A DNA stretch of 64,000 bases from Podarcis cretensis (lineage: Eukaryota), in the NCBI GenBank assembly GCA_951804945.1, contig OX638154.1, positions 71,734,001 to 71,798,000 on the forward strand, given 5' to 3'. Below are positions 1 to 64,000 of this stretch, piece by piece (the first letter of the stretch is position 1; every line of letters begins with the position of its first letter). Both the position numbers and the translations under genes were made by a program. The notes below the pieces were generated by a model. It worked only from the letters and a program-made list of their open reading frames with translations. It was not told the DNA's origin and made no database searches.

Positions 1-47
1 AACACGAAGGAAAATAAGATGAGGAAATCTTTTGTAACGTGCTAGCA

Positions 48-191
48 CAAGGGTAGTCAACGTGGTGCCCTTCAGATCCTGTTGGACCTCAACTCTCCCA
101 TAAGCCCCAGTCCCCAGTCAGCAGTCAATGGCTAGGGATGCTGAGAGTTGGAATCCAACACATCTGGCCTGCACCATATTGGCTACCCCCG
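48..191. mobile_element. Palindromic hAT-like MITE (degraded)
   Basis: Same cagatg..ggac..aactcccat / gagttg..ccaacacatctgg pattern as copies at 21307 and 56348. Confidence 0.6.
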
Positions 192-321
192 TTTTAGCAA
201 ACTTGGGTTACCTCACGATAGGCAAGCTGTAACAGAAATGAAAGTAAAACGGGTGTTATTGCTGCAGTCCCCTTCTGCTTCATTACCATGATCTCTTAAG
301 AGTCAAGCTGCATGTTAACAC

Positions 322-621
322 CAGTGGCGTAGCATGGGGGAACCACGGGGTGGTTGCCCCAGGCCCAAAATTGTTAGGGGCGCAAAATTTCAACACCCGA
401 CACTGCCTCAATACAGGTGTGGGCTTCCATTGAAAATGATGCAAACTAGGAAGTGAGCTCTCCAAACAATGGAATGACTTCCTTTTCTTATCCCTGAGGC
501 TGCAACCTATTGGGTGATGCAGACACTGTTAGGCCGTTGAATGTGCATGCATACTTGCATCCATTTCCCTCCCTCGCAACCCGCCTTCCACACGGCCCCG
601 GGCACCGGTAACCCATGCTAC
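322..621. mobile_element. Non-autonomous DNA transposon remnant (CAGTGGCGTAGC terminus)
   Basis: Left end cagtggcgtagcatgg; degenerate inverted ccatgctac near 613-621. Confidence 0.45.
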
Positions 622-1033
622 TTTAAGACTCCTGCTGCAGGCAGGCTAGAGCCCTGAGCAGTAGTGTTCCACTAAGGAGGCAGAATATAAAGCAGTGTCT
701 GTAACGACTAGAACAATGTCGGCAGAGCAGATAAGAGAGTTGTTTCTTCACTGCCACTCCCCAACATCGCATTAGGTGGCCCAGAAACTTGATTAGTAAA
801 AGGCTGAGGACAGGCAAAAGAAAAACATCTCTTCACATAATGCTTGTGGAATTCACTGCCATCAAGAAGTGAAGGTGATGATTAGCTTTTAGGATTTGTA
901 CCTCCTCTAAAACACCCCTGGACAATTCTTGCCGCAATTTCTGACAGCGTGGTTGGGTGTGGACGTGGACTACTTTAAACGGACGCAAAGCTTTACCCTT
1001 GCAAAAGGTGAAATGACATTTGTCTTCAATCAG

Positions 1034-1158
1034 GGATTATCGCAGTGGCAGTAACAGAGCGACTGTCTTACGAGGATCGGGTGAACAACTCTGGGCGACT
1101 GCTCTTGTGGAAAGCACCAATTCTCTTTTGGAGCTTCGCAGACCCAATTCACCCCCAG
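1034..1158 (+). CDS. DNAI3: DNAI3 coding exon (G)IIAVAVTERLSYEDRVNNSGRLLLWKAPILFWSFADPIHPQ
   Basis: cag acceptor, gtattt donor; 125 nt. Confidence 0.93.
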
Positions 1159-1282
1159 GTATTTCAAGGAGGGTTTGAATGTTTCTGAGGTGTTTAAAGA
1201 ACAGAACCAATAATTTCAGCATAAGACTGTCCTCAGATCTGATCTATTCCTCCCTCCCCATGTGGATATTTATGTTTTCTAG

Positions 1283-1372
1283 CTGATGCTGGAGTGCCCT
1301 GAAGATATCTACTGCTTTCAGTTCTCCCCAAGCAATCCCAACATCATTGCAGGAGGCTGTATAAACGGACAG
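1283..1372 (+). CDS. DNAI3: DNAI3 coding exon LMLECPEDIYCFQFSPSNPNIIAGGCINGQ
   Basis: tag acceptor, gttagg donor; 90 nt; WD40 repeat. Confidence 0.95.
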
Positions 1373-2171
1373 GTTAGGATTCCATTACTTTTCAGCTACT
1401 TGTTTGCATTTGCAACATACCTCTTCTACATCAGTATTGTGGAATAAGTTGCTCCAGCAGGTTTGCAGATGTTTGGGGGACCAGCAAGGGCTAAGGCCCA
1501 TGCAGGGTCTGGTCATTCTCATCTAACCCTCGAAATCGGAGGTTGCCAACCTTTTTTGGGGTCTGTGGTCACATTTGCAAACTGGAGAAAATGCCTGGGG
1601 CATCACATACACACCACAACCAAGCACACACTACAACCCCTTCTTTTGGTGACAGCAGAATGCTTCCTTCAAGCCTACTTTCAGCACAGGAGTGGGATCC
1701 TATGGGTGCCAGGGAAGACCTCTGTGGGCCCATGGGTGCCTGGGGGCACTGCATTGGCCAAGCCCTGCTCAGAATGCTAACTTTGCCTACATGAGTACTT
1801 TGAGGCCTCCCTAGATATTGCACCACACCCTCGTTTAGATAATTCAGGGTTTATCGAAGTACGCCTGGAATCCCCATGCCATTGTGTGGGACTCCCCAGT
1901 ACCGGAGACATGTTAATGTTTTTTTTTAAAAAATAAAATAAAAATGATTCCCTTTCTATTAGTACAAAACAGTACTAATAGAACTGTACTAACAGAATAG
2001 AATAGTACTAATAGAATAGTACTAACAGTACTGTGAGCTCAGCTAGCCCTCCCTGCATATTCTGTAGAGTCATATTCTACCCTTCCATCACGTGGCACAT
2101 TAAAGTGTCCATTAAAACAGGACAATCTGCCTTCTAACGTGTCGTTTCCCCTCTCTGCCCTCCCATTCCAG

Positions 2172-2261
2172 GTTGTACTGTGGGACATTTCAGCATACGA
2201 AGAGAGGTTACGAAATGCGAAGTCCGGTACAGGCGGGAGCAAGAATACCACAGTTAACATG
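2172..2261 (+). CDS. DNAI3: DNAI3 coding exon VVLWDISAYEERLRNAKSGTGGSKNTTVNM
   Basis: cag acceptor, gttggt donor; 90 nt. Confidence 0.92.
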
Positions 2262-2904
2262 GTTGGTACTTTTAAAGATTCTGCTTTTAGCATTCCGTAT
2301 CATGAATTCCTCAAGGAACCACTGAGAATTGCTTCACGTTTTCTTCTGTGCATAGATGAAGTTGCAGGCTTTCCAGAGCACTTGTGCGCACACACAAGTG
2401 TAACGTAGGAATAAGGGGCTGGAAGTGGGGCAGATCCACCACGCTCGCTTTCTGGTAGGTGGGTTGCTTGTGGCTTGCCAGAAGGGGAGAGGAGGTGGCG
2501 GGAGAGAAGCTAGCATGCTGCAAATGCCCCGCCAGGCTGTTTTGGTGTGCTCATGTCACACCGACGTCCCTGCCATCACATTCCCTTCCCTTTCCCCTCT
2601 CCTTTCAGCAACAGCAGCCCACCTGCCAGGAAGCTAGTGTATCAGCTCGGCTCTGCTTTCTCCCCTTCAGGAAGACGCTTCTGCAAGGCACCCCAAAGCT
2701 ATAGCCATTAGCAATTTCCATTTTTGTGACCACCGGGGAAAGTGAATGCCCAGTTCCCACGTTGCATTTGTTTATTGCATGCAGTATGTAGAGCAAAGTA
2801 CCATAGGCCTGAGAATGTACACATTGCACCGTTTATTATAGTTTATTGAAGAAACAAGTGTTTGAAATTTGCAACGATCCTTTCAAGGGATCTGAAAGGG
2901 ACTA

Positions 2905-3436
2905 CTGTATTTTTCGCTCTATAGGACGCACTTTTCCCCCCTCCAAAAATTAAGGGGAAATGTGTGTGCATCCTATGGAGTGAATGCAGGTTCCTTGGCT
3001 TCAGCAATAGCAACGCGAAGCCTCCAAAGCGCAGAGGGAGCGCTCCCTCCGCGCTCTGGAGGCTTCGCGTTGCTTTCACTGAAGCCTGGAGAGCGAGAGG
3101 GGTCGGTGCACACCGATCCCTTTCGCTTTCCAGGCTTCAGGGATAGCTGCCTGAAGCCTTCGGAGTGCAGCGCGAGTTCCTGCTGCGCTCTGCAGGCTTC
3201 AGGTTCCTTTTGCTGAAGCCGGGAGAGCAAGACTCTCCTGGCTTCAGCAGAGAGGGAGAGCTGCACAGCGCCCCTTCAGCCAAGCGGGAGGAGAAATGGA
3301 AGGGGCTCTGTTTCTCCTGCCGCTTCGCTGAAGGGGCGCTGAGCAGAGAGGGGGAGATTTTTTTTTTTCTTGTTCTCCCGCTCTAAAACAAGGTGCATCC
3401 TATGGTCGGGTGCGTCCTATAGAGCGAAAAATACGG
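2905..3436 (+). mobile_element. Tc1/mariner (Tc2/pogo-like) MITE
   Basis: TIR C(C/T)GTATTTTTCGCTCTATAGGACGCAC at both ends, TA duplications; family copies at 14762, 15924, 50044. Confidence 0.9.
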
Positions 3437-3519
3437 TAGTTCAGGTGTGAAAGGAAACTGTGGCTTTGTGCTTTTAGTTGCCCCTGAAAAACATACGCTC
3501 ATACAATGTAGAAGTATTA

Positions 3520-3650
3520 CCGCATTTTTCAATGTATAACTTTTTCCCCTAAAAAATAATGTCACTCTCCTCCCATTTTCTTAAATCTGAGTCCCCCCCA
3601 TATAGGGGGCATCTTATACATGGGGGCGACTTATAGACGAAAAAATGTGG
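3520..3650. mobile_element. Degraded Tc2-like MITE (second subfamily)
   Basis: ccgcatttttc...tataa start and ttatagacgaaaaaatgtgg end. Confidence 0.5.
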
Positions 3651-3854
3651 AAAAAAAATTCACTCAATTCCTAGAATATGGGCTAGCTTGATAGGTCAGG
3701 TTGTATCAATGAATGCTTGGCAGTCCCCCCCCCCCCCGATGTATCCAAAATTATTCACTATAAAAACAGGAATGGCAAGTGGATGAAGGAAGCAATGCCC
3801 ACCAGGAAAGCATGGAAAAACTAGAAAGAGCTGGGTCATGCAATGGATGCAAAT

Positions 3855-4020
3855 GATAGCTCAGTCGGTAGAGCATTAGGCTCTTAATCTCAGGGCCGCA
3901 GGTTCAAACCTTGTGTTGGGTGAAAGATTCCTGCATTGCAAGGGGTTAGATTATATGCAGGGCGTTGGATAACATATGACCCTCATGTCCCTCCCAACTC
4001 TCAGCATTCTATGATTCTGT
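3855..4020 (+). mobile_element. tRNA-Lys-derived SINE with CR1-type 3' tail
   Basis: Head gatagctcagtcggtagagcat..ctcttaatctcaggg..ggttcaa resembles tRNA-Lys(CTT); tail ends ccaactct..attctatgattct. Confidence 0.8.
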
Positions 4021-4063
4021 CATGTATGGAAATTAGTGGACACTAATTTGTGTTCAATTTCAG

Positions 4064-4192
4064 CCAAGTTTCATGCTGGAACAACAAGTTGGGAAGGAGC
4101 CACACTTGGTGAGATACTGTGCAGTCTCTTCCATCGAATATGGCCATAAATCAGTAATAACAGATATACAGTGGTTGCCAGAGTTTTTTGAG
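4064..4192 (+). CDS. DNAI3: DNAI3 coding exon PSFMLEQQ...CAVSSIEYGHKSVITDIQWLPEFFE
   Basis: cag acceptor, gtaaga donor; 129 nt. Confidence 0.94.
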
Positions 4193-4837
4193 GTAAGAGT
4201 TCATCCTAAGTATTTCATATTTGTACCGTTAATGCAAAAGAGGAAAATTACAAATAATGCCCTATTTGTTACATCTGTATAACTGTCTGGGACCAACACA
4301 GGAACAGTGATCTATACTAAGCAACCCATGCATATTAAGCTCAGTATTAATTACCCGTGTAATTTCAAAGGGCTGCTTCACACCATACTTCTTCGTTGTG
4401 TTTTGGTGAACGAGATAAATTTAATTATTGCATGAAAAACTCTGCATACGCTTGTAACTCGTGTTTGTGTGTGTTTCCCTTGTGCCCTTTAAAAAAAACG
4501 TTGTGTGATATGGATGTTGAGTGTGAATACGGATGTTGAGTGTTAATTTCTAGCCTGTCCTCATGACAGCGACTATAGATAATTCCCCAGTGTTCCAAAC
4601 ACTTTTTACGTACATTATTTCAACAACCCTTTCAACAGCTTTGTAAGGTAGGCCAAATGATCGTCATGCTGCAGTCGAGGGGGTATGGCAGTGGTTTGTC
4701 TTAGGCGTCCTAGCATGTTTATGAAAGAGGCAAGATTTGAATTAGGCCCCATCTGCTCTATACATTGATAGCAGCATCATGCCAGTTTAAACCTTCATGG
4801 CCTCCTCCAGAGAATCCTGCAAACTGTAGTTTGTTAA

Positions 4838-5316
4838 TAATAATAATTTATTATTTGTACCCCGCCCATCTGGCTGGGTTTCCCCAGCCACTCTGGGCGG
4901 CTTCCATAAAAACCAAAAATACACTAAAATACACTAAGATTAAAAACTTCCCTGAACAGGGCTGCCTTAAGATGTCTTCTGAATGTCAGGTAGTTATTTA
5001 TCGCTTTGACATCTGATGGGAGGGCGTTCCACAGGGCAGGCGCCACTACCGAGAAGGCCCTCTGCCTGGTTCCCTGTAGCTTTGCTTATCGCAATGAGGG
5101 AACCGCCAGAAGGCCCTCGGCGCTGGACCTCAGTGTCCAGGCAGAACGATGGGGGTGGAGACGCTCCTTCAGGTATACTGGGCCAAGGCCGTTTAGGGCT
5201 TTAAAGGTCAACACCAGCACTTTGAATTGTGCTCGGAAACGTACTGGGAGCCAATGTAGGTCTTTCAAGACCGGTGTTATGTGGTCTCGGCGGCCGCCCC
5301 CAGTCACCAGTCTAGC
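4838..5316 (-). mobile_element. L2-type LINE 3' fragment (5'-truncated)
   Basis: ORF2 C-terminal motif HITPVLKDLHWLPVRFRAQFKVLVLTFKALNGLGP; (TTA)n-like tail; TGTTAA direct repeats at 4832 and 5317. Confidence 0.9.
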
Positions 5317-5507
5317 TGTTAAGGGTGCTTGGAGTTGTTAGGAGATCCCTATTCCATCGCAGAGCCACAATTGTGTTCTTAACAGCTGGGGGGGGCCACA
5401 GTTTCCCCATCCCTGCTATTGAGCATGCCTTCACCAAAGTACTTGTATAGCTACTGCATTTTGTATTTTTGTTTCTAATAAAGGTTGTTTTACTTGCTAC
5501 TTCTAAG

Positions 5508-5581
5508 GTCAACAGAATGGGCACTATGTTTGAAAACAGAGCTGGAGTTTGTGTGCAGCTTGTCACCTGCTCACCAGACTG
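5508..5581 (+). CDS. DNAI3: DNAI3 coding exon VNRMGTMFENRAGVCVQLVTCSPD(C)
   Basis: aag acceptor, gtaagt donor; 74 nt. Confidence 0.93.
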
Positions 5582-5937
5582 GTAAGTATTTCTTCTTCTT
5601 CAAGGTTTATTACGCAAGGCCCAGTTCAGATGTCACAATCTCCGACTTTTAAACCATGGTTTATTGGACCAGGAATGAGTTGTGTGCCTGCAGGCTCCTT
5701 CCTTGCCCATCCTCTTTGCTTCTGCTCTCCTGTGGCTTGCTTTGGCAAAGATACCTCGATTTCCTAAATCAGTTTCCTGTGATACCATAACCAGGAAACT
5801 GTGGTTTGGCAGTGTCTTCAAACAGATTGTGACTTCTGAACCAGTTTGATAAGGTACTGTCTTCACTCTTTCTTCAATTCCCTCTCTTTCTTTCCATTGT
5901 TTGGTGTAACAAACCTCCTCCTTTTGTGTAATGACTA

Positions 5938-6273
5938 CAGTGGTGCCTCGCAAGACGAAATTAATCCGTTCCGTGAGTCTCTTCGTATAGCGGTTTTTTC
6001 GTCTTGCGAAGCAAGCCCATTGACAGCTTAGCGGATTAGCGGTTTAGCGGCTTTTAGCAGCTTATCAGCTTAGCGGATCAGCTGATAAGCGGCTTAGCGG
6101 TTTAGAAAAAGGGGGGGAAAGGGGGGAAAACCCGCAGGAACTCGCAAGACATTTTCGTCTTGCGAAGCAAGCCCATAGGGAAATTCGTTTTGCGAAGCGC
6201 CTCTAAAACGGAAAACCCTTTCGTCTAGCGGGTTTTCCGTCTTGCGAGGCGTTCGTCTTGCGGGGCACCACTG
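5938..6273. mobile_element. Tigger/pogo-like Tc1-mariner MITE
   Basis: TIR CAGTGGTGCC(T/C)CGCAAGACGAA, TA duplications. Confidence 0.9.
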
Positions 6274-7124
6274 TACTGAATACCAATAGATAAGAGAAGA
6301 GAATCCTGATGTCCCATACTACCAATTAAGCTGTTGAAAAATGTTACCTGCAAGGTTTCGCTTTATGGAATGTTGCATAACTTTTTTTAAAAAAAAACTT
6401 ACTTTAGCACAAGCATTTTCACATAAGAGTATTCTTCAGCAGCTCCATTACCATTGAGTTTGCACATGCCGTGGAGTGTCTAGATGTTAGATTTAGTGTG
6501 TTGGCAAAGGAAGACTAAGAGCAGGGAAGCCTTTCACACCGGCATTCGGAATAGTCCTCCAAATAGGAGAGGCTTCAGCGACTGACTGGGATTACCTTGC
6601 CCCCCACATGCTCAAGGTTAGAATTCGTGACGTGCACCCAAGCTAACCACAGCCAGTCTGCCATGTATGGAAAACCCATCAAGAGGCTTGAAAGATATTT
6701 TGTTTCATGCTACCTACCTGAAACTGCAAAAAGGGGATTATCAGATAGCTAAAATGGGCTGCGTTTGGCTTGGAGGATGAATCACAAGTTGCCCAGGGCT
6801 GGATGAGAGTAAGAATCCTCCCCTTTTATTGTAGATTAATCAGTGGATTTAGGGCTTTCTTCTGCTCATTTTACTTCTCCACCACCTCCCATCTTGACCT
6901 GTTTCTGGTTGGCACCCCAGTAGGGACTCACCTTTTACCCTGCCGGATGCTCTCCATTTGTAGCGTACTGTAATCCTTTTGGCACCCCAAGGAGCTCCTT
7001 TTTCTGTGACATCTGCTTACCTGATGTATTCGGCCGTTCCTAAACAACTGCTATCTCACTGAAAGTGGATGAGGCAGGCTGGATCTACAACCTAACTTTT
7101 CTATCGTTGTCTATTCCTCCGCAG

Positions 7125-7272
7125 CACAATATATTTTTGGGATCTCCGAGCTCACAGGCCTACTCTCCAGCCTTCAAGTGAGAAGAAAAAGGAAGATAAG
7201 CTGATTTTGGCTCCGCCTGATGTGCCTACTACCTTCAAACACCTGGATCTCTGCTGGAGGCCTCTCATTAAG
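7125..7272 (+). CDS. DNAI3: DNAI3 coding exon TIYFWDLRAH...TFKHLDLCWRPLIK
   Basis: cag acceptor, gtatgg donor; 148 nt. Confidence 0.94.
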
Positions 7273-8136
7273 GTATGGGGCTGTGAATTTAGGAGAACCG
7301 CCAAGATCTATTGATAGGGATGATGTGGCTACAGCATATAGTTTTACTGTTAATTTCTTCACCGTACTTTTCATCTCCTCAAGGCAGTGAGGTTTCTCTC
7401 TGAGCAATCTTATGTTTCGGAAAAAAAAATATTTAAAATTGCATGTACAAATTGTCCCACTCTGCAGCAGGGATGGTGGATAAACATGATTCATTTTAAA
7501 GCAAGCCCTACCCAACCCACCTGTTCCAAAAGAAAATGCAAACTGAAACACAGCGGTCCTTCTGGTTTCTCTTCAGATCGTATAAATCTTTTGCCTTTTA
7601 CGAAATTCGCACAGCTCTGAATTTCGCAGTGCAATTCTCCAACCGGGGAATGTTTACCAAAAAAACCCCTGCATCCCTAGGGTAAAGTGTGCATTCGTGA
7701 AAATAGCAGGCACAAATGCATTATTATGGAGGGAAACCTGCTTGGAAAAAGGTGTATATTAGGCAAAATGACATAGGAAAACGTGTTCGTGGGGAGAAAT
7801 TCATACTAAAATGCTGATGAGTACACATAAGGACTTTCCTTTTTTAAAAGAAAATGCAGTCTGATGTGGAAATGGAAAGGAACTGAACTTATGAATGGAA
7901 AAATGATTTGGACAGCAAGCCCCACAGGGACTGATGGGAGTTGTAGTCCAAATCGCCTGGCAGGCACCAGGTCGGTGAGGGCTCGCATGGCACAACTAAT
8001 GCTTCTGATCTCTTATCTCAGTACTACTGAATGTGTAAGCTGCCTTTCTGTCTGGACACACCAGAAAGTGATGTAACTTTTAACTCAAGTTTCTTTGTGG
8101 AGTATACGGTCCAATGCTCTTCGTATCTTAAAACAG

Positions 8137-8224
8137 GTGAACCTGCCCAAGACAGATACAGGTGCAGAGTACAGCCCTATAAAACTTAGCTTTAGAGAAG
8201 AGCATTACCATACCAAAATTCAAG
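8137..8224 (+). CDS. DNAI3: DNAI3 coding exon VNLPKTDTGAEYSPIKLSFREEHYHTKIQ
   Basis: cag acceptor, gtatat donor; 88 nt. Confidence 0.9.
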
Positions 8225-9114
8225 GTATATATATATATATTTACATTATATATGCATGCATTATATATACATATGGACTGATGCCAGCATATCTCCCTCC
8301 ACCTGGTTTCTACACCATTCAGGGTTGCCCCTAACCCTCTGGGGAGAGGTTTGGGGGAGCACAGGAAGTAAGCTTTCTGCTTGCAGAACCTCTAAACCCA
8401 ACACTATACCTGTAATGTGGGTGCTTATTAAATCTACTTTTAGTGGAGAGAGGTGGGGGGGGGGGAGGGAGCAGGGGTGCAAACTTGAATATAATATTGG
8501 GGGGCCAGGTACACCCCACCCCACATAATTGATCAAAATACATGTCGCGCACACACCATTTTAATGGCAATGCTCATCAACGGGGGGCGGGGAGGAGGCT
8601 GGTTCCCTCAAATATTTTTTTTTTTTGGGGGGGGGAGGTGTCCTTGGTCCCTAGGAGTTTGAGAGAGCACAATCATTAAATGCCATACATTCTTTTCTCG
8701 GGGCATGTCTATTCGCCGTAACATAACCTGGTGAAACTGACAGCAGTTTCTCTCATAAAACACGGAGAAACAAACTTCGGGGAGACAAACTTGTTGAGCT
8801 GCTTTGGGGGAGCCAGTGATCTACCAGTAGATCACGATCTACCTGTTGGATGTGCCTGCTCGAACTGAATAAACTGCAGGACAATGACAATTCTGGAATG
8901 TGGATTTTCCATAGCTTGCCACCTTCTGCTCACCTGAGCTTAAAGATGGTAGATGAAAGGCATTAATTAATGGGAACGATTGCTGTGCTTAGTAGTGGTT
9001 GTTTTTAATGCAAAACACGTAAAATGATAGCAATGAGTGAGTAGGAATGTGGAAAGTTTCGAGTTTTTTTGTTTATACAATTTGCATAGTGATTTTATCC
9101 ACATTCTTCCAAAG

Positions 9115-9245
9115 ACAAAACACAGCCCCAAGTCAAACAGGAGGCACTTGTGGAAAAGCTGCCATATAGCGAGATACAGGCCACGTCCATGAAACCTCTG
9201 AAGCTGCTAGAAAATGTCACCAGCAGCTTTTTTGTTGGGACTGAG
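9115..9245 (+). CDS. DNAI3: DNAI3 coding exon (D)KTQPQVKQ...SSFFVGTE
   Basis: aag acceptor, gtaagt donor; 131 nt, phase consistent. Confidence 0.9.
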
Positions 9246-9560
9246 GTAAGTTGGACATTTGGGTGTACAATTGTTCTTTAAGGTGGGGGAGGGTAAGAGA
9301 CAATTGGAGAATGCAAGGCCTGAACTTAAAGGAAAAGTAATAACCACACCATAAAGTATTTTGTTTTTTTCAAAGCGCCTCTTAAACCATCCCGGCATTT
9401 CTTCTTCATTCTCTCAGCTTGTGGCCCATCTTAAAAACAAGGCATCATGCAGGAAATTGTTTCAATTTTGCAAACACTTTTGTATGCTTCAAAAGAGATC
9501 AAAGCTCAGCTTAAAAAAAAAAAAAAATTGTGACCAGTATTTCACTTTATGGCATTGCAG

Positions 9561-9624
9561 GATGGTGAAGTCCTTTATACCGACTGGAAGATGGAGAGAG
9601 ATGGGGACTCAGGAAGACTGCTTA
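9561..9624 (+). CDS. DNAI3: DNAI3 coding exon DGEVLYTDWKMERDGDSGRLL
   Basis: cag acceptor, gtatgc donor; 64 nt. Confidence 0.93.
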
Positions 9625-10765
9625 GTATGCTTTGAATTTCTCTGGGTGGACAGGGATTGCTGTGGGATTTGGGTGGCTTTTGTTTTGGTTTTTTAAACTA
9701 ACCAAGGACAACACAGTTCTGAAAGAAATCTGCATGTAACAGTTTCTTCAGTCAATGTTAATGTTACTCAGCTGTACAGGATACAGTAGTGAGTTTGGCA
9801 TTAGAGAGGTGTTGCTGAGTAAAAGAGAGAGGGAGAGGTAGAAAAGGCGAATAAATGCTGAGAACACTACTACTAGCAATGGGGCATGGGGGATAAATTC
9901 AATTCTCTTCGCATTTCCAAAGCAACAGTTGAATCAAAACGAAACCACCATTGAAAATTTACACTTCTCCAAATTGTGCTGTGTAGTTTTCCAGCCAAGC
10001 AATGCTTTAAAAAGTGCGTGTCTTCAGGGTAATATTGCTTTGGCAAAACGTTTATATCAGGAGAAATCACGTGGGTATATTGGCAGAAACTCCTGACAAA
10101 TTTTCATATGGACTTTAAATTCTCCTTGCACACTGCAGCGAAGGTTTATTACTCAAGGAGATACATGCATGTATTATTGTGCTGTGGGGTTCAGATGAGA
10201 ACAGATTAACAGAGCATCTTTCAAAAACTAGATGTAGGTAAAGGAACTAGTTAGATTAGGTTAAGGGGCAATGCAAGGGGGTTGCCTAGGTGGGGTGTCT
10301 GAGTCCTGGGAATTTTTTGTGCAGGGAGGGACCTAGATCTCCTGACCCTCCTTTAAAACACAAACAAAAACTTTGCTTAAAGGGCAGCAGGGCACACGCA
10401 ATGTGTGGGGCCGGTAAGACCCAATCTACCTTCTTTAATTTGCACTGAGGAACTATATGTATTTGTGCAAATATGTGGCATATGGGCCTGTACTTTGAGA
10501 CCTTATTCACATCTGCACACATGCCATTTTAAACAATCATGGCTTCCTCCAGAATCCTAGCAACTCTAGTTCATTTAGAGTGCTGGGAATTGTAGCTCTG
10601 TGACGAGTATCCTAGCAATTTTTCGCTTTATCCTGACCTCTTTAAAAGGCACAGAATAGTCACTTACCAACTAGTTCAACACCTTGCAAGAGCCAGATAA
10701 AATGTGACAAAGAGACAAATGTATGCACATGCAAAACACCAGTCTCTCTCTCTCTTTCTCGTAAG

Positions 10766-10896
10766 GTCAAAAGCCATCCAACACTTACATCATCCATGAT
10801 GGACTTGTTCATACTGTACAGAGGTCTCCGTTTTTCAAAGACATAATTCTCACCGTTGGAGGCTGGAATTTTGCAATATGGAAAGAAGGTGTCACG
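10766..10896 (+). CDS. DNAI3: DNAI3 coding exon (S)QKPSNTYIIHDGLVHTVQRSPFFKDIILTVGGWNFAIWKEGVT
   Basis: aag acceptor, gtatgt donor; 131 nt; WD40. Confidence 0.95.
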
Positions 10897-11758
10897 GTAT
10901 GTTCCTCTGGAATGGGAAATCCTTAAGAAAGGGGTGAGAAGTCCATTCCAAATGTAGTACAAGGTGATTCAGAAAGGTGTGAGGAACAGGTAGGAACGTG
11001 TTTTCAGCTGTTTTTTTGGGGGGGCTGTTTACCTATTTCCTTTGATATTCTTCAAGGGAAGTTTCCTGCAGATGGTTTATATGTAGATGACTCCTCTCAG
11101 TGAATATAACAGAATATTTTAAAACCAGCCATGATTCTCTAATCAAGAGCTGTTATAGCTCGGAACATATTGGATATTTTTTGCAAGAAACAAAAACATG
11201 AAAATACCCCTATTTCTTGCACCTATTTGAATAATGCTGTGCCCCACTGATTCAGGACATACTGAAGGATATTCTCCAGTTCCCCACAGGTGTAGAGGTT
11301 TCACTATTTCAATGTATATGCATAAATTCACGATGCAAGTGTAGCTTCTTCTGCCAACAGAGTGGAATTTATCAGTTATGAATATCTGATGAATTTATCA
11401 TATCCCCATGCACCTGCCATAAACTGAGGATACAGATCCCCAATAAATTTCTATTTTAATCTTCCTGTATTCTTCAGTTGCGCTTAAGCTACCCAAATAT
11501 AACAAAATCCTTTAAAAAGCACTCTCACGTAGAATTGCAACTGGTTGTACAATGTGTAAGACCTGTTAGCATAATGATTGAAAATTGATGAAGAGTTTAA
11601 TGGGGATTTCCCCACAGCCACCATTTTAATGGGATGGGATGGGAAAAGGCAGGAATACTCAAAAAAGACAGGAAGATGGAAGTGTTAGGTGAACAATTTT
11701 AATCTGGTATTTGTTTCATGTAACTATTTTCCTTTTGGCCTTTGCTTTTTTAATGAAG

Positions 11759-11963
11759 AGCGGTCCCCTCCTTGAGTCAAGTTGCACAGCAAAGAGATAC
11801 ACCGTTGGGCAGTGGTCCTTATCAAGGCCAGGTGTTTTCTTCATTGGGAGAGAAGATGGAAATATTGACATTTGGGACCTGTTGGAGAAGACTCATGAAG
11901 CATCTCAGACCCAAAACGTCTGTATTGCACTGATTACTTGCATCAAACCCTGGATTTACTCTT
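11759..11963 (+). CDS. DNAI3: DNAI3 coding exon SGPLLESSC...RPGVFFIGREDGNIDIWDLLEK...KPWIYS
   Basis: aag acceptor, gtatgt donor; 205 nt; WD40. Confidence 0.95.
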
Positions 11964-12854
11964 GTATGTCAGTGTACCATATTTCTTATTTCCTTACTTT
12001 GAATGTAACTTTGCAGTGGGTCAGCCAGGTTAGAAAGAAAGGCAATGTTTAAAAAAAGGAAGGCAATTCAAATGGAGATATCAACTTGTATCACATGCAC
12101 AGTTGGCTATAAGATGGCAAGGGAAAGGAAGAATAGGGAAAGCAGAAATGAAATTTTGCCTAAGCCTGCTGGTCTAGCATTACCCTCCGTCTTCAGCAGC
12201 TGAAAGTGGAATGAGTGCTGAAAAAAAGGCCTTGGGTGAACTACACATTACAAGCAGATGCATGAAACAGAGTCCAGGTGCCATTTTTTTAAATATGAAA
12301 AGCTGCTTCAGGAGCCACTCCCAGGTGGTTTTCTAGGAGAAATCCTTTCCTGACACCCCATGTGGTTTCACATTCCTGCTTTCCCCCTTGTTTTGTCAGC
12401 ACCAGTTTCCAACCTCCCCAGATGGCCTTTTATTTTGTTTTTAAGTAGCACTGGGACTCAGTTGCACATATGAATGTAGAACATGTAGTTAGCTCTGCAG
12501 TCAGACACGTAGAGAGTTAATCTTTTATCTTTGGATGTTAGAAGTTGTAATGTTTTGTTGTGATATTTCTGTACAGTAAGTATGCACACTGAGATATTTG
12601 CTCCTGCTTTTAGCTCTCTAGTGCCAAACTCTGAACAAATAGGCTTATAAACTGTATTTGGGGATTCCAGTTTAATAAGGTTTGGGGGAGGAGCCAAACA
12701 GGACAGGCAAGGCGGCTAGGAAGAACATGCAAGAGATTGAGTTCCCAAATTGACCCTTACAGCTCATTTGCTCTCTGCCATAAATACTAAACACAAAAAA
12801 ATTCTTCTGTGTTTTGTGTACAACTCCTTCTGCATTCTCTGTCTTCTCTTACAG

Positions 12855-12946
12855 CGAAGCAACACTTCTTAGCGGTATCCGACGACTTTGGCACCCTGCA
12901 TGTTTTGGAAATTTCATGGACATTAAGCCACCCTTCCCTCAATGAG
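12855..12946 (+). CDS. DNAI3: DNAI3 coding exon (S)KQHFLAVSDDFGTLHVLEISWTLSHPSLNE
   Basis: cag acceptor, gtttgt donor; 92 nt. Confidence 0.94.
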
Positions 12947-13607
12947 GTTTGTAACCTGTTCCAGAAACTTGGCTGGGGCAGGGGAGCCGCAAACAAGATT
13001 TCTTGCATGGGTTTCTAAGAGTTACATGTTGTAGTTGGCTTGGCATTGCAGGGGGGTGGACTGGATGACCCTTGGGGTCCCTTCCAACTCTATGATCTGG
13101 TGGCATCCTGTTGACTAACAGAGAAAAATGGATGTGCCATTCATTTAGACAAGGTATGATCGGAGGTGCAAACACAATGGTTTGTTGCATTTATGTAACA
13201 GTCATATCAGAAAGCCGGCAATTGTGTAGTGAGGCTGGAATGTGAGCAGAACTCAACTGGAAAACAGGCAATTACCTTGGCCAGCCACATTGGTCGGGGA
13301 AGAAGACTTAAATGCAGCCTCTGATTGGCATAACTGACAAACTTCTGGTGGCTGGATTGGGGGGGAAACTAATTACCAAGAGACTCATTCGTTCTTTTCT
13401 TAAATTACATTTTAATCCCACTATTCTTCTGAGCAGCTCAGATTAGGAAGGTACATGGTTCTCTCTCCTTCTTTTCCTCATTTTCCCACACATCTGTAAT
13501 ATGGAAACCTGGTTCGGCTCCCATGGCTGGAAAAGGGGCAACTTTGTTTTCGTTGATGGATATTTAAAATGCCTCTGTCATAACCTAAAAATGCCTTGGA
13601 ATATCAG

Positions 13608-13730
13608 CGTTCTAGTGTCCTTCATTACTTTGAGCGAGAAGTCAAACATCTGGAGTTTTCTGAAAAGCGGCGAGAATTCAGAGAAGAAGAAAGAGAGAAT
13701 ATGGAGCGTGAGAATATGATGAAGAAAACG
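13608..13730 (+). CDS. DNAI3: DNAI3 coding exon RSSVLHYFEREVKHLEFSEKRREFREEERENMERENMMKKT (coiled coil)
   Basis: cag acceptor, gtaaga donor; 123 nt. Confidence 0.92.
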
Positions 13731-14037
13731 GTAAGATTCTTTTAAAGTGACAAAAAAAGTTAGGAGTGCTAAAGTTTTGAAAAATGTGCCTATTTTTCAT
13801 GTATTCTATTTATTTTCCATTCCTTTAGTTTATAAGCAGTCGGACCCTGTGCAGTGTAGGGCAGCCAAATTTAACCACAATCATAATTTAAGGAAGGTTA
13901 GATTTCCCCATCTTCCCTTGTGCTTCTTCCTTCATTCGGACGTTACACAAAACCATGGTTTGTGATAGCCACAGTTAAGAGCACCATGGTTAGCACTAAC
14001 AGTGCTTTGTAAACTGGCTTCAATTAATGGTTGGTTC

Positions 14038-14163
14038 CAGTGCTATTTTTCTAGAAAAGGAGGTTCTGGAACTCACCATTAACACCTCCCTTGTTCTCTT
14101 ACAGTGGCAATGGTGCTTACTTGAGGTGCCAGAACTGAGTTCTGGCTGAGAAAAGAAACCCCT
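14038..14163 (-). mobile_element. Short non-autonomous DNA transposon (reverse copy of the element at 22763)
   Basis: Reverse-complement similarity to 22763-22896. Confidence 0.6.
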
Positions 14164-14761
14164 ACACAAAACATGGTTTCAGCATTAAAATAAGCAATGG
14201 TTTTGCATCGTGTCTGAACCCAGCCTCTGTGGGAAATGCTTTTGGAAGGGCATGTATTGAATGCCTTTGCCAAAACGTAATAACTATAATGTTATTACCA
14301 GAGAGCGGTGGGGATTTACTGTTATGTAGAGATAGCATTTGAATTTCTGCCTTTGTGGGCTCTGAGTTACAAATGATGGCATCTGTACATGCAGTACCTG
14401 CTGCTGCTCACCGGAACTGGTAGGGCAGAGGCCAAGAAGACTGACTCTAGCTCTGCCTACTGTCGATGACAAACAAATACTAGTGCCAACAAATACTAGT
14501 TTTGCTTCACACTCTCAAAAGGGTATCACTGAGATTGAGGAGGAATCTGTCACAGGCAGTGCAATCCCCTGGACCAGTTTTGAGGCAGGCAAGTGAGGGT
14601 TCATGGCGCATTGTCCCAATATGGGCCAGCCCCTACTGATTCCATGTCTGAGGTAGCAAATTCAGTGAAGGATACCTTTTAATACAGCATGTTTGAGCTG
14701 CTATACTGGTAAAGTGTTCTTGTTTTAGAAGCAGGGTTTGTACCCTGAATATGAACACTTA

Positions 14762-15333
14762 CCGTATTTTTCGCCCTATAGGGCGCACCAGCTCATAGGG
14801 CACACCTAGTTTTCAGGGGGGGGGGAAGTCAAGGGAAAAAATATGATCCCCCCCCCTGCAGCTCTGGGAGCAGCGGACAGGCTGCACGCAGCCTGTGCGC
14901 TACTCCAAGACCTTCTCCCTGCTTTTGCGGGAGGTGGCGGAATTCCCCCACATCCCGCCCCCCCAAAAAAGCCACATCCTGGCTTTTCGACCAGGAGGGA
15001 GAAGGGACTGAAACAGCCAGTCAGTCCCTTCTCCCTCCTCAGGGAAAAGCCCCCAAGAGTGGCACACTCTTAGAAAAGCCAGCAGAAGCCGCGCAGCCTT
15101 TAAAGAGTGCGCGGCTCCTGCGGGCTTTTCGGCCCAGCTTGTGGGGCTGCCAGCCTCAAAGAGCAAACTCTCCTGGGTTCAGCGAAAGCAACACGAAGCC
15201 TCCGGAGTGCAGGCTTTGGAGGTTTCAACTATTGCTGAAGCCAAGGAGCCTGCATTCGCCCCATAGGACGCACACACATTTCCCCATCATTTTTGGAGGG
15301 GAAAAAGTGCGTCCTATAGGGCGAAAAATATTG
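14762..15333 (-). mobile_element. Tc2/pogo-like MITE, opposite orientation, different interior
   Basis: CCGTATTTTTCGCCCTATAGG TIRs, TA duplications. Confidence 0.88.
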
Positions 15334-15583
15334 TAATAATTATTTACTAAGTGCTGGTGTCGACCTTATAAAGTCTCAGGACCTCAAAACCTTAAGAACC
15401 ACATCTCCTCTATAAACCAACCACTTATCTGATGCCCTCTATGCCCCCCCCCCATCACAGAGAGGTCTGGAGGGTGGCAACAAGAAAACAGGCTGTCTCG
15501 ACATGCTTTTCATTATGTTTTTATCATTAATGTTCTGCAATGTATTCTTAATGTTGCACACCATCCTGGGATATTCTGATAAA

Positions 15584-15920
15584 GGGTGGCGCTGTGGTCT
15601 AAACCACTGAGCCTCTTGGGCTTGCCAATTGGAAGATTGGCAGTTTGAATCCCTGCGACGGGGTGAGCTCCCGTTGCTCTGTCCCAGCTCCTGCCAACCT
15701 AGCAGTTCGAAAGCACACCAGTGCAGGTAGATAAATAGGTACCGTTGTGGCAGGAAGGTAGATGGCGCACTCTGGCACTCGCCATGGTGTTCCGTTGCAC
15801 AACATGACCCAGAAAGCAGTCTGTGGACGAACACCAGCTCCCTCGGCCTGAAAGCGAGATTAGCGCCGCAACCCCATATTCGCCTTTGACTGGACTTAAC
15901 CACCCAGGGGTCCTTTATTA
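15584..15920 (+). mobile_element. Sauria-type SINE
   Basis: gggtggcgctgtggtctaaaccac...cctgccaacctagcagttcgaaagcac...ggggtccttta. Confidence 0.88.
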
Positions 15921-15923
15921 TTA

Positions 15924-16725
15924 CCGCATTTTTCGCTCTATAGGACGCACTTTTCCCCCTCCAAAAATTAAGGGGAAATTTGTGAGCATCCTATGGAGCA
16001 AATGCAGGCTACTTGGCTTCAACGATAGCAACGCAAAGCCTCCGAAGTGCAGAGGGAGCGCTCCCTCCGCGCTCCGGGGGTTTCGCATTGCTTTCGCTGA
16101 AGCCTGGAGAGCGAGAGGGGTCTTCCTGGCTTCAGCAAAAGGAACCCGAAGCCTGTGGAGCACAGCAGGAACTCGTGCTGCACTCTGAAGGCTTCAGGGA
16201 TCTTAGAGGCTGGTGGTGGTGGAAAGCAGCGCTTCCCCCCACCGCCAGCCCCACAAGCTCGGGGTGCAGCGGGAAGGCTGCTCCCAAACCTGGTCTTTGG
16301 GGCTGGCAGTGGGGGAAACCAGCGCTTCCCCCACCGCCAGCCCCAAAGAGCAGGTCGAAAGGAACCCGGAGCCCCCGGAGCCCATCAGGAACTCCCACCA
16401 CGCTCCTGAGGCTTCGGGTTGCCTTCACTGAAGCCTGGAGAGCACCCTCTTGCTCTCCAGGCTTCCAAGGAACTCCCGCTCACCTTGACCGCACAGAACG
16501 CACCTTGTTTTAAAGGGGGAGAACAAGAAAACAAAAATCTCCCCCTCTCTGCGCAGCACCCCTTCAGTGAAGCGGCATGAGAAATGGAAGGGGCTCTGTT
16601 TCTCCTGCCGCTTCACTGAAAGGGGGGCGCTGAGCAGAGAGGGGGAGAATTCTTTTCCTTGTTCTCCCCCTCTAAAACAAGGTGTGTCCTATGGTCGCGT
16701 AGGTCCTATAGAGCGAAAAATACAG
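15924..16725 (+). mobile_element. Tc2/pogo-like MITE, long variant (802 bp)
   Basis: Same TIRs and arms as 2905-3436 with extra internal modules; TA duplications. Confidence 0.9.
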
Positions 16726-16831
16726 TATATCATCGTCTACCTAAACAGGCTATATTTTAAGGCTTTGAGAATTAACTTTCCCCCTCCAACTCAGAAAATG
16801 TATTTATAACTTACCCCCTGCTTCCTTGCAG

Positions 16832-16978
16832 AGAGCACTAGGTGGCCAGCGGTCAAGAGAACTTATGGAAGAACAGACAAATCAAGATTATACAGAGTTT
16901 TTGGATCTAGAGAAGACCATTCTGACTCGTCTTGGGGTACTGAAGGGGCCAGACAGATATGCCTCTAGGACCAACTAG
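16832..16978 (+). CDS. DNAI3: DNAI3 terminal coding exon RALGGQRSRELMEEQTNQDYTEFLDLEKTILTRLGVLKGPDRYASRTN*
   Basis: cag acceptor; TAG at 16976-16978; DYxxFLxLEKTxLxxLG matches the recalled WDR63 C-terminus. Confidence 0.92.
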   Translation, partial: RALGGQRSRELMEEQTNQDYTEFLDLEKTILTRLGVLKGPDRYASRTN

Positions 16979-17258
16979 CTGCATAAGACACCACTGTCAT
17001 ATTCAGGACAGCGTAATTTGTTGTAAGCAACATATTTAGAATGACACTGATCCAAAGACATGGGAGCACCTGAGGAGACCCTTGTGTGGTTTTGAAAATT
17101 TGCAGTGCAGGAGAGCTCCCACAAGCCAAACGGACCTGCTGCTGTACTGTTCAATTTGCAGCTTGTCTTTTTTTTTTTACTGTAGGACTGTTGAAAATGC
17201 CCCCCTCCCCAATATGGTTGTAGGTGCTGTTCCTCCATACCTCTACACTATGTATCAT

Positions 17259-17297
17259 AATAAATATACAGGTAAGCAAGTGTGTATTGACAATAAA
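17259..17297 (+). terminator. Candidate DNAI3 polyadenylation signals (AATAAA at 17259 and 17292)
   Basis: First AATAAA hexamers about 300 nt after the stop codon. Confidence 0.55.
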
Positions 17298-18379
17298 ATA
17301 ATAATTGGTTTTGCATTAATTAGAACCTGTAGCGCCTTAATGCAAATATTAAAAACAATATTTAATATTGTTAATATGTATGCCCATTAAGTGCCCTGGA
17401 ATACAGCATAATATGGAAACAGCAGCAACGCCAGGAAGCATCACAAGTAATCATTTCAGACATCTGGAAGTGCACATCAGGTTTCTTTCCAGATCTACTA
17501 CATATTCAGTCGTTATCACATAACATTCTCTGTGTATGCTAACAGCTGACCTCAGCAACACTTCAGTTTTCAAAGTGACTAAGGTTGATTTAGGCCAGAG
17601 CTTTTCCAAACTTTTCACATTGGTAACACACTTTTTAGATCTGCATCATTTCGCAACACAGTAATTCAGTTTTACTAGCAAACTGGAGGTTAAACGAATG
17701 CTGAATGAAAAAATGGGTGCTGCAACAGCCATGACTTAACGATTAACAGTAAGCAACCAGCCACACAAAAGTCAGCAGTTGCTACAGCCCCTCCACAAAC
17801 AGATCATCTCCCCATGTAGCCAAGCAAGAGGCATAATCACCATTCAAACTCACCTGCAGTCAGCTTGTTTATTTACATAGTTCTTCTGTCCAATACACAT
17901 TCTCAACATATGAACGTCAGGATGCACAAACTGCAATAGTAAAAAGATTTGAGTTGAAGGGAGCACCTTTCCCTTGACACACAAAAGCAGGTCACCGGCT
18001 GCTTGTGCTGCAGCAGGAGAGCAGCTTTCCCCCTGGAGGAGTTAAACAACAGCTTGACTATTTACCTGTGCAGCAGCTGATTAATATTAATGTCGCTCTC
18101 TTATCGGTTGGGGTGACATTTTTCATCATGCAGGGCTATGTTACCAGGTCAGGTGCCATCAGAGACCATTAGGCAGAAATGAAAGGCTTCAGAGGAGGGC
18201 AGGTTAGACTCTCAAGAGGGTGAATCCACACTTTCCACAGCCTGCTGTGGTAGCAGAGGCTCCTGTCAGACAAGCGTCCATACGGCCAGGGCAGAAAGTG
18301 GAAAGACACATGGAGACGGTTTGCAATATTCACTGCTCCTGTCTAGCTTTGATCAGTGAAAATAACAATTACCGTCGGG

Positions 18380-18690
18380 AATCATAGAGTTGGAGGAGAC
18401 CTCAAGGGTCATCTAGTCCAACCCCTGCAATGCAGGAATCTCCACTAAAGCATCCATGACAGACGGCCTTCCAGCCTCTGTTTAAAAGCCACCAATGAAA
18501 GGGAGTCCCAAACTTCCCAAGGGAGACCATTCCACTGCCAAACAGCTCTTACCCTCAGAAAGTTCTTCCTGATGTTCAGTCAGAATCTCCTTCCTTGTAA
18601 CTTGAATCCATTGGTTCGAGAAGACAAGCTTGCTCCACCTTCCATGTAAAGCCCTTTAGATATCTGAAGATGGCCATCGTACCTCCTCTG
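18380..18690 (-). mobile_element. CR1 LINE 3' fragment
   Basis: RTNGFKLQGRRF ORF2 C-terminal motif and CR1 3' end ttggactagatgacc..ccaactctatgatt. Confidence 0.88.
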
Positions 18691-21306
18691 ATTCAACAGT
18701 CCGTAGTAGATGCTAACCTGCTTGGGGCACAGGAAAGTGATAATTAGAAGAAAAGCTGGGAAGAAAACAAACAAACAAAAAGTAACAGAAGGTCTAACAG
18801 AATACAGTGGCCAAAGACCATTTTAGGTCTCCGTCCTCCTTTTCTCCCCCGTCCAAATGATCTTTCAGTCACCAACTCTTAGATCCTCTCTCACACACCT
18901 GGTAGCAGCATACCTCTGAATGCCAGTTGGGAGAGGGGAGGGCTCTTAAGCTCAGATCCTGTTTACAGGCTTCGTATAGACATCTGGGTTGGCCACCGCG
19001 AGAGCAAGACAAGGTAGCCTGTTGCTCCGATTTACCAGGGCTCTTTTTATGTTCTTACATGACCCAAACTGTATGCCTAAGGCATGGTTCCAGACAGCAC
19101 ATTCAGATATGACGAGATGATGAACAAGTAACCCCTTAAAATATGTTTACCCACCTTTCTCTTACATATGCAGGCAGGCTAAAGAACAGCAAAGGTGGAT
19201 CCCTGCCACTACCTTTTCAATAAAAACGGAAGTATTTGGGTACAGCCGCAATTATATATATATTGTGAGAAACGTGCTTCAAATGTCACACATGCATTTC
19301 GTGTACTAGACTAGCCCCCCTAAAACATTAGTGGCCTTGAACGACCAGATGTGTCCCAAGCTTATCAGATTTAGAGATTTGTGCTGCAAAAATCCAGAGG
19401 ATCTATTTTTAGACGAGAAGTTACCAGCTATTTTTAGCATAATGTAGCTATCTCTGCCGCCTGCCCACCCCCACGCCAGGGCAGAGGACTGGCTGGCTCA
19501 CCAAACACTAGTTTCCTTGAGTGTATTTTGCAAAATAAGCTACCAAGGGCCCCACAAAAATGAGCTGGAAGGTTCAGCCTAGGTGAACAAACTCGGGGCC
19601 TCCATCTGAACCATATGGTGGAGGCAGGGTTAGATCAATAAACTTGTACTTGACAATGTTCCATCTGTCAGCATTCAAATATGAAAGGTGGACAGAGACA
19701 GATGGAGGCAGATAACAAGAGGCCACAGTTCAGTAGTCTCTGTCAAATGCATCTCTCTCTATTCACGAGTAAGGAATATGGGCGGCTGCACTTAAGAACT
19801 GAAGAACAAAAATGCCTGCAAACAAAAACTCCACTATTGTTGGAATTATTGCACTGCAAAAGGCTTCCACACGAAAAAGAGAGCATTTTTAAAAAGTTAA
19901 TAAAAAGCACACGCACCCCTTAAACTGCAACTTTAAGAATGATCACATGAACCATTCATTTGCACTGTTGCATAAACCTAGACAACCCTGCTGAAGATGC
20001 CAAACACAGATTAGCTCTGCTGGCCTGTTTGCACCATGCTGACCTCAAACCCCCACCTCCCGCACTCCATGCCTGCCTGCTGCAGTAGTAAATCAGCTGG
20101 ATGGAAGGCAGGTAAACGATATGGGTTCACCAAGATATCCACTATTGGCTGACCTAGAATCTTCTCTTGAAAAACTGAAAATCCTAGGCTCGTCTGTTAG
20201 AAGATGATGTTCATCTTCTTTCCTAAAGCAAGCAAGCTGTCATCCTTGCATTTATTGTTGTTTATCTACAATCTGAATCCTAATCCTATTCTTTAGGGGG
20301 CGGGGAACTATGCCTGATTGCAATATGTACATAGAGTGGATCCTATTATATAAACGGTTACATAATATAACAAGGAACAGCTTATACAAACATATATCAC
20401 CTGTTTAGGTGGCTTGAACAATGGACAGAAAGCTGAAATTTGGTACAGGTTTGGGGCTCTTTTGCATTCACACACTTAACCAGCTACGGACTGGGGGTGG
20501 GTGGGGGACTGCACTACCAGTCAGCAATGTATTTATGCTGATAAAATGTAAGCTGTATTAACCAGGGTGGAATCCAGGCATTCCTCTGTTCTTAATAAGA
20601 GCAGAAAACATTGGCATGCATGGCACTGAAGTGAGCAAAAACCATCAAGTGGGTCATCATCACAGTTCTTAATTTCCACACATCTAATTTGTAAATCATG
20701 CTGGCACACAATCTACCTCTAAGCAGGGATGTGCTGAAGCCATTAATTTAAAACAGATTTGAAGCCATTTAATACAGGTTGCATTTCAATTTAACAAATG
20801 CATCATTAAATTGTTTCCTGACAGATGATGAATTCCCATTTGGGAGACACAAGTTTTCACATAATTTTTTTTATCATTTGTGCTTGTTGAAACAAGCACA
20901 GCTTTCTTTCAGTTCTAAAATAATGTGTATGGAAAACGTGCATCTCTCCCAAATGGCCACAAACAATTGCTACGAAGAAAACAGATATAAATACCTCTGA
21001 CATGGTGGACTTAATATTAGGCTTTCTTAAAACTAAAGTTTTTTGTTGTAATATAACAAAAACTACTGGCCAAAATGCCAAGACGACATGAAGTCTTGAA
21101 ATTTGCTAACAGAATTACATTCAGTCACTGCTCATACATTACTGAGTTCCACAGCCTGTTCTATGGATGGGAGAACAACCATGAACTTCAGCCTTGCACT
21201 CCTGAAGACGGCCAGTTTCCAGCCCCTAGAGCTATCCCCCTTCCATGCTTACCCTGAGCATGCCAGCAACAACAAAGGTGAGTTGCCTTGAACTCTCTCT
21301 TTAGGC

Positions 21307-21441
21307 CAGTGGTGAGGAACCTGTGATCGTCTAGATGTTGTCAAGACTACAATTCCCATCATCTGCAGCCAGCTTCATCAGCAGGGATGGTGGGAGCTGG
21401 AGTCCAGCAACATCTGGAAGACCACAGTTTCTGCACCCCTG
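21307..21441. mobile_element. Palindromic hAT-like MITE
   Basis: cagtggtgaggaacctgtg...ccacagtttctgcacccctg inverted ends. Confidence 0.7.
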
Positions 21442-22762
21442 CTTATAGGCAGGTGTACAGGTCAGACCCAGTGGGAAAGTGAAAGTGAATGGCAGGTGGG
21501 CACAGAAGTTCAAGGGGGGGGCAGTGAGTGCATCCCCCACCACCCTTGGAAATGGTCTGGATGAGAAGAATTTGCATGTACAATCATATGCACAATGGCC
21601 TAATTTGTGTGATTATTCCCCCTCTAACAGATATGTTGCAGCAGGGAGGTGGGGGGACGACGACAATGACAATAGAGTCCTTGTGTGCTTGTAGCTCATT
21701 AGGCCTCTGGGAAATTGATCAAATTACTCAACAACATGATGTTCTGGCTCGAGATACAATGTGGATAGAGTAGAATTTTACTCATTTTCTGTTGGGAATT
21801 TGTATGTTCAAAAGCTGTTGGAAAGCTGAACATTCTGATAGCATGTCTATGTGTGCTAAAAGGGCATTGTGATTTTCACAACGCGACAAAGTAGGCTACT
21901 TCCATTCTCATTATGCAAAGGGCAAGCATGAAAAATGCAAAGCCCATTATTGAGCTAGGATCTCTCTCTGGCTCAATTCCAGTCATCTATCCACTGAGAC
22001 ATGAAGGCTTCGTTTGTACATCCATGTTCATTGCTAGACAACTGCAACACCCGTGGCTTTCCTGCGTGAATGAGACCCAAAACTACGAAACAAGGTTTTG
22101 CTACTTATTCTGATGTACAAAAACTAAAGAGTTTTCCAGTGTTGAAGTTCTCATTTATCTAAAACTAGTCAGCGGAACAACACAAATGCAGAAGATCAGA
22201 AGCAAGCAGATCAGACAGGCAATGAGTTTTCAAAGGTAGAAATGGTAAGTTGCCTCTGGGAAGATGTTTGGGAGGAGACAATACTGTACTCCATCTCTAG
22301 CAGAGTATCCCAGAGGATCAAGATGGTAACAGAGAAGAAGGCCATAACATTAGGAGCACTTTCACACTGTAAACCTCAGTGACCAGGCAGGTCTATTATA
22401 GGAGACGCATCTTCAGCTGAACTCATTCCATAACAGCAAAACATTAAACCTGGCTTGGTAGCAAATGGCAAAAACACGTGCTATAACAATGCAACAATTC
22501 ACCCAGTGGGCTGGAAACAAATCTGTTTCTGATAAACTACCTCTGGCTGGGAAGAAATAGCACTGAAGTTGCCACTCAAATTCTTGCATGAGATTAGGCC
22601 TTCATCCTCCCTCAGTTGCTGAGCGCATTGAACGACCAGCCCTGAAAAATATGAAGGAAAACTTATATTCACAACCACAGCAAATTCTGTGTGGGCAAAT
22701 ACATTTTCAAGGTATTATGTGGAATCAGAAATGCATCCAACTTATCTTCAAATAATGGCAAC

Positions 22763-22896
22763 CAGGGCTTTTTCCAGCCGGAACTTGCTGGGATTCTGTT
22801 GCGGCACCTCTCAGGTGGGCACCATTGTCATTCTAAGAGAACGAGGAAGTTGTTCATGGTGAGTTCCTGCACCTCTTTTCCTAGAAAAATTGCACT
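22763..22896 (+). mobile_element. Short non-autonomous DNA transposon
   Basis: cagggcttttt...aaaaattgcactg termini; second copy at 14038. Confidence 0.6.
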
Positions 22897-22945
22897 GATG
22901 GCAACCTTTTACAAAATGCAACCCATTTTTAATCTTAATCCAGAT

Positions 22946-22951
22946 TTTATT
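22946..22951 (-). terminator. Candidate SYDE2 poly(A) signal (AATAAA on -)
   Basis: tttatt on + at the distal end of an AU-rich, TE-poor UTR-like block about 2.8 kb past the stop. Confidence 0.45.
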
Positions 22952-24120
22952 CAGAATTAACATTTATATTTTTAAAAATAATCCACTTCCTGTACATATA
23001 TACTTTTAAAAAAATACATCAGCTTATCAATAAATGCTTCAGGTTAAAATTTCCAAACAGTACCGTTGTTATTTAATTGCAATGACTGTATTGTGTACTG
23101 AGACACTAACGATAATAAATTAATAAAAAGGACACTGGATAAAAAGTGGAGATATTTAGGAAAAAACGTGGCAAAAAATTCGTGCACCAAATTTGTGCAT
23201 CCTATTGTAAATAAATAATAACAATAACAACAACAACAGTAGCCAGACAAAATATAGGAGGGAAACAAACAAGTTAAAATAGCATTTACACAAGGTCCAT
23301 AGGCCAAGAGAGCGGCCGCTAACATAATACAGGAGAAAAGGAAATCTTACAGTGTGTCATGAGTTTGCAAGATCCAAAGCACTATTTGAGAAACCTTTGC
23401 TGTCTTATATTTTTTAAAGCATTTCCATTTACTCATCTGCATTATTAATAATGCAGCCTTTTTTAATGAGGCAATTGGTTGTATAATTTTTATTGCTCGG
23501 GTCTTATTGCTAGACAGTGGACAGAAGTTGAGTTTTCGTATATATATTTGCATAAGACTTGCATTTGCTTTGGTTAACTACTAAGATAGCCAACATCCGA
23601 GGACAAGTTTAATAAACATTTTGTCACATTTACCCTTCTAAGGGAAGGGCTGAGGAGCTGTCAATAATATTCATTTAAGACAACTGGCAAGATAAACAGT
23701 AAATTGATAGTCTCATTTAATACTTATTTAATATTTCTGGTATGAGAGCAAATACTAAGAACTTCAAAATGCATTCAGGACCTAGATATATTATTTTAAA
23801 AAGGCACTTTCTCAATTCACATGTCAACCTTTAAAAATAGGATGGACTTTTTTTGGGAGGGGACTACAGCCATTTTAGCATCTACTAAGCTTTCAGAACA
23901 TCTAAAATATCCCACTTGAATCAATATGACTACTCTCCTCCTTTTTTAAAAAAACAGGCCATAATTCCTGATCACTGCATTTGTAGTCACAAGGACTACA
24001 GCTTCATAAACATGGTTCAGCATAGGGATCTGCACTCTTGAATTATGTTTGCTACTTGAGGCTGAACCAGAAAACATGTTCAGTCTTTAAATCCATCCCA
24101 ATTTAAGTCTCATGGAGTTT

Positions 24121-24172
24121 TGTGTGTGTTTGTGTGTGTGTGTGCGCGCGCGTGTGTGTGTGTGTGTGCGCA
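24121..24172. repeat. (TG)n(CG)n(TG)n microsatellite
   Basis: Read directly. Confidence 0.95.
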
Positions 24173-25763
24173 TCTAACTTATTCTGAACATTTGCCTTTA
24201 ACAGAGCCTTTGATCATGCATGAAATACTGCTCTGTCCATCGTTTGCATCTGGGTGAACTTTGGAAAGGGTTACAGGGATGTGTATTTGGGGGGCAATGT
24301 GCATTTCAAACAATATGCATATTTGTCAGCCACCACAGTGTGAAATTTGGACTCTGGGAAACAATCATTCCCATTCCCAAAGCCTCTCTAGAAACTCTTA
24401 AAAAGGTGGAAATTGCACGATGCGACAAGCACACATTATTTGGGAAAGTTACGCACTTGTACGTCTGAGAGATATCAATGTCATCTGTGGCCTTCAAACT
24501 CCTCGCAGGTATTCAGCAAGTCCCTTCTGGTCCGACCCATATCCGCTGCTGCTTAGCTGGCCATTTATTTTGGCATCGCGCGACACACATTCCTTTTAGA
24601 AGTTGTGTTCATATTTAAATCTAAAACGGCCCTTTCCTGAAGTACCGATGATTACAAAGGGTTTGAGACAGGCAGCAATTGCTCTTCATAATGTCTCATA
24701 GAACTTGCCCTGCAAGGCTCTCGTTTTTTGACTTGCGGCGAGGGAAAGGGAAGGCTGGACAGGGAAGAGGAGGAACGCAGTGTCCTCCTATTTCCGACAA
24801 GTCAAGTATGCTGCCTGTAGATACATAATGCATGCGTCTTGCAGGAGGAGGCAGGATCTCCTATGCTATGTTCTATAGCAGGGATGGGGAACCCTCCACC
24901 TGCAGCTGAATTTAATCTGGCTCCTTCCTGCTTATCAGCTGGAACAGCTTAGCAGGGGGGGGAGAGAGGGAAGACAGGGAGGGCTATGGTGAACTCCCCA
25001 TGCACAAGCACTGTACCCCACATGGAGTAGATCAAGCCCAATGCTTTTTAATATATGTATATAAATATGTACAAAACAAAAAAAAAAGTTAGAAAAATAT
25101 TTAATTTCTTTTCACTTTTAAATAATTGCTGGAAAGTGTTAATGCAGAAATACATTAATATTTGTACATTTAAACGTTTTCATATATAGCTATATAGGTA
25201 TATATAAAAAGCTTTTTTTTTATAGCAGCCTTTGCATTGCAAGTGAATAAGGTGTCAAAATATGGTAGAAAAAAAATGATCTACCTACAGTTTGCGCTGC
25301 AAATTATCAGGTAAGCAGCAATGTTAATCCTCCCTTTCTGGGAAAACATCTGTACCAGGGCTAAAGTTTCAGGAACAAATGAGTGCTGTTCCTGTTGTAA
25401 CGTAGACAGAGATGGTGCCTTGCGCACCTTGCATAAATTGTCCAGACTTCCTAAGTGCATAGTACCTTGAAAGGGAAACGGAAATTCTGCAATCATCTCA
25501 TGAAAAGTAACGTACCATTTTAAACCCAGAAGGGCCAACCCGAAACCATCCTCAACAGAGAAGAAGGAAGGGGGAGGAAAATTACAACAAAGCAATAAAC
25601 AGATTGTGTAATATGAATGCACTAAGCCCACGGTGGATCAAAATCACTGCACGAAGCAATGGAAATAACAGCACTGCACCCGTCTCTCTTTTGGGGAAGA
25701 AACAGGGGGGGGGGAGAGACAGCAAAAAAAGAGAGAGGAGGTATTGCAGGGGGAAATTACTTA

Positions 25764-26254
25764 TCAGTAACTGATGTTGAGCTTGTTTTTATTGAGTTCC
25801 CGTTCCAGGTTTCCTATCAGAGTATCAATGCTTTCCTGCAGATCTTTGAGGTTTACTCTGTGGTTCCCTGCAGAATCCATGGCTTGCACCGTCAAATAGG
25901 CCTGAAAAGTGTGTTCTTTGGACATGCAATGGGGCCGTTCAGCGAGCTTCTCCGAGCCATCCACTCTGCCACTGTCATCGCCACTTTCGGCATCTTCCGA
26001 AGGAACATCATCATAGTCTGCTTCGTTCAGGGCCTCCTTGGGGCTGACAAAGTAGCTCTCCCCACAGCCACTCCAGTCTCCGGCATAGCGGTTGCTTGAA
26101 GGGCTATCCAGTCTGGCTGGCCGGGACCTGAGGATGCCTGATATCTCGGTACTGCTCAAGTTCAACATCTGAGGCCGCTGCTTCTTAGGTCTCAAGTAAT
26201 TCACAGATGACTGCTGCTCAGACAATGCAGATTCCTTGACAGCTGAATGTTGCA
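25764..26254 (-). CDS. SYDE2: SYDE2 terminal coding exon (V)QHSAVKES...NRYAGDWS...[14 protein letters not shown]
   Basis: tag acceptor; TGA at 25766-25764; 491 nt. Confidence 0.96.
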
Positions 26255-27079
26255 CTAAGACAAACAGCAGTTTTAAGACATGTTAGCTGAACGGTGTATA
26301 TGACAAGAAACCAACAGTGTTAACATTTGCATTATTTCTCTCTATTTATCTACAACTGGAACATGCATGTATGCATGCACACTTAACAGCCAAAACATTC
26401 TACTACTGGGGTAGTGGAGCTAGCTAGTAATCCTATATTAGGAGGGGGAAGCCTGGGAGAAAACGTTCCATCTCAAAACTATCATGCCTTAGTCCACCTG
26501 CAACTGCAGGAGTCTGTTAAATTTTCTAAGCGCCTCAATGAACTCTGCAAGTTAATCACAAACCCGCAAACGCAACGCAATTCAAGTGAGGGCTGGGCTT
26601 TCATCTGCCATCCACAATCAGCTGTGTAAGACAAAAGCAAGGCCCGGCAAGTGTTAAAACAGCTTGCAAATATAGCCACCACTCTAGAAAGCTGACCATT
26701 TTGGATCCAAGTGTGTGCAAAGCCAGCCGAAGCTTTTCAAAGGTTTCTTTCCCCCCCACCTCTAAGCAGCCATATACTCCAGCTCAGAGACAGTGGTGGG
26801 GAATACATGCAGCACACATCTGACAATTTTTGTTACCTGAACTCATGGATCTACACCCCAAGAAACTAAGTCTCCTCTGGTTACCGGCTCCCTATGGTTA
26901 AATAGTACAAATGTTTTATTGACATCTGACGGCTGAATATTTCAACTGTAAAATATCTTTATCCCATGGTGCTTCTACCATCATGCCATTTTTGTTCAAT
27001 TTTAGCTGTTTGCTGACTGCAATATGGAACATGAAAGGGGCATAATTCCTCCCCCAAATGCTTAAATACTTGCTAAGGT

Positions 27080-27320
27080 TAGGGCTGGGCGATCTATCAT
27101 CCAAATCTGAAGTCCATATCGTGATATTGGTTTCATAATTGGTAATTATAATGTGCGTGCGCACGTGTGCTATACAAAAATCACGATGCGGGGAAAACAT
27201 GAAGCCAGCCAATGTCTCTACATAGCTCCATCCTTATTTCACACATTGCGATATGTTGGTATATTGCAAGGTTTAGCTGGCGATATATAACACGATGTTG
27301 AAAACCAGGTATCACCCTGG
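27080..27320. mobile_element. hAT-like MITE (TAGGGCTGGGCGAT terminus)
   Basis: Typical left end with repeated gatat/atatcg subterminal motifs; right end degraded. Confidence 0.5.
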
Positions 27321-30271
27321 TGTGGCTAAAGGATGAGGGAGAAGGAAAGGCTATCAACAGAGAACTATGGAAAAAATGTAGGTTGTCATGATCCAGAAGA
27401 AACTGAGGGGACCTGGTAGCAGTGCTTGAATCTGGGACTGGGGTGAGGGGGAAAGGGGGCCTGTCGCCACCACATTTTGTGACAGGGGCTGACTTCCCAT
27501 CTTCTGTATTTAGAAGTCTACAGGAATGGGGCACCGTGATTTGGAGAAAACTGATGAAAGTCTGAGGTGGGCCTTGTGGATTTCATGAGAGTCCTCCGCT
27601 ACCTTTCCCCTCACAGTTCAAGCGCTGAGTAGGACTAATCCAAGTCTGCGGAAACATCTTATTTAGGCATGAAGAGGGAAGATAACTGGGCTAAGAAAAA
27701 GGGGAGGATAGGATCATGCATGGCATGGCAGACAAGTGAAAGGGGAAAGGGAGAGAGTTAGACCTTGTTATGCTTTGACAGTTTGATAGACAGAAGGGGT
27801 CTTCTTGCATTTCATACTTTAAAACTACAGTTTGAGCCTCTCACAAGGCATGTGTGTCAGATATGATTCTTGCTAATATGGGAAAGGATGCAGACGTTAA
27901 CGTGACAGAACATTCTGGCAAGCGTTGGTTTGGCAACTATATTACAGAAAGCCAGTGTTTTTTGAACTAGTTTTTCCAACCGTGCAAACTCCCCATCCGA
28001 CATCCCACACTGAAAAAAGAAGACAAATGAACACACAGGGGCCATCTCCCCATAGATACAGTACATGGCCAGACAGTCCAAAGGCCTTTGCATCAGTGGC
28101 GTGCCATGAAATTTTTTGTACAGGAAGAGTTAGGGCCAGAGGTGCCAGCTTGCCAAGACAGTGGGGTGACATCACACACAAAACGTCTTGATGTCCTAAT
28201 GTCACACACATGGGCATCGTGTCTTCCTCCCTAAGCTGGACAGAAGCTTCCTGAGCTTTGGGAAGAAGGTGACAGGGCTCTGACAGGATGCTGGAGTCCT
28301 CCTGCCTGTTTCCCAAAACTGAGAACTAAAAACAAAACAAAAAAAACCCCACAACAAAGCGGCAATTCTGCAAAAGCTGCTCCTTCAGCCAGATGACTTA
28401 ATGGAGTCAAAGCAGAGTGATGTTGGCAGTTGTGTTCATTGTGCTCTGCAAACAGCAGAATGGTCTCTGCCAGAGCATTCCGTATTGTCTGCAGAATCAA
28501 ATTGCCAACCAAGGAGCCTTTTCAGACGATTTCCAGATGGTCTAATTCAGACACCGTTCAGGCCTATAGTTGGTCAAGCTGAAGGGCTTGATGGAGATGG
28601 AGGACTTTAGTGAGGAAAGCAACAAGGGACTGAAAAATCTGTAGTAGTTTTCTGGATTGGGGCATGGAGAGGATCCCTCCTCCCTTCAAGTTCTCTGAAG
28701 ATGAATATTCTCTGTGCCTCTCATATTTTTGAGGGAAATGGTGAGTCTAGCTACCCTTCCAAGAAAAAAAAAAGAGAGAAAACGTTTCCACTGATGAAAT
28801 ATTGATGTTGACTTGTGTTGAAAGTACGCGTTCCTTGGCTTTGAAAGACAAGGTCAGATTCTTTGCAGGGTCACCAGATTACAAGAGCACACTGCTGTGA
28901 TCCTCAGCCACGTAAGTCACTGAAAACCACCACAGAAGTCACCACCAAGAGGCTCAAAAGTACAACCGTAGAGGTCAAAAGTAAAAAAGCAGGACATGTT
29001 GTTACCTGCAAGAAAATGGGGAATAGGAGGTTCTCTTCTTTTTTAAAAGAAAAATTGCAGACACAGCATTTGCAGTAGTATGTGAAGAGTCAAATCCTGC
29101 CCATAAACAGCACACTACAAGCTGAGAACTCCCTGCAAAAGCAAGCCTTATTGGTGGGGATATGTCCAGTTATTAGTCTTTAACAATTCGGCGTTTTTCT
29201 TTAAGAAACCAGGAGTGGGGAGAACCCTCCGCAGCAACAAAAGCTCTTCTGTTTAGGCTTTGCTCTCTTAAGGCAAAAGGGTCATGTGTTAAACCTTAAG
29301 TGCCAGCGTTGTTGAGCTTTCCTACTGAACAAGGAGCATGTGTTTTCCATTTAAAAATTTAAAAAACCCACGAGGAGCACAAACATGGTTATCTAGTTTT
29401 TCAGATCCATTGGAGGCGTAATCTCTGAGAGCTCAAGCTCTGGCTTTTGGCTCCTTCGTTGGAACAGAGCTCACTCCACAATGTTTAATTAAATTCTTGA
29501 AGAGCCGAAAGACGCTGTACAGTATCATGCCTCTACAAGGAGTTTTTGCAATCCTCTTGTTTGTGCCACGGTTAGCTTCCTTGACAATAATCGAACACAC
29601 AAAAAATTATATGGCAAAGCAGTCTCCATACATTCTGTACGTTTATAACTCCGACATTCAAATCAGAGATTCATAAATCCTAGGCAACCAGCCACAGCCC
29701 TCATTTCCTGGGAAAACATGAGGATTTGTCCAATTACGGAGACTATCTCAGCTTCCACTGACAGCACAGCCACATCATGGTTGCAACGAACAGACCTTGA
29801 AAAGCAAGGCTGCGAGTTATAGCTAGCATTATACATGTGACCACCAGAAGATGCTGTTGCTTAGGAGCAGACACATTACTCTGAAGGCACTTTCTTCTTT
29901 CAGCCTGGCCTGCCACAGCAGTTCGGGGAGTAGCTGCCTTGAGAGGTTTCCGTTGAACCTTTTGTGGGAAAGGTGGTGAATGAACTTGTACAGCAACTAG
30001 GGCATTGCAGAAGCTCTCACTGGCAAGGAAAGACAAAAGAGCACCGAGAATTTGGAGGGATGCTCCTTGCACTTATAGAGCAGCAAACAGAATAGCTCAG
30101 AGGACAGCATCAACAATGGTATTTCGTGGCACGTGGACAGCAAGTGAGCGCTTCTAAATGTTTGGGGTCAGTTAAATATTTTTGTCTTCATTGCATTCGT
30201 GCAATAGTCTCCTCTGCACCCAATTCAGTGAAATTTAATTGCAGATCTGCACTGTGTCCTGCTTGCTGGAC

Positions 30272-30411
30272 TCATAGAATTGTAGAGTTGAAAGGGACCC
30301 TGAGGATCAACTAAGTCCAACCCCCCCGCAATGTAGGAATATGCAGCTGTCTCATACGGGGATCAAACCTGCAACCTTGGCGTTATCAGCACCACACTCT
30401 AACCAACTGAG
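30272..30411 (-). mobile_element. tRNA-Ile-derived SINE with CR1-type 3' tail
   Basis: Minus strand ctcagttggttagagtgtggtgctgataacgccaaggttgcagg..gatccccgta then ttcctacattgc..ttggac..aactctacaattctatga. Confidence 0.8.
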
Positions 30412-31523
30412 AATGTTAGCACACAACTCCAGACAGCTACGTTGCTATTCACTGGGTGGATCAACCGGTGGATGAAGAATATTCCACATTACTGCACAGA
30501 TTGGAAATGGAGATATTGTTGCTACATAAACCCTGGAAGGCCATAAATACCCATTTCTAAGAGTGGGCTGCGCTTTCAGTACATTACCAATTGACAAGCT
30601 GTAGCACAGTGAAGCTAGGGTTCTGCCCTGAATACCCAATCTTTCCTACCATCAAGGTTTGATGGTAGAAACTGGAATGGTAGGAGATGGATACGATTTC
30701 TAAATGTGGTCTAGGCACCCAAAAGGCAGTTGAAGCAGACTTGCCCCATCCACTCTATGGTCCATATCAGCAACGACTGGAACTAGTGGGTAACACAGGT
30801 GGACCCTCCATCTCCTTAGGGAAGCTTCAGATGACTCATCTGATCTGGCAAGTGATGCCACAAACCTATTGTGAAATGAGTTTCACTTGATCACAGCTGA
30901 CCTTAACAGTTGTCATTAACCAGTCTTAGGATCAAGCCTTCTTAAGTGTGGCTCATTCAAAACTACAAAAAGGCAGACAATCGAAAACACACTTATGCAG
31001 AAAATGACAGTCCTCCCTGTACACAGCCTTTCACAGACTTGCCTACTTAATCTGCTGCGATCATCAGCTTTATTCCTGACTACTGAAGCAGTTCTGCTTG
31101 AAATGGGATTAAGAGCTTGATATCAAATATTTCTGGCTCCGGACAGCATTCTGGAAATATTCCTAAGGCATAAGTTATTTGCTGAGGCACCAGTAATCGG
31201 CAATGGAGAAAAATACTGAGAGTGTGTCTTTTGCTGAAACCACCAGAACTATATGGTGATGATGAGCATTCTGAAATATCACAAGCAAACTCTGGATTCA
31301 TACCTAAAACGGCATTTTTTTCCTATGCTATACATTAGGGGTGGGCGGGGGGAAGGAACACTTCAACATTCATATTCTATTTATCCACTTCCTTTCCTCT
31401 AGTTGGCATGCCAAAAAATAAAATAACCACCACATTTTTATTTAAACCCGTTTGCATCACCTTTCTCAAATAAACTCAAGAATAATATACAATAAATAAG
31501 TGAATATATAAAAATAAAGGTTA

Positions 31524-32050
31524 GAACATTTCAACTTCCCCATAACACAGTTACTGACCTTAAGGTGGCCATTCTCAAGCAAAGGAACTTCAGGTGGGAA
31601 ACTCCAGCTTGACGCCTGCTGAATTACAACTTATCAAGAAGTTCGGTCCTATCACCAGCACCCTGAATCAAGGTAACTCCACCATAGGTGTGATTAGCTT
31701 ACTCATGGCTGGATTGTGTATTTGTGTTACCATCAACACTGCTTTGTGAATGGTCCTTGTTACAACTTTACATTCATTCCGACTTTAATGTAATTGTCAC
31801 ACTATGCAATTTGTGATTTTCATTTGCCTCTGACCTCAATGCTTATAATACTGTTTCCTCCTCTACAACAGAGGTGTGTGTGTGTGTGTGTGTACATACA
31901 TACATATATACACATATATATGTACCTATACTTGCCCATTTAGGGCATCAGATGAAGTGGTCCCTACTCTGCAAAAGCTAAGCCGTAATAAATGTACTAA
32001 GACACTCTGGTTTGTTTGGTTTTTTGCAGCAACAGACTAAGACTGCAATC
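31524..32050 (+). mobile_element. Penelope-like element 3' remnant (GIY-YIG C-terminus + pseudo-LTR)
   Basis: Frameshifted EHFNFP..HS..TDLKVAILKQRNFR..AELQLIKKF..LNQ; degenerate hammerhead at 31944-31984; end gcaacagactaa. Confidence 0.75.
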
Positions 32051-32359
32051 CAAATCTGTCACAGCTGCTGCTACTGAGGCCCTGCAGGCTGCATCAGGTT
32101 TTTTGCTGGCCAGTGTCGGCCCTGAGAGCAGCCTGGGCTCTAGCGGGGTTGGCTCAACACTGCCCTGCCCTTGGAATGCCCCATTTGAGGGCTATCCACT
32201 GGGCAAACCAGTGGGGAACCAGCTGAGTTGGCAGAAGTGAGCCTAGGAATGCCTCCCTCCTCAGCCCAGCTTTGGGGTTTGGATTACAGCCCAACACAGC
32301 TCCCCCTCTGCAAATAAAGAGTTAAATTATTTCCAGATATTCTCCTCTAAGACTTTTAC

Positions 32360-32591
32360 CTGGCCACAGCTGGAGGAGGTAATGCAAAACCTCTATGTGT
32401 TTTTTGAAATCCAAGGCACTGGCAAGCTCTTCTGAATCTGTGAAAACTCTGTTGTTGTGATTGGTGGTTTCCTGCCGCTGGCTCAGTAGCACAGGCCCGA
32501 AACACACAGCTAAGTTCTGGCATGTCATTCTGTTTACTTCATGGTACGAAGCCACTAATTTCAGATGGTCCAACAGCATCCTTAGAGTAGC
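32360..32591 (-). CDS. SYDE2: SYDE2 coding exon 6 [36 protein letters not shown]...HYLLQLWP
   Basis: tag acceptor, gtaaaa donor; 232 nt. Confidence 0.96.
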
Positions 32592-35394
32592 CTAAGAATA
32601 AAATAAAAATGGGGTGGGGGTGGGGAATAATTTGAGTTAGTTAGTTTCAGGGTGGGGGGGGGAGAGGGTTTTTGTTTTGTTTCTAATCCACTTGAAGAAG
32701 CGGGCCTTTTCACATAGCCACAATATTGTCATTTATGCACGATGCCAACAGTCAACAGAAGATAACCTTTCGATAGTACCTTTTTGTGTGCCACGTAGAA
32801 GGGCGCAGATAACTGGTGTTTTCGCAGCTGCTCTGTGTTCTGTAATTCCTTCTCCAGGAAAAATTTGCCAAAGAGCCCTAAGCTGCAGTCCTAAGCACAC
32901 TTGCTTGGAAATAAGCCTAGCTGAAAACAGTGGGATTTGCTTCCACATAAACATAGAATTGTGCTTCATCACATATTTGGGTGCATAATCAGTCACAGAT
33001 GGGCCATTTTAGTTACAGTTTAAAAAATCTTTAGCATGTTTTATGCTCACACTGGGTCCTCCCCCTGCTCTTTGGAAGAATTATAAAACACATTGAGTCT
33101 CAAAGTGAAGCTTTAGCTATCAAGGAACTGTTTTATTGGCACAGCAGCCCATAGGATTAAGGGCAGAATTATAACCATAATGACAGCACAGAAATTCAAT
33201 CTTCCCCCCATAAACAGCCCTGCAGCTAGCCCTGCAGGGGGCTCTTTGCCTCAGCACTTGGCTCTTCAGCAGTGGACATCGTGATAGCAAAAACCAGAGC
33301 AATGAATCTACCACAGCATGCATGGTTTCCTTTTGCAGGTGTGTGCTCTTGGCATCCTGGCCAAAGTGTCCTTTTCTCCAACTGGTACCATCACATAATT
33401 TTCTCTTATGCCAACAACAGCAACATGTGAGAGTTCCACCAAGGAACTCACCTGGCCTGGTATCCCTCCAGGATGTTGTGGGACTACAACTCCCATCATC
33501 CTTTCTGTCAGGGTGGGTGTCAAGAACAGGTCAGCGATAACTCACACGGTGACAGTAAATTTAACTCTCACAGGCCTAGTGAGCACAGCAACACTTCCTG
33601 GTAGATCTTGCCCCAATGTGGCAGTTGCAAGGACTGAAGGTCCACGTCTTCCCCCAGCTCCCTAAGTCGCTCCTCCCCCAGTTCTTTCCCAGGCAATCTG
33701 AGGCTCTCTCATCTTGCTTGTCTTTGCTCCACCCTCTTCATACTTCTTTGGGTTCTGGGAGACCAGAAGGGAGGTGAGGTGGTTGCAGAAGGGTGGGCTT
33801 CCACACCAGCCTGCCTCATCTCTGCCTCTTAGCCCCCTCTTGGATAAGGAAAGGGTAAGATGCCAGAGGAAAACACAAATATTATTTTTAAAAATAAAGC
33901 TTTGGGATTAAGTAACTCAACGTAGGGGAAAAAAGTTGCCCCTGTCTAGCTGCCGGAGTATAAAATGGCGCAGCTGGTTCCCTTCACTGGGAAGGTTAGA
34001 ATGCCCACATGCCTTGGCTGTATGTGAAATTAATTAAGCAGCTGTCTTTCGTTAGAGGTGCTTGAAAATTACAGTGGTCCAGGGATAGTCAACACGTGGC
34101 AGCTTAGCAAGTCAATAAAATCATTGTCTCCTGATATATTCAGAACAGGCACACGCATTATTGTTGACTGTCGGTTAAACATTCACAGTGTTCGGCTTTG
34201 GTCAAAATCAATGGGCCTTTCCATCAGCATTGCTGAACGATCTCGCCTTTCGTTTATTTTCAGTCACTCACAGACGTCGCACCATCTCATTCATAAACAA
34301 AATGCAGCACTTTACTGTTTTTAAACCACACAGCGCTTGCCAAAGCTGCTTTTGCCAGCATGGGGATCTAAAAGGGGACATGCATGCCTAAGAGAGAACT
34401 GTTGGGAGATTTACTTTTTATTTTCCATTGTGGAAGACAAAACGACTGTTCAGTTCCCCCCCAACCCCAACCCCCCAGTTTCTCTCTTTGGTAGTGGGAA
34501 CTGTGTAGGACATAAACAAATAATTAAAAGCAGAGCTGTAGCTGCAGGTGTTGTTTGCTGCCATGTACATATGTTCTTTCTTTGGCTCCCAGGCCCTCTG
34601 TTTACATGGAAATGATCTGCTAAGATGGAGCATTAAGTTGCTGTGCTTAGGAGATGATTTTAAACATCTGCAGTCTAAAGTTCGCTTTGCTCACTACTGG
34701 GGGCATGGCGACAGTAGCAGAACATGAGCCTCCATGCAGGACACTTGCAATCTATATTATCTAGATGCCCAGTCTGCAGGTTAGTTTCCTAACACACTCA
34801 AACATCCATCTCTAGCACACACACACACACACACGATCCAGGCAAACAAGAAACATTATCAGAGTTCATGGATCTATTTGAGAAGGATTTTCACGCTGGA
34901 AAGGGTAGGTCTGTGAGAATAGTGGTCTCTTTAACACTCTTAACCCAGCACCCTTAAAAAACTAAGGTTCTGGTCATTCTATTCACTGTGGTGGAATTAA
35001 ATTTCACAGAGTTTAATTTCAGATTTACAGGCATCTCTCCCCATGTAGTCGAGAAATATGGCTGTCATGATTTCAGACTGGATGCTATTATTTAATATTG
35101 TTTAGGTTCTGTATGCCCTGGTCCTTAGGGTGGATATATTATTGAATTTTCTGTTATATTTTCTGTAATGCAAAGACAAAAACAGCTTAATATTGCCATG
35201 AATAAGAATGGGTTCACTAGACTGATGTAACTACCCGCTAAGCAATATTTTCAGACGCCCCTGTTGTATGATTCATGTAGTCCAACACCTTATGGAAGAG
35301 CCCATTTGTCTCAGGTCATGATGCAATCCATTTTCTTTAAAACGGATTTGGAATTTAATATGCCATCTACAACAGACCAGTAAACGATACTTAC

Positions 35395-35576
35395 CTTCTC
35401 CACTTCTGGAAGGCAATCCAAGAGAGCCACGGTATGCTCAGAATCACCAGGGTTATTATCACATCCATTCGCTGTCATTTTCAAGGGCTTTTTCACCATG
35501 GCATCTAACACAGCTTCGTAGAGTTGTTTGGTTATCAAGGGGGAAGGCAGCTCTCTTAAATAGTCCTTGAGAACAC
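35395..35576 (-). CDS. SYDE2: SYDE2 coding exon 5 (G)[22 protein letters not shown]...[10 protein letters not shown]
   Basis: aag acceptor, gtaagt donor; 182 nt. Confidence 0.96.
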
Positions 35577-36119
35577 CTTCAGAAGAGATGCAGACAAGGT
35601 GCAATGAACAAACTGCAACGACAGACGCCAGCAGGCACCTCCCTGCACACACTGTGAGCACATGTACAAAGCACAAGGGTGCCACTCCCAGAGCATCCCA
35701 GAACCTCAAGACATGTATGTATGAGCATATATCCCAAGGCATGTATGCATAAGCACATGTGTTACAAATGGCCCATTTTACATATTATAAAATCCTGCAA
35801 ATAATTCAAGTTCTCAGATCTCGCAACAATTGCTAATTCCGATTTTTAAACCTTCCCTCACGAATTCTGTATTCAATGTTTGCTAATGGATGGATGGCCA
35901 AAAAGAAAATAGTATCTAATAATTAAATAATACGGGGAAGCTGTCACAACACTATAATGCTTTCCATTTCAACGTCGGATGAGTTATGCCATATAGAATT
36001 CCAAAGAACTGGGCATTCAGGGTAGAATGCAATGACTGGGACATTTTCCTTTTCTGCATATTCTGTTTTCCCATTTTGCTTTATCCTCTTTGATAGTGCA
36101 ATACTCTTATGGAGCATGA

Positions 36120-36275
36120 GAGATACCTTATACTGAGTCCATGTCCTTAGTGTTGTCTACAATGATTGGCAGTGGCTCCCTAGAGGACATTCCTAGCCCT
36201 AGTGAGGGATGCCACTGACTGAACTTGGCGATTTCTCCATGCAAAGCCAATGTTCTATCCCCTGAGCTATGGCCC
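36120..36275 (-). mobile_element. Old tRNA-derived SINE (tRNA-Ala-like head)
   Basis: Minus strand gggccatagctcaggggatagaacattggctttgcatggagaa. Confidence 0.55.
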
Positions 36276-36964
36276 TTTCAAGACTACCATTCACCATATC
36301 AGGAAATCTTGTAGTACCAGTTCTTGAATACCGGCAGAAGAAAAAGTACTGTGTTAACTTTACCATTGTGATGCTATTCAAAGCCCAGAACTGGCGCTCA
36401 CACAAAAAAACCACACCCTAGGGAGACAAATCTTTACAGCCTGAAGCAGCTGCTCAAACCTAAAGCAGCAAAATGAGGATCAGCCGGGCTGAAGGGAAGA
36501 AAATTAAGCTTGCGTTTAGAACTTTTTACACTGTGGTTGGGTCTATACCCACAGCAGAACAAGGTGGCAGAATGGATTATATCATGCTTCAAGCTAGAAG
36601 CATGCTGCTTTTAACCACTCCTCTACTGAACTCCACCACCCCCTAGAAAAACCCAAACACATACCTCCATGGAAATATGAAAGTAAATCATTGAGAAGAG
36701 TTCTAGTCTACCTTTTTGCCTATTGTGCTGATCAGCTTGAAGCAAGCTCTCAACACATTGGAGCATTCAAAAATTTAATCCCCCCGTTTCTAGCAACCTC
36801 TGGTCTGAAATGATACCATCGATTCTACCGCCTCGTCCTGTTGCATCTGTAGACTGGACCTATGATGCCATCTTCCACAGGAGTGTGGAATGTGTTGTGG
36901 CTGTGGAAGAGAAACTGCATCAAGGAGCCAACAAACATTTCACCCGCAAACCAAAAATAGAGGG

Positions 36965-37244
36965 TGTCAAAGCTGCCCAAAGCTGCTCACAGAGGACCAG
37001 CGCCAGGTCGTCGTTATATACAAAAGTCTTTATTGAAGTTCAGTTTCCATTCCAAAGCCGTAGCGCGCAGCTCTACGTCTTAAACCCTAGACCGCCGAAG
37101 TTCCGTCTGAATCTCCTCCCCCCTGACACCAGTTTAAGATTCTAGCCCTGCTCCACCTCTTCCTCTGCTCTCTTCTCCTCTGGGTCCTCCTGTCCGCTGG
37201 GGCATTCCCCTTTCTGGACTCTTCTGACGCTGAGTCCCCTGACA
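36965..37244 (-). mobile_element. Solo LTR (280 bp)
   Basis: TGTCA...TGACA termini, perfect 5-bp TSD GAGGG (36960-36964, 37245-37249), AATAAA on - at 37034-37029, retained CpGs. Confidence 0.85.
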
Positions 37245-37747
37245 GAGGGTTTTTGGGTTTGTTTGTTTGTTGTTTTTTTTAGCAACTTCTTAATTCCTCT
37301 GCTACAATTTAGAACAGTTTGTTGTCTATAGGTTTCTTTACTCTTGTTAGCCAAGTGTACAGAGTTTTAAATGTGGTGATGAGTGCTACAGGGCTGTGCA
37401 CTGCGGTTGCCATAGCTTCTGCAGCAGGGACCTTTCACTATGTACATCACACAGCTTCCACATGTTCGACTGCTCCCCACTGAGTACGCTTTGGCAGACA
37501 CGGTGGAGGCAGGAGAAGCCATGCAATACTGGAAAAAGAGATAAGCAATCAACCCTACCCTTGCCCTCTCTTCACATAAGTAACATGCCAAACACCAGCA
37601 ATATTCTATCACACTAGGTTTTCCCCTTTCCAATGCAAAGCCACTACAGGAAACGTAGGATGATGAGCGCAAATGCAAATTTCAATGTAACAGGTACTTG
37701 TGCAAAAATAAATCCTGATGTCAAACACATAGCATCACATCCGTGCG

Positions 37748-37823
37748 CAAGAGTAATTTCATACTAGCAGAAATACCTGGCATTACAAGAGTAATTTCAT
37801 ACTAGGAGAAATACCTGGCATCA
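37748..37823. repeat. 38-bp tandem duplication
   Basis: caagagtaatttcatactag(c/g)agaaatacctggcat(t/c)a x2. Confidence 0.9.
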
Positions 37824-40163
37824 TTTGAATTTTTTATTTTATTTAAAAAAATAATCAGTGCAGTTTTAAAATCACTAGTTAAAATCAGCACACTTTTGAA
37901 AGGTTCAGTCTGCCATCTTGCTTGAAAATGGCGTCCAAAGATACAAAAATAAATAAATAAATGCTCCTTTAACTCAGGAACCAGCCAGAATGCAAAATCT
38001 GGTTGTGGTATCTTGAGTTGTGTCCAAATGCCAAGCGAACAGAAGAAGACAAACAACTTTCCGAGATAGATAGTGAGATCTCAGACACTTTGTATAGTTT
38101 GCTTTGTAGATCATGTAACCGTATTCATTTCAGGCCCCAACATTTTGCTTTGAGAAACTAAAGTCAAGCAGTCAAGTTAAAACAAACTGCACCCCCAACA
38201 CAAAATTCTGCAACCATACAAGCTTTAAAACTACTCCCTCCCCTTTTTAGGAATACCCCAAATGGCAACTAATATATTTGTTTTGTGCTACCAAGTATCT
38301 GGGCTCAGAAATCCAAATACCTAACTTTATAAACTCTTAAAATGGCAGCTCAGTTGTTTTAATTGGGGGGTGGGGCGAAAGCAGTGGTGCACGGGACCTT
38401 TTTTGTATTGTTCGTAACTCATGGCCCAACTAGGTAAGCACAGCCTGCTCTTCAATAAATAGCACCATTTAATGTAGAATGAAAACAAAGAGAACTGAAA
38501 ATAGGAAGCCGAGATACCAGTTTAAGTATCTGCCAAATAAAGGCCTTGCTAATCCTCGAACCATGACAGAAATACCACTGCTGAGTGTTCCTTAACAAAG
38601 CAAGACTTGTTGCAAGTCTCAGTGTTGCTTACCACAGATCCTGCCCTATGACCCAACTGTAATGTGAACTGTGTTAATTGAAGACTTTGTTAAGAGCAAA
38701 AATCCTTAAGAGTAAAGTGAGGGATTCTATTCTCACTCTTTGTTTGGGGAAGGGGGGCGCGCTGCTGAAAAAGCCCTAAAGACTACATAATTTTGATGTC
38801 AAGGAATATTGGAACCAGCCAGAATGTAAAGGCTAATTGTTTAATCACAACATGACACTAAACAGCTCTTTATGAATTCCACAGCTCCTAAGAGGCCCAT
38901 CTGACGCAAGAGTCTTCAAACCTTACTAGTAAGTGAGGAGGGTTTGATGGTTACTTTGCAAGCCAAAGGGATGCATTTCACACAATTATTTCAAGTCTAG
39001 GTAGGCCTAAATTTACAACCTCGGCAAGCAGTGGAACCAAATAGACAGAAACTGGTCTTTGTAAATCATGGTTTGGGAATATAGTGAAACAGGGTGGGGT
39101 GGGGATATCAAATTCTGTCACCAGAATGGTTAAAAAAAATGTTTTGCAGACAGCTCATATGCAACTGATAGGAAAGGAATCTGTCCTGTATTTTAAACAC
39201 ATTCAGTTACAGAGGCACCACTTGCAATGTCTATTCATAGCATCAGCATTGAGCTATGCAACAGAGTAACCTGGCATTTCCTTCTCAAAACACTTTCTCC
39301 TGCTTAATTCCTGGACAGAATAACTTGTGAGCCCTCTGACCCACATCCCCTTTCCAAATCCTTTCACTAGCTGAGCTCTGTAAGAGACGGCAGTTATTTT
39401 TATGGAGTTGCCTCTCCTGACAGCTGCGTTTTTCTTGATACACCACTGTCCACACAGAACTAATTTAGGCAGCAAGCAGAAAACACATAGCTCCCCCAAT
39501 CCACCTCATTAATTTCCCATTTTTCTGACCCACTGAACTGTTAAGTGTATGACATGCTTTACTCCAAGATGAGAATTCACATGGCTGGAAGCAGAAATGA
39601 TGTGGCAATGTCAGAAACCAACCAGGATCCAAATCCAGCAGAACACATTATTCTAAATCACATGTGCATTTAATTGCTTGCCAGCCAGAGGAGCATTCCT
39701 CAGTTGAGGTTTAATAATTAAATGCACATTCCTTGACCAACTGGAGTTTTCAAAGTAAAACAGTGCCTTTTAGAGTCTTAGGGACACCCCACAGTTAATT
39801 AAAAAGTGGGAATGGGGGGAGCAGCATCAAATACGAATCAGCTTTTAAAAGAACTACGATTTATGCTGAGGTTTCAACAAAATACTTTTAACAAGAACAA
39901 TGTGTTTTATCATGCACATGTACACATCAGCCTCAAAATAATAAATGTTAAGAACTAAAACCGTCCTCAAACCCAGCAGTGAAATTGCACCCATTTCACT
40001 GATACACCGTCTGCACCATCCACATTAGTAAATACATATCTTCTAAAAACAGAATTTGGTATTTGGAGTTAGCACCCAAATAGTCATACCCTTCAAAGCT
40101 GTAGGACAAGTTTCTAGCCCTCACAGTTGCAAATGCCTACAAAGTGCCTGCTGAAAGTTAATA

Positions 40164-40405
40164 CAGTGGTACCTTGGGTTAAGAACTTAATTCGTTCTGG
40201 AGGTCCGTTCTTAACCTGAAACTGTTCTTAACCTGAAGCACCACTTTAGCTAATGGGGCCTCCCGCTGCCGCTATGCCACTGCTACATAATTTCTGTTCT
40301 CATCCTGAAGCAAAGTTCTTAACCCAAGGTAATATTTCTGGGTTAGCGGAGTCTGTAACCTGAAGCGTATGTAACCTGAAGTGTATGTAACCCGAGGTAC
40401 CACTG
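40164..40405. mobile_element. Tigger/pogo-like MITE
   Basis: CAGTGGTACCT(T/C)GGGTTA TIRs, TA duplications. Confidence 0.88.
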
Positions 40406-41548
40406 TAACTCCATGGAGAGTTGAATTCTCCTGACCTTTGAAGGAGTCACAAGATGAGCTTTAATGAAAAGCATGAGCCTCTGTTGCGTTTCCCTGGTTA
40501 CCACTACCTTTCTAACACAATGAACACCTCCCATTTCTATGTCTCTCCTTCCCTTTCTCTTTACCACAGTGGTCTACAACTTCTGGTTGGCCAAACCTTC
40601 TGCCAACCCTCCCACCAGCGTCAGCAGGGAGAGTATGCTGCTGGCAAAAGCACTACAAGGTTGACTTTGTGCCCAAGTGCTTCTCCCCTGTGCAGGACAG
40701 CCTCAACCCAACTCTGCAGTTTTGACGCTGGGAGGAATCTGGTTCCTCGCCAGAGGGCAGTGCCGCCCTTGCCGTGGCAAAGCAAAAACGGCTGAAACCT
40801 GCTTCGTTGTATCTGATCTTGTCCGAAAACAAACAAACCTTTCAAAAACCCGAGTCCACCAGCACTCTTCTTCTGAGAAGGGGATTCTGATTTTGCTTAA
40901 GAAGCATCCGGTTTGGATTTCTGTTACAGATGGCCATTATTGCTCTCATCTATTGAAACAAATAGCACGGCCTTATCTGAAGCGTTGCAGGGCTTACGAG
41001 TTAAAACACATGCTGGCAAGCAGCACTGTGCGTACTGTCAGGCTGGCGGCCTGGCTAGCCCACAGTGCTGTCTGCTTTGGCTGGCAACACTCTGTAAGGT
41101 CTCAGGGAGCATATTTCCCCAGCCCTGCTCCTTTTAACTGGAGATGCCAGGTACCCCGAACCTGTGGACATCTCCATTCAGACAGCATTGTCTTTACCCA
41201 TTGAGTTATTATTTCTCTTTGTTTCTGCTGAGCTCCCAGGTAATTTCAACAGGTGCTGCTGAGGCTCATTTAGGCTTTTGACTAACGACGAGAGCTAAAA
41301 AAATGTCCTGTTTTGTTGTTTTTTTAAGTGAAAGCTCAGATTCTTATGAACCCAATAACAACACACACATCTTACCACCCTTGCACTGGGCTTTAAAGAT
41401 TAACCATTCAGCAGTCACACACTCAACTTGATCCAGGCATTATTGGAATTTGTCATTAGCTGGGGAACAGTTTTTTGTTTGTTTTTTTAAGGGCTACCAC
41501 CAAAATGAAAGATACAGGCACTGCAATGTTTGCTGGAGAGTTGAAGTA

Positions 41549-41761
41549 CAATAGTACCTTAGTTCTTGAACAGAATAACCATTTGAAAACCAAGGCATGG
41601 CTTCTGATTAGCTGCAGGAGCGTCCTGCTGCCAATCGGAATCCACGGCAGATGTTCGGCTTCTGAAAATGGTTCAAAACTGGAACACTCACTTCCAGGAT
41701 TCGATCGTTTGGGAGCCGATTTGTTCGGGAGCCAAGGCATTTGAGATCTAAAGTATGACTG
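41549..41761 (+). mobile_element. Degraded Tigger-like MITE
   Basis: Degenerate CAGT.GTACCT ends flanked by TA; related reverse fragment at 43397-43556. Confidence 0.65.
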
Positions 41762-43002
41762 TAACTGGAATTTTCACCAATGCTCAAAAACAAAACCACA
41801 TTTAAATGTAATATATAATCATGCTATGGATGCTAGCCTAGGTGGCTATTTTAAAAGAAGCATTATACCAGGGGTGGGGAACCTGTGGATCCCACCCCAG
41901 ATGTTGTTGGACTACAACTTCCATCATCTCCGACCACTGTTCATGCGTTCCACGTTTTAGACAGATTAATGCAGAATAGGTCTATGAGCAGCTGTTTGCC
42001 ATGATTGCTAAACGAAACCTCCACGTTACAAGGTAGTGTACCTCTATATACTAGATACTGGGGAAACACAACAGGCAAGACCTACTGATTTCTTGCCCTC
42101 CTTGCAAGCTTCCGAGACCTCTCTGCCTTACTTATGTTGGGAAACAGAATGCTAGACTAGATGGGACTATTGACCTGAGTCTTCTATGTTCTCATTACTG
42201 CACAGTGCTACAAAGCCTAGCCTGTGCACACAAATGAAAGCAGAGCAGCCGCAGCAGCTCAAATCAAGAGAGACAAGATTGAAAGAGACATTCTATTCTC
42301 AAAACGGCTGTAATTCAGATGGCGTTGCTTGAAACTGTCCATCCCACAGGAAATTCCACACTTGAGGCTCGCTGTCATCCAAGATGGAAAAGGAGCACAA
42401 AGAGGAATTTTCCATAAAAAGGAATCCATGAGCATTTTTATTCAGCTGAGGGGAAAGCTTAATCAGAGATTTCAAGAGATGAATCAAGACAGTCCAAGCA
42501 AGGTATTCCGATTCATCTACACCAGAGAAGACACTCAGAATTGCTATATTTTATTTCAGCAATTTTTGCTGAACTAATAATGGACAGGTGCAGCACTGCC
42601 TAGACTCAGAATACAATTTAGTCAAACAGGCCCTAGTAGACACACACTTTGAACCTTGTGGGGCTAACAATTGGAGGTTGAACTGAAGTAGCAAGATGAT
42701 GTGTGAGGAAAGGGTTAAGGGCTCATTCTCTCCCCCTCACGTCTCTGACCTAAATTCCCCTCCAGTTTGCTCTTTTAGACAAGACTGTTAACAGGCACCA
42801 GCATGCAATGTGCAGTTAATACCCCCCAAGATAAGCAATTTCGATGTCATAAAAGTTGTCCTTGTTGCTAAATCCTAAAGCAGCTCTAAAATCTCCAGTA
42901 TTCCCATGGCTTTGTGACCCCTGAAAACTACCTGGGGAGGACAATTCCAGCAGCAAAATAAGTCAAAATATATAAAATTTGTTCCACCCTAAGCCAAACT
43001 TG

Positions 43003-43350
43003 GGTGGCGCTGTGGGTTAAACCACAGAGCCTAGGGCTTGCCGATCAGAAGGTCGGCGGTTCGGATCCCCGAGATGGGGTGAGCTCCTGTTGCTCGATCC
43101 CTGCTCCTGCCAACCTAGCAGTTCGAAAGCACGTCAAAGTACAAGTAGATAAATAGGTACTGCTCCAGCAGGAAGGTAAACTGTGTTTCCGTGCGCTGCT
43201 CTGGTTCGCCAGAAGCGGCTTAGTCATGCTGGCCACATGACCTGGAATCTGTACGCTGGCTCCCTCGGCCAATAAAGCGAGATGAGTGCCGCAACCCCAG
43301 AGTCGGTCACGACTGGACCTAATGGTCAGGGGTCCCTTTACCTTTACCTT
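43003..43350 (+). mobile_element. Sauria-type SINE with 13-bp TSD
   Basis: TAAGCCAAACTTG at 42990-43002 and 43351-43363; (ACCTTT)n tail. Confidence 0.93.
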
Positions 43351-43396
43351 TAAGCCAAACTTGCAGGACAATCTGAGCAATTCTCTGTTTGATACT

Positions 43397-43556
43397 ACAT
43401 TTTTGGAAGCCGAACATCCGACACAGCTTCCGCGGCTTCCGATTGAGCGCAGAAAGCACCTGCAGCCAATCAGAAGCCACGCTTTGGTTTCCGAATGGTT
43501 CTGGGACTTGAACAAACTTCCGGAACGGATTAAGTTTGACAACCAAGGTACCACTG
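43397..43556 (-). mobile_element. Tigger-like MITE fragment
   Basis: Ends ccaaggtaccactg|ta; similar to the 41549 copy. Confidence 0.65.
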
Positions 43557-43679
43557 TAATGATATCTATGGCTCCAATTGTAGACTACCAAAATGAAAAT
43601 AATTTTCACATTGACATTGACAGACATTTTAAGCATATTCTTCCTTTAAAAAAATATCAAGGTTTTAAATTTTCTTTAC

Positions 43680-43806
43680 CTGTTATCACATTTATATCTG
43701 GGTACTGGGTTTCACAGAGGGTAACTGCTTTGCTATCCTTCTCAAATGCCTCGCGAAGCTCTTTCTTGACGGCTGCTGAGCCACATAAACGGTACAGGCC
43801 TACAAC
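43680..43806 (-). CDS. SYDE2: SYDE2 coding exon 4 [42 protein letters not shown]
   Basis: tag acceptor, gtaaag donor; 127 nt; RhoGAP arginine finger. Confidence 0.96.
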
Positions 43807-44980
43807 CTAGAAGCAAAATCATAACCTTACAACATGGCACAGGTTTGCCACCTAAGGAATACTAAGGTTGTAAGTTAAATACCAAGCACAAACACAGTTT
43901 TCAGTAAGCCCAGTAGAAGCATCAAGATATTCATGCAAGACCCCAAAGGTGCTGAGAGACATGCAGATTGTATCATTGGCACGCAGTACTAGTTTTTCGC
44001 CAAAAAAAGACATAACGGTTATCAATATTCTATGGAGTACTCTGCCAGAGATATAACGAAATAAATTAATATTGTTGGCATCCATCTGTCTCGGGAGACA
44101 ATGGAGGAGTGTGCCTTGGGGGTGGAGTCAAACTGTTGGAAGCCTGGAAATTACTATCAGGTGATAAAATAAGTTGAAACTGAGAATTACAAAGGACATC
44201 AGTTTGCTTCTTTGGAGGCAATGAATGCTTTCTACATAGAGAGATAGTCAGCCAGTAGGCAAAATCGTCTTTAGGCTATATGTAGCAAAGTTGTTTAGAA
44301 AATTGCCCCAAAGGCTCCTTTATTAGGAACCCATAAAAGGCTTAATAAATAAGCCACAGGGAGAGAAATCTCTCTCTCTCTCCACTCTTGGAAATTCAAT
44401 AATCCCATTATGACCAGAGGACGCAATAACCTCTGATAGGAATTACATGCTCTCAGCTTATCATGTGATGACTCTAATTCCCATAAAAGCAATAAAACAT
44501 TTAAACTTGACCTGTGAGGAATCTATCCATCAAAACTGCTTACTACAACTTCATCGTCCACACTGGGACAGTAAAAACTAGCTGTTTTGTTTGTTCAGTT
44601 TTGTTCAGAATAGCACAAAAAAAACCCCCAATTAATTTCACTACCTCCATATTCCAGGTTTGGAAGTTCCTGAGGCCAGGGGAAACTTAGACCCACAATA
44701 GATTTGTTGGCGTTCCAGAAGGCACAGACTGCTTTTATCCCTCCACTTCTTGTATCATACAAACACATCATGTCTCCATGACTGAAAAGAGCAGGAGAGA
44801 GCAGCTTTCATCCCACTGCGATGCAGGTGTACTACCCCAAACTAAAGAAGTGAAGGATATGGTGCATCCAACAAAGGCAACATTATTTATAGCAAAAGTA
44901 AATAAATAAGGGTAATGCTCTAAGCAGCAAAAATTAAATGCAGAAGAATGCAGTGGTTGTTATTTTTTAATTAACTCTAC

Positions 44981-46080
44981 CTGGCAGCCTCTTTTTTCAA
45001 TCTCTATAATGCACTTCTTCATCAACAGGGGCACCATCAAGCCTACGTTTTCCTTCTCCACAACCTTCCGAGCATCTACTCCAAACATTACCGGTTCTCT
45101 TTCTCCATCTAGTCCATTGAGAGAATTCTCCCACTGCTCCAGGAGGGTCAGCTTGACATAAATAATACCTCGGGGCTCCAGCTTTACTGCCAACTGATGA
45201 GTCTTCGTCACCCGGAAAAGAGCAGGGAGGACCACCGTCCCATGGCAGCAGACCCGGTTTTTCCTCGGTGTGGGCTCCCAACTGAAGACCACCAATTTCA
45301 AATGCTGGGCGTTCTCTATTTCTATGTTGAAAGTGTGATCCATGTCCAAAAAGGTCGTCCTGCACGTCAGCAAGGCAGTCCTCGCTTTGTTTACCGAATC
45401 TACCTGAATGGCGCAGAAGACGTCTCTGGAGTCCATCCTTGGCGGTTTCAGGTCCTCCGCGCCATAGAAATGGATGCTCATGAGTCCAGATATGTACTGG
45501 GAACATTTAGGTTGGTCGGAGAAACTGTAGTGCCTGAAAGCGTCAATGTCTATTTCCGCCTTACTACCGTTGCTGCTTGGGAATGCTTCCTTTCCTCCTT
45601 TCCCAGCCCGGCTTTCGAGGCCGTGCTTCCCTGATTTTGTTATAAGCTCAGGAGAGTCTCCATCGCTGAGGTAGCCCCCTTTGCTGAAGGATTTCGAATT
45701 GCCACTGCTTTTCTTTTTGTAGTTGTGCTGAGAGGACACGCTGCTGTCAAGATGGTACCGGCTTATGACGTTCCTGCTAGCTGCTGCCGTGATGTTCCCG
45801 GAAGAAGGCAGCGACCCGTGACCTATGACCTGGCAGTTGTTCTTAAGCAACGAAGAATTGTCCGTGCTACTATGGCTTGAATTTCCCTTGACACTCAGCT
45901 TCCTGCTCAGCTCTGGCAATTTTTTCATTTTCATGGAAAGTTTCCTCACCGTTCTCGGGGATTTAATTTTGTCAGGGAAGGACCAGTTTATCGAACCACC
46001 TTTCTTCAAAGGGTTCGGACTCGGAGGAGAACCTTCTGCCGCTCCCATCTCGGACTTGCTTGCAGACAAGATCCCAGGAC
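44981..46080 (-). CDS. SYDE2: SYDE2 coding exon 3 (C2 domain and start of RhoGAP)
   Basis: aag acceptor, gtagag donor; 1100 nt; [27 protein letters not shown]...EIEKRGCQ. Confidence 0.97.
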
Positions 46081-48986
46081 CTTTGCAGGGGTGGGGAAAA
46101 GAGGAAAGGGACATATTAAAAATGAAGGGAAAGGATACTTTAATTTAAGAAGCTACTAATTTGCCAGGACCTGAAAAAGATATGTGTGGTATTATTCAGG
46201 ACAACGCAGAGCATCAGATGCACCTACAACATGCTCTGACCTATGGACTGTACTTTTCTGCCTTGTTCTGCCAAAAGCAGAACCACACAAGGAACCTGCC
46301 CCATCCTTCCCTTAAGAATCTGCCTCAGAACAATTAACCGATCCCTGCCCGGTTATGTACTGTTTTGTCTCTCTGCATTGCCTTCTCAGACTTGTTAATT
46401 TAGCTTCTTTCAGAAGAAGAGACTCCTGGATGCAACTGCTCTGTGCAAGCAAGTCATTTGAAAAAAAGACTCCTGTGCCTTGTCTGCAGGTCAAGCCACT
46501 GGAAAAGAATGGAAAATTAAAGGGGACCCAACTTTGCTCTAGAACTTGCATCTTTTTAACAGCTGCATTCTGTTTCAGTGTAATTTGCCCCCTCTTGTCA
46601 AACAACCATGTCCCCCTCTGCTTCTGATGGGCAGGGTGGAGATGGAATGCTTTTGAAAGTCTTTTAACAGTTCTAACTTGCCTTGCTTCTTCAAGCCCTA
46701 AAGTGTTCTCTTCCTTTCTTGCACAATGCCCCTTTCTGTGTGTCATGGAAAGCTGCTGGCTCCCAGGTGATAGTCACCTAGGAATTAAGAAAGCATCCAG
46801 TGGATTCAACAAAGGATTACCAGCTTGCGTGCTGATCCAGGATGACTGTTCTTTTTTTTTAAAAAAAAAAAATTATCATAGCCAGGAGAAGAAAAACTGA
46901 GCATTAATCAGGAGCCCTGCATCCTGTGGTTGCATGAGGGCATCATAACAAATTAAGCTTTATTACGGTAAGCCTAGGTGAGTCTTGAGGAGGAGATCGG
47001 AAGCTCTGGCTTCTGTTTTGACTAACTACAGGGTTTGGAGAAATGTGACCTCTAAACCGTGGTTAATCTTAACTATGGTTTGCTGAAATAGGCCAGCTTC
47101 CTAACACCTAATTTCTCCAGTAAAATTATTTTTATCTGCCTTGGCTTTTCCAGATGACCTGTTTATTGAGGGTTCATCCTGATTTGTTTGCAGAAAGATT
47201 ACCGGTAAATGATCAGCATTTAGATTTTTTCCCAAGGAGCCTGGAAAACGTTGCAATGAAGCAAAAATTATACCACACTTTCCATTGCATTTTCGTTCAC
47301 TTTCCATATCAGAAAGAGTCCTACCTTTTAAGGAAGCAGTTTCGTTGCACAAGAAGCTTCCAAATCAGCTTTGATTTCACAAGCTGAATTTGCCAGTATA
47401 TGACTGAATCCAATCAGAAAATAGCAAAGAACCTGCAAGTACTCTTATTTACTATTGTACTTCACTATGCTCATGTTTAGCAGTCTGTAAGTTTTCCAAA
47501 CAAATAAGATAAACCATGCATGTTTTTTGTTGGGTTCTGACAAAACAAGCTGTAGTTAATGAAAAACAAAAGCACCTGCTCTCCTTGTGAGTTACAGTTT
47601 AGTGCAAAGTCTCAATTGGCAAAGCATGGTTTGAGAACAGCCAGCAAACTAGAATCCGAAACTATAGAATATGTTTCAGCTAACCGTTGTGCTGCGAAAT
47701 TTTTGAACTGACCATAGTTGTTATGCTATCTCTGGAAGCTCTTGCACCAAGAAACAAGATTGCTGACGAGATGAAAAGTAAAAGCAGGCATGTATCTCTA
47801 AAAAAGTTGGCCCATATGCTGGGAACTCAAACAACAATCTGGAATCTAAACTATGGTTAGTGCGAACCACTCTCTCTAAACTGAGAGAGAAAAACAGTGG
47901 CTTTATTTCGATTTTCTCTCTTTGGATTTACAGAGCTATATCAAAAACGTAATTCACATTTTCATAATTCACAACAACTGGCGAATTCACAGAACTGGTC
48001 ATAATTCATAGGACCTGGTCAGGTGATATTCTAGAATACTGTATATTACTGTCTTTCTGACAGTTTCTCTTTAGCAGTATCTGCTAAACCACTTCCTAAT
48101 TTTTGTTATCAAAGCAGACTCTACTGAGGCTGCGACTTCACAAGAAGCTGTTAACAAGACAGTTGCTCCACTACAAAGTTATTTCATCTGGATATTTTGG
48201 ACCAGCAGCTATTGAGTGTACATGTGATTACGTTACAAAGAACCCTTCCACCACCACTGCCCCAATCCAAAAATCCCATACACCTAAGAAGCCAGCATAC
48301 TTCCAAAACTAACAAAATTCTCTCATGAGCCTTTCATAGACCAATAGGTTAACAAATGCCTATTTATCTAATTTTAGCAATGACCATATTTTGGACAGAA
48401 TAAGAATTGAAGATTCAATAACATTAGCATTGCCCAAAAAACTACTCTCATGCCAAGAGAGACTCAGGTGAAATATTATTCAGTTTATCCCTTTACTTAT
48501 GATGTATAGCGGCTGCTCACTGCAAGACACATGCAAAGGTCATTAGAAAGCAGTTAGGTTAGGATTCATAACAAGAAGAGTTTCCTTAGTTTCCTAGTCT
48601 ACGCAAAAGGGACCAGACTGAACCTCTAGGCCATCACTTCCTAACCTACAATGAGAAGAGGGACTGAGGAAGTACTTCCATCAGTCACAGCAGCAAAAAG
48701 TTCAAATAGTCACACTGCATTCTCACTTCCGGTGATAAAAATTCCTGCTTGAAGGAAAAATAAAATGAATGTTTAAACAACACTATAATACAAAATGATT
48801 TCCTCCCTCCCTTTTTTATTAAAAAAAAAATACGCACCAAGTATTTCTACTGGTAACTATGTACTACACATCTTTAATGCACTTTGCTTAGAAATACCAA
48901 ACCTGTTGCCTACTCACACAGGACAAAGCAGGCATGATTCTTCAATACCCATGCCACGTTTCAAGTTAGAAAACGAAACTCAACAA

Positions 48987-49179
48987 CAGTTACAGATAGG
49001 TAGCCGTGTTGGTCTGCCATAGTCAAAACAAAAAAAATTCCTTCCAGTAGCACCTTAAAGACCAACTAAGTTAGTTCTTGGTATGAGCTTTCGTGTGCAC
49101 GGGTATCTGAAGAAGTGTGCATGCACACGAAAGCTCATACCAAGAACTAACTTAGTTGGTCTTTAAGGTGCTACTGGAA
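48987..49179. mobile_element. Penelope-derived mini-insertion with inverted pseudo-LTR arrangement
   Basis: 12-bp TSD GAAACTCAACAA (48975-48986, 49180-49191); perfect 59-bp inverted repeat; near-identical to 57028-57160. Confidence 0.85.
49102..49141 (+). ncRNA. Minimal type-I hammerhead ribozyme motif (PLE-associated)
   Basis: Stem I GGUAU/AUACC; CUGAAGA; extra A; stem II GUGUG-CAUG-CACAC; GAAA; palindromic AGCU stem III; UC cleavage site. Confidence 0.7.
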
Positions 49180-49499
49180 GAAACTCAACAAGTTAAAGTT
49201 CATCAAAATCCTTCAGGAAGCTGAATAATTCTCTTCCCAGATACGAATTCACAAGGAGCTTCATTTTTTAAAAAAAGACCAAAAAAAAAAAAAAGTTAAA
49301 AGAATACAATGCTGCACAAAGTCTGTTTTCCAAACGCCTCAATGAATCTTCTTGTTTCTCCCAGTTGCTACGCTTCTGTTGAAGCTGTTTCCTTGCAGGG
49401 AACAGACTATTTCTAGCACGCCTGCTGTGCTTTTCTGGCAAGCAGCTCGCAAGAAATGCGGTGTTTGATAAAACCGGACAAAGGCTTCCCTTAAGGGAT

Positions 49500-49577
49500 G
49501 GCATCCAATTTCGTTGCACTTGTGCAATGTTGCACTTGTGTAATGACAATAAAGAATTTATCTTTATCTTTATCTTG
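49500..49577 (+). mobile_element. Possible Rex1/Babar-like LINE 3' end
   Basis: aatttcgttgcacttgtg..aatgacaataaag followed by (TTTATC)n tail. Confidence 0.5.
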
Positions 49578-50043
49578 TACTGCAAATCGCAGCGTAGACC
49601 CACTGGTGGCCTGCTCTGGAGCCTTCTATAGTAATCAGTGCCATGCTTTTGCCTGCTAACATCAATCTTCCCTTTCTGTCAGAAGCCTCTGGCAAAGGCT
49701 TAGGAAAGCCAGCCAAGATATTAGAAAACTTTCCTCGGCTTCATTACAGCTGAGAAGTCAATCTTAACGTTCTTGACGTTTTCCCGTCTAACTTCTGGTG
49801 GCTTCAGTCCTTTTCTCTCCCCTCACCCAAATTTGTTAGTGTGACAAATGACACTGAATGGGCAGCAATGGAATTCTTCCTGGCAGCGTGGCATCCGTTT
49901 ATTACACATGTAGATGCCAGAGAAATCTCTGTTGCTAAGCTGTCTAAGTTGGTTATACCTTTTCCATATGGTATCCGTGAGGAGGGTTCAGGCCTTCTCA
50001 TGGCCCTACATGCATGTTCAAGCTATTTTTAAAATAAACACTA

Positions 50044-50518
50044 CCGTATTTTTCACTCTGGGACGCAGGTGGCGCTGTGGGTTAAAGCCTCAGCGCCTAG
50101 GGCTTGCCGATCGAAAGGTCGGCGGTTCGAATCCCTGCGGCGGGGTGCGCTCCCGCTGCTCGGTCCCAGCGCCTGCCAACCTAGCAGTTCGAAAGCACCT
50201 CCGGGTGCAAGTAGATAAATAGGGACCGCTTACCAGCGGGAAGGTAAACGGCGTTTCCGTGTGCGGCTCTGGCTCTGGCTCTGGCTCTGGCCAGAGCAGC
50301 GATGTCACGCTGGCCACGTGACCCGGAAGTGTCTCCGGACAGCGCTGGCCCCTGGCCTCTTAAGTGAGATGGGCGCACAACCCCAGAGTCTGCGCTTCGG
50401 GGGCTTCGTGTTGCTATCGCTGAAGCCAAAGAGCCTGCATTCAATCCATAGGACACACACACATTTCCCCTTAATTTTTGGAGGTGAAAAAGTGCATCCT
50501 ATAGAGCGAAAAATACGG
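50044..50518 (-). mobile_element. Tc2/pogo-like MITE interrupted by a Sauria SINE
   Basis: TA|CCGTATTTTTC ... GAAAAATACGG|TA ends enclosing a SINE at 50060-50390. Confidence 0.85.
50060..50390 (+). mobile_element. Sauria-type SINE, 3'-truncated
   Basis: Intact 5' end gggacgcaggtggcgctgtggg; stops at ccccagagtc; (GGCTCT)4 expansion. Confidence 0.9.
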
Positions 50519-50743
50519 TATATCTATTGTTACAGGCACTGGGTGCCCAGCATGCGTGTATGACATCACATGGCGGGAGGAGACCGCAAGGCCCGCCGCA
50601 GCCACAGGGATGCTCTGCAGAGCCTATTGCAGGCTGTGGAATATTGAGGTGCCCCAGCCCACTCCTTGAAAATTGAAAGGGTGCCCTCAGCCTCTCTCAA
50701 GATGGCGTCCCTGTCTATCTTACTGCGCACACAGGGTCTAGAG

Positions 50744-50942
50744 CAGAGCTTTCCAATCTTTTCATGTTGGTGACACACTTTTTAGACATGCATCATTTCA
50801 TGACACAATAATTCAGTTCTACTAGCAAACACAGAGGTTAAATGTATCCCTTTCCAACCCTGGGAGGAGCAAGGGGAACGTTTGTGTGACACACTGCAGC
50901 TGACAGATTAACGTGTCGCGCCACACAGTTTGGAAAGCTCCA
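50744..50942. mobile_element. hAT-Charlie-like MITE
   Basis: 8-bp TSD GTCTAGAG; TIR CAGAGCTTTCCAA; partial second copy near 17596-17697. Confidence 0.88.
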
Positions 50943-51707
50943 GTCTAGAGAGTTTGGTATTTTGTTTTACATTGCTAAACTTTGCTTTCATTACTGGCAT
51001 TTAGCCAGTGACCCTCTGCCTCTGAACTGCACCTTCCCCAATTTATGGTAAAATCTCGCTAAATTATTGCATAACCTTGCTAAAAGTTGAACGTGTGCAC
51101 AGGTGAAGGGGAACAGAACAGTGATCAGATTATATCTGAATGTGCAAAGTCTGAACAGAAACACACAAATGTATTTCTCGCATGAGTTGTAAACTCCTGT
51201 ATATGACTGTTCCAAAGTCAATCTAATTCTGCTTTGAAGGCATGACTGCTGTTTTGCTTGAAACAAATGCAGAATGTAGCTTCAGTACAGGCTAGAATAG
51301 CACTCCCTCAATGGAAACTCTACTCATGCACCTCAAGCCACTAGTCTCCCATCCTCCTGAAGCAGCAGCTGTTTTAAAACGGCTATCACCTCACAAGTAT
51401 GACTGTCTCCAGCTGCTCAGGAAAGAATGAGGTTAAGGAGGGACACCTGCTGTCAGCCAAGGAAAATGGGGAAGGAAAGGGTGGATGCAGGAAAATATCT
51501 GGGGGGAGGGAAGCCCATCCCCTACAAGAAGCCTTGGTTGGCACAATCCAATCCCCCAGTCCTTCAGAGAACGAGTTCTGCTCCCAGAGTCTCTCAACCA
51601 ACACCCCCTCTATTGTAGAACAAGTATTTTGCTTTTGCTGTATATTGTCCTTTATGCACACTGCTCTCTGAAAGTGAGAATGGAATTATCAAGGAGTATT
51701 ATATAAT

Positions 51708-52065
51708 GGGGGATGTGGGTGACGCTGTGGGTTAAACCACAGAGCCTAGGACTTGCCGATCAGAAGGTTGGCGGTTCGAATCCCCGCGACAGGGTGAGCT
51801 CCCGTTGCTCGGTCCCTGCTCTTGCCAACCTAGCAGTTCGAAGGTACGCCAAAGTGCAAGTAGATAAATAGGTACCGCTCTGGCGGGAAGGTAAATGGCG
51901 TTTCTGTGCGCTGCTCTGGTTCGCCAGAAGCGGCTTAGGCATGCTGGCCACATGACCCGGAAGCTGTACGCCGGCTCCCTCGGCCAATAAAGCGAGATGA
52001 GCATCGCAACCCCAGAGTCAGTCACAACTGGACCTAATGGTCAGGGGTCCCTTTACCTTTACCAT
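51708..52065 (+). mobile_element. Sauria-type SINE with 11-bp TSD
   Basis: TATTATATAAT at 51697-51707 and 52066-52076. Confidence 0.92.
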
Positions 52066-55000
52066 TATTATATAATAAAGAATTCACCTATGCAGTTCCC
52101 ATTGGGACAAACAGAAATACCGCTTGATCTTTGCCACATCCCATTTTCTTTCCAAGTGCATTATCAGATATTTGCAATGAAAAGCAAGCGCTTGAAAAAA
52201 AAACCCAAAGCCTTACAATAAGTCAGCTTTGGTGTTTTTTTGCCATCATAAATACGTGTGCAGACACTCAACACAAGTAACAGAGAAAGAAAAGGCAGCT
52301 TTTGCGGTCAGTTTAAATTCATCATCTTGGCACAGAGGTGTCTGCAAGCTTTTCTATATGACACCTGGGGTGGAGGTGGGGAACTACACAAGATTATAAA
52401 CTGCCTTCTGCAGATAACACGAAAAGTGAAGATAGCCACGTTGGCCCGTGAGCTTGTGTTACCTAGTTTTTAAAAAGTTATAGAGCTTCTGCAATAAAGC
52501 AATTAAATGCACAGCCGCACACCCACTTCTTTCAAAGCTAGAGACCAACAAGCATCACATGGGAATCACTGTACTTCATAAAGTCAGATCTCATCTCATC
52601 TACTCAATCGAAGTCTATTTAATCCATCAAGTCAATCCTAATTAAATCAACATGTACACAACTCTGCTCAGACGCAGAAAGGCTGACTCAAATTAACCCC
52701 AGAAGTCAATACTCAAGATTCCTCACCGTGCTCCCCCGCCACCAGTTATACTAAACGGATACAGCTATTGTCTTGGACCGAACACTGTCATTTGGTCTAA
52801 TGCAAACTGGCTATATAAAATTGTGATCAAAAGCACCAGCCTTCTGTTTTCGAAGGAAGTCTGCAGGGATATTTATCTTTCTCCTCCCACAGCTACACAT
52901 TCATACAGAAAGCCTTACAAACTCTGAAGCTGCAGTTCTTATATAAAAGGCAACGCATTACGGTAAAAACAGAAAGCTTTTTTATCTAAATATGGACTAC
53001 TTGGCTGCAGGATGGAATGCAAATAATGTTCCTTTCAGTACCTCCTGAACTAAAAATACTGTTCTCCCTTTTTTATGATTTGAGGAAGTCTTAAGGATGC
53101 TAGGTATAATTCAGTAAACATTATCTCGGAAAACCTCAGCAGCAAACACTATAGTTAAGATGGAAATAGCAAGAGAGAGACACTTATTTTCAGAAAGCTT
53201 GCAATTGTCTAAAAAAGAGATTTCCTCTATGGCAGGCAGGCAGGCAGTTAAGGATTGCTGTTTTTTCTTATGAGAGTCCTGCTTAATTCTGGAATGGTTA
53301 AAAAAAACCCAGCATAGCACATACAGGAGAATTCTGTACCAAGAAAATAAGACAGTAAAATGCGAGTGACTTAGAAAGCATGATGAGTATTAAACAATGT
53401 GATGCTTACTGAGAAGCCAACTCATGCAGCCTTTCTGCGGTCACGCAGTTCAAGACTTCTGTTTCAGTAGCCCTTCAGGAGGGATGGTTCTGTTGCCAGG
53501 TTTAGATATATACATGCAGAGTTGGAAGAGAAAGTTGCTTTCTTTGTAAAGGGGCGGCAGTATATCATCTGCCTCTCGCTGGTTTTAAAAGTCAGGGAGA
53601 AGAGTTGAATGAAAAATGGACAAAGCACAACTGTCGCTGTGAACAGCACAACCGTGCCAAGTTCACCCTTCTGCACTGGCTAGTAAAAGTTATCCCGTGT
53701 CCTGACAACATCACGCTTTGTTTTTTCCCATCGGCAACAGTCAGCAATGTGGAGCAATGGCAGGAAAGGTAAGTTCCCCTACGTTGTTGCAAAGCTTGAT
53801 ATTGAGTGTCGTGTTTTATGGCAGCCCTATCTTGATTTGCAGGAAAGTAACAATAAAAATCATACTTAGTGCAAATCAGAACCTGGAAAGATATTAAAGA
53901 CATTTATTAGTAAGTCCCCTTGAAGAAGTGCTACACAAAATTCCATTTGCATGCAACGGTTAAGCTGTTTAGTCTCCATTACGGGCAACAAGGATGATTA
54001 GATGATATTCCAGATCTGCTAAAAGGTATTCTGGGAAATATAGCAATCATATCTGTTGTGCTGTTATGGAAACAGGTCAATTATGGACAAGGAAAGTATT
54101 TCAAAATCAATACTCAGCATAAAAACTATACATAAGCTGGCATCTGCCCCAGCCCAAAGAATATCCCTTTTGGGGGCGGGGTAAATATTTAGAAAATCAC
54201 TAGGCAGAAGACAGTAACAACCAGCTATGATTGAAAGCCATGAAGACATTTACATACCACTTCAGAGTAACTGCATGTGCTACTCAGTACTACACATTCA
54301 TACAAACAAATTGATTTGCCCTGCTGCCCTTTATGTGACAATTTTGTCTGGAGGAGCTGTCATTTCAGCTTTGACTGAAATTAACTGTAGACACCTTAAC
54401 AGGATTAAAAGAATCACTAAGTACTCCTTAGCAATAAAGCCAATTATGTAACAGCAGGGACTCTCTTCATCAATTATTGCATTCAATGTGATTACTATTC
54501 AATGGACACAGAGGCAAGGCTGCATTCATTAACTCAATACACAAGGAACAGTATAGGATAAATTTGCAATCAATTTCACCAGGGTTCATTATAGCCACCA
54601 CAATCATGAACCAATCTTGATTTAGTTAAGCAACAAATTTTCCTCAGTGAGTTGAAAGCCTCTATATAATTTCCCTTAATTCAAAAACGAACTTTAATCT
54701 ATCAGAAGTCCTCTGCCAATACTCGTGGGAGCTATGTATGTATTAAGAAATTGATCCATGAAACATGGCATAAAATGCATGTAGATTTCCTACAGCGGTC
54801 ATATTTACACCTCACCAGCTTGCAAATAAAGTATATATTACGATGAACTCAGTAGAAGCCACAAAAAATAGCTAGTATGTCTCAAGAAAAGCATAACTCT
54901 GATGTTGTAGAAATTAAAAGCACACACAAAATGGAATCCCCCCCTCCTCGCTCCTTGTTTTCTGTTTTTGTTTTTTAAAAACAACCCTGAGAAGCAAAGC

Positions 55001-55528
55001 CAATTTAGAAACAATGTTAGGCGTATCCCTATAGACAGCACTATTAAGAAAAATGTTCAATAAGTTGTAATGGGCAATTTGTGTTATATAGTTTGTTCTA
55101 AGAACTGAACAAAAATTAAAATGTCAGTTCTACGCAAACAAAAATCAACGGCAGATCTCATATAGTAGGATATAACTAATTCCCAATCATGGCAGAAAAT
55201 AGTGTTTCAGCAAACCTACTAGAAGAATGATTGGGAGAGATGTTTCTACATGAGCAAATGAAAGTTTCAGAATTCGTTACAGAAGAAAACTAAAGTAGGC
55301 CTAGTGAAACTAAAGCTTTCTAAAAGAGTAAGTCTGGTTAAAAAAATCAGTTCATTTCTGAATGAAGATGAATTGATCAAGCTGTATGAGTGAATTAACG
55401 CTTACGTAAGACTTGAACTTCCAGAGAAATGGGACTTTCAGCTTACCCCAAAATGATAGCTAGTACCACCTTATGAAATGTAATATTTAACAACATCGCT
55501 GTAGGTTAAATGTTTGCACTCCTCTTAC

Positions 55529-56227
55529 CTCCCACAGTACCTTTTAATGTAGGGCTATCTTCCACTGCAAACCCAGTCTGAATACTGCACGTAGGCTTTT
55601 GTTTGTGTACTTGCAAATGTTCCATGGAATGTACAGCATCTACTTCATAAATTTCCCTGGGCAGAGTGTTTCCGACACAGTCTAGGACGTGTGCGAGGCC
55701 TTCGTTAGGCCTTACGACTTTAACCAAGTCATTCCCAGAAGGCACCTTGCAATTAATGGCTTGAGGGTCCAAATGGTCAGCATTACAACCAGGGAAATTG
55801 GGCTCATCGTCTTCAGGGATAGGGTTGTACCATATTTCTCCTTCATCATCTGCATCGTTATCATCCCCAAAATCTAAAGTACAGTTTTGCCGTGCCAAAG
55901 AGCTTGCCCCATTCTCAACAGCTCGTACGCAACCCATTCTTCTTTTAGGGCTTTCATGCCCTAGAAGCTTGGGGAAAAGGTGAGGCATCTTCGGCTCAAG
56001 CAATGGGCTGGGCGATTTCTGTCTCTGGTGCGTTTCTCTTGAAATTTTCTTATACGAGTTTCCTTTTTCCAAACTGGGCACCCTTGGAGAACTTTGATGT
56101 AGCCAGTTACGTTTCTTGGACACGGTGATGCTGGCAATCCGAGGCCTGCACTCAGCGACTTCGGTGGATTTGAAGTTCTTAAGTTCTCTTCTGCTCACCG
56201 ACGGTATGTACACTGTTTCAATCAAAT
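55529..56227 (-). CDS. SYDE2: SYDE2 coding exon 2 (D)LIETVY...SITVSKKRNWL...DADDEGEIWYNPIPEDD...EDSPTLKGTVG
   Basis: cag acceptor, gtaaga donor; 699 nt, phase 1-1. Confidence 0.94.
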
Positions 56228-56347
56228 CTGTAAAGGATGGGGAAGAGGGAAACAGAGAGAGCAAATTGAAATTGGGGAGTGGGGTGGTCTACAGCAGCAC
56301 ATTGCAAGTGTCCAGAAAGCCTGAAAAAAGCTTCTGTTTCATAGACG

Positions 56348-56484
56348 TAAAGCAGCCAACCTGGTGCCCTTCCAAAGAGTTTTGGACTAAAAAACCCATC
56401 AGCCCATTCAGCATGCTTTACTGGCTGGGGCTGATGGAAATTGCAGCCCAAAACATCTGGAGGGCACCAGGTTGGCAAAGGCTG
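56348..56484. mobile_element. Palindromic hAT-like MITE
   Basis: gccaacctggtgccct...agggcaccaggttggc inverted arms. Confidence 0.65.
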
Positions 56485-57027
56485 ACATAAAGGTAAAGCT
56501 CTGATGGAAACAGAACTCCCTTGATTTTACTTTCCCCCTTTTTTAAATAAAAAAACTACATAAACTCTGTAGCTATACATTATACACACATTATATCCAT
56601 ATACAGGCATAGCTCAGCATACAGGCATTCTACACAGTTTCAATATACAACAGGGATGGCGGACGGGGAGGGGGAGGCTGTATATTTTGATGGCTAAATA
56701 TTCAAATATGACCAGATGCACAGATCCGACAGCAATAAAAATCTTGAAGTAACTACAAATGGTAGGACAGTCGTGTCTGAACATGCATCACATTCCAAGT
56801 GTGCAGACACAGCGAGAAAAGGATCTACCCCACCCCCACCCCAATATCAGACACTGCTTGATAAACATTAAGTTAGGGAGCATGTTATAATGTAGCTATC
56901 ATGGCCCACCAAGGGACCAGATTCTTGACTAGTTCAGATTCTTTCATCCTTCTGGGACTTGGCTTGGGCTACCATCATGGCCTCCCAATAGTCCATATGC
57001 TAAACAAATACTCACTAGGAAAATCCT

Positions 57028-57160
57028 AGTATCTGAAGAAGTGTGCATGCACACGAAAGCTCATACCAAGAACTAACTTAGTTGGTCTTTAAGGTGCTAC
57101 TGGAAGGATTTTTTTTATTTTGTTTTGACTATGGCAGACCAACACGGCTACCTATCTGTA
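57028..57160 (+). mobile_element. Penelope-derived mini-insertion (single pseudo-LTR end)
   Basis: 14-bp TSD ACTAGGAAAATCCT (57014-57027, 57161-57174); ends cagaccaacacggctacctatctgta. Confidence 0.87.
57029..57066 (+). ncRNA. Minimal type-I hammerhead ribozyme motif (PLE-associated)
   Basis: Stem I GUAU/AUAC; core identical to 49103-49140. Confidence 0.65.
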
Positions 57161-58811
57161 ACTAGGAAAATCCTGTAATTTTACTAGAACATGGAAGCGG
57201 GGTTTAAGAAAAGTTTCGCTGTGTTACTGTCTCCTATGGAACAAATTAACATTTAAAGTTATTAGGCAAAATAAAATTGTACAAATGAAGCCATTAGGCA
57301 GAACATTTCCCATCAGCCAATCAAACTCGGGATTACGACCAAGAACAGAATAGAACTTGACTTCATTTAACTTTACCCATGCCTCCATACAACCTATTCA
57401 AGCAGACAGGATTCATTCTACCTATTTTTAAAAACGCAAATGGGTAAGTTCTTTGTTAAAATACTACTACTAATAATAATCACTCGCTATGTTGGTTTAT
57501 ATATTTTGTTATTACTCAAAATCTGAAAGGCTAAAGTCCGCCCCTGTATGGGGCAAGAAGCATTCCTACATCTCAACCCAGATTTCTGGAGTAAGTCTTT
57601 TTCTTTTCCTGTGACTACTCAAGTCTGTACAATTAACAGGCACCTTGTAATTATGTGCATTTTTACCTTCCCATGTCTGTAAAACAATACACAGAATGTA
57701 GTACCATTGTGCAACCAATACTTAGAATGCTCTGGCTAATTATATTTTTCTGAAGCAGTGTTTTGCAATAAATCTAGGAGGATTTAGAGCAATGAAACTT
57801 TAAACCAGGCATAATCCTAAAACAGAACTTAAAACAAAACTGGGGAGGGGAGAGGCACCCTCGAAAAGCATTTTCCACTGAAGCTATTCCACACACACTT
57901 ATGTGGAAAAGTTAAAACATGAAAGAAACTGTATTAAAAAGCAACTGCTTCTTTCAGTTAAGATTAGAGACCACACACTGTTAAAGAGGAGTATTTGAAT
58001 AAATAAGTTATTAACGTTTAATTTACAAGCTGGTTCATTCATTATAAAAAGCACCGATACCTGCTAATGCAAGTGACTATTTCACACAAGCACTGTTAAC
58101 ACTAAAGTGGACATCCTGGAGCTTTGTTAAATGTTCTGGCTTTCCTGCAAGATCTAGACTGATCACAGCCATGGCTGTGGGAGAATGGGCCACTTGAGGG
58201 TACTGGGGGCCAGTTGCCATGAAATGCCCCTGGGGGCAACATTTGCAGAGGAGGAGGAGACTCCCTTCTCTTTAACTGCCCCGTAGAAATGAGAATTTTG
58301 ACAGGAGCACTTGCTGAAATTCCCTTTCCTGTGCAGTCTGTTTCTTTACAACTGAGCACCTTAGCAAGATACACATCTCTGTGTTTGTAGGACCATGAAG
58401 CAATTCACAAGTGTCCACCCTATATTAAAAGGGCAAGTTTTCCCTCCTCCATTAGGGACAAGTTAGGAAAGCTAACAGCCCTCCGGAGAGCAGATTCTCA
58501 ACACATAACTCATATCCATAGCTACTCAACATTAATCACACATGTACAAACTAGACCTAAGGCTATGTCTAGTTTACAACAACAGCAGAAGCAAGTTTAA
58601 CAAGGGCAAAGCACCACAGCGATCCTGTAGATTTATTGCAGCAATCCTAATTAGAAGTTATTTAAGGTGGGGGGCGGGGGGTGCTAAGATGCAATGAGAA
58701 AACATATTCAAACCCTGTGTAGTCTTTGAATTGTGTGATCTTATTACCTGGAAGTAAATCCCGCAGAACACCATGGGGCTTGCTTACGAGGAAGCATGCC
58801 TCAGTCTACAC

Positions 58812-59165
58812 CAGAGGTTCCCAAACTTATTTGACCTACTGGCCCCTTTTCAGGAAAAAAACAAAACAAAACATTACCCAGCACCCCCCAGAAAATCTAC
58901 CTTCTTTACAGAAAGGTGCAGTGGCAAATTTGTGTTCTTTTATGTATCTATATTTCTACCTATGTTCTACAACATAGTAAATAAAGATGTAGTTGTAAAC
59001 AACGGATGAAACATGTAGTTTTTCAAAATTTTCTTCTCTTCATGCTTCCACTGCCCCCTTATTTTTATTCAATGTCCCATCCCAATTGCACCCGAGGTTA
59101 CTACCGCCCCCATCATTCCAGTGCCTCCCCCCAGGGGGCGGTATCACCCACTTTGAGAACCATTG
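58812..59165. mobile_element. hAT-Charlie-like MITE
   Basis: Near-perfect 8-bp TSD G(T/C)CTACAC; cagaggttcccaaac...tttgagaaccattg termini. Confidence 0.75.
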
Positions 59166-61812
59166 GCCTACACTGACATACAGAATTTGTCTGTTTTGGA
59201 AATACTTTCAATCAGCTGTGCACACATTGTACCTTTAGAGTACATGCAAGATGCATTACTTTCCTCAATAAATTCTGGGCACTGCTGTTTAAGAATTGCT
59301 AGAAATTGCATCTCTGTGAGGAATAAACTACAGTGCCCAGAATTACTGTGAGTGAAAGAATGTGCTTTAAAGACATAGCAGGTACACAGATCTTTCTTTA
59401 ATTGTCACAGAATGTGGTCAGTGGTGTGTTAAGTACTGATTTTTTGTGTGTGACCTGGGCACTGTGGCGGGTGCCTTTGATTTAGTACAGAACACAACAG
59501 CTGATTTAAGGTGGGTGCCATCTTCCCTCATACTAGCATCTTTAATATTTGTCTCTCCCTGCACTTTTTTGTCTTGACGAACTAGATAGGGTAATACAGT
59601 ATAGGATTTATTGAGCTGTACTGTTTCTTGGATGTTAAGCAGAGAGCAATACAGCAGAAAATGGTCCAGAACAACACAGAGGGCCAAAGACAGGTTTAAC
59701 AGATGAAAAGGACTGTATCTCCCCTTAGGATAAACCAATCAAAACTACTAAGCTACCCATTTAAATTAGAAAGCTCTTTGATTAAGCATTTCTAAAATCT
59801 TCTAAATAAATAACTCAATGGGGCTGCTCTAAGCATGACTCAATTTGGATCCAACCCAATGTTCTGATGAACTTGAAGTATTTCACAAAGGAAACTTACT
59901 ATAGGCTTGCCCAGAAAAAGATAATTAAGCACTTTCCAAGTATTTATCATCATCATCATCATTTCTATTACTATTATTCGAATCTGTAGCTTCTCATTTC
60001 TACATACAATACTGGACTATCTACAATAATGTGGACTTTATAGAGAAATTAAACACCAAGGGACCTAGAAACTGAAAGCTTACTTCATATACGGGTACTT
60101 TAATAAGTGAGCTATTAACACGGTTTAGCAACACGTTGCGAGATTAATGTATAAAAGGGAGGCATTTTTCTGGAAGCATCCATGTTGATTTGCCAACCCT
60201 TCTGGGAATGTTTCACCCCCTCAGGGCCAATAGAAATAAATGAGGCAGTGGTGCTTGACCAGATAACATTAACATGTTCCTCCCCACCCCACTGTGCTTT
60301 CCCCCCCACTCCCCCCTGTTTTTGTTTTGTCACCAGAATTGTGAAGTGTACTTGTGAACCTGCCACTGGGCAGAGATTTCAGGGGTGGGAGGGAGAGATA
60401 AAAAAAAGAGAAGTATTTTCCACGATACTTCTTGTACTCAAAGTAACTAAACATTTATGGTTAATAAGTGTCACACGTCCATTAAGATTTCACACAGAGG
60501 TTACAATTTAAAACAGTAACTGGGGCGGAGAGAGACAAATTGCTGGCGGGGGGGGGGGGGGAGAGGAGAAATAGTTCCAGACTAAGGATGACTTTTCACA
60601 CTGTATTCACAGCAGGGGAAGTGCTACTGGGCAACTCTTTGCTCTGCAACTTGGGGTAAAATGAGGACTGTTTACAAGGCAGCTCCTCCCCATCGCATTT
60701 AGAGTAGCACTGTGCCAGGTAGGGTCCTCCTCAAGGCTTTCTTACACCAGAGAAAGGGGTTGCACTGCTGCACCAGGCTCAAATGCTGCCAATGTGGCAA
60801 GTCCTCAATATTTCAATTCTTCTCCCAGCCTAAAATAAGCTCCCTGCACATGAAAAACAGCATGCAAGGGTAAATGTTAGGATGGAACCTCTCTCCTTGC
60901 TATGCCAGCTTTCCACCTGCAGAGATATTTGATGCGGAAAAGCCCTCCCCACAACTTACCTTTGGAGAAATCGAGGCTCAGAAGCATTATGCCTTTCCTC
61001 CCCTCCCCCCCTTAATTAATATTTTAATGGCAGAATACAACAGAGCCAAAGGCAAGATTTTTTAAGTTTTGCTGAATTTGAATGGGGGAGATGTATGCAA
61101 CTGCTTAACTCTCCCAATGAAATAAGTGAGATGTAAAAAAGCTTTAAAAAAAATTCCAGCTTGCGCACTGGAATAAGGAGAAGTTATGGTTACTGTACAG
61201 TATTTCTTCCTATTCTACATGTACTCTCCTTTCCTTTAACTAACCTACTTGTTCTGGTCTGCAAACACAAGTGACCTAATTTTTGTGCATGTGTGTGTTT
61301 TCCCTTCATGTGAATCCCACACACCACTTGCAAATTAGTATTTGGCAGGCAAACTTTACGAAAGCCTTGTCTCTTTCTCAGCACTCTGCATGCCTGTTAT
61401 GGCAAACTTGCTATTTTTATGCAATACTACAGAGAGTAGTCAACAAGCTTCACATGCCGTAAGCATTAGTTGTATACTCCATCCAGCCCAGAAATGGAGA
61501 CTATTTTGCCTTTAGCAGAATGCAGCAGAGCAGGTGAGGCTTGGAATAGGCCTGCTCCTTAATTAAAATAAACAAAAGGCAAGTCTCCTGCACCTGAAAG
61601 CAATTCAGCCAAGTGAAGCTTTTCCCAAATGCAAGGGTGCAAGGGATGCAAGGGTGAGGCAAACTGCACTGAAGTGTTTTCTTTCTATCAAGCAGCTGTT
61701 AAAAGCACTGTCCATAAAAGAAAAGAAAAAGAACAGAGCAACTTTTGGGAGGCTTCCATACCTCCAACCATGGGAAAGTGAGGAGGGGGGAAGTGGTCAC
61801 AAAAATCATTAC

Positions 61813-63256
61813 CTGTCAGCAAGATTCTTTGGTCTGAAGGGGATCCTAGGCCCTTTCCACCTTGACCCCTCAAGGGGGCAGGAGGCGGCGTTGCCGGCCC
61901 CTCTTCTCTGCCCAGAGGTGGCCCGCAGGTCCTGGATGTTTTTGCGGGAGACGAAGACGACGAAGCCCTCGCTGGCTCGCTGCGGCCTTTCATGCCCAGA
62001 GAGAGGAGGCGTCCTTTGTACATCCATTTCTGCAGCTTCCGGACCGTCACGGCGGGAGGCTTGCAGGGGCCGCCGTGGGTGCCTGCCGGAGGGCGCACGT
62101 GGCTTCTGCCGCCGCCCCCCTCCGCCGCCGGCTCCGCCGCGCCCTTCAGCGCCACCGCCTCGCCCAGGGCGGCGCACAGCTCCGAGCCCAGCAAGCGGCC
62201 CAGGTCGTCCCGCGGCAGCGCCGACGGATGTCCCTCGCCCGCGCTCCGGCTGCCGGGGCTTGGCTCGCAGCTGCTGTGGCCGGAGCAGCCTAGTCCCCGC
62301 CTGGCGCCCGGCCGCTGCAGCAGGTGGCCCCGGGGCGAGGGGCCGAGCGCGCCGTCGCTGCTGCACCTCCGCAAGGGCGGCGGTCTGGCGGGCGGCTGGG
62401 CAGCGGGGAGGCTCTCCCAGCTCTTGCTGATGCCCCGGCGCCAGGCGGGGGCCCTGCCCGAGCCTTGGGAGCCGGAATCGGGCGCTCGCGACGGCGGGGA
62501 CCCGTCCCCGCGCGGGAAAGACCAGCTTGAGGCATCGTGGCTCCTCCCAGCCGAGGAGGAGAAGGGCAGCGGGTGGGCAAGGGGCTGCGGGGAGCGGGCC
62601 CGGACGACGGGGCTGGCCGGGGGCAGGTCGTGCATGGCGTGGATCAGCAGGTAATAAGCCTCCTGCAGCTGGCTGCGAAGCCGGCCCGCGCTCTCTTGGG
62701 CCTCGGAGGGGCCGCCGCCAAGGGCCACGCTGCCGTCGGCGTCCCCCTGCGCCCGGCACGCCAATTTGGGGCAGCTCCATCCGGGCAGGCTGTGGTTGTC
62801 GTAATAGTCCTCTTCCTCGCTCCCGCCGCCCCGCTCCAGCGCAGAGCCCGAGTCCTCCCCCCGGGGGAAAAACGACGACGACGACGACGACGAGAAGCAG
62901 AGCTCGGCCGCCGGCGGGGGCGCACGGAGCCCCGGCGGGCTCGGCGGAGGCAGCTGCCGCCTCCCTTCCACGCGGTTCTTCGGCGGGCCAAGGCGGGCTC
63001 CGGGGGATTCTTCCTCAGGCGCCGCTGCCGCCTTCCCCCGCTGGGACCAAGCCTCCGGCTCCTCCAGGTGGGGCGCGAAGACCCCGCCGCTGCCGAGCGC
63101 GCCCGGCGCCCCGCTTCCCGGGCGCGCCAGATTCTGCTGGGCTCGGCTTCGAAGGGCGCCGCCTCCGCTGGGGTGCCCGGCGGCTTCCCCCGCCGCCCCT
63201 CGCTGCGCCCGCCTGCCCCGCAGCTTGGAGAGGGTCCTGCGCAGAGGGTCAGCCAT
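61813..63256 (-). CDS. SYDE2: SYDE2 coding exon 1 MADPLRRTLSKLRGRR...MHDLPP...PPAVTVRKLQKWMYKGRLLSLGMKGR...DQRILLT
   Basis: ATG at 63256 (ggcATGg); donor gtaatg; 1444 nt. Downstream in-frame ATG at 62635 is an alternative start. Confidence 0.88.
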
Positions 63257-63820
63257 GCCTGGCACTGGTCGTCGCCTCTCTCCGCCTGGGGGCTAGTTGC
63301 TGGGCGCCGCCGCCGCCGCTGCTGCGCGCAAGGGTCCCCCTGAGGGAGACGGCGAGCGCGGCAGCCCGGAGCCCGGCTGGCAGGAGCGCCCCATGGTCCG
63401 CTCGCTCTCTCTTCTCTCGCTGCTGCTGCTCACTACATATTTGGCATAGCTGAGCGGGGTGAGAGGGCGCCCTGCAATGCGCATGCCTTGCTGCCAGCAG
63501 CTGGGCTGAGCGCTCTCGCAGGAGCCTCGCGCACACGGCCTGCCGCCGCCGCCGCCGCCTCCTCGTTCCAGCCCCGAGGCTGCACAGGCTGGGATAGGAC
63601 GTCGGAGAACAACAGGAGAGGCGAAGTTTTTTTTTCTTTTTTCTTTTACCCCGCGCACCTCCTCCCCTCCCCACGCGCAGGGGCGGGGCGAGCGCCTCTC
63701 CCTCTCCCCTCCTTCGCCTGGAAATTAACCCTTTAACTGGCCCCTCTAAGGCACCTACTATGCGCGAGCCTCAGTGAGCCTCCCTTGGGCAGGGAATTGG
63801 GCTTAGCCGCGAGGCTGCTT
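61880..63820. promoter_or_regulatory. CpG island / SYDE2 promoter and exon 1
   Basis: Very high GC and CpG density, GC box GGGCGGGGCG near 63681, (GCC)n runs. Confidence 0.9.
63293..63394 (-). promoter_or_regulatory. uORF (33 aa) in putative SYDE2 5' UTR, in frame with the main ORF
   Basis: accATGg context at 63394; TAG at 63295-63293; 138 nt upstream of the main ATG. Confidence 0.55.
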
Positions 63821-64000
63821 AGCTTTCTTCTCCCTTTTTCTGGGGAGGCTCCTCTGCCTTTGATAGCTAGAGCCCAGGGCAGTGGTTCTCAAAGGGTGTG
63901 GCAGGCGAAGGAGATGATGGCAAGTGGCTCAGGAAGATTCAAAGACAATCCAAAAACATTTAAACGTTTCAGTATAGCATAGCATAGCAATAACTGGGGT

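Follow-up and report, generated by a model that had tools for sequence, protein, structure and literature searches.

Results

A hairpin in an intron of SYDE2

We analysed a 64,000-nucleotide stretch of the Podarcis cretensis genome, referred to here as the window, in which a hairpin of 193 bases (48987-49179) lies within the gene SYDE2. This host gene is encoded on the minus strand, and its product matches at 99% the protein named SYDE2 of Podarcis lilfordi, the closest named protein. The hairpin is located between coding exons 2 and 3, and its placement in SYDE2 intron 2 by an earlier model-made description of the window (hereafter the sequence-only reading) holds when introns are counted by coding exons. 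The features that matter here are listed by position, with the leader of a Penelope-like element (PLE) as the source of both arms and TSD denoting the target-site duplication.

44978-46081, minus strand: SYDE2 coding exon 3, with the C2_SYDE domain, downstream of the host intron (tblastn)
48975-48986, plus strand: left TSD copy, 12 bp, where empty sites have a single copy
48987-49099, minus strand: long arm, PLE leader that begins midway in stem II (leader position 19) and continues across the U-tract and the 'tail'
49041-49180, no strand assigned: perfect inverted repeat of 59 bp with a 22-nt loop, the overlap of the two arms
49100-49102, plus strand: three non-native junction bases, of which G49102 is likely a cap-derived extra G
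49103-49140, plus strand: minimal type-I hammerhead motif, recognised from sequence, which folds as such without the long arm; cleavage predicted after 49136
49103-49179, plus strand: short arm, PLE leader beginning at the presumed 5' end of the RNA and stopping just short of the U-tract; 1 nt belongs to the right TSD as well
49115-49128, no strand assigned: stem II palindrome, 14 nt, also a preferred joining site in the hairpins of the family
49180-49191, plus strand: right copy of the 12-bp TSD
55527-56234, minus strand: SYDE2 coding exon 2, upstream of the host intron (tblastn)
57029-57163, plus strand: second family copy in SYDE2 intron 1, a solo leader that starts at position 0, reaches the end of the tail and is flanked by a 14-bp TSD

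Over 59 nt, the arm at 49041-49099 is the exact reverse complement of that at 49122-49180, and base 49180 is both the last base of the right arm and the first base of the TSD; the exact arms, the 22-nt loop and the 12-bp TSD given in the sequence-only reading were all confirmed in the sequence. Folding yielded z-scores of -17 for the plus strand and -19 for the minus strand, and none of 200 shuffles was as stable. Leader positions are measured along the 134-nt copy at 57030-57163 and numbered such that window base 49104 is position 1, and in these terms the long arm covers positions 19-135 and the short arm positions 0-77. The complete hammerhead motif of the hairpin is antisense to SYDE2, with no TATA box upstream in the stub, and SYDE2-sense RNA, as had been claimed from the letters, contains just the 3' half of the motif and lacks the 5' half of the core. 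The solo leader at 57029-57163 likewise carries its complete hammerhead antisense to SYDE2.

In 48900-49300, the best Rfam microRNA match was mir-559, which scored 61.8 bits where the gathering score is 95, and this through pairing only. A microRNA or leader identity from Rfam was rejected, as all scores were below gathering and reflect the long stem alone. Elsewhere in the window, Rfam returned a lin-4 match at 16284-16360 on the minus strand (40.4 against a gathering score of 40), within a repeat-like G+C-rich stretch, and a partial tRNA at 3857-3914 on the plus strand (33.1 against 29), which is perhaps the head of a SINE. A segment of 84 bp at 49490-49573, 300 bp from the hairpin, is high-copy, ends in a short tandem repeat and is absent from contigs of the three sequencing runs X1, X5 and X7; it is likely another recent retroposon stub.

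The parent Penelope-like element

A protein search of the genome retrieved copies with open frames of 925 codons, four of which were fetched (L204 to L207). The intact parent unit measures 3,011 bp and occurs in tandem, with three leaders at 3,011-bp spacing in L204, which corresponds to the pseudo-LTR arrangement. Its ORF of 910 aa encodes a reverse transcriptase (RT) as well as a C-terminal GIY-YIG domain; in the L204 ORF, RVT_1 was matched at E=9e-12 and GIY-YIG at 22.6 bits, which is at the Pfam cut-off, and another copy (L009) reached 25.8 bits for GIY-YIG. L204 (G000:C14:51054500-51064000) holds two intact 910-aa Neptune-type ORFs in tandem, intact ORFs were also present in L205, L206 and L207, and the family is probably still active in the lizard.

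A CX4CxxC linker lies at residue 770 of the L204 ORF, between the RT and the endonuclease (EN), in agreement with the CX2-5CxxC motif that marks the Neptune and Nematis clades in this position (PMC8557442). By this linker, the parent would belong to Neptune or Nematis, and we assumed Neptune, the host being a vertebrate. An RT and a GIY-YIG domain in a single ORF, tandem pseudo-LTRs, and an inverted, 5'-truncated copy with a one-sided tail and a TSD, which together characterize EN+ PLEs, were all found.

The leader opens with the hammerhead, which occupies 37 nt, and closes with the tail, a 33-nt segment that includes the ATG and carries the first 11 codons of the ORF. Upstream of many family copies we found the end of the GIY-YIG coding sequence and a TATA box. 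A guessed continuation of the leader was discarded after none of 11 loci ran into the ORF, and the real continuation was given by the intact copies. That these intact PLE copies carry the leader bears out the earlier suggestion of a PLE minimal hammerhead with an inverted pseudo-LTR. Genome counts were obtained by pattern searches of the assembly, and the 30-nt core had 7,956 exact copies in the 1.5-Gb genome against 0 for the reversed control.

Over 113 nt, the long arm matches three of the four fetched copies exactly (L204, L205 and L206), and over 78 nt the short arm matches all four (L204 to L207). Judging from these matches, the feature is an extremely truncated head-to-head stub of a young Neptune-type PLE. 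In contigs of three of four sequencing runs (X1, X5 and X7), the sequence passes directly from 48974 to 49180, representing an empty site. These runs carry three organism labels, including the closest one, and originate from two studies; run X8 was uninformative, with no coverage of the flanks. Contigs show presence rather than absence, so the empty-site samples may also carry a filled allele. Given the empty sites and the perfect identity to intact copies, the hairpin, with no substitutions relative to its source copies, is a very recent insertion.

Head-to-head hairpins across the genome

Short head-to-head hairpins, searched for as two opposed half-motifs at most 45 nt apart, were found at 952 loci, with a pattern that limits arm starts to about -2 to 25 and leaves out loci with two complete arms. 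The detailed analysis concerns the first 50 listed of these 952, all on contig C1. Head-to-head orientation also prevailed among neighbouring pairs less than 1 kb apart (27 head-to-head, one tail-to-tail and one direct, in a sample made up of the first 100 entries in the list of 10,312 copies of a downstream word).

Across the 50 hairpins listed, the ends were asymmetric, with the tail end on one side and the U-tract on the other. One arm ended at 129-134 in 46 of them and the other arm at 94-100 in 28, and there was no hairpin in which both arms reached 129. The long inverted copies L205 and L207 follow this same end rule. TSDs of 12-14 bp accompanied 37 of the 50, and none was found in seven. 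The window locus belongs to the commonest class of hairpin, and its short-arm end at 77 falls earlier than the modal range of 94-100. The high copy number, the similar outline and the few recurring junction types could be expected of a non-autonomous family, MITE-like or retrozyme-like, whose transposing unit is the hairpin. We consider this extremely unlikely, as inner junctions and short-arm ends vary by locus, so that each hairpin was built afresh, and the 12-14 bp TSDs and the end rule match those of the longer insertions of the parent.

Compared with where the long arm starts, the start of the short arm was further 5' in 29 of the 50 hairpins listed, in which the arms are thus not nested, further 3' in 15 and the same in six. 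The arm with the RNA 5' end was the short one in 23 cases and the long one in six (P=0.002, first 50 hairpins listed). Inner joints had 0-4 nt of overlap in 32 of these hairpins and 1-6 added bases in another 12; in the remaining six, the joint comprised the entire 14-nt stem II palindrome, and perfect palindromes centred on stem II likewise numbered six of the 50. In 26 very tight hairpins, the centres fell on recurring short palindromic words, with no pile-up at the cleavage site. Half of the short hairpins listed (25 of 50, found with a pattern that omits loci with two complete arms) had no arm with both the core and stem I.

We also compared the arms in 94 pairs, a set with approximate de-duplication and a bias towards the subfamily of the window hairpin. 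A variant at the four diagnostic sites was present in 13 pairs, eight concordant and five discordant. The arms share rare subfamily variants beyond the expectation for independent templates, which excludes two random RNAs, and both arms come mostly from one source copy or were homogenised later.

The hammerhead motif and its fold

The motif combines a native stem I of 4 bp, a bulged A, a self-complementary stem II of 5 bp and a palindromic AGCU instead of stem III; the conserved core, the bulged base, the G-C pair closing stem II and the palindromic remnant of stem III are those of a minimal type-I hammerhead. The core on the plus strand, the self-complementary 14-nt stem II, the AGCU palindrome and the predicted site after C49136 had all been recognized in the sequence-only reading and stand. 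The fifth stem I pair that it included does not: G49102 is non-native, with T in its place in the intact copies, and given that this G is read as a cap-copied extra base, the pair would be a product of the junction. An extra A before stem II had been taken as a departure from the consensus; in metazoan PLE hammerheads, an extra nucleotide at this place in fact counts among the conserved features (PMC4209133). The covariance-model search proposed as a check returned no Rfam hammerhead match, either in the window at gathering score or in 48900-49300 with E values as high as 10.

Covariation of stems I and II, the absence of which had been named as a refuting observation, was no better than in slid controls in a 7-row alignment, and the young family is nearly invariant. 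The older copies L125, L128 and L129 have different stems II of 6-7 bp; together with L114 and L137, they represent decayed hammerhead-like motifs of greater age, which share the bulged A, have an AGCUU end, differ in their 6-7 bp stem II and probably derive from an older PLE family. A loose hammerhead pattern, with 255 matches compared to 323 for its reversed control, offered no evidence, and the commonest other motif that it retrieved forms no stems and presumably sits in RTE/BovB-like coding sequence. Family copies aligned at window position 49129 showed G>A at core G12, a CpG, in ~12-18% of depth, and those at 49136 showed C>T at the cleavage base in 8-15% of depth, so many genomic copies have a decayed core.

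The computed cost of the hammerhead fold was ~33 kcal/mol in the context of the hairpin compared to 1.7 kcal/mol without the long arm. Consistent with the sequence-only reading, hairpin and hammerhead folds are mutually exclusive on plus-strand RNA, and such RNA would be locked; nothing indicates selection for a lock, and the part of that reading which saw an antisense lock as a function could not be sustained. A functional lock on the ribozyme could draw on this fold cost, and a functional dsRNA element of SYDE2 pre-mRNA could draw on the 59-bp perfect stem, which also forms on the SYDE2-sense strand. If it were transcribed, ADAR or other dsRNA-binding proteins would take a perfect stem of this length as a substrate. 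We regard either function as very improbable, given variable junctions scattered over 952 loci, half of the 50 listed hairpins without a complete ribozyme, a site that is empty in three of four runs under three organism labels including the closest, zero substitutions from active source copies, and a complete motif on the strand opposite to SYDE2 with no TATA box upstream. The ribozyme in the hairpin is likely a passenger, not a switch.

In nearest-neighbour calculations, a strand-swapped 14-bp stem II duplex reached -39 kcal/mol against -21 kcal/mol for the active double hammerhead, a difference of about 18. Speculatively, this swapped duplex may be relevant to the dependence of such ribozymes on help from proteins.

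RNA 5' ends and the cleavage site

Native upstream sequence is kept in 2,654 copies, and a non-native base stands directly before the leader start (position 0) in 2,370. Among 100 listed of the latter, this preceding base was G in 72, A in 21 and C in seven, with 30 G expected (P about 7e-18 against 30%). We fetched 30 of the G loci and found native upstream sequence in one, and in inverted copies the G may belong to the opposite arm. Position 0 follows the first T of the TATA box by 33 nt. Reverse transcriptases can copy the cap as an extra base, and we infer that the RNA starts capped at leader position 0, its cap being copied as the extra base. A splice junction, considered for the sharp 5' boundary given the acceptor-like sequence upstream, was ruled out, since the boundary lies one base further on and abuts the leader directly in solo copies with a TSD found.

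Starts at the scissile site yielded 25 matches (24 loci) compared to 12 at a control position, using patterns that need two non-native letters and therefore catch slightly fewer than the one-base pattern. Seven of these starts were joins via stem I complementarity, and about five loci had both arms starting there. Cleaved RNA was rejected as the usual template, with no pile-up of ends at the scissile bond and a twofold excess over control as the residue; given that starts at the cleavage site are rare, uncleaved RNA is therefore the usual template. Most of 100 listed copies diverging just past the cleavage site were single-base variants. A single case among them (L096, G000:C5 near 79676233) had 15 extra A exactly at the cleavage site, and could represent RNA that was cleaved, adenylated and rejoined, or chance.

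Discussion

How the hairpin probably arose

While the locus is ordinary, the family is useful, as it is young, has intact copies and offers about 950 short inverted insertions, the ends of which bear on how PLEs form head-to-head pseudo-LTRs and one-sided tails and on the role of the hammerhead. By scattering long perfect hairpins through introns, the family is also a possible, putative source of dsRNA in these lizards.

We propose that the enzyme of the element probably made nicks in both strands, 12 bp from each other, and primed on uncleaved leader RNA a pair of cDNAs that were then joined, with the hairpin and its hammerhead as by-products that have no local role. We read these steps back from what is observed in finished genomic copies rather than intermediates, namely the identity to intact copies, the TSD, the site empty elsewhere, the recurrence across the genome and the asymmetric ends. 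The RNA would carry a cap and begin with the first base of stem I, the TATA box 30-33 nt ahead of it being supplied by the 3' end of the upstream copy. One cDNA would begin at the tail end, at leader position about 134, and at the window locus it would have stopped inside stem II. The other would begin close to the U-tract, at 77 here against a usual 94-100, and would reach the cap, adding an extra C. Joining of the 3' ends of the two cDNAs would then involve microhomology of 0-4 nt or the addition of a few bases. Both templates would come from one source copy, either as one tandem transcript or as sibling transcripts.

Two-strand priming and joining at sites bounding the tail would account for the asymmetry of the ends, for arms that are not nested and for the cap-like G on the short arm. 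In a different clade, the Poseidon protein of Anolis nicks and extends both strands in vitro, with two start sites that bound the tail, and hammerhead cleavage is not needed (PMC11167929).

The published explanation for inverted pseudo-LTRs is self-priming. A single cDNA, or an antisense RNA, would fold back and prime the second arm on itself at a palindrome or microhomology, endonuclease resolution would set the short end, and later central deletions would blur the nesting. The self-priming proposal came from palindromic junctions seen in rotifer PLEs (PMC3846280), and resolution mediated by EN has been put forward for the tail (PMC8557442). In our data, the six perfect palindromes on stem II and 15 more nested hairpins among the 50 listed speak for such a fold-back, and these 15 nested cases and the six with the same start count to that extent against two-strand priming. 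The variants shared between arms (eight concordant, five discordant) and the palindromic words recurring at the centres of the 26 tight hairpins fit it as well. However, fold-back predicts a second arm nested in the first, and 29 of the 50 listed are not nested. Random central deletion should also not be as one-sided as the 23 RNA 5' ends on the short arm compared to six on the long arm, and both the extra G on the short arm at the window locus and the two-strand extension shown in vitro for a relative (PMC11167929) argue against it. We therefore consider fold-back rather unlikely.

The counts favour two-strand priming over published self-priming, and suggest that the template is uncleaved, capped RNA. 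Extended to the family, our proposal would be that the approximately 950 hairpins record a PLE-specific twin priming that involves two strands, two RNA sites, one source and an uncleaved, capped template, with joins often made via stem II, and in which the hammerhead serves as a 5' leader and joining site and not as a processor of the template. We hold this broader statement to have about an even chance of being correct.

Comparison with known systems

The motif is of an already known type, and the Podarcis family is a further case of known PLE hammerheads and inverted insertions. EN+ PLE insertions with inverted pseudo-LTRs and a one-sided tail of 30-40 nt (PMC3846280, PMC8557442, PMC2377424) share with the lizard insertions the head-to-head arrangement, the tail and the TSD, as well as a leader overlapping the first codons of the ORF, a TATA box with initiator-like sequence, and palindromic junctions. 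Inverted repeats are the commonest form in Drosophila virilis (PMC2377424). Unlike these published cases, the lizard insertion is leader-only (193 bp) and occurs about 950 times, and can hence be counted; and whereas self-priming is the published explanation, the lizard junctions are mostly not nested. A literature search, with most subscription journals outside its scope, gave no paper on the Podarcis family and none with twin priming for the inverted ends of PLEs, and a term search of bioRxiv 10.64898/2026.07.22.740005, as far as its text was accessible, gave no relevant passage.

Metazoan PLE hammerheads (PMC4209133) have in common with the motif described here a short stem I, an unpaired base before stem II, the G10.1-C11.1 pair, a palindromic 15.2-16.2, the absence of stem III and mostly truncated copies. 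Pairs of PLE hammerheads on opposite strands, 100-700 bp apart, and low activity were also noted in these elements (PMC4209133). The lizard hammerhead, known here from its sequence, differs in having a 5-bp stem II that is fully self-complementary.

Poseidon_Ac of Anolis carolinensis (PMC11167929) is likewise a lizard PLE with an RT, a C-terminal GIY-YIG domain and a hammerhead in the pseudo-LTR, and it shares two preferred 3' ends bounding the tail and no sign of cleaved RNA as the template. The main text of that paper has no discussion of inverted insertions and draws no link between them and two-strand extension. In contrast to Poseidon_Ac, the Podarcis family has the CX4CxxC linker of Neptune and Nematis, and its ATG lies ~65 nt after the cleavage site, compared to a position within stem II in Poseidon_Ac.
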